32,000 nucleotides of DNA from Delftia acidovorans NBRC 14950 (lineage in GTDB: Bacteria > Pseudomonadota > Gammaproteobacteria > Burkholderiales > Burkholderiaceae_C): assembly GCF_001598795.1 (NCBI RefSeq), contig NZ_BCZP01000017.1:90001-122000 (forward strand), written 5' to 3'. How positions within the stretch are numbered: the first letter of the stretch is position 1; the number at the start of each line of letters is the position of its first letter. Positions 1 through 32,000 of this stretch are shown in pieces. A program made the position numbers and the translations under genes. The notes beneath the pieces were generated by a model. The model was not told where the DNA came from, did not search any database, and worked only from the letters and a program-made list of their open reading frames with translations.

Positions 1-852
1 GGACTTCTTGACCGGGTTGCTGTCGGGCAACTGGTGGGCCACCAGCACGGGGCCGGCGGGCAGCAGCGTGCCTTCCACATCCTTGCCGCCCACGCGCAGG
101 AAGTCGGCATTGGCCACGCCGTGGGTCTGGTAGATCTTGCCCTGGTAGCCGCGCTCCTTGAGCGACTTCTGCGGCAGCGCGGCCGGCGTGCCCGAGCCTG
201 CGATCAGCACCGCATCGGGCTTGGCGGACATGAGCTTGAGCGTCTGGCCCGTGACCGAGGTATCGCTGCGCGAATAGGCCTCGGTGGCAGTGAGCTTGAT
301 GCCCTTGGCCTCGGCCACCTTGCGGAACTCCTGCAGCCAGCTTTCGCCATAGGCGTCGTTGAAGCCGATGTAGCCCACGGTCTTGATGCCGGCCTTGGCC
401 ATGTGCTCGCCGATGGCGGCGGCCATCATGGCGTCGTGCTGGGGTGTCTTGAAGACCCAGAACTTCTTGGCATCCATGGGCTCGACGATCTTGGCCGAGG
501 CCGCCAGCGTGATCATGGGCGTCTTGGCCTCGGAGACCACGTCCACCATGGCCAGCGAGTTGGGCGTGATGCTGGAGCCCAGGATGACATCGACCTTGCT
601 CTCACTGATCAGCTTGCGCGTGTTGGCCACGGCCGCCGTGGTGTCGGAGGCGTCGTCCAGGATGATGTAGTTGACCTTCTGGCCCGCCACCGTGCGCGGC
701 ATCAGTGCCACGGTGTTCTTTTCGGGAATGCCCAGGGAGGCCGCCGGTCCGGTGGCCGAGACCACCACGCCCACATTGATGTCGGCCAGGGCCGAGCCCC
801 AGACCGTGGCCAGGGTCGCGGCCAGCAGGCCCAGTTTCGTCAAACGCTTCAT
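1..852 (-). CDS. ABC transporter periplasmic substrate-binding protein, branched-chain amino acid (LivJ) type; C-terminal end runs off the window
   Basis: It is absent from the ORF track because the frame stays open to nt 1. Reverse-strand translation from the ATG at 852-850 gives MKRLTKLGLLAATLATVWGSALADINVGVVVSATGPAASLGIPE... (signal peptide plus the family-typical N-terminus). The frame stays open to ...VAHQLPDSNPVKKS at nt 1. It is co-directional with the paa genes. Confidence 0.8.
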   Translation of the reverse strand, partial: MKRLTKLGLLAATLATVWGSALADINVGVVVSATGPAASLGIPEKNTVALMPRTVAGQKVNYIILDDASDTTAAVANTRKLISESKVDVILGSSITPNSLAMVDVVSEAKTPMITLAASAKIVEPMDAKKFWVFKTPQHDAMMAAAIGEHMAKAGIKTVGYIGFNDAYGESWLQEFRKVAEAKGIKLTATEAYSRSDTSVTGQTLKLMSAKPDAVLIAGSGTPAALPQKSLKERGYQGKIYQTHGVANADFLRVGGKDVEGTLLPAGPVLVAHQLPDSNPVKKS

Positions 853-887
853 GTCTGTCTCCTTGTGTTGGATGGGGCGTGGCACCT

Positions 888-1547
888 TCAGGCGCCACAA
901 TTTACCGTGGTAACTATTTTTTTGCCAGCGGTTTGATGCCCGGGTTTGCCTGGGGTCTGTACGGCCGGCAGGCCTCCGAGGAACAGGTCGGCCACCACGG
1001 GGGCCATGGCCTCGTGGTCCAGCGAGCCGTCGGGCCGCAGCCAGGTGAACATCCAGTTCATCATTCCGAACAGCAGCATGGCCAGCGCCTTGGACAGGCC
1101 CGCGCCATCGGCGTCCGGCCGCAGCTGGGCCACCGCCTGGGCAAAGGTTTCGACCACGGCGCGCTCCTTGCCCAGCACGCGCTGGCGGTCGTCGTCCTGC
1201 AGGAAGCGCACGTCCTCGGTCAGCACGCGGTGGGCATGGCGGGCATGGGCGTATTCCTGCACGAAGCGCTCGATCAGCATGCGCAGCCGCGGCTCGGGCG
1301 GCAGGCCCATGGCCTGCACCTCGTCCACCAGGGCCTGCAGCCGCGTCATGTGGCCATCGGTGATGTCCACCAGCAGCGCGTACTTGTCGCGGAAGTAGTG
1401 GTAGATGGTGGGCTTGGACAGGCCACAGGCCTGGGCCACCTCGTTCATCGAAGTGCCGGGGTAGCCGCTGCGCGCGAACAGCGCGGCGGCATGGCCCAGG
1501 ATCAGTTCGCGCTGGTCGTCGTATCCGGAAGATCGGCCTCGGGCCAT
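888..1547 (-). CDS. paaR: TetR/AcrR family transcriptional regulator, PaaR-like by context
   Basis: This is the in-frame ATG at 1547 inside track ORF 888..2108. The product starts MARGRSSGYDDQRELILGHAAALFARSGYPGTSMNEVAQACGLSKPTIYHYFRDK, which is a TetR helix-turn-helix. It starts 18 nt after the paaK stop. The PaaR name rests on context only. Confidence 0.75.
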   Translation of the reverse strand: MARGRSSGYDDQRELILGHAAALFARSGYPGTSMNEVAQACGLSKPTIYHYFRDKYALLVDITDGHMTRLQALVDEVQAMGLPPEPRLRMLIERFVQEYAHARHAHRVLTEDVRFLQDDDRQRVLGKERAVVETFAQAVAQLRPDADGAGLSKALAMLLFGMMNWMFTWLRPDGSLDHEAMAPVVADLFLGGLPAVQTPGKPGHQTAGKKIVTTVNCGA

Positions 1548-1564
1548 GGGACTCCTGTGCGCGC

Positions 1565-2869
1565 TCAGCGGCTGCGGTGGTCGATCACGCGGCGGGCCTT
1601 GCCCACCAGGGTGCGCTCTATGGAATCGGGTCGCAGCACCTCGACCTCGGCGCTCACGCCGACCAGGGTCTTGATGCGCTGCTGCACCCACAGTGCCAGC
1701 GCCTCGGTGTCGCCCTGCGTGCCCGGCTGCATCTCGCAGCGCACGGCCAGCCGGTCCAGGTTGCCGTCGCGCGTGACCACCAGCTGGTACTGGCCCGACA
1801 GCTGGGCGTTCTGCAGAACGATCTCCTCGATCTGCGTGGGAAACAGGTTCACGCCGCGGATGATGAGCATGTCGTCGCTGCGCCCCACGATCTTGCCCAT
1901 GCGCCGGAAGCTGCGCGAGGTCGGCGCAAGAAGCCGCGTCAAATCCCGCGTGCGGTAGCGAATGATGGGCATGGCTTCCTTGGACAGCGACGTGAAGACC
2001 AGCTCGCCCTCGCTTCCGTCGGGCAGCACCTCGCCCGTGTCGGGGTCGATGATCTCGGGATAGAAATGGTCTTCCCAGATCACCGGCCCGTCCTTGCTCT
2101 CCACGCATTCGCTGGCCACGCCCGGGCCCATGACTTCGGACAGGCCGTAGATGTCCACGGCGTCCAGCCCCGCCTTGCCCTCGATCTCGCGGCGCATGGC
2201 CTCGGTCCAGGGCTCGGCGCCGAAGATGCCGATCTTGAGCGAGCTCTCGCGCGGGTCCAGGCCCTGGCGCTGCATCTCCTCCACGATCACCTGCATGTAG
2301 CTGGGCGTGACCATGATGATGTCGGGCCGGAAATCCTGGATCAGTTGCACCTGCTTTTCGGTCTGCCCGCCCGACATGGGCACCACGGTGCAGCCCGCGC
2401 GCTCGGCTCCGTAGTGGGCGCCCAGGCCGCCCGTGAAAAGGCCGTAGCCGTAGGCCACATGCACCATGTCGCCAGGCCGCCCGCCCGCCGCGCGGATGGA
2501 GCGCGCCACCAGGTTCGCCCAGTTGTCGATGTCATTCAACGTGTAGCCCACGACCGTGGGCTTGCCCGTGGTGCCCGAGGAGGCATGCACGCGCGCCACC
2601 TTCTGGCGCGGCACGGCGAACATGCCGAACGGGTAGTTCTCGCGCAGGTCCTTCTTGGTGGTGAAGGGAAAGCGGGCCAGGTCGGACAGCGTGCGCAGGT
2701 CGGAAGGGTGCACGCCCTTCTCATCGAAGGCGCGGCGGTAGTGCGGCACATGGTCGTAGGCATGCTGCAGCGACCAGCGCAGGCGCAGCAGCTGCAGCGA
2801 GGCGATCTCGTCGCGGCTGGCGGTTTCGATGGGGTCGAGTTCGCCGGGGGCGGGGCGCTGCAGGGACAT
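1565..2869 (-). CDS. paaK: phenylacetate-CoA ligase
   Basis: The 434-aa ORF shows full-length PaaK hallmarks (SSGTTGKPTVVGYT, GLFTGGLGAHYGAE, YGLSEVMGPGVA, IIRGVN). A GAGG Shine-Dalgarno sits upstream of the ATG at 2869. Confidence 0.95.
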   Translation of the reverse strand: MSLQRPAPGELDPIETASRDEIASLQLLRLRWSLQHAYDHVPHYRRAFDEKGVHPSDLRTLSDLARFPFTTKKDLRENYPFGMFAVPRQKVARVHASSGTTGKPTVVGYTLNDIDNWANLVARSIRAAGGRPGDMVHVAYGYGLFTGGLGAHYGAERAGCTVVPMSGGQTEKQVQLIQDFRPDIIMVTPSYMQVIVEEMQRQGLDPRESSLKIGIFGAEPWTEAMRREIEGKAGLDAVDIYGLSEVMGPGVASECVESKDGPVIWEDHFYPEIIDPDTGEVLPDGSEGELVFTSLSKEAMPIIRYRTRDLTRLLAPTSRSFRRMGKIVGRSDDMLIIRGVNLFPTQIEEIVLQNAQLSGQYQLVVTRDGNLDRLAVRCEMQPGTQGDTEALALWVQQRIKTLVGVSAEVEVLRPDSIERTLVGKARRVIDHRSR

Positions 2870-2880
2870 GGCGGACCTCT

Positions 2881-3348
2881 TCAGGCGGGCTCTGTCAGGC
2901 CGGGCACGGTGGGCCGGCCCTTGAAGCTGTGCGAGCGGCCACGGAACAGCGCGATCACTTCCTGGCGCTGGTTGGTGACCTGCACGTCATAGACGCCGGT
3001 GCGGCCTGCGCGCGAGACTTCGCGGGCCTGGGCCGTGAGCACGTCGCCGGGCCGGCCGGGCGCGACGAAGTCCACGCTCAGGCCCGAGGCCACCGTCATC
3101 TCGTTGCGCGCATTGCAGGCATAGGCAAAGGCCGTGTCGGCCAGCGCCGTGATGAAGCCGCCGTGGCAGATGTCGAAGCCGTTGAGCATGTCGTCGCGCA
3201 CGGCCATCTCCATGCGCGCCGCGCCGGGGGCGATGTCCGTGATGCGCAGGCCCAGGCCTTGCGCGGCGCGGTCGCGCGCCAGCATGCCGTCGCGCACCTG
3301 TTCGGCCAGGCGCTGCGCGGCTTCGTCCGGGGTATGGGTGTCTTGCAT
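2881..3348 (-). CDS. paaI: hydroxyphenylacetyl-CoA thioesterase (hotdog fold)
   Basis: This is the internal ATG at 3348 of track ORF 2881..3960. The product starts MQDTHTPDEAAQRLAEQV and contains NGFDICHGGFITALADTAF, the PaaI-type N..G..HGG motif. It lies between paaG and paaK. Confidence 0.85.
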   Translation of the reverse strand: MQDTHTPDEAAQRLAEQVRDGMLARDRAAQGLGLRITDIAPGAARMEMAVRDDMLNGFDICHGGFITALADTAFAYACNARNEMTVASGLSVDFVAPGRPGDVLTAQAREVSRAGRTGVYDVQVTNQRQEVIALFRGRSHSFKGRPTVPGLTEPA

Positions 3349-3359
3349 GGCGCCGCTCC

Positions 3360-4142
3360 TCAACGGTCCGAGAACACGGCAGCCCGCTTGCCCAGGAAGG
3401 CGGCCACGCCCTCCTGGTAGTCGTGGGCCGCGCCCAGCTGGCCCTGCTGGCGCGCCTCGCGCGTGAGCGCATGCTCGTAGTCCAGCAGTTGGGCCGAGTC
3501 CATGGCCTCCCGCGTGCGCGCCAGGGCCCGCACGGGCATGGCGGCCAGGCGCTGGGCCAGGGCCTGGGCTTCGCTGCGCAAATCGGCATCTTCCACGCAG
3601 CGCCAGATCAGGCCGATGCGTTCGGCCTCGGCCGCAGGCAGCTTGTCGCCCAGCAGGGCCAGCCCCAGGGCGCGCGCACGGCCCACCAGGCGCGGCAGCA
3701 GCCAGGTGCCGCCGCAGTCGGGCACCAGGCCGATCTTGGCAAAGGCCTGGATGAAGCTGGCCGAGCGTGCGGCCAGCACCAGGTCGCAGGCCAGCGCGAT
3801 ATTGGCGCCCGCGCCGGCAGCCACGCCGTTGACGGCGGCCACCACGGGCACGGGCATGGACTTGAGCCGCAGGCACAGCGGCTGGTAGCGGCGCTCGATC
3901 AGGTCGCCCAGGTTCTGGTCGGGCGCCGCCTCGGGGTCGGACAGGTCCTGGCCCGCGCAAAAGCCGCGCCCCGCGCCCGTGAGCACCACGCAGCGCACCG
4001 AGGCATCGCCGGCGGCCTGCTCCAGGGCCGAAAGCAGCTGCTCGTGCAGTTGCGCGTTGAAGCTGTTGAGCGCGTCGGGGCGGTTCAGCACCAGGGTGCG
4101 GACGGCGTCGTGCTGCTCAACCAGAACCAGCGATGGGGGCAT
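3360..4142 (-). CDS. paaG: enoyl-CoA hydratase/isomerase family protein, probably 2-(1,2-epoxy-1,2-dihydrophenyl)acetyl-CoA isomerase
   Basis: It carries crotonase motifs (VVLTGAGRGFCAGQDL, AAVNGVAAGAGANIALACD). I prefer the start at 4142 (MPPSLVLVEQ) because GGAG lies 6 nt upstream. The track start at 4190 adds 16 poorly supported residues. Confidence 0.8.
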   Translation of the reverse strand: MPPSLVLVEQHDAVRTLVLNRPDALNSFNAQLHEQLLSALEQAAGDASVRCVVLTGAGRGFCAGQDLSDPEAAPDQNLGDLIERRYQPLCLRLKSMPVPVVAAVNGVAAGAGANIALACDLVLAARSASFIQAFAKIGLVPDCGGTWLLPRLVGRARALGLALLGDKLPAAEAERIGLIWRCVEDADLRSEAQALAQRLAAMPVRALARTREAMDSAQLLDYEHALTREARQQGQLGAAHDYQEGVAAFLGKRAAVFSDR

Positions 4143-4192
4143 GGAAGTCTCCGTGGCCTGTCTGCCGTCTTTATGCGGCAGATCAAACATAA

Positions 4193-4212
4193 TTTACCGA
4201 ATGGTCGGTAAA
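4193..4212. promoter_or_regulatory. perfect 8-bp inverted repeat TTTACCGA-ATGG-TCGGTAAA; candidate PaaR (TetR) operator in the paaG promoter
   Basis: The palindrome lies 51 nt upstream of the paaG start, with a core of ACCG-N6-CGGT. Read on the minus strand, it overlaps a plausible -35 (TTTACC) and is followed by TATGTT as a -10. Confidence 0.5.
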
Positions 4213-4317
4213 TGTTAGTCGCCAGACCCTTTCCACCACAAGCGCCCAGGCACCGAGGAAACCCCTAGGCCCCATGAAAAATGACCCCCACGCTGCCCTT
4301 GCTGCGCAAGGTCCGCT

Positions 4318-4338
4318 GCCCCCCGAGGGGGCGTTTTT
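4318..4338 (+). terminator. plus-strand intrinsic-terminator-like hairpin with no plus-strand gene upstream
   Basis: The sequence is GCCCCC-CGA-GGGGGC (6-bp GC stem, 3-nt loop) followed by GTTTTT. No T-run follows it on the minus strand. Confidence 0.4.
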
Positions 4339-4361
4339 CATCTTGGGGCGGCCCGGCGATG

Positions 4362-4388
4362 AAAAAAGGCCCGCACGGGCCATTTTTG
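4362..4388 (-). terminator. rho-independent terminator after the Bug gene, bidirectional in appearance
   Basis: The sequence is AAAAAA-GGCCC-GCAC-GGGCC-ATTTTT. On the minus strand the hairpin is followed by T6 and sits 9-35 nt after the stop at 4397. Confidence 0.65.
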
Positions 4389-4396
4389 TCGAAGGT

Positions 4397-5386
4397 TCAG
4401 GGCTTGAAACCCGAGCGCTGCACCACCGGCGTCCACTGCGCGCGGTAGGCCTTGAGCATCTCGGCCGTCTGCGCGCTGCTGCTGGAGACCGGGGTCAGCC
4501 GGCTGGCCTCGAATTTCTGGCGCGTGTCGGGCTCCTTCATGATCTCCTGCACCATGCGCGACAGGCGCTCGGCAATGTCGGGCGCCATGCTCTGCGGCGC
4601 GAACAAGGTGTTCCAGCCCATGCCCGACAGGTTCAGGCCCGATTCCTTGAGCGTGGGGATGTCCGGCGCCATGGTGCTGCGGCGCTCGCCCGATACGGCC
4701 AGCACGCGGATCTTGCCGGCCTCGTGCTGGGGCAGCAGCACGTCGAAGGTGTCGATGGCCAGCGGCACCTGGCCACCCACCAGGTCGGTCAGCAGCGGGG
4801 CCGAGCCCTTGTAGCCCACGGTTTCGGTCCGGACCTTGGCGGCCTCGCCCAGCATCAGCGAGAAGAAGTGCGGCAGGCTGCCCGTGGCCGGCACGCCCAC
4901 GTTGGCCTGCTGCGGATTGGCGCGCAGCCAGGCCAGCAGGTGCGACAGCTGCCTGACGGGCACGGCACTGGCCACGGCCACGCCGAATTCGTAGCGATTG
5001 ACCTCGCTGACCGGGCGGAAGTCCTTGTCCGGGTCGTAGCCCGAGTCGGGGAACACCAGGGGCGTCACCAGCATCACGGCCGGGTTGGCCAGCAGCAGCG
5101 CGGGCTGGGAGGCCGGCGCGTTCTTCACATACTGGGCCGACAGGCGGCCGCCCGCGCCGGGCTTGTTCTCCACCACCACGGGCGAGCCCACGTGCGCCTG
5201 CAGCTTGTCGGCCACGATGCGCGCCACGCGGTCGGTGGCGCCGCCGGGCGGGTAGCCGACGACGATGCGCAGCGGCGCCTTGCCCGGAAACAGCGGCTCG
5301 GCCGCCGTGGCACTTCCAGCCAGCCAGCTGGCGGCCGAAACAGCCGGTGCCAGGGCCAGGATCTGGGTCAGGGTTCTTCGCTGCAT
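4397..5386 (-). CDS. Bug/TctC-family (tripartite tricarboxylate transporter) periplasmic substrate-binding protein
   Basis: This is the internal ATG at 5386 of track ORF 4397..6787, preceded by GGAGAG. The product starts MQRRTLTQILALAPAVSAASWLAGSATA (signal peptide) and continues ...IVVGYPPGGATDRVARIVADKL...VVVENKPGAGG, the Bug family signature. Confidence 0.85.
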   Translation of the reverse strand: MQRRTLTQILALAPAVSAASWLAGSATAAEPLFPGKAPLRIVVGYPPGGATDRVARIVADKLQAHVGSPVVVENKPGAGGRLSAQYVKNAPASQPALLLANPAVMLVTPLVFPDSGYDPDKDFRPVSEVNRYEFGVAVASAVPVRQLSHLLAWLRANPQQANVGVPATGSLPHFFSLMLGEAAKVRTETVGYKGSAPLLTDLVGGQVPLAIDTFDVLLPQHEAGKIRVLAVSGERRSTMAPDIPTLKESGLNLSGMGWNTLFAPQSMAPDIAERLSRMVQEIMKEPDTRQKFEASRLTPVSSSSAQTAEMLKAYRAQWTPVVQRSGFKP

Positions 5387-5563
5387 CGCAAACTCTCTCC
5401 TTGCATGGACGGATTCCCGTGCGGAACGCACGCCGCACAATGTAGCGGCCTCAAAAAGCCCGTTGCCGCCGATATTGACCAGGGTTAACCCGAGGCAAGA
5501 CGCCCTGCGCCGCTCGGGCATCGCGACAGCCTGGCGAAGCCGACTCGGCGACAATCGCCCACC

Positions 5564-6676
5564 ATGAGCTTCGCCCCCCTGACCAACGACACCTTCCTGC
5601 GCGCCTGCCGGCGCCAGGCCACCGACTACACGCCGCTGTGGCTGATGCGCCAGGCGGGCCGCTATCTCCCCGAATACAAGGCCACGCGCGCCCGGGCCGG
5701 CAGCTTCATGGGTCTGGCCACCAACGTGGACTACGCCACCGAGGTCACGCTGCAGCCACTGGAGCGCTTCCCGCTGGATGCGGCCATCCTGTTCTCCGAC
5801 ATCCTGACCGTGCCCGACGCCATGGGCCTGGGCCTGTCCTTTGCCGAAGGCGAAGGCCCGCGCTTTGCCAAGGTGGTGCGCGACGAGGCCGCCGTGGCCG
5901 AGCTGGCCGTGCCCGACATGGACAAGCTGCGCTATGTGTTCGACGCCGTGACCAGCATCCGCCGCGCGCTCAATGGCCGCGTGCCGCTGATCGGCTTCTC
6001 GGGCAGCCCCTGGACCCTGGCCTGCTACATGGTCGAGGGCAAGGGCAGCGACGACTACCGCCTGGTCAAGAGCCTGATGTATGCGCGCCCCGACCTGATG
6101 CACCGCATCCTGTCCGTCAACGCCGACAGCGTGGCCGCCTACCTGAACGCCCAGATCGATGCGGGCGCCCAGGCCGTGATGGTGTTCGACAGCTGGGGCG
6201 GTGTGCTGGCCGACGGCGCCTTCCAGGAATTCAGCCTGGCCTATACCAAGCGCGTGCTGGCCGGACTCAAGCGCACGGGCGCCGATGGGCAGGACGTGCC
6301 GCGCATCGTCTTCACCAAGGGCGGCGGCATCTGGCTGCCCGACATGAAGGACCTGGACTGCGAGGTGCTGGGCCTGGACTGGACGGCCAACCTGGCCCGC
6401 GCCCGCGCCATCGTCGGCGGCGAGGTGGGCGGACCCGGCAAGGCGCTGCAGGGCAACATCGACCCCAATGTGCTGTTCGCACCGCCCGAGCGCGTGGCCG
6501 AGCAGGCGCGCGCCGTGCTCGACAGCTTCGGCGCCCCGCACACCGACAGGACCACCACGGGCCCCACGCACATCTTCAACCTGGGCCACGGCATCAGCCA
6601 GTTCACGCCGCCCGAGCATGTGGCGGCCCTGGTGGAGACCGTGCACAGCCATTCGCGCGCCCTGCGCCAGCGCTGA
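5564..6676 (+). CDS. hemE: uroporphyrinogen decarboxylase
   Basis: The 370-aa product contains [20 protein letters not shown] and [14 protein letters not shown], canonical HemE motifs. Confidence 0.95.
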
Positions 6677-6777
6677 GCGAGCCGCCTCCCCGCCCCCCGC
6701 TTCTCCCGAACCCCAGGGCCGGACGCCAGCGCAGCGCCGGCCCCTGCCGGGGCCGCCAACGGCCCGGCAAGGCCCCG

Positions 6778-7033
6778 CTGTCCACAAGCCGGGTACCCGA
6801 CAGCCGCTTGCTGCACAAGATGGCCACAGACCATCTTATGCACAGAAAAATCCGAGCGAGGCCCTAGGAGTTGCAGTTGTCATCCGCGCCTGCACGCCGG
6901 CGACATATCGATATAAGCCATTGTTTTTGAATAATTTTTTTGATAGCAACATTTTCAGCATGCACCGATTGGCAAGGCCGGATAAGCAGGTGCATGCCCA
7001 TAGATCCGAATAATCCCCACAAAGTTATCCACA
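6778..7033 (+). promoter_or_regulatory. cluster of same-orientation DnaA-box-like 9-mers flanking an AT-rich tract in the hemE-priA spacer
   Basis: TTATCCACA at 7025-7033 is a perfect match. TTATGCACA at 6836-6844 fits TTATNCACA. Both are followed by GAAA. Weaker copies are CTGTCCACA at 6778-6786, ATGGCCACA at 6820-6828 and ATCCCCACA at 7013-7021. An AT-rich core lies at about 6905-6960 (ATATCGATATAAGCCATTGTTTTTGAATAATTTTTTTGATAGCAACATTTTCAGCA). Confidence 0.5.
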
Positions 7034-7201
7034 GAAATTGACGATATACCCAGAAACCCGCAGTCACCGGCCGGGGCGTCTGGTGTAGAACGCCGCACCC
7101 AGGCCCCAGGCAGCGCCAAAGGCTTATGCTTGGCGGCTTGGTTGCCGCAGGCCCTGCCGTGCGGCGCCCGCGTTTTCAGGCCCCGCTTTCCCCGCATTCG
7201 C

Positions 7202-9394
7202 ATGTCCCTCCCCGCCCACACCGTCCATGTCGCCGTCCAGACGCCGGCGCACAGCGCCGTGGGCGAACTGCTGAGCTACACCTGCGACCAGCCCCTGGAG
7301 GCGGGCACCCTGGTGCGCGTGCCCCTGGGTCGCCGGGACCTGCTGGGCGTGGTCTGGGACGCCCCGCCCCGGCCCCCCGCCATGCCCGAAGGCGTGGAGC
7401 TGCGCCCCATCGCCGCCGTGCTGCAGGGCATTGCGCCGCTGCCGGCCGCCTGGCGCCGGCTGGTGGCCTTCGCCGCCTACTACTACCAGCGCAGCGTGGG
7501 CGAAATCGCCGTGACGGCCCTGCCCCCGCAACTGCGCGAGATGACGGCCGAGCAACTGGCGCGCCGGCTCAGGCCAACCAAGGCCGCGGTGAAGAGAGCG
7601 GCCAAGGCTGCAAAGGCGGAACAGGCGCCTGGCAGTGCGCCTGCATCAGCGCCTGCACCGGCCCCGGCCGCCGCAGACATTCCCCCCATCGTCCTCAGCG
7701 CCGAGCAGGCCGACGTCTTCACGCAGATCGCCGCCCATCCCGGCCCCTTTCTGCTCTTCGGCAGCACGGGCAGCGGCAAGACCGAGGTCTATCTGAGAGC
7801 CACCCAGGCCGCACTGGACGCCGACCCCGGCGCCCAGGTGCTGGTGATGGTGCCCGAGATCAACCTCACGCCCCAGCTGGAGCAGCGCTTCACGGAGCGC
7901 TTCGCGCCGCAGTACGGCGCCGACTGCGTGGTCAGCATGCACAGCGCAATGACCAACCCCCAGCGGCTCAAGAGCTGGCTGGCCGCGCACACCGGCGTGG
8001 CGCGCATCGTGCTGGGCACGCGCATGTCGGTCTTCGCCAGCCTGCCGGGCCTGTCGCTGATCGTGGTGGACGAGGAGCACGACGCCAGCTACAAGCAGCA
8101 GGAAGGCGCTCGCTACTCGGCGCGCGACCTGGCCATCTGGCGCGCGCGCGATACCGGCGCCAAGGTCATCCTGGGCAGTGCCACGCCGTCGCTGGAGAGC
8201 TGGCACGCCAGCCGCCCGCCCAATGCCGACGAGCCGCAGGGCGGCCGCTACCTGCGCCTGCACATGCCCAGCCGCATCGGCGCGGCCGCCCTGCCGCGCG
8301 TGCGCCTGGTGGACATGGGCCAGCAGCCGCGCAAGGCCGTGTTCTCGCCGCCGCTGATCGATGCCATCACCGAGCGCGTGCAGCGCGGCGAGCAAAGCCT
8401 GGTGCTGCTCAACCGCCGCGGCTTCGCGCCCGTGCTGTTCTGCGCCGACTGCGGCTGGAAAAGCGACTGCCCGCACTGCAGCGCCCACCAGGTCTTCCAC
8501 AAGGCGGACCGCACGCTGCGCTGCCACCACTGCGGCTACACCCAGCGCGTGCCAATGGCCTGCCCCGGCTGCGGCAATCCCGACATCCTGCCGCTGGGCA
8601 AGGGCACGGAGCAGCTGGAGGAAGAACTGGCCCGCCTGCTGCGCAATGTGCAGCGTCCCGACCGCGAGCCCGCCCGCGTGGCGCGCATCGACGCCGACAC
8701 CACGCGCGCCAAGGGCGCGCTGGAGGAGCAACTGGCCCAGGTGCATGCGGGCGACATCGACGTGCTGGTGGGCACCCAGATGGTGGCCAAGGGCCATGAC
8801 TTCCGGCGCATCACCCTGGTGGCCGCCGTGCAGCCCGACAGTGCTCTTTTCTCCAGCGACTACCGAGCGCCCGAGCGCCTGTTCAGCCTGCTGATGCAGG
8901 CCGCCGGCCGCGCAGGACGCGACGCGCACTACGTGGCCGCCCAGGGCAGCCACCCGGAGATGTGGATACAGACCCACGACCCGTCCCACCCCGTCTACAC
9001 CGCGCTGCGCTCACACGACTACCCGGCCTTCGCCGCGCGCCAGTTGCGCGAGCGGCGCGATGCGGGCATGCCGCCCTTCGCCTTCCAGGCCATCGTGCGG
9101 GCCGATGCGCGCACCCAGGAAGCCGCCCAGGCCTTCCTGGCCGCTGCGGCCGAGGCCGCCCGTCAGGCCGGCCTGCCCCATGTGGACGATGTCTTTCTCT
9201 ACCCGCCCATTCCCATGTCCGTGCAGCGCGTGGCCAATGTGGAGCGCGCGCAGATGCTGATCGAGTCGGCCCAGCGGCCCGCCCTGCTGCGCTTTCTCTG
9301 GGCCTGGCAGGCGCACCTGCACTGGATCAGGGCACAGCCCGGGCACCGCGCCCTGGTGCGCTGGCTGGTGGACGTGGACCCGCTGGCCATCTGA
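7202..9394 (+). CDS. priA: primosomal replication-restart helicase PriA (protein N')
   Basis: This is the in-frame ATG at 7202 (MSLPAHTVHVAVQTP...). It has Walker A (LLFGSTGSGKTEVY), DEEH, and the Cys-rich zinc region CADCGWKSDCPHCSAHQVFHKADRTLRCHHCGYTQRVPMACPGCGN. Confidence 0.93.
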   Translation: MSLPAHTVHVAVQTPAHSAVGELLSYTCDQPLEAGTLVRVPLGRRDLLGVVWDAPPRPPAMPEGVELRPIAAVLQGIAPLPAAWRRLVAFAAYYYQRSVGEIAVTALPPQLREMTAEQLARRLRPTKAAVKRAAKAAKAEQAPGSAPASAPAPAPAAADIPPIVLSAEQADVFTQIAAHPGPFLLFGSTGSGKTEVYLRATQAALDADPGAQVLVMVPEINLTPQLEQRFTERFAPQYGADCVVSMHSAMTNPQRLKSWLAAHTGVARIVLGTRMSVFASLPGLSLIVVDEEHDASYKQQEGARYSARDLAIWRARDTGAKVILGSATPSLESWHASRPPNADEPQGGRYLRLHMPSRIGAAALPRVRLVDMGQQPRKAVFSPPLIDAITERVQRGEQSLVLLNRRGFAPVLFCADCGWKSDCPHCSAHQVFHKADRTLRCHHCGYTQRVPMACPGCGNPDILPLGKGTEQLEEELARLLRNVQRPDREPARVARIDADTTRAKGALEEQLAQVHAGDIDVLVGTQMVAKGHDFRRITLVAAVQPDSALFSSDYRAPERLFSLLMQAAGRAGRDAHYVAAQGSHPEMWIQTHDPSHPVYTALRSHDYPAFAARQLRERRDAGMPPFAFQAIVRADARTQEAAQAFLAAAAEAARQAGLPHVDDVFLYPPIPMSVQRVANVERAQMLIESAQRPALLRFLWAWQAHLHWIRAQPGHRALVRWLVDVDPLAI

Positions 9395-9536
9395 GCGTGG
9401 CACGGCCTCTGGAACGGCCCCAAAAAACCTCAAGCCTTTCAGGCCTTGGGCGCAATCCCGTAAAGCGTTCACCGCTCCTTTTTCGGAAGCGCTTTTAGCG
9501 CATTCGCTGCGCGGCTCCCATCGGGATTTGCGCTGA

Positions 9537-10754
<1,218 letters not shown>

Positions 10755-10785
10755 TAAAGCACCCCCTGAGGCGCTGGCGCGCCTT

Positions 10786-10817
10786 CCCCCTCTCTACCCG
10801 CTTCGCGGGGGAGGGGG
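10786..10817. repeat. GC-rich compound extragenic palindrome (REP-like)
   Basis: The sequence is CCCCCTC-tcta-CCCGC-ttc-GCGGG-g-GAGGGGG. It is flanked by further small GC hairpins (GGCGC-tggc-GCGCC at 10769-10782 and CGGCCC...GGGCCG at about 10829-10869). Confidence 0.45.
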
Positions 10818-10895
10818 ACGACAGCCTCGCTGCGGGGCGGCCCTTGCTTGCTGTCCCTTGCTTTGGGCCGCGCCGGTTTTTGCAGCCTCGTCCCA

Positions 10896-10917
10896 AGCCC
10901 CGTTCGCGGGGCTTTTT
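10896..10917 (+). terminator. rho-independent terminator of ansB
   Basis: The hairpin is AGCCCCG-TTCG-CGGGGCT, running straight into a T tract (TTTTT at 10913-10917, its first T being the last stem base) followed by C. Confidence 0.7.
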
Positions 10918-10930
10918 CTATTGCCGCTTG

Positions 10931-11797
10931 CTAGTTCGATGTGAACAGCGGGGTGAGGGGGCCTTGGGCGATGTGACAGTGCGCTTGTTCCAGGGCCTGG
11001 GCGAAGGCGTCGGAGCGCAGGTAGGCGTATTCGACGGCGCGCTGGGCGCCTATGGCGTCGCCCTGGACGGGGGCGGTGGCGGGGTGGCACATCATGAGGC
11101 TGCCGGGCTGCAACTGGGCCAGCCATTGGGCCATGTGGCGGCCATAGCCTTCGGGCGTGGGCTGGTCGAAGGCGTAGACGCCGCCGAAGCCGTGGTTGAG
11201 CGGCACACCCTGGCGGCGCAGGCGGCGGGTGGTGGTCCAGCCGCCCAGCAGGGCGATGATGGCGGCCTTGGGGTCGCGCCAGAGCTGGCCGGCCGGGGTG
11301 GTGGAGCGGACCCAGGGCAGGTCGTCGGCGTTGTCGCCATAGCGCTGGCGCAATTCCTGCACCAGCGCGGCGCGCACGCCGGGGAGCTGGTGCACGTGCT
11401 GGTGGCCGTCGATGAAGTCGGGGGCCATGCCCAGCGCGTCCTCGAAGGCGTCGAGCTGGCGGCGCCAGGCGTCGCGCATGGCGGCGGCGCCGAGTGCGCC
11501 GGCATAGGCGCGCGCGATCACGGCACCGATGCCGGCGGCGGGCTGCAGGCCGTGGCCTTCGGTCATGTTGAAGTGCAGGCCCAGCGACAGGCGCGGGCGC
11601 AGCGCGGGCAGGCGCCTGGCGGCCTGCCTCCAGTGCGGCGAGGTGGTCATGCAGCTGGTGGCCGACAGCCGGCCCTGCAGCGTGAGCTGCTCCACGGCTT
11701 CATCGACCAGGGGGTGCAGCGCATAGTCGTCGGCGCACAGGACGACGGTTCTGGCCGAGGCCTTCTCCCCGTTGTTTCTGGCAGGTACGGTGTTCAT
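10931..11797 (-). CDS. ChbG/HpnK (YdjC) family carbohydrate deacetylase
   Basis: The 288-aa product carries VVLCADDYALHPLVDEAV and FIDGHQHVHQLPGV, both YdjC-type motifs. Its start overlaps the GtrA stop (ATGA at 11794-11797). Confidence 0.75.
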   Translation of the reverse strand: MNTVPARNNGEKASARTVVLCADDYALHPLVDEAVEQLTLQGRLSATSCMTTSPHWRQAARRLPALRPRLSLGLHFNMTEGHGLQPAAGIGAVIARAYAGALGAAAMRDAWRRQLDAFEDALGMAPDFIDGHQHVHQLPGVRAALVQELRQRYGDNADDLPWVRSTTPAGQLWRDPKAAIIALLGGWTTTRRLRRQGVPLNHGFGGVYAFDQPTPEGYGRHMAQWLAQLQPGSLMMCHPATAPVQGDAIGAQRAVEYAYLRSDAFAQALEQAHCHIAQGPLTPLFTSN

Positions 11798-12216
11798 GAG
11801 GATTCCTTGCGGCCGGGGGCCGCAAAGGCCCAGAACTTGGCGAAGACGAAGGTGCCCACCGCCACCAGCACCAGCACCAGGGCCAGGCTCCAGAAGTAGT
11901 GCCAGTGCAGCCAGTGCAGGGCCACCCAGTACAGCAGCTCGTTGGCCACGAAGGAGGCACAGGCCACGGCGAAGTACTTGCCGGCCACGGCCCAGCCTTG
12001 CGCCCCGGCCTGCACGAAGGTGAACAGCGCATGGCCGTTGTAGCTGACCACGAAGGCCACGAGAAAGGCCAGCACGTTGGCATGCAGCGGCGCCATGCCC
12101 ACCCGTTGCACCAGCAGGGCGACAACGGCCAGGTGCGTGGCGGCCGCGCAGCCCCCTACCAGCACGAACTGCAGCGCCTGCGGCAGGCGGCGCAGCTGTG
12201 CGATCACGTCGTGCAT
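11794..12216 (-). CDS. GtrA-family small membrane protein (polyprenyl-phosphate-sugar handling/flippase-like)
   Basis: This is the internal ATG at 12216 of track ORF 11794..12849. The 140-aa product has four hydrophobic segments, starting MHDVIAQLRRLPQALQFVLVGGCAAATHLAVVALL. Confidence 0.7.
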   Translation of the reverse strand: MHDVIAQLRRLPQALQFVLVGGCAAATHLAVVALLVQRVGMAPLHANVLAFLVAFVVSYNGHALFTFVQAGAQGWAVAGKYFAVACASFVANELLYWVALHWLHWHYFWSLALVLVLVAVGTFVFAKFWAFAAPGRKESS

Positions 12217-12218
12217 GG

Positions 12219-13223
12219 CTAGTCCCGTGGCGCCAGCGGGCTGCGGTCTTCGTCGCGCGCCAGCAGGTAGGTGGGACGGCGCTTGACTTCGTCGTAGATG
12301 CGGCCGATGTACTCGCCCAGGATGCCGATGGACATCAGCTGCACGCCCGAGAACAGCATGATGCTGGCCGCCAGCGTGGGCCAGCCGTCCAGCGGGTTGC
12401 CGAAGATCAGCGTCTCCATGGTGATCCACAGGCCGTAGAGCAGGGCCGCCAGCGAGATGATCCCGCCCACCACGCTCCACACGCGCAGCGGCAAGGTGGT
12501 GAACGAGGTCAGACCCAGCAGGGCCAGCGAGCCCAGGCGCCGGAAATTGAAGCTGGACGCACCGGCCGTGCGGTCGGCCGGCACGAACGGCAGGGCCGCA
12601 GCCTTGAAGCCCACCCAGGCGTACAGGCCCTTCATGAAACGGTGGCTCTCCGGCAGGGCCTTGAGCGCATCGGCCACGCAGCGGTCCAGCCAGCGGAAGT
12701 CGCCGGCATTGGGCGGGATCTTCACCAGGTTGCCGGCATTCATGAGCCGGTAGAACAGGTTGGTGCCCACGCGCTTGGCGCCGCTTTCGGCGCCCCGGTC
12801 GGCGATCACGCCATAGACCATGTCGTAGCCGGACTGCCACAGCTCGCACATCTGGGGCAGCATCTCCAGCGGATGCTGGAAGTCGGCGTCGATCAGCACC
12901 ACGGCGTTGCCGCGCGCATGGTCTATGCCGGCCGACAGCGCCGCCTCCTTGCCGAAGTTGCGCGACAGCGCCAGATAGCGCACGGGCAGTTCCTGGGCCA
13001 TGCGCAGCGCGATCTCGTGCGTGGCGTCACGGCTGCCGTCGTTGACGACGATCAGCTCGTAGTCGGGCGTCAGCGTGCGCACCGTCGCGTCCAGGGCGCG
13101 CAGGAACGCCTCCAGGTTGCCCTCTTCATTGTGGGCTGGCACCACGCAGCTCAGCCGCAGCGGGGGGCGCGGCAGCATCCCCTTGGGAGCGGCCGGAGCA
13201 ATGTCAGCATGCAATTCGGTCAT
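12219..13223 (-). CDS. family 2 glycosyltransferase, ArnC/DPM1-like polyprenyl-phosphate glycosyltransferase
   Basis: The 334-aa product carries SCVVPAHNEEGNL, ELIVVNDGSRD and VLIDADFQHP, plus two C-terminal TM helices. Its start overlaps the upstream gene's stop (ATGA at 13220-13223). Confidence 0.85.
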   Translation of the reverse strand: MTELHADIAPAAPKGMLPRPPLRLSCVVPAHNEEGNLEAFLRALDATVRTLTPDYELIVVNDGSRDATHEIALRMAQELPVRYLALSRNFGKEAALSAGIDHARGNAVVLIDADFQHPLEMLPQMCELWQSGYDMVYGVIADRGAESGAKRVGTNLFYRLMNAGNLVKIPPNAGDFRWLDRCVADALKALPESHRFMKGLYAWVGFKAAALPFVPADRTAGASSFNFRRLGSLALLGLTSFTTLPLRVWSVVGGIISLAALLYGLWITMETLIFGNPLDGWPTLAASIMLFSGVQLMSIGILGEYIGRIYDEVKRRPTYLLARDEDRSPLAPRD

Positions 13224-14839
13224 AGGCCAGCATTGTCAGCGGGCTGGCTGCCCGCGCGCGGCAACACGTCAAAAACCGCATAGGCATAGGGACTGGGCCG
13301 AGGAAAACGCCATCCCGAGCGTTGCACCGTGAGCACACGCGCCTCCTGCGGCAGGCCCAGCTTCGCCAGCCAGGCCTGCGCCTGCTGCTCGCAATCGCGC
13401 GATTTCGCGGTCGGGCCGGGCTCGCTGGCCACCGGGCCGCGCGGGCACAGCAGCAGCCCGGGCTGCTGGCGCCAGTCCGACAGCGCCAGCACGCGCGCAT
13501 ATTCGCTGTCGGGCAGGCCGGGAATGGTGCGCAGATGCGGCTGGGCATAGAAAGACAGCATGGCGTTTTCCGCCCAGTCGCCGCCCACCCACTGCAGCGG
13601 CTGCTGCGGGTGGCGCTGGTTCCAGGACAGCACGATGGCCTGCGCCGCATCGGCCGCAGGGCGGTAGTAGTCGGAGCCGCTCTTGCGCGCATTGCCCCAG
13701 CCCGCGGCCAGCCCGATCACCAGCACCACGGCCATGCTCGGCCACCAGGCGCGGCGCAGCGCGGCCAGCGCGGACTGCGTCACGGCAGGCGCCTCGGCGT
13801 CCAGGTTGCGCAGCCACAGCAGCACGAAGGCATAGCCGATGGGAATGGCCCAGGGCGTGGACAGCTCCACCACGCCGGTGGCGCCAAAGCCCAGCGTCGC
13901 AAGCCAGGGCATGAGGGCCAGCCAGAACAGCGTGTCGCCGCGCCCCTGCCAGCACCAGCTGCGGCGCAGGAAACGCGCACTCCAGCGCAGCCAGCCGCCG
14001 CCTTGCTGGCGGGCCTGCATGAAGCCATACACCAGGCACACGGCCAACCAGGCCGGCAGCCAGTAGAAGATGGGCGCCAGCGCAAAGCGCAGCACATAGC
14101 CCCACACCACCTGCCCGCCGCCCTGGTCCATGGCATAGCCCAGCGTCACCCACTGGTGGTGGGCAATCCAGGCCACATGCGGCGCCAGCGCCAGGCCAAA
14201 GGCTGCCAGCGCCACGTAGGGCCGAGGAGTGAGCAGCCACTGGCGACCTTCACGCACCAGGAAGATGGGCAGCAGGAAACCGGCCAGGAACACACCGCTG
14301 TAGTACTTGCTGAGCATGCAGGCGGCCGAGACCACGCCCAGCGCCACGCTGAAGGCCACGCCGCGCGCGCCCTTTTCCTGCCAGCTGGCCAGCAGCAGGG
14401 CCGCCGCCCAGGGCCACAGGGACAGCAGCTGGCTGTTGGCGTTGAACTTGCCGGCCAGCGTCGTATACGGAAAGCACCACAGCAACAGGGCCGCGCCCAG
14501 CGGCGCCAGGCGCGCCAGCCCCAGGCGCCTGCCCAGCACGTAGACGCCCCAGATGCCCACGCCCACATTGGCATAGGACAGCAGGCGATAAAAGCCGTCG
14601 TTCTGCGGGAACACCATGAACCACAGGCCGACCACCCAGGCGAAGAACGGCGGATGCTTGTGCGTGCCCAGCTGCAGCGGCTGGGCCCAGGCATAGTTCT
14701 CCAGCATGTCGTGGTAGCCGTCCAGATTGCCATTGGCCAGCCAGGACACCAGGGCCCAGAGCAGGCAGGCCAGCGTCACCATCCAGAGCATGGCCGCGCC
14801 CGTGGGAACGCCTGCCGGGGCAGAGGGGGAGGATTTCAT
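13220..14839 (-). CDS. ArnT/PMT-like (GT39/GT83-type) polytopic membrane glycosyltransferase
   Basis: This is the internal ATG at 14839 of track ORF 13220..16120 (MKSSPSAPAGV...). It is a multi-TM protein with an N-terminal loop motif (YHDMLENYAWAQPLQLGTHKHPPFFAWVV) and a soluble C-terminal domain. MLWMV at 14791 is an alternative start. Confidence 0.75.
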   Translation of the reverse strand: MKSSPSAPAGVPTGAAMLWMVTLACLLWALVSWLANGNLDGYHDMLENYAWAQPLQLGTHKHPPFFAWVVGLWFMVFPQNDGFYRLLSYANVGVGIWGVYVLGRRLGLARLAPLGAALLLWCFPYTTLAGKFNANSQLLSLWPWAAALLLASWQEKGARGVAFSVALGVVSAACMLSKYYSGVFLAGFLLPIFLVREGRQWLLTPRPYVALAAFGLALAPHVAWIAHHQWVTLGYAMDQGGGQVVWGYVLRFALAPIFYWLPAWLAVCLVYGFMQARQQGGGWLRWSARFLRRSWCWQGRGDTLFWLALMPWLATLGFGATGVVELSTPWAIPIGYAFVLLWLRNLDAEAPAVTQSALAALRRAWWPSMAVVLVIGLAAGWGNARKSGSDYYRPAADAAQAIVLSWNQRHPQQPLQWVGGDWAENAMLSFYAQPHLRTIPGLPDSEYARVLALSDWRQQPGLLLCPRGPVASEPGPTAKSRDCEQQAQAWLAKLGLPQEARVLTVQRSGWRFPRPSPYAYAVFDVLPRAGSQPADNAGL

Positions 14840-14940
14840 GCGATCCCGTCGAGGTGGTGAAAAAACATGGGCGGGATTGTAGTGAGCACCAGCATGCCCG
14901 TGCGGCCCGGGCCTGCCCCTCAGGTGTGCCCGGGGCCTGC

Positions 14941-15891
14941 TCAGGTCATCAGCGCCACGGCGCCCGAGAAGCTCAGGAAGGCCAACACCGTGGACACCAG
15001 GATGATGCGGGCCACGCGCCCGCCGTGCGCCCCGAAGCGCTCGGTCAGCAGCGAGACATTGCTGGCGCTGGGCAGCGCAGCCAGCAGCACCAGCGCCACA
15101 AAGGCCTCTTCGCCGAGCGGCAGGCCCAGCGCCATGGCCGCACGGGCCACGGCCCAGACCAGCAGCGGATGGATCAGCAGCTTGGCCAGCGCAATGGGCA
15201 CGTAGTCGCGCGCGGCCACGCGCTCGTGGCTGTTCATCTGCGAGCGCGCCAGCACGGCGCCAATGGTGAACAGCGCCACGGGCGAGGCCGCGCCCGCCAG
15301 CATGGCCACGGTGCGGTCGATGGGGCCGGGCAGCGTCCAGCCTGCCGCCGAGGCCACGCCACCCAGCACGATGGCCCAGGGCATGGGATTGGCGGCCATG
15401 CCGGCAAACGCCCTGCGCAGCGCCACGGACACGCCATGCCCGCCCGGCAGCCCCAGGCGCGACAGCGCAATGCACAGCGAGGTGGTCACCACCATGTCGA
15501 TGGCCATGGTGACGATGACCGGGCCCGCCGCACGCTCGCCCAGCAGCGCCACCAGCATGGGCACTCCCATGAAGCCGGTGTTGGGAAAGGCCGCCACCAG
15601 CGCGCCAAAGGCCGCATCGTTCCAGCCCACGCGCCGCACGGTCAGCGCCACGGTGGCACCCACCATCAGCAGCGCGCACAGCAGGTAGACCACGGAGACG
15701 CCCACATCCAGCAACTGTGCAATCGGCGTCTGCGCGCCAAAGCGGAACAGCATGCAGGGCAGCGCGAAATACAGCACGAAGGCATTGAGCCCCGGTATCG
15801 CCGCCTGCGGCAGCACGCCACGCCAGGTGGCCGCAAAGCCGCAGGCCACAAGCGCGAAGAAGGGAAAGGTGATCAGCAGGACGGACAGCAC
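14941..15891 (-). CDS. AEC (auxin efflux carrier) family transporter
   Basis: The 316-aa polytopic membrane protein has a family-typical N-terminus (MLSVLLITFPFFALVACGF) and C-terminus (ALPSASNVSLLTERFG). The start codon at 15891 is GTG. Confidence 0.8.
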   Translation of the reverse strand: MLSVLLITFPFFALVACGFAATWRGVLPQAAIPGLNAFVLYFALPCMLFRFGAQTPIAQLLDVGVSVVYLLCALLMVGATVALTVRRVGWNDAAFGALVAAFPNTGFMGVPMLVALLGERAAGPVIVTMAIDMVVTTSLCIALSRLGLPGGHGVSVALRRAFAGMAANPMPWAIVLGGVASAAGWTLPGPIDRTVAMLAGAASPVALFTIGAVLARSQMNSHERVAARDYVPIALAKLLIHPLLVWAVARAAMALGLPLGEEAFVALVLLAALPSASNVSLLTERFGAHGGRVARIILVSTVLAFLSFSGAVALMT

Positions 15892-15957
15892 GCGGCGATT
15901 CTGGCAGCAAGCCGGTGCCGCTGCCGCGCGCCCGTGTCACCGCGCGGACGCCGGGCG

Positions 15958-15990
15958 AAAAAAAACCTGCCGGAATACGCATCCGGCAGG
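15958..15990 (-). terminator. rho-independent terminator of the GTPase/Roadblock operon
   Basis: On the minus strand the hairpin is CCTGCCGGAT-GCGTAT-TCCGGCAGG, followed by T8. It lies 30 nt after the stop at 16020. Confidence 0.8.
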
Positions 15991-16019
15991 TCGGGCCTGA
16001 GCGCAACAAGCGCGTGCGC

Positions 16020-16379
16020 TTACAGCGCCAGGTCCTTCTCGACGTCCTGCACCTTGCGACGGGCCAGCGCCAGATTGGAGCGGCTCTTGTCCAGCACCAG
16101 GTAGAAGAACACACCTTCATGGGCGGCCACGGGCCGGATGATGTGGTACTGGTGCGTCAGGGTGATCAGGATGTCGTCGATGGCGTCATCGAGCTTGAGC
16201 ATGCGCATGGTCTTGAGCTTGGCGCGCACCACCTCCGTGTTGCCGGCAGCGGCCAGCTCCATGTCGAGGCCGGAGCCCACGCTGCCCATGAGCATGCCGC
16301 TGGTGCTGTCCACCAGGGCCGCGCACAGGGCGCCATCGATGCCCAGCAGGCCGTTCAGAGAATCATGTATCGAAGCCAT
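16020..16379 (-). CDS. Roadblock/LC7 (MglB-like) domain protein, copy 2
   Basis: This is the internal ATG at 16379 of track ORF 16020..16562. The 119-aa product reads MASIHDSLNGLLGIDGALCAALVDSTSGMLMGSVG...DDILITLTHQYHIIRPV...FFYLVLDKSRSNLALARRK, matching the bacterial Roadblock pattern. Confidence 0.75.
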   Translation of the reverse strand: MASIHDSLNGLLGIDGALCAALVDSTSGMLMGSVGSGLDMELAAAGNTEVVRAKLKTMRMLKLDDAIDDILITLTHQYHIIRPVAAHEGVFFYLVLDKSRSNLALARRKVQDVEKDLAL

Positions 16380-16477
16380 ATGCCACCTTTTCAAATAGCA
16401 AGGGCAGGCTGTGCGATGGACCACCGCGCCCGCTCCTCGGGGGAAGAAAACCAAACTTCTGCAGCGGATGCCGCGGA

Positions 16478-16879
16478 TCAGGAACGGGACAGTTCGGAGG
16501 CCACTTCGCCCGCCGCCCACAGCGCGCGGCCCAGCAGGGCGCTTTGATCGACCACCATGCACAGGATGGCCGGCTGGTTGCCGGCCACGGCCTGAAAGAG
16601 GACGGTGCCCAGCTCGGTCTCGAAGGTCAGCCGCCGGCAGGACTTGTGGCCTATCTCGGTGGCCACGGCCCTGGCCATGGCCATGAGCGAGCCCGCCATG
16701 GCCGACAGGCGCTCCGTCGGCAGTTCGCTCCTGACCCGCAGGGAGGTGATCTCGAAGCCGTCAGGCGTGCACAGCAAGGCGATGTGCACGCCCTCCAGGG
16801 GCGCCACCACGCGGTGGAGCACATCGCTGCCAGCTTCGATCAGAGAGGGAGGAATCCGGGGAAGCGTTGGTGTCTTCAT
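16478..16879 (-). CDS. Roadblock/LC7 (MglB-like) domain protein, copy 1
   Basis: The 133-aa product contains LEGVHIALLCTPDGFEITSL...ERLSAMAGSLMAMARAVATEIG, typical of the Robl_LC7 core. Its start overlaps the GTPase stop (ATGA at 16876-16879). Confidence 0.75.
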   Translation of the reverse strand: MKTPTLPRIPPSLIEAGSDVLHRVVAPLEGVHIALLCTPDGFEITSLRVRSELPTERLSAMAGSLMAMARAVATEIGHKSCRRLTFETELGTVLFQAVAGNQPAILCMVVDQSALLGRALWAAGEVASELSRS

Positions 16880-17439
16880 ACCTGACTTTGCAAGGAAAGC
16901 AAGGAAACGAGCACCCCCAGCGCATCCAGCAACTGCTGCCGGTCACGGGGGTCCGCCTGGATGACAGGCACTATACCGTGACCTCTGTCCGCCAAGGCGC
17001 TGCTGAATGCTTCCTGCTGTTGCTCGCTGGCATCACGGCAACTGACCACCACTACCAGGGGCCCGGATTCCAGAGAGGCGATCTCGGCCAGGCACTGCGC
17101 CGCGTAGTCCGGTGCGCGGGCGTCGCAGACATCCACCATCAGCAGCACGCCCACCGAGGCATTGAGCACCCAGCGGCGCACGAAGTCGAAGCGTTCCTGC
17201 CCCGGGCTGCCCACCAGCTGCAGCCGCTCTCCACCGCCCAGGTCGATCTCGCCGAACTCGGCACCCACCGTGGTGAATTCCTTGGAATGGGAGGCCAGGT
17301 CCAGATTGGGCACATCCGCCGCCGCCATCAACGCGCCGCACAGGCTGCGCAGGGCCGTGGTCTTGCCTATGCCCATGGGGCCCACCAGGCTCACCCGTAC
17401 CAACCCGGCAGCAGGCTGCGCGTTCATCCACAGGCTCAT
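16876..17439 (-). CDS. small Ras-like GTPase of the MglA/CvnD type
   Basis: This is the internal ATG at 17439 of track ORF 16876..17997, with GGAGGAG 4 nt upstream. The P-loop is GPMGIGKT, switch I is FTTVGAEFG and switch II is VGSPGQERF. The position of the NKxD (G4) motif reads SCRD. Confidence 0.8.
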   Translation of the reverse strand: MSLWMNAQPAAGLVRVSLVGPMGIGKTTALRSLCGALMAAADVPNLDLASHSKEFTTVGAEFGEIDLGGGERLQLVGSPGQERFDFVRRWVLNASVGVLLMVDVCDARAPDYAAQCLAEIASLESGPLVVVVSCRDASEQQQEAFSSALADRGHGIVPVIQADPRDRQQLLDALGVLVSLLSLQSQV

Positions 17440-18182
17440 GCCACTCCTCCGCGCCGGATCCAGCCGGCCAGCTTCTGCACCCACTGGCGCGGCAGGCCGG
17501 CCACCGCGTCGGGCGCCTGTGCGCGGCTGCGGCGCAGCGGCGGGAGATCGTTTTCGCGCGCGGGCCGCAGGCTGCACTCCAGCAGGCTGCGCAGCCGGGG
17601 ATGGCGCAGCAGTTCGGCCACGGCGCGGGCCTGCATGCCGCTGTGCTCGCACAACAGGGCCACCTCCATGGGGCCACGGCACAGCATGGCCAGGGCACGC
17701 AGGCATTCGGAGTTGTTCCACGGCGCGGGCAGCGCCACCCAGGCCTTGAGCTGGAAGCGGTAGCGGCAGTCCACGCCCTGCTGCTGCAGATCGTCCAGCG
17801 CCTGCGCCAGCGTATGCGACGTCGCCACCTGCTGGCGCACCGTCCAGTCCATGAGGAAGACGGCCGCCCGGTCCAGCATGTCGATCAGGTCGGACAGCGT
17901 GAAATTCATGTCCAGATAGGTGGCCAGGCGCTGCTGCGTGCGCTCCAGGTGCTGTCCCTGGGGCACTCCACCCACGTAGACCACGCAGGGCATCCACCCT
18001 GCGGCCTCGGGCGCGGGCATGTTGCCATCTACGACCAGCACCTGGGCGCTGACCAGGGGCACCTGCCGCCAGCCGCGCAGCGACTTGCGGGACGCCACGG
18101 CGAACAATGCCTCAAAACGCTGCTTGAGCAGAGGAGACCACAGCTCGGCAGCCAGGCCGATCTCGTCTGTAGTGCGAGCCAT
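17436..18182 (-). CDS. hypothetical protein, first gene of the GTPase/Roadblock operon
   Basis: The ATG at 18182 has GGTGAGG 8 nt upstream; the track ORF starts at a GTG at 18191. I recognise no family. The C-terminal third (LRALAMLCRGPMEVALLCEHSGMQARAVAELLRH) looks like a winged-helix, DUF742-like segment. Its stop overlaps the GTPase start (ATGA). Confidence 0.6.
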   Translation of the reverse strand: MARTTDEIGLAAELWSPLLKQRFEALFAVASRKSLRGWRQVPLVSAQVLVVDGNMPAPEAAGWMPCVVYVGGVPQGQHLERTQQRLATYLDMNFTLSDLIDMLDRAAVFLMDWTVRQQVATSHTLAQALDDLQQQGVDCRYRFQLKAWVALPAPWNNSECLRALAMLCRGPMEVALLCEHSGMQARAVAELLRHPRLRSLLECSLRPARENDLPPLRRSRAQAPDAVAGLPRQWVQKLAGWIRRGGVA

Positions 18183-18275
18183 CTTTGACACCTCACCGGA
18201 TAGGAACTGAAATGGACAAACCAGATTCGCCCGTGACAGAACATCGGCGAAGACTGATATTTTGGATAGTTTTTA

Positions 18276-18300
18276 CACATTACTCACTTGATTTAATGTG
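18276..18300. promoter_or_regulatory. 7-bp inverted repeat CACATTA-N11-TAATGTG in the AT-rich divergent promoter region between the GTPase operon and rep
   Basis: The repeat is read directly from the sequence. It sits in the second most AT-rich stretch of the window (18190-18340). On the minus strand it overlaps a plausible promoter (TTGGTC-N18-TTAAAT). Confidence 0.4.
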
Positions 18301-18463
18301 AACTTTTCTATTTAGACCAACGCCGCCACAGTGCGGACCAGAGTGGCCGCGAGATTTGTCGCCGAATTCCAAGGGTGCTTACACCTGGCCTGATGGCCAC
18401 GATCCCCGAAGCGGTATGCTCCCGCTTCCCTCACTTTCACGCCTTTCCCCGCGCAACGCACCC

Positions 18464-20533
18464 ATGTCCGCAGGACTCAATCTGGCCCAGCTCCAGGCCG
18501 TCCACTACACCGAAGGCCCCTGCCTGGTCCTGGCCGGCGCGGGCTCGGGCAAGACACGCGTGATCACGCACAAGATCGGGCGCCTGATCGAGATGGGCAT
18601 GGCGCCGCGCCGCATCGCGGCCATCACCTTCACCAACAAGGCCGCAGCCGAAATGCGCGAGCGCGCGGCCGGCCTCATCGGCCGCCAGGCCAAGGACGTG
18701 CTGGTGTGCACCTTCCACGCCCTGGGCGTGCGCATGGTGCGCGAGGACGGCCATGTGCTGGGCCTCAAGCCCCAGTTCAGCATCCTGGACGCCGACGACG
18801 TGACGGGCATCCTCAAGGACTGCTCGGGCGGCACCACCGACCTGGCCACGGCGCGCCAGTGGCAGTGGACCATCAGCAACTGGAAGAATGCCGGCTGGGA
18901 CAGCCGCAAGGCCCTGGCCATGGCCCAGGACGACAACGAGCGCAGCACGGCGCTGATCATGCAGCGCTACGAAGAGCGCCTGACCGCCTACCAGAGCGTG
19001 GATTTCGACGACCTGATCGGCATGCCCATGCGCCTGCTCAAGAACCACATCGAGGTGCGCGAGAAATGGCAGCGCCTGCTGGGCCATGTGCTGGTGGACG
19101 AATACCAGGACACCAACGCCACGCAGTACGAGCTGCTCAAGATGCTGGTGGGCAGCCGCGCCCACTTCACCGCCGTGGGCGACGACGACCAGAGCATCTA
19201 CGGCTGGCGCGGCGCCACGCTGGACAACCTCAAGAAGCTGCCGGTGGAGTTCCCGCAGCTCAAGGTGATCAAGCTGGAGCAGAACTACCGCTCCACCTCG
19301 GCCATCCTGCGCGCGGCCAACAACGTCATCCAGCCCAACCCCAAGCTCTATCCGAAGACGCTGTTCTCGGAGCTGGGCGAGGGCGAGCCCGTGCGCATCG
19401 TGGACTGCGACACCGAGGAGCACGAGGCCGAGCGCGCCGTCGCCCGCATCCAGAGCCTGCGCGCGGCCAGCAACCCGCCGCCGGACTGGAAGGATTTCGC
19501 CATCCTCTACCGCGCCAATCACCAGGCCAAGCCCTTCGAGAAGGCCTTGCGCAAGGCCAGCATTCCCTACAAGGTCTCGGGCGGCACCAGCTTCTTCGAC
19601 CGCGCCGAGATCAAGGACCTGTGTGCCTGGTTCCGGCTGTGGATCAACAACGACGACGACCCCGCCTTCCTGCGCGCCATCGGCACGCCCAGGCGCGGCA
19701 TAGGCCACACCACGCTGGGCAAGCTGGGCGAGTTTTCCTCGCAGCACAAGCTCAGCATGTTCGGCGCCCTGTTCGCGCACATGCTGGAAGCGGCCCTGCC
19801 CAAGAAGGCGCATGACAGCCTGCTGGAGTTCGGCCGCTACATCAACGACCTCGAATACCGCGCCCGCCACACGCTGGGCGCCGAGCAGTCGCGCGGCTTC
19901 ATGCTCGACTGGCTCAAGGAGATCGGCTACGAGCAGTACCTCTACGACAGCGAGGACAGCGAATCGGTCGCCGCCGCGCGCTGGAGCAACGTGCTGGAGT
20001 TCTGCGACTGGATGTCCCAGCGCGCCGGCGGCCAGATCGAGGATGCGGCGGGCACGACCACGCACACCGAGGTCAAGAGCCTGCTGGAAGTGGCGCGCAA
20101 CATCGCCCTGCTGTCCACCATCAGCGAGCGCGAGAAGGAGCAGGACATGGTCATCCTGTCCACCCTGCATGCCTCCAAGGGCCTGGAATGGCCGCATGTG
20201 ATGCTGGTGGGCGTGACCGAGGGCATGCTGCCCTTCAAGCTCGACGACGACAACGGCCGCCAGCAGAAGGTCAGCGACGAAACCGCCCAGCGCCTGCAGG
20301 AAGAGCGCCGCCTCATGTACGTGGGCATCACGCGCGCCCGGCGCTCGCTGGCCGTGAGCTGGACCAAGCGCCGCAAGAAGGGGCGCGAGATGGTCTCCAC
20401 CCTGCCCAGCCGCTTCATCAAGGAAATGGGCCTGGACGCCGCCACCTCGCGCGAGGACCCGCGCGAGAAGCTGCGCCAGCTGCGCGCCGAGTTCGCCCTC
20501 AAGGCGCAGCAGTCCACGCCCGCCGACTCCTGA
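18464..20533 (+). CDS. rep: ATP-dependent DNA helicase Rep (UvrD/Rep superfamily 1)
   Basis: This is the in-frame ATG at 18464. MSAGLNLAQLQAVHYTEGPCLVLAGAGSGKTRVITHKIGRLI...AAITFTNKAAAEMRER is close to E. coli Rep. The product is 689 aa. LVDEYQDTN and the motif VI region VGITRA are present. Confidence 0.88.
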   Translation: MSAGLNLAQLQAVHYTEGPCLVLAGAGSGKTRVITHKIGRLIEMGMAPRRIAAITFTNKAAAEMRERAAGLIGRQAKDVLVCTFHALGVRMVREDGHVLGLKPQFSILDADDVTGILKDCSGGTTDLATARQWQWTISNWKNAGWDSRKALAMAQDDNERSTALIMQRYEERLTAYQSVDFDDLIGMPMRLLKNHIEVREKWQRLLGHVLVDEYQDTNATQYELLKMLVGSRAHFTAVGDDDQSIYGWRGATLDNLKKLPVEFPQLKVIKLEQNYRSTSAILRAANNVIQPNPKLYPKTLFSELGEGEPVRIVDCDTEEHEAERAVARIQSLRAASNPPPDWKDFAILYRANHQAKPFEKALRKASIPYKVSGGTSFFDRAEIKDLCAWFRLWINNDDDPAFLRAIGTPRRGIGHTTLGKLGEFSSQHKLSMFGALFAHMLEAALPKKAHDSLLEFGRYINDLEYRARHTLGAEQSRGFMLDWLKEIGYEQYLYDSEDSESVAAARWSNVLEFCDWMSQRAGGQIEDAAGTTTHTEVKSLLEVARNIALLSTISEREKEQDMVILSTLHASKGLEWPHVMLVGVTEGMLPFKLDDDNGRQQKVSDETAQRLQEERRLMYVGITRARRSLAVSWTKRRKKGREMVSTLPSRFIKEMGLDAATSREDPREKLRQLRAEFALKAQQSTPADS

Positions 20534-20550
20534 CTCCAGAAAGACACCGC

Positions 20551-21039
20551 ATGCGTTTTTACCGCCCCGTTCTCAGCCTGGCGCTGGTGGCCGTGACCAC
20601 CGCCTGCTCCAGCACGGACCTGCAGACCGCCACCCGGCCCACCCTCCAGGCCGCGCCCAAGGCCGCCCGCGCTGCCGCCGCTCTGCCACACGCCCCATGC
20701 CCCGGCGACGAGGAGATGAAGGACAGCCAGTTGCAGGGTGAATGGACGGGAACCGTCGAAGGCCAGTCCCAGCCCGTGCGCCTGCAGCTGGGGCCGCACC
20801 CCCAGTGGAAGGGCAACGTCAAGGGCACGATCGCGCGCGGCGCAGACACCCGCCCCATGGTCGGCGACGTGGCCGATGACCACATCACGCTGGAAGAAAG
20901 CGCCGACGGCAAGCGCATCACCGCCACCTGGCTGGGCGATGTCGTCGAAGGCAGCTGCGCCCGCGAGATCCGCGGCAACTTCATCGAAGGCGACGATGCG
21001 GCGCCCCGGCCCTTCGTGCTGCGCAAGCTCGCGCCGTGA
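20551..21039 (+). CDS. hypothetical secreted protein or lipoprotein
   Basis: The ATG is at 20551. The N-terminus MRFYRPVLSLALVAVTTACSS looks like a signal peptide with a lipobox-like Cys. I recognise no family. Confidence 0.55.
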   Translation: MRFYRPVLSLALVAVTTACSSTDLQTATRPTLQAAPKAARAAAALPHAPCPGDEEMKDSQLQGEWTGTVEGQSQPVRLQLGPHPQWKGNVKGTIARGADTRPMVGDVADDHITLEESADGKRITATWLGDVVEGSCAREIRGNFIEGDDAAPRPFVLRKLAP

Positions 21040-21127
21040 CCGGCCCCCGAGCCTGCACACGAGCCCCCTGCTCCCTCTCCACTTATTACCCCTTACTCTT
21101 CGCTCCTTCCATCACCGGACTCAAGCC

Positions 21128-22348
21128 ATGACGACTCCTACACACCTGGATCGCCGCAAGCGCCCAAGCCGCACGCCGACACCCCTGCAGTGGGCCCTGG
21201 CCATGGGACTGGGCGCCACGCCCTGGCTCGGCGCCCAGGCGCAGACCGCGCCCCGCCCCCTGTCCGAGGACGCCTGGCGCCAGTGCGCCGCCACCACGGA
21301 CAACCAGTCTCGCCTGGCCTGCTTCGACACCTGGGCACAGCAGCAGCAGCCGCTGACCGCGCCGCCGGCCACCGGCTGGAGTGCTCCGGCCGCCAGCGCT
21401 GCAGCCGATCCTGGCGCCCTGCCCACGCCCGCCCCCGTGGTGACGGCCGACAGCGGCCAGGGCCTGGCGCTGCCCACCACCCCCACCAACGGCGGCTGCC
21501 GCGACCCGCGCTACAGCGAGCTGTCGCGCTACTTCGAGCTGGAACCGGGCAGCGACTGCGGCACCTTCAGCTTCCGCGGCTACCGGCCCATGTCCGTGTC
21601 CGTGGTGACGGCCGACCATGTCAACCGGCAGCCCACCACGCCCGGCAAGGACCCTGCGCAGTCGCAGCCCTACAAGACCGAGGAAATGCGCGTGCAGCTG
21701 TCCGTGCGCACCAAGGTCGCCCAGGGCCTGCTGACCAGCAGCACCTCGGCGGGCAAGGACTCGCTGTGGGTCGGCTACACCCAGCAGTCGTACTGGCAGC
21801 TGTTCAGCCCGGCCATCTCGCGGCCCTTCCGCAACACGGACCACGAGCCCGAGATCTTCTACGTCTACCCCACCGATGCCCGGCTGCCCTTCGGCTGGCG
21901 CTGGCGCTACAGCGGCGTGGGCCTGGTACACCAGTCCAACGGCCAGAGCGATCCGCTGTCGCGCAGCTGGAACCGCTGGTATCTGATGACCGGCTTCGAG
22001 CTGGACAACCGCTGGCAGCTGCACGCCAAGGCCTGGCAGCGCATCCGCGAAAGCGCCGAGCACGACGACAACCCGCGCATCCAGGACTACATAGGCCGGG
22101 GCGAGGTGAAACTGGGCTGGAACGTCAATGCGCAGAACTATCTGGGCTTCACTGCGCGCGGCTCGCTGGGCCAGGGCCGCGGCTCCGGCCGCGTCGAATG
22201 GCTGCGCACCCTAGGCGAAGGATGGAACGGTGGCAAGAGCAATTTGCGCCTGCATGTCCAGCTTTTCAGCGGATACGGTGACAGCCTGATCGATTACAAC
22301 TACAAGCGCACCGTGCTCAGCGTGGGTTTCAGTCTTCTGGACTTCTAG
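21128..22348 (+). CDS. pldA: outer-membrane phospholipase A
   Basis: This is the internal ATG at 21128 of track ORF 20738..22348. It carries the catalytic region GLVHQSNGQSDPLSRSWNR, a C-terminal beta-barrel ending ...SVGFSLLDF, and an N-terminal RLACFDTW motif. Confidence 0.85.
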   Translation: MTTPTHLDRRKRPSRTPTPLQWALAMGLGATPWLGAQAQTAPRPLSEDAWRQCAATTDNQSRLACFDTWAQQQQPLTAPPATGWSAPAASAAADPGALPTPAPVVTADSGQGLALPTTPTNGGCRDPRYSELSRYFELEPGSDCGTFSFRGYRPMSVSVVTADHVNRQPTTPGKDPAQSQPYKTEEMRVQLSVRTKVAQGLLTSSTSAGKDSLWVGYTQQSYWQLFSPAISRPFRNTDHEPEIFYVYPTDARLPFGWRWRYSGVGLVHQSNGQSDPLSRSWNRWYLMTGFELDNRWQLHAKAWQRIRESAEHDDNPRIQDYIGRGEVKLGWNVNAQNYLGFTARGSLGQGRGSGRVEWLRTLGEGWNGGKSNLRLHVQLFSGYGDSLIDYNYKRTVLSVGFSLLDF

Positions 22349-22516
22349 AAGACCGGCCCTCGCGGGGCACGCTTTGCCGCTTGCCCTTCGCGGGGAAGCC
22401 CCGTCCCGCTGGCTGCATTGCCAGCGGCCGGGGCCATGCGTCAGAATGCGCCGATGCCCCGGGCCTTTTCAGGCAGGCCCGGAAACCCGCCCCAGAACGA
22501 ACCGCGGAGGTCCGCC

Positions 22517-22969
22517 ATGGATTTGCAATACCAGCTCAAGGCCGGCAGTTACTGCCTGTACGACATGCGCGAGACGCCCAGTGCCATCACGGGCGAGCGC
22601 CGCTGCCGGCTCAGGACCGAGCTGGTGGCCATTGCCTTCGACCTGGTCACGGGCCAGGTCCATGAGCATGGCTCGCCCACGCGCATCCATGCATGGGCCC
22701 TGTGCACGCGCAGGCGGCTGCGCGCGGCCGGCGACTGGGACCAGGCCGACAGCATCGTCGTGGTCTCCGGGCCCCTGCCGGTGGATGAGATCAACAAATG
22801 CCTGGGCATACGCGGCTACTGCCGCCGCATGTTCCAGCGCCTGGCCAGCCTGCCGCACGGCAAGCTGCAACCCCACGCGCATGCGCACGCTCATGGTGCC
22901 TACGGGGCTTACGGCGCCCATGCAGGCCGGAACCAGTCCCATCAGGGCCAGCAACGGCGGGCCGCCTGA
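22517..22969 (+). CDS. hypothetical Cys-rich small protein with a His/Ala/Gly/Tyr low-complexity tail
   Basis: The ATG at 22517 has GGAGG 6 nt upstream. The 150-aa product ends ...HAHAHAHGAYGAYGAHAGRNQSHQGQQRRAA. I recognise no family. Confidence 0.5.
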   Translation: MDLQYQLKAGSYCLYDMRETPSAITGERRCRLRTELVAIAFDLVTGQVHEHGSPTRIHAWALCTRRRLRAAGDWDQADSIVVVSGPLPVDEINKCLGIRGYCRRMFQRLASLPHGKLQPHAHAHAHGAYGAYGAHAGRNQSHQGQQRRAA

Positions 22970-22996
22970 AAGCCAGCGGCGCGCGCCCGGCACCCC

Positions 22997-23467
22997 TCAC
23001 TCGGGACCCAGGTCCTCTTCCCCTTCTTCATCGTGCGGCTCGGCATGCTTGACGATGGTCACAGGCAGCCGGCTGTTGCGTGCCACCTCGCGCGAGACCG
23101 AGCCGATCAGCACGCGCCGCAGGCCGCCCTGGCCCAGTGCGCCAATGATGATCTGCTCGCAGCCCGTGCTCTCGGCAATGTCGGCCAGCGCGGCGGCGGG
23201 CTCGCCCAGGCCGATCTCCACCTCGTAGGAAATGCCGGCCGCCCGCACCAGGGCCACGGCCGGCGCCACCAGGTGCATGCCGGCGTCCACGCTGGCGGCG
23301 GCGATCATGTCCGAGTCCTGCGTGGCCAGCTCGAACAGCGAGGCTTCCTGCTGCACATGGGCCAGCACGAAATGCGCCTGCAGGCCCTGGCGCACCAGGG
23401 AGATGGCGTGGTGCACGGCATCCAGCGAGGGCTCGGACCCATCGACGGCAATCATGATCTTCAGCAT
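22997..23467 (-). CDS. universal stress protein (UspA family)
   Basis: This is the internal ATG at 23467 of track ORF 22997..24673, with GGAGG upstream. The product starts MLKIMIAVDGSEPSLDAVHHAI and contains IIIGALGQGGLRRVLIGSVSREV, a Usp ATP-binding-type motif. Confidence 0.85.
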   Translation of the reverse strand: MLKIMIAVDGSEPSLDAVHHAISLVRQGLQAHFVLAHVQQEASLFELATQDSDMIAAASVDAGMHLVAPAVALVRAAGISYEVEIGLGEPAAALADIAESTGCEQIIIGALGQGGLRRVLIGSVSREVARNSRLPVTIVKHAEPHDEEGEEDLGPE

Positions 23468-23530
23468 GCGGACCTCCTTTTTTGTAGCTGGCGAATCGCA
23501 ACCACCCCAGTGTAGACGCGGGCCGGCTAA

Positions 23531-24775
<1,245 letters not shown>

Positions 24776-24793
24776 CGCCCCGCAGCCGATCGT

Positions 24794-24838
24794 TCAGGTC
24801 ACTCAGGTGGCCAGGGTCGCTCAGGTCGCCAGGTCCTT
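24794..24838. repeat. imperfect 9-bp tandem repeat, about five copies
   Basis: The copies are TCAGGTCAC, TCAGGTGGC, CAGGGTCGC, TCAGGTCGC and CAGGTCCTT. The array lies between the tgt stop and the LysR stop and covers the LysR stop codon at 24821-24823. Confidence 0.6.
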
Positions 24839-25771
24839 GAGCGACCAGGACACGCCGGTCTCGAAGCCCGCGCGCATCTCGTCGGCCACGCGCTCCAGCT
24901 CGTCCAGAAACAGCCGCATGGCGGCTGCCTTGGTGTAGCCGATGCGCTGGTACAGGCAGCCGGGCAACTGCGCACCGGCGTCGTGCAGGGGCCGCCAGAG
25001 CAGGCGGCCGGCCGCCACATCCTCGGCCACGTTGTCGGGCACCAGGAATCCCAGGGCCGTGCTGCCGGCCACCAGGCGCCGCACCATGGGCACGGAGCTG
25101 GTCTCCACCAGCGGCCGCTGCTGGTGCAAGGCCGCGCTGTCCATCTGCTCCAGCATGCTGCGCAACTCCATGCCCGGCGCCATCAGGATCAGCGGATAGT
25201 CCACGCAATCGCGCAGGCGCAGCAGGCGCGGCTCGGTGGCCAGCGGATGGCCGGGGGCCATCACCGCGCCCAACGGCTGGGGCCAGGCGCGCACCTCCTG
25301 CACGCCGGGCGGCGGCGGGCGGCGCAGGCAATAGGCCACATCGATCTCTCCCTGCGCCACGCCGCGCAGCAGTTCCTCACCCGTGCCCGAACGCACGCTG
25401 AAGGTAATGCCCGGATAGCGCCCGTGCAGGCTGGCGATCACCAGGGGCAGCAGGTACTCGGCCGTGGCATGGGACACGCCCACGCGCACATGGCCCCGGC
25501 GCAGGGCGCGCAGGTCCTCCACCTGGGCCAGTGCGTTGTCGAAGTCACGCTGGCTGCGCCGCACGGCCGCCAGCATCAGCTCCCCGGCCGTTGTCAGCTG
25601 CATGCCGCGCGGCAGGCGATCGAACAGCGGCACGCCGACCTGGGCCTCCAGATTGAGGATTTGCTGGTTCACGGCGGCCGCCGTCAGGTGCAGCGTGACG
25701 GCGGCCTTGCGCACCGAGCCACGGCGCGCCACCTCGTCAAAACAGCGAAAAGCCTGGGAGATTGCGGGCAT
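24821..25771 (-). CDS. LysR family transcriptional regulator
   Basis: The 316-aa product has the N-terminal HTH FDEVARRGSVRKAAVTLHLTAAAVNQQILNLEAQVGVPLFDR. It is divergent from the 25883 operon. Confidence 0.9.
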   Translation of the reverse strand: MPAISQAFRCFDEVARRGSVRKAAVTLHLTAAAVNQQILNLEAQVGVPLFDRLPRGMQLTTAGELMLAAVRRSQRDFDNALAQVEDLRALRRGHVRVGVSHATAEYLLPLVIASLHGRYPGITFSVRSGTGEELLRGVAQGEIDVAYCLRRPPPPGVQEVRAWPQPLGAVMAPGHPLATEPRLLRLRDCVDYPLILMAPGMELRSMLEQMDSAALHQQRPLVETSSVPMVRRLVAGSTALGFLVPDNVAEDVAAGRLLWRPLHDAGAQLPGCLYQRIGYTKAAAMRLFLDELERVADEMRAGFETGVSWSLKDLAT

Positions 25772-25882
25772 GGCGCGGAGTGTAAATTTTTATCTGACAC
25801 CTCATCCAAAACAAACAGCTATTCCTGACGCTTGCGACTGCCTAGAGTGGCACTCATTCCCGGCCTCCTTTGAAAGCAGCCC

Positions 25883-27013
25883 ATGGCAAGCACCGTAGAC
25901 CAAGTCACCCAGCGCCGCCGCGGCGTCGGACTCATCGCCCACGACCCCGCCCTCTCGGCCGGCGGCTACACCCTGATCGCGCCGCAGACGGCCAACGGCC
26001 ATATCTACCTGGTGGACATCGAAGGCCGCGTGGCCCATGAATGGAAGCTGCCCGTGCGCGCGGGCCGGCACGCCGTGATCCTGCCCAACGGCAACCTGGG
26101 CTACAACGGCAACCACCCCCGCTCGCCCGATCGCTATGCGCCATGGTCCATGTGGCATGGCGGCGATTTCTACGAGGTCACGCCGCAGGGCGAGATCGTC
26201 TGGCGCCACGAGGACCCGGACCACCACCATGACGCGCAGTGGCTGCCCAACGGCCATCTGCTCTATGCCGCCTGCGCGCCCGTGCCTGCGGGCTTTGCCG
26301 AACGCGTACCCGGCGGCACCGCGCACGGGCCCGGCGAGGTGATGTACGGCGACGTGATCCGCGAAGTGGACCGCAGCGGCCGCCTGGTCTGGGAATGGAA
26401 GGCCTGGGAGCACCTGGCGCCCGAGGACTTCCCCATCCACCCGGGCTTTGGCCGCTACCACTGGCCGCTGGTCAACGGGCTGGGCGTGAGGGCCGACGGC
26501 AGCGTGCTCATGAGCCTGCGCACCACCTCCGGCATCATTGCCGTGGACAAGGCCAGCGGCGCGGTGAAGCTGCACATTCCGCCTTCCGTGGTCTCGCACC
26601 AGCATGCGCCCGTGGCGCTGGCCAACGGCCACATCCTGGCCTTCGACAACGGCAACTTCCGCGAAGGCGCCCACGTGGCCTTCTCGCGCGTGGTGGAGAT
26701 CGATCCTGCCGACCACCGCGTGGTCTGGAGCTACCAGGACGAGATGGTCAACGCCTTCTACACCGCCTTCATGGGCAATGCCCAGCGCCTGTGGAACGGC
26801 AACACCCACATCACCGAATCGGCCACGGGCCGGCTCTTCGAGGTCACGCCTGCGGGGGAGGTGGTCTGGGAATACATCCTGCCCTGGTTCGCCGAGTACC
26901 CCGATGCCGCAGCGCGCCGCACCGGCCCCGGACGGCTCAACAGCGTGTTCCAGACCTGGCGCTACCACGCGGACCAGCTCCCCTGGCTGGGCGCCGCCGG
27001 GAGGCTGTCATGA
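25883..27013 (+). CDS. arylsulfotransferase (ASST)-like beta-propeller protein
   Basis: The 376-aa product has a repeated propeller-like pattern (GHIYLVDIEGRVAHEWKLP, GEIVWRH, GRLVWEWK, HRVVWSY, GEVVWEY). The family call is by resemblance only. Confidence 0.5.
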   Translation: MASTVDQVTQRRRGVGLIAHDPALSAGGYTLIAPQTANGHIYLVDIEGRVAHEWKLPVRAGRHAVILPNGNLGYNGNHPRSPDRYAPWSMWHGGDFYEVTPQGEIVWRHEDPDHHHDAQWLPNGHLLYAACAPVPAGFAERVPGGTAHGPGEVMYGDVIREVDRSGRLVWEWKAWEHLAPEDFPIHPGFGRYHWPLVNGLGVRADGSVLMSLRTTSGIIAVDKASGAVKLHIPPSVVSHQHAPVALANGHILAFDNGNFREGAHVAFSRVVEIDPADHRVVWSYQDEMVNAFYTAFMGNAQRLWNGNTHITESATGRLFEVTPAGEVVWEYILPWFAEYPDAAARRTGPGRLNSVFQTWRYHADQLPWLGAAGRLS

Positions 27014-28008
27014 GCCTCAACCGCAGGCAACTGGCGGCCTGGATGCTGGGCGCGCCCTGGCTGTCACCGGCAGCCCGTGCGTCCACGGCTGGGGCCGACG
27101 CCTGGCCCAGCCAGCCGCTGACCGTGGTCGTGCCCTTTTCGCCGGGCGGCAGCGTGGACGTGGCCGCGCGCCTGGTCATGCCGCGCCTGGCGGAGCGGCT
27201 GCGCCAGCCCGTGGTCATAGAAAACACCGTGGGCGCCTCGGGCACCATCGCCACCCAGCGGGTGATCAAGGCCAGGCCGGACGGTCATACCGCGCTGTTC
27301 GGCGTGGCCAGCTGCGTGCTCATTGCGCCGCTGGTGTCGCCAGAGCGCTTCCGGTATGACGGCCTCAGGGAACTGCTGCCCGTGGCGCCCGTGGCCTCTT
27401 CGGCCTTCGTGCTGGCAGGCCGCCCCGACCTGCCAGCCACCACGGCGGCCGAGCTCGTGCAGCTGTCGCGCCAGCAGTCGGGCCGGCTGACCGTGGGCAC
27501 CGATGGCGTGGGCACCAGCCTGCACCTGACCGCAGAAATGCTCCAGCAACAGGCCGGCCTGTCATGGACGCATGTGCCCTACAAATCCGGCCCGCAGGCG
27601 CTGACCGAGCTGGCGGGCGGGCAGATCGACCTGGCCGTGCTGCCCGTGGCCCTGGTCCAGTCCTTCGTGCGCGAAGGCAAGCTGCGCGGCCTGGGCGTGA
27701 CCTCGCGCCTGCGCGCCGCCACCTTGCCGCAGACTCCCAGCCTGCAGGAAACACCGGTCTGGCAGTCCTTTGATGTCGAGGCCTGGCAGGGCCTGCTGCT
27801 GCCGGCCCGCACCGACGCCCGCATTGCCGAGCGCCTGGCCCGCGAGACCGCCGCCGTGCTGGCCGAGCCGGATCTGGTGCGCAAGCTCGCCGACGCCGGC
27901 TTCAAACCCATGGCCATGGAGCAAGCCCAGTTCATTGCCCACCTGGAGAGGGAGAGAAAGCTGCTGGAGGCCACGGTGCACGCCGCCCGAATCCACGGAG
28001 CGGGCTGA
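27010..28008 (+). CDS. Bug/TctC-family periplasmic substrate-binding protein
   Basis: This is the internal ATG at 27010 of track ORF 26239..28008. It overlaps the upstream stop (ATGA). The signal MSLNRRQLAAWMLGAPWLSPAARA is Tat-like, followed by the family motif VVVPFSPGGSVDVAARLV...VIENTVGASG. Confidence 0.85.
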   Translation: MSLNRRQLAAWMLGAPWLSPAARASTAGADAWPSQPLTVVVPFSPGGSVDVAARLVMPRLAERLRQPVVIENTVGASGTIATQRVIKARPDGHTALFGVASCVLIAPLVSPERFRYDGLRELLPVAPVASSAFVLAGRPDLPATTAAELVQLSRQQSGRLTVGTDGVGTSLHLTAEMLQQQAGLSWTHVPYKSGPQALTELAGGQIDLAVLPVALVQSFVREGKLRGLGVTSRLRAATLPQTPSLQETPVWQSFDVEAWQGLLLPARTDARIAERLARETAAVLAEPDLVRKLADAGFKPMAMEQAQFIAHLERERKLLEATVHAARIHGAG

Positions 28009-28062
28009 TGCGGCTGGGGTAGCCTCGGAGCGGCAGGTGCAGCAGGTGCGGCCGGCCAGGCC

Positions 28063-28833
28063 CTACTGCATGGCTCCGGGCGCGGCAAACGAGAAGCTGG
28101 CCATCTGCACCAGGGCCCGGCCCCGGGTCAACAGGTAGGAATGCGCAGGGGACTGCGCGCGTGGCTGCAGCCTGAAGAAGGATTTGCCGCCACAGCACTG
28201 GCCCACCATCTCGAACTCCGCGCCCTCCAGCCGGCAGCCCACCTGCAGGCCGGGCGCAGGCTCATGGGTGATGGCGGACAGCTGCGACAGGCGCAGCAGC
28301 GCATCGGGCTCGGGCAGCACGGTGCTTTGGGCACTGCCATCGGCATGCTCCACATGCACGGACCGGCCCGCCAGCGCATTGCGCGGATAGACGATCTCCA
28401 GCCCCGCGCATCCACCGCGCAGGCCGCGCTGCAGGCCTCCCTCCATGCCATCCAGGGCGCGCGCCCAGGCCGTGAAGCCCAGCCCGCGCGCCGACCCCGC
28501 GATGCGCACGCGCCATGCCAGGCGCAGGGCACCACAGTCCACTGCGGTTTCGTAGAGGACCTCGAAGCGGTCGTTTTTCTCGCGCAGGCTCAGTTCGCCG
28601 CTGCCATGCACGCAGCGGTCTCCTTGTTCATCACGCACCGCAAAGGCCACGGAGCGCAGGATCTCCAGGCTGCCGTAGCGGACGCTGCGCAGGCAGCCAT
28701 CGGCCAGTTCGGCACTGAGCGGCCCGGCCTGCAGCTGGCGGGGCCTGGACGACAAACGCCCTTCCCAGCCCGCAATGTCTACGGCCATGTTCCCGGCGAT
28801 GTTGCCGGCGGTTTCAGCGATCCATTGATTCAT
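28063..28833 (-). CDS. hypothetical protein
   Basis: The long ORF shows coding-like GC3 bias. The start is uncertain: ATG at 28833 (MNQWIAETAG) or GTG at 28929. I recognise no family. It is co-directional with, and downstream of, the GGDEF genes. Confidence 0.5.
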   Translation of the reverse strand: MNQWIAETAGNIAGNMAVDIAGWEGRLSSRPRQLQAGPLSAELADGCLRSVRYGSLEILRSVAFAVRDEQGDRCVHGSGELSLREKNDRFEVLYETAVDCGALRLAWRVRIAGSARGLGFTAWARALDGMEGGLQRGLRGGCAGLEIVYPRNALAGRSVHVEHADGSAQSTVLPEPDALLRLSQLSAITHEPAPGLQVGCRLEGAEFEMVGQCCGGKSFFRLQPRAQSPAHSYLLTRGRALVQMASFSFAAPGAMQ

Positions 28834-28953
28834 ATGCACATCCCAGCCCGTCCTGGACAGGGTGCCGATGCTATGGACGATCCGTGCGAATGAATAACGA
28901 TGTTTTCTGGCACTCGTCGTGAGCTGCACTCACAAGCCACACGCCACAAGCAG

Positions 28954-30156
28954 TCAGGCAGGCGTTGCGCTGGGGGCCGGCCGGGCCTGCTGCGGCTCCA
29001 GCACGGTGCAGTTGCGGCCCTGGGCCTTGCCACGGTAAAGCGCCGCATCGGCACGTGCAATGGTCGCCTCCACCGACTCGCCCGCGCGGTACTGCGCGGC
29101 GCCCAGCGTGCAGGTGACGCGGGCGCCCTCACCCAGGGTCTGCGTCCACGGGGCTTCGGCAATGCGCAGGCGCAGGCGCTCCAGCAATTCGCTGGCCTGG
29201 GCCAGGTCGGTGTCGGGCAGCACCAGCAGGAACTCCTCACCGCCATAGCGGCCCACGCCATCGGCACTGCGCAGCTGCGACTTCAGCAGCGTTCCGAAGG
29301 CGCGCAGCACGCGGTCGCCGCCCTCATGGCCAAAGCTGTCGTTGATGCGCTTGAAGTGGTCTATGTCCAGCAGCGCCACGCACAGCACCGTGCCACGGTC
29401 GTGGGCGGCGGTGCGCACCTCGTGCAGCCGCTCGATCACGCCCCGGCGGTTGCTGACGCCGGTCAGGTCGTCATGGCGCAGCAGGGCCTCGATCTGCGCC
29501 AGCGCCGTGGCCAGCTTGTCATTGGCGATGCCCAGCCGGTACTGCATGCTGCGAAAGAAGGTGGCCTGCACGCTGCAGCGCACCACGGCACCGAGCACCA
29601 CGCCGAAGGCCAGCAACTGGCCTGCAGCCGTGTCCGTGGTCATGCGCATCAGCGGCCCCCGCCAGAGAATGATGGCCGCCACGGCGATGAGCGTGCCTAT
29701 CCAGGTCAGCCAGAAGCTGGTGCGGCTGCGCGCCAGGAAACCGTCGGCACTGAAGGCGATCAGCATCACCATGGACTGGAACGCCAGCGCAGGGGCGGCC
29801 ATGACCATGCCCAGCACGCCGATGATGGACACCAGCTGGTGCGTGAGGAACATGCCCGGATCGCGCAGCCTGTGGCACCAGTCGCTGGCATAGGCCCAGG
29901 TGATGAAGCCCATGCCCGCCGCCACCCACAGGCCATAGCCCAGCACCACGGCCCAGGGCGCATAGCCGGCCCAGGCATGGCCCAAAAATAGCAGCAGCGC
30001 ATAGATATGGCTGACCAGAACGGAGATGTGCAGTTGCCAGGTGCGGCGCTTCCAGCGCTCCAGGTGCAGCGCCTCGTCCACCAACGGCGACGCCGGCTTC
30101 GGCCCCCACAGGAGACGGTCCGGGAAATTCCGAGAAATGGAGGAAAGCACGGGCAT
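28954..30156 (-). CDS. membrane-anchored diguanylate cyclase (GGDEF domain, canonical A-site and I-site)
   Basis: The N-terminal half is multi-TM, followed by DDLTGVSNRR, DIDHFKRINDSFGHEGGD and RSADGVGRYGGEEF (RxxD five residues before GGEEF). The start is at 30156 (MPVLSS), or possibly at 30198. Confidence 0.85.
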   Translation of the reverse strand: MPVLSSISRNFPDRLLWGPKPASPLVDEALHLERWKRRTWQLHISVLVSHIYALLLFLGHAWAGYAPWAVVLGYGLWVAAGMGFITWAYASDWCHRLRDPGMFLTHQLVSIIGVLGMVMAAPALAFQSMVMLIAFSADGFLARSRTSFWLTWIGTLIAVAAIILWRGPLMRMTTDTAAGQLLAFGVVLGAVVRCSVQATFFRSMQYRLGIANDKLATALAQIEALLRHDDLTGVSNRRGVIERLHEVRTAAHDRGTVLCVALLDIDHFKRINDSFGHEGGDRVLRAFGTLLKSQLRSADGVGRYGGEEFLLVLPDTDLAQASELLERLRLRIAEAPWTQTLGEGARVTCTLGAAQYRAGESVEATIARADAALYRGKAQGRNCTVLEPQQARPAPSATPA

Positions 30157-30241
30157 GCGAAGAAGCGCGGCGGGCCGGCGGCCCTCATGGGCGCCCATTG
30201 TGACCGCATCCGGGAAATCCCGGGGATTGCATCCTTCTCGC

Positions 30242-31456
30242 CTAGGAGGTACGTGGCGGCCGCACGTCCTCGGCCACCACGATCTGGTTGCGCCCGCAGG
30301 CGCGGCCATGTGCGAGGGCCGCTTCGGCACGCTGCACCAGCCGCTCCGAGGTTTCGCCTGCCTGGAACTCCGCCACGGCCAGGGTCAGGGTCAGCGGGTC
30401 CTTGTCGGGGTCGGGGATGGGCTTTTCGCTCCAGTGCTGCTGGCGCACGCCCTCGCGCACGCGCTGCAGCGCCCAGACGGCCTGGACGGAGGCGGTATCC
30501 GGCATCACCAGCATGAAGGTGTCATCGCGGTAGCGGCCTATGCCGTCCACCGTGCGCAGGTGGGTGACCAGCAGGCCGCTGAGCATGAGCAGCACCCGCT
30601 CCTGCAGCGATGGTCCCTTGTGCGGCGGGTGCACGCCCGCACGCTCCACCCAGGGGTCCAGCTCCAGCAGCACCACGCAAAACGGTTCGGGCTTGCGCGC
30701 ATGGCGCTCGCGCAGGCCATCGACGGCATCCATCAATCGCGAGTAATTGGCCACGCCGGTCAGCGTGTCGCGCCCCGTGGGCAATTGCAGCGAGCCCACG
30801 CGGGTCTGCAGCTGCTGCACATCGTCGGCCAGCTGGCCGCAGTAGCTGGACAGCTGCGCCAGTTCCTCGGTGTACTGGCGCTGCATGCGGCTCAGTGCCT
30901 GCCACAGGGCCAGCGCATGCACGGCCAGCGGCAGCAGCACGCTGGCCAGCCACAGAATGCGCACGGCGACCGAGCCCGGTGCCATCTGCGGCATGGGCCT
31001 GGCCACCACCACGGCGCAGAGCATGGCCAGCATGGCGCACAGCAGCACGATCTGGCCTGCGGGCAGGTGCAGCGCCTGCTCGCGCTCGCCATCCCAGGGC
31101 AGCCAGGCGATGGCGGCCAGCCACAGCAGGGCAGAGGCCCAGGCCAGCGAGGGCTGCCAGGCCGCCAGCAGCAAGGCCATCGTGGCCTGTATCCAGCCGT
31201 GGCCGCGCAGCGTCCGGGTCAGCGGCAGGCCGGCAGCATGGCAGCGCCAGACCCAGGCCATGCCGGCCAGGGCCGACAGCGCGGCGTAGGCCGCCCAGGC
31301 TTTCCATGAAGAAGGGCCGGCCAGCACATGGCCGGCCAGCAGGGCAGCCCCCACGGCCCAGGCCGCCAGGGGAAGAAGATGGGCGGACGCGCCGGCCGGT
31401 GGGTGGGCGGGCTGCGCTGGCGTGTGTTGTGGGGGATACGGCAGCTGGCGTGACAT
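30242..31456 (-). CDS. membrane protein with a degenerate GGDEF domain (A-site lost, RxxD retained)
   Basis: The ATG at 31456 has GAGGA upstream. The N-terminal half is multi-TM. The GGDEF-like domain reads DTLTGVANYS, ELDPWVERAGVHPP and RTVDGIGRYRDDTF, so the GG[DE]EF position is RDDTF. Confidence 0.75.
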   Translation of the reverse strand: MSRQLPYPPQHTPAQPAHPPAGASAHLLPLAAWAVGAALLAGHVLAGPSSWKAWAAYAALSALAGMAWVWRCHAAGLPLTRTLRGHGWIQATMALLLAAWQPSLAWASALLWLAAIAWLPWDGEREQALHLPAGQIVLLCAMLAMLCAVVVARPMPQMAPGSVAVRILWLASVLLPLAVHALALWQALSRMQRQYTEELAQLSSYCGQLADDVQQLQTRVGSLQLPTGRDTLTGVANYSRLMDAVDGLRERHARKPEPFCVVLLELDPWVERAGVHPPHKGPSLQERVLLMLSGLLVTHLRTVDGIGRYRDDTFMLVMPDTASVQAVWALQRVREGVRQQHWSEKPIPDPDKDPLTLTLAVAEFQAGETSERLVQRAEAALAHGRACGRNQIVVAEDVRPPRTS

Positions 31457-31613
31457 GGCATCCTCGCTGAAGACATCTGCGCCCCGGCCGAGCGCGCAAG
31501 CCATGGTGTACCACAACCCCGCGCAGCTTCAAGGGTCTTGCCGGCTCCGGCCGACACCGCCAAAGCCGTCGCCAGGGCCGCTTCAGGCGGGGGTCAGGCG
31601 GACTCAGCCAGAC

Positions 31614-32000
31614 TCAACCCGGTGCCGGCCCGGCCTCCTGCACGGGAGGCACGGGAGCCACGGCAGGCGCAGCAGACGTGGAAGCCAGCACGGCTCCCGG
31701 CTTCCTGCGGTTGCCATCGGCCTGGGTGCCGCAGCTGTGGCAATAGTGCACAAAGGCGCTCTTGCGGGTATTGCAGCTGCCGCAACGGTCGAACAGGCCT
31801 ATGCCGCAGTGGGGGCAGAAATCGATGGCGCCGTCCTTCAGGTCCACGGGGCGCTCGCAGCCCGGGCATACGCCCTTGGCCAGGCGGGCCAAGGCCACGT
31901 CGTAGCCCAGTTCCTGGCGCCGCTGCGTCTCGGGCAGTGACTCCTGCTGCTTTTGCCGCTCCAGGTAGCGGTTCAGGCCCAGAATGGCCGCACGCCCCAG
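31614..32000 (-). CDS. zinc-ribbon domain protein; N-terminal part lies outside the window
   Basis: The frame is open from nt 32000, and the track's GTG at 31898 is internal. The product contains CPGCERPV...FCPHCG...CGSCNTRKSAFVHYCHSCG (four CxxC pairs) and ends in an Ala/Pro-rich tail. Confidence 0.6.
   Translation of the reverse strand: MGRAAILGLNRYLERQKQQESLPETQRRQELGYDVALARLAKGVCPGCERPVDLKDGAIDFCPHCGIGLFDRCGSCNTRKSAFVHYCHSCGTQADGNRRKPGAVLASTSAAPAVAPVPPVQEAGPAPG

Follow-up and report, generated by a model that had tools for sequence, protein, structure and literature searches.

What does a bacterial Ras-like GTPase do when it is encoded with two Roadblock proteins and a lead gene, and no sensor kinase? 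Four genes of Delftia acidovorans raise this question. We analysed a stretch of 32,000 nt from strain NBRC 14950 (contig NZ_BCZP01000017.1, positions 90,001 to 122,000 of the forward strand), which we refer to as the window and number from its first letter. An initial annotation had described here a kinase-less operon which is related to the conservons and yet distinct, and it could place neither the architecture nor the lead protein. The four co-directional minus-strand open reading frames of this annotation are all present; we call them A to D in the order of transcription.

18183..18340, strand not applicable: leader, the divergent intergenic region common to the A operon and rep, GC 43.7%
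18182-17436, minus strand: gene A, 248 aa
17439-16876, minus strand: gene B, 187 aa
16879-16478, minus strand: gene C, 133 aa
16380..16477, minus strand: C-D spacer, 98 nt
16379-16020, minus strand: gene D, 119 aa
15992-15964, minus strand: intrinsic terminator, found by the scan as a stem plus T-run

Genes A, B and C are translationally coupled. The two ATGA overlaps lie exactly where they had been annotated, at 17439-17436 between A and B and at 16879-16876 between B and C, and the start codon of gene B is contained in the same ATGA as the stop codon of gene A. For gene A we prefer the ATG at 18182 over the GTG at 18191 because the homologues begin with MA(R/K)T. A GGTGAGG ribosome-binding site is found 8-9 nt 5′ of this ATG. 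The C-D junction is the only one of the operon without an overlap, and its spacer, which is poorly conserved in sequence, carries an AAGGTGG ribosome-binding site 5′ of gene D. The terminator scan found no terminator-like site in the spacer. An attenuator or terminator at this place is also unsupported by RNA folding (the predicted hairpins have z values of -1.1 to +0.15 and their sequence is not conserved), and no Rfam match at E<=1 was obtained for positions 15800-18500, which include the spacer. The operon is closed by the strong terminator of the initial annotation, whose 11-bp stem contains 7 GC pairs and encloses a loop of 7 nt; TTTTTTT comes after the hairpin.

The claim of an AT-rich promoter region upstream of gene A held in part. 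The GC content of the leader is indeed low (43.7% versus 68.7% for the window), but the promoter scan found no sigma-70 consensus on its minus strand. The sole promoter-like match of the leader, at 18233-18261, is on the plus strand and faces rep. The operon promoter presumably lies within 18183-18340. We also searched for an operator of A; in the alignment of the upstream regions there is no convincing palindrome, and conservation is limited to a loose block shared by Delftia and Comamonas. The flanking genes code for a Mem_trans/AEC transporter and a UvrD/Rep helicase, as annotated, and neither these nor the four genes themselves resemble a kinase. A defence system can be rejected since PADLOC yielded marginal P-loop noise only. 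NCBIfam models were of no use for A, B, C or D.

The module is in fact known in kind. Wuichet & Søgaard-Andersen (2015, Genome Biol Evol, PMC4316618) defined an MglA Group 3 with the gene order DUF, MglA and one or two MglB, which is found mainly in beta- and gamma-Proteobacteria. Daci_0555 of D. acidovorans SPH-1 appears in their Table S2 as "MglA Group 3: DUF>MglA>MglB, 187 aa", so that the same Delftia locus was already catalogued. The A protein of the window falls into the same 90% identity cluster as Daci_0555 (ABX33201), and its C and D do not differ from ABX33203 and ABX33204 of strain SPH-1; this cluster membership and the identical proteins exclude a mismatch of the two loci. The features given for the group are found here as well. 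In B, Thr occupies the position of the Group 1 arginine finger and G3 reads G-x-PGQ; G4 departs from [NT]KxD, and G5 conforms to the D-A-R type, its Arg being conserved. A DUF, an MglA and MglB proteins are neighbours in the window and in 62 of the 80 genome loci which we collected, all of them from Burkholderiales or unclassified MAGs, and the operon is free of kinases like other Group 3 systems. We are thus practically certain that the locus is the D. acidovorans copy (Daci_0555-0558) of the Group 3 MglA small-GTPase signalling module.

The neighbourhood census which the initial annotation had proposed for the Burkholderiales shows that the four genes are co-conserved as an operon. The genome loci come from Delftia, Comamonas, Acidovorax, Variovorax, Collimonas, Ralstonia and others. 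The order A-B-C-D is kept in the 62 loci mentioned above, including those of Comamonadaceae, Collimonas, Glaciimonas, Undibacterium and Ralstonia, and the -4 overlap is the dominant type at both coupled junctions (37 instances between A and B, 48 between B and C). Nearly all C-D junctions have a spacer of 58-262 nt. In metagenomes, B and C are found upstream of D in 30 of 36 informative loci, that is, loci with enough upstream sequence. In the Comamonadaceae the operon is found between rep and the AEC transporter; elsewhere it has other neighbours. Thirteen loci carry a two-gene paralogue A'-B' (of the Daci_0776 type) without Roadblock genes, so that A-B is the minimal unit.

According to its motifs, B is a Ras-superfamily small GTPase of MglA Group 3 with the catalytic signature of Groups 2-5. 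The motifs are GPMGIGKT (G1), TTVG (G2), GSPGQERF (G3), SCRD replacing NKxD (G4) and D-P-R (G5). The P-loop and the VGSPGQERF stretch, on which the assignment to the MglA/CvnD-type xPGQ GTPases had been based, are invariant or nearly so among 20 homologues. Within this set T56 and T57 of TTVG as well as G77, P79, G80 and Q81 are invariant, and the family pattern of G3 is G-[SC]-PGQ. G4 reads S-[CA]-R-[DP] with R135 as its single invariant residue, and G5 reads D163-[PV]-R165 with both D163 and R165 invariant. The nucleotide specificity of B is uncertain: its G4 is devoid of Asn and Lys, and the Asp of G4 is not conserved in the family. In Pfam, B scores above the cut-off with MMR_HSR1 (25.6 bits, cut-off 21.9) and below it with Ras and with ATP_bind_1 (PF03029, the CvnD-type model; 24.3 bits, cut-off 27). 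Several B homologues have a precomputed PF03029 match. The profile of B matches Rab/Sec4 structures at 1e-9.

Roadblock (MglB-type) proteins are dimeric regulators of MglA-like GTPases. A Roadblock pattern had been claimed for both C and D, and for C it is found by profile comparison. The single sequence stays just below the cut-off of Pfam Robl_LC7 (PF03259; 21.8 bits, cut-off 23). A profile built from 21 orthologues and searched against the PDB matches the solved Roadblock protein 9jue_D (4e-13), CvnB5 (3leq, 3e-6), Rv3364c (2.5e-6) and 7f8m (4e-6), and the NCBI name of the protein is 'roadblock/LC7 domain-containing protein'. C has an invariant T-x-D-G motif (T38, D40, G41); the Asp-Gly pair of this motif has been reported for MglBs which are coupled to Groups 2-5 (PMC4316618). 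C is thus a canonical coupled Roadblock/MglB-type protein.

For D the claim rests on the predicted fold. There is no Pfam or NCBIfam match to D at E<=1, and the best PDB match of its profile has an E of 0.14. The AF2 model (pLDDT 89.4) has the element order a-b-b-a-b-b-b-a and superposes with TM 0.75-0.81, an rmsd of ~2 Å and E of ~1e-6 on 3kye, 6hjm, 6h5b, 5x6u and 7yh1. In total, Foldseek returned 112 matches at E<=1e-3 with MglB, LAMTOR and CvnB-type structures among them at TM ~0.8; MglC (7ct3) is also matched, but weakly (TM 0.57). The UniRef name of D is 'Roadblock/LC7 domain-containing protein'. We conclude from the model that D is a second, cryptic Roadblock-fold protein. The two Roadblock proteins are indeed divergent, as had been annotated: hhalign gives a probability of 5% for C and D, so they are not paralogues which can be detected by sequence, and their kinship is visible at the level of the fold only. 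In the 2015 census the loci of Delftia, Comamonas, Collimonas and Variovorax were scored with one MglB, and D was not counted at the Delftia locus (PMC4316618). With its Roadblock fold, D turns the Delftia-type loci into 1:2 GTPase:Roadblock systems like those of Neisseria, Leptothrix and Acidithiobacillus, which is new here.

Also new is that this second Roadblock protein is, as judged from the alignments, the most constrained component of the operon and far more conserved than B. Its identity amounts to 63-97% across Burkholderiales, and the motifs ELAAAGNTEV-RAK, YH-x2-RP and NLAL are invariant. A third new aspect is the reuse of the D domain with light-sensing and receiver/PATAN modules, since we found it fused to PATAN, REC, BLUF and TPR modules. 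REC-PATAN, BLUF, TPR and HTH proteins carry it at their C-terminus. With CZB the order is the other way round, the CZB domain being located behind the D domain. In 6 of the 36 metagenome loci D-like proteins occur without any detectable GTPase gene nearby. It is conceivable, though not likely, that D defines a distinct and undescribed Roadblock subfamily, a signalling module widely reused both free-standing and in fusions through which signals would enter the GTPase cycle. Its motifs would be AAAGNTEV[VI]RAK, YH-x2-RP and NLA[LM]AR, which no Pfam model covers. In Group 3 GTPase operons no other part is as conserved as the free-standing form of this proposed subfamily. Were the subfamily real, proteins of the type BLUF-(about 200 aa)-D would act as Rag-like pseudo-GTPase/Roadblock switches under the control of light. 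The middle domain of these BLUF-D fusions was also considered as a GTPase homologue; its match to the C-terminal half of B (hhalign 16%, E 1.5e-3) is too weak for this assignment.

The lead protein, which the initial annotation could not place, corresponds to what is called the 'DUF' in Group 3 systems. For this DUF, Phyre2 had indicated a receiver-like N-terminus and a winged-helix C-terminus (PMC4316618), and our AF2 model of A (pLDDT 80.8) and the Foldseek search agree. In the model a receiver-like pseudo-domain takes up residues ~1-145, of which 96-138 form one long helix. It is followed by a winged helix-turn-helix (~158-205); then comes a disordered linker, and the protein ends in a helix which bears the invariant W241. 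A has no match in Pfam, NCBIfam or PADLOC. The best PDB matches of the model are REC domains, FrzS receiver domains among them, and they are weak (E from 7e-3, target-normalised TM ~0.5). Marginal, too, are the matches of the A profile to HlyU/ArsR winged helices (E 0.011); for one homologue (P0183), matches to HTH_IclR and MarR_2 had been precomputed. In the homologue alignment only W38, W148 and W241 are invariant. At the end of b3, the Ralstonia and Variovorax loci have another residue instead of D52, as do several loci of unclassified Burkholderiales and Alcaligenaceae MAGs, and the alignment contains neither a conserved acidic pair nor a conserved Lys. Because acceptor Asp, acidic pair and Lys are all unconserved, we call the N-terminus a pseudo-receiver and reject a phospho-accepting REC domain despite the CheY-like fold. 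A PATAN/DUF4388 domain, which had been proposed for a check, is rejected as well: Pfam gives no match, and hhalign of a 28-member PATAN alignment with the alignments of A yields probabilities of 0.7% and 0.3%. A is thus predicted to be a pseudo-receiver plus winged-helix protein.

We suggest that the operon encodes a GTPase switch which is tuned by a Roadblock pair and which gates the winged-helix protein A. We regard this as the most likely and, on the whole, a probable mechanism. B would cycle between a triphosphate- and a diphosphate-bound state. C and D would form a Roadblock dimer, most likely a C/D heterodimer, which docks on the switch face of B and sets its rate of hydrolysis or exchange by analogy with MglB acting on MglA and Ragulator acting on the Rags. 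C and D are probably the regulators of B. D possibly has partners other than B as well, considering its spacer from C and the D-like proteins away from GTPase genes. The nucleotide state of B would then control A, its obligate partner, and the winged helix of A would alter the transcription of target genes; that A is in this manner the DNA-binding output of B seems to us possible, though somewhat doubtful. No kinase feeds the system, so the input probably arrives via the Roadblock proteins or via the pseudo-receiver of A. With respect to Rag GTPases and Ragulator, a divergent Roadblock heterodimer pair (LAMTOR) likewise serves there as platform for small GTPases, and LAMTOR chains are among the best structural matches of D. 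The operon here, however, is prokaryotic and has neither a membrane anchor nor paired GTPases, and the likeness is a structural analogy or very remote homology only. That no function has been assigned to such a module, as the initial annotation had stated, is largely still true; the hints that we found come from Snodgrassella (PMC11112851) and from Neisseria NMB0478, a hit in a DNA-binding screen (PMC2885667).

An unlikely alternative mechanism is a polarity or motility switch as known from MglA and MglB of Myxococcus. B-GTP would then label one pole of the cell and govern type IV pili or the behaviour on surfaces, with C and D as a GAP plus an MglC-like adaptor and A as a pseudo-receiver scaffold similar to RomR rather than a transcription factor. 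The Group 1 systems of Myxococcus and Thermus (with MglC and RomR/RomX) do share with the Delftia module a Ras-like GTPase which is regulated by Roadblock-fold proteins as well as a receiver-like partner, RomR there and A here. Both C and D superpose on MglB, D at TM 0.8, and the FrzS matches of A fit in; the match of D to MglC itself is weak. Furthermore, a Group 3 locus of Snodgrassella, which has two coupled mglB genes besides an orphan mglB, influences both gut colonisation and the flares at colony edges (PMC11112851). These are the sole phenotypes reported for a Group 3 locus, and the authors invoke type IV pili and colonisation rather than transcription. On the other hand, the hallmarks of Group 1 as defined in PMC4316618, that is, the intrinsic arginine finger, TVPGQ and NKxD, are missing in B, which has TTVG, GSPGQ and SCRD instead. 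No pilus or motility genes adjoin the operon in any context seen. Unlike in Group 1, the partner has a predicted DNA-binding winged helix, which would be superfluous in a polar scaffold, and the genes form an operon with translational coupling. Finally, a null mutant of Neisseria NMB0478 has normal pili and competence (PMC2885667), an argument which holds if NMB0478 belongs to the operon.

It is rather improbable that D is an independent signalling adaptor which is merely co-located with the other genes and does not regulate B, so that the module would be A-B-C alone. At nearly all C-D junctions a spacer and a separate ribosome-binding site set D apart, whereas A, B and C overlap each other. 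This would agree with such a view, and so would the occurrence of D-like domains as orphans and in fusions with unrelated sensor modules, the conservation of D far above that of B and the single MglB scored for the locus in 2015. However, D follows C in the 62 genome loci, most metagenome loci have B and C upstream of D, and the scan predicts no terminator between C and D. Moreover, Roadblock proteins usually act on GTPases in dimeric form, as is established for MglB and for Ragulator, and the fold of D matches both.

A reduced conservon of the actinobacterial Group 2 type (CvnABCD/Mfp), with the kinase lost and A in place of CvnC, is in our view very improbable: the small GTPase with its GTPGQ-type switch II, the Roadblock partner (C matches CvnB5 and Rv3364c), the sub-threshold ATP_bind_1 match of B and the deviant G4 plus DAR-type G5 common to Groups 2 and 3 (PMC4316618) are offset by the lack of a CvnA kinase in the operon and its rep/AEC flanks, by the lack of any DUF742 (CvnC) match at E<=1 in all four proteins (Pfam), by a gene order of regulator-GTPase-Roadblock-Roadblock instead of HK-Roadblock-CvnC-GTPase, by the second Roadblock protein and the pseudo-receiver/winged-helix partner, and by the separate position of Group 3 in the 2015 phylogeny (PMC4316618).

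We keep to the GTPase switch tuned by C and D and gating A as the preferred reading. The significance of the module extends beyond Delftia, as Group 3 MglA modules are present in many beta- and gamma-Proteobacteria, for example in Neisseria, Stenotrophomonas, Xanthomonas and Acinetobacter. The copy of Delftia or Comamonas is a tractable one and could reveal how a kinase-less bacterial Ras-like switch is linked to transcription.

All four minus-strand open reading frames of the operon are present where the initial annotation had placed them:

18182-17436, minus strand, gene A, lead protein of 248 aa
17439-16876, minus strand, gene B, GTPase of 187 aa
16879-16478, minus strand, gene C, Roadblock protein of 133 aa
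16379-16020, minus strand, gene D, predicted Roadblock-fold protein of 119 aa

The sequence also bears out the two ATGA overlaps at 17439-17436 (A/B) and 16879-16876 (B/C). Ribosome-binding sites can be read before the ATG of gene A at 18182 (GGTGAGG) and before the start of gene D (AAGGTGG). The terminator proposed after D is a GC-rich hairpin with a T-run, for which our scan scores an 11-bp stem with 7 GC pairs at 15992-15964. The leader at 18183-18340, described as an AT-rich promoter region, is AT-rich (43.7% GC vs 68.7% in the window). A search of its minus strand found no sigma-70 consensus, so an operon promoter in this leader is putative. On the plus strand, 18233-18261 resembles a promoter and points towards rep. 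In Delftia and Comamonas gene A is preceded by an AT-rich block of loose conservation (in the window at 18260-18300, minus strand; also ahead of gene A in loci L001-L013 from our scans). It reads TTCACATTAAATCAAGTGAGTAATGTGTAAAA in Delftia and TTGTAATAAGGTGTTA... in Comamonas and could be a promoter or operator. The operon is flanked by a Mem_trans/AEC transporter and the UvrD/Rep helicase. Elsewhere in the window, genes unrelated to the operon encode two overlapping minus-strand glycosyltransferases, one of family 2 (12219-13223) and one PMT_2/ArnT-like membrane enzyme (about 13220-14839), and, on the plus strand, an outer-membrane phospholipase A1 (21122-22345).

Prokaryotic MglA homologues fall into five groups (Wuichet & Søgaard-Andersen 2015, PMC4316618). 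Group 3 is nearly exclusive to beta- and gamma-Proteobacteria, has a G4 motif deviating from [NT]KxD and a G5 of the DAR type, and shares with the other members of Groups 2-5 a GTPGQ G3 and a threonine instead of the arginine finger (PMC4316618). Its conserved gene neighbourhood is a protein of unknown function followed by MglA and one or two MglB; for the first of these Phyre2 indicated a receiver-like N-terminus and a winged-helix C-terminus (PMC4316618). An exact-sequence look-up finds all four operon proteins in recorded D. acidovorans genomes. Protein A belongs to a 90% cluster containing Daci_0555, a Group 3 entry of the census from strain SPH-1, and the same strain has exact counterparts of C (ABX33203) and D (ABX33204). 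What the initial annotation describes is thus the very locus that the census lists. Its observations hold, and so does part of its interpretation as a conservon-like operon without a sensor kinase; the Group 3 MglA module it noticed had been catalogued before and is of a known kind. It is not a conservon, as it has neither a kinase nor a DUF742 protein, and it does not belong to Group 1 MglA, from which the catalytic motifs of B differ.

These motifs are GPMGIGKT (G1), TTVG (G2), GSPGQERF (G3), SCRD in place of NKxD (G4) and D-P-R (G5). Invariant residues among 20 homologues include K26, T27, T56, T57, G77, P79, G80, Q81, R135, D163 and R165; the canonical G4 Asn, Lys and Asp are unconserved in the same set. 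In Pfam, MMR_HSR1 is barely above its cut-off and ATP_bind_1 and Ras stay below theirs; a profile search retrieves Rab/Sec4-type Ras-superfamily proteins at 1e-9.

Protein A has no family match in Pfam, NCBIfam or PADLOC. Its model (pLDDT 80.8) consists of an N-terminal alpha/beta domain, a winged helix spanning roughly residues 158-205, for which HlyU/ArsR come up as weak profile matches, a disordered linker and a C-terminal helix. The best PDB matches of the N-terminal domain are receiver domains, all weak (E from 7e-3). Since the putative acceptor Asp is unconserved across the A family and the only invariant residues are W38, W148 and W241, which persist even in a two-gene paralogue A'-B' without Roadblock genes, we regard this domain as a pseudo-receiver. 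The three tryptophans, one of which sits in the C-terminal amphipathic helix, are candidate interface residues. An assignment of A as a PATAN protein was rejected by hhalign.

Protein C, which has an invariant T-x-D-G motif, scores 21.8 bits against Pfam Robl_LC7 (cut-off 23). A profile of 21 orthologues matches the solved Roadblocks 9jue_D (4e-13), CvnB5 (3leq, 3e-6) and Rv3364c (2.5e-6). Protein D has no match in Pfam or NCBIfam, its profile finds nothing better than 0.14 in the PDB, and profile similarity between D and C was not detected. Its AlphaFold model (pLDDT 89.4) has the Roadblock topology a-b-b-a-b-b-b-a and can be fitted onto structures of Roadblock proteins, MglB and LAMTOR with a TM of 0.75-0.81 at about 2 Å. 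On this model the locus has a second Roadblock protein, D, which is under strong constraint; recognising it as such is an increment of the present work.

Scanning one genome per species for the pattern gave 80 loci, all from Burkholderiales or unclassified MAGs. The full A-B-C-D order is found in 62 of them, the A'-B' paralogue in 13, and five are partial. The commonest junction is the -4 overlap (37 A-B and 48 B-C junctions), and a spacer of 58-262 nt separates C from D at nearly all C-D junctions. D may be expressed differentially. Among the C-D spacers (16380-16477 in the window; L001-L079), several have a GC-rich hairpin with a T-run behind it, as in L029 and L034; the fold energies of the spacers are not significant and their sequence is unconserved. 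Conservation falls in the order D > B > C > A, with identities to the window protein of 63-97% for D, 45-92% for B and down to 22% for A. In the Comamonadaceae the operon lies between rep and the AEC transporter, and it has another context elsewhere. The A'-B' paralogue, which corresponds to the Daci_0776-type entry of the 2015 census, occurs in many Comamonas genomes (L050, L052, L053, L055, L058, L060-L067 and L071, about 5000-6530 in each) and encodes a longer A-like protein (275-334 aa) and a GTPase of 179-180 aa, followed by an MFS-type transporter.

Building on the parts, folds, coupling and co-conservation demonstrated here, we suggest that B would act as a nucleotide switch and that C and D could form a Roadblock dimer regulating it, by analogy to MglB on MglA and Ragulator on the Rags. 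A always adjoins and usually overlaps B and is kept in the paralogue that lacks Roadblock genes. This marks it as the probable obligate partner of B, with the winged helix as the favoured route for output. The main alternative is a role in polarity or pilus control of the Myxococcus type. Our literature search found no biochemical study of any Group 3 system. In Snodgrassella (Neisseriaceae) the Group 3 locus comprises a coupled pair of mglB genes, and there is also an orphan, mglB-3 (121 aa), that is closer to mglB-2; the G78R mutation in mglB-3 favoured colonisation and changed the edges of colonies (PMC11112851). According to the same paper, the genome-wide screen of Powell et al. 2016 scored mglB-2 and mglB-3 as beneficial for gut colonisation. 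A South-western screen for DNA binding picked up N. meningitidis NMB0478, whose null mutant has normal pili and competence (PMC2885667); Table S2 of PMC4316618 lists the NMB0476 operon, in which NMB0478 may be the third gene.

As a second alternative, D could work independently of B. Among 36 metagenome loci with enough upstream sequence, 30 keep close D relatives in A-B-C-D operons and six have no detectable GTPase gene near the D-like gene. Eight metagenome loci carry an extra D-like gene, D', directly downstream of D (L081, L082, L083, L086, L088, L089, L091 and L106); D' is more divergent than D, matching the D profile at E about 1e-20. In L126 (5260-6363) and L129 (5968-6357), where A, B and C are all missing from the vicinity, orphan D-like genes adjoin an OmpR-type response regulator, itself next to a putative sensor in L129; L126 has two tandem D-like genes and a malate-synthase-G-like gene nearby.

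Against 1.84 billion cluster representatives the D profile retrieves 2072 proteins at E<=1e-3 (386 at E<=1e-30), and the D domain itself lies outside every Pfam model. In 107 of the best 150 of these 2072 (P0312-P0461) the D-like domain forms the C-terminus of a longer protein. Pfam partners among the same 150 are DUF4388/PATAN (31), Response_reg (24), BLUF (5), in a few cases TPR, Cro-type HTH and MazE/AbrB, and in one CZB, C-terminal to the D-like domain. An association of PATAN with MglB was reported earlier (Makarova 2006, as described in a citing paper); for BLUF-Roadblock fusions our literature search found no description. The middle domain of the five BLUF-D proteins (P0324, P0343, P0346, P0357, P0373), with which a 15-member cluster was considered, is an uncharacterised alpha/beta domain some 200 aa long that is also found in proteins lacking BLUF. 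This domain matches the C-terminal half of B weakly by hhalign (probability 16%, E 1.5e-3). That it might be a degenerate GTPase is only a lead from sequence comparison, and a Rag-like architecture of pseudo-GTPase plus Roadblock is possible, not established.

The wider domain-fusion repertoire of the D subfamily is the second increment of the present work.
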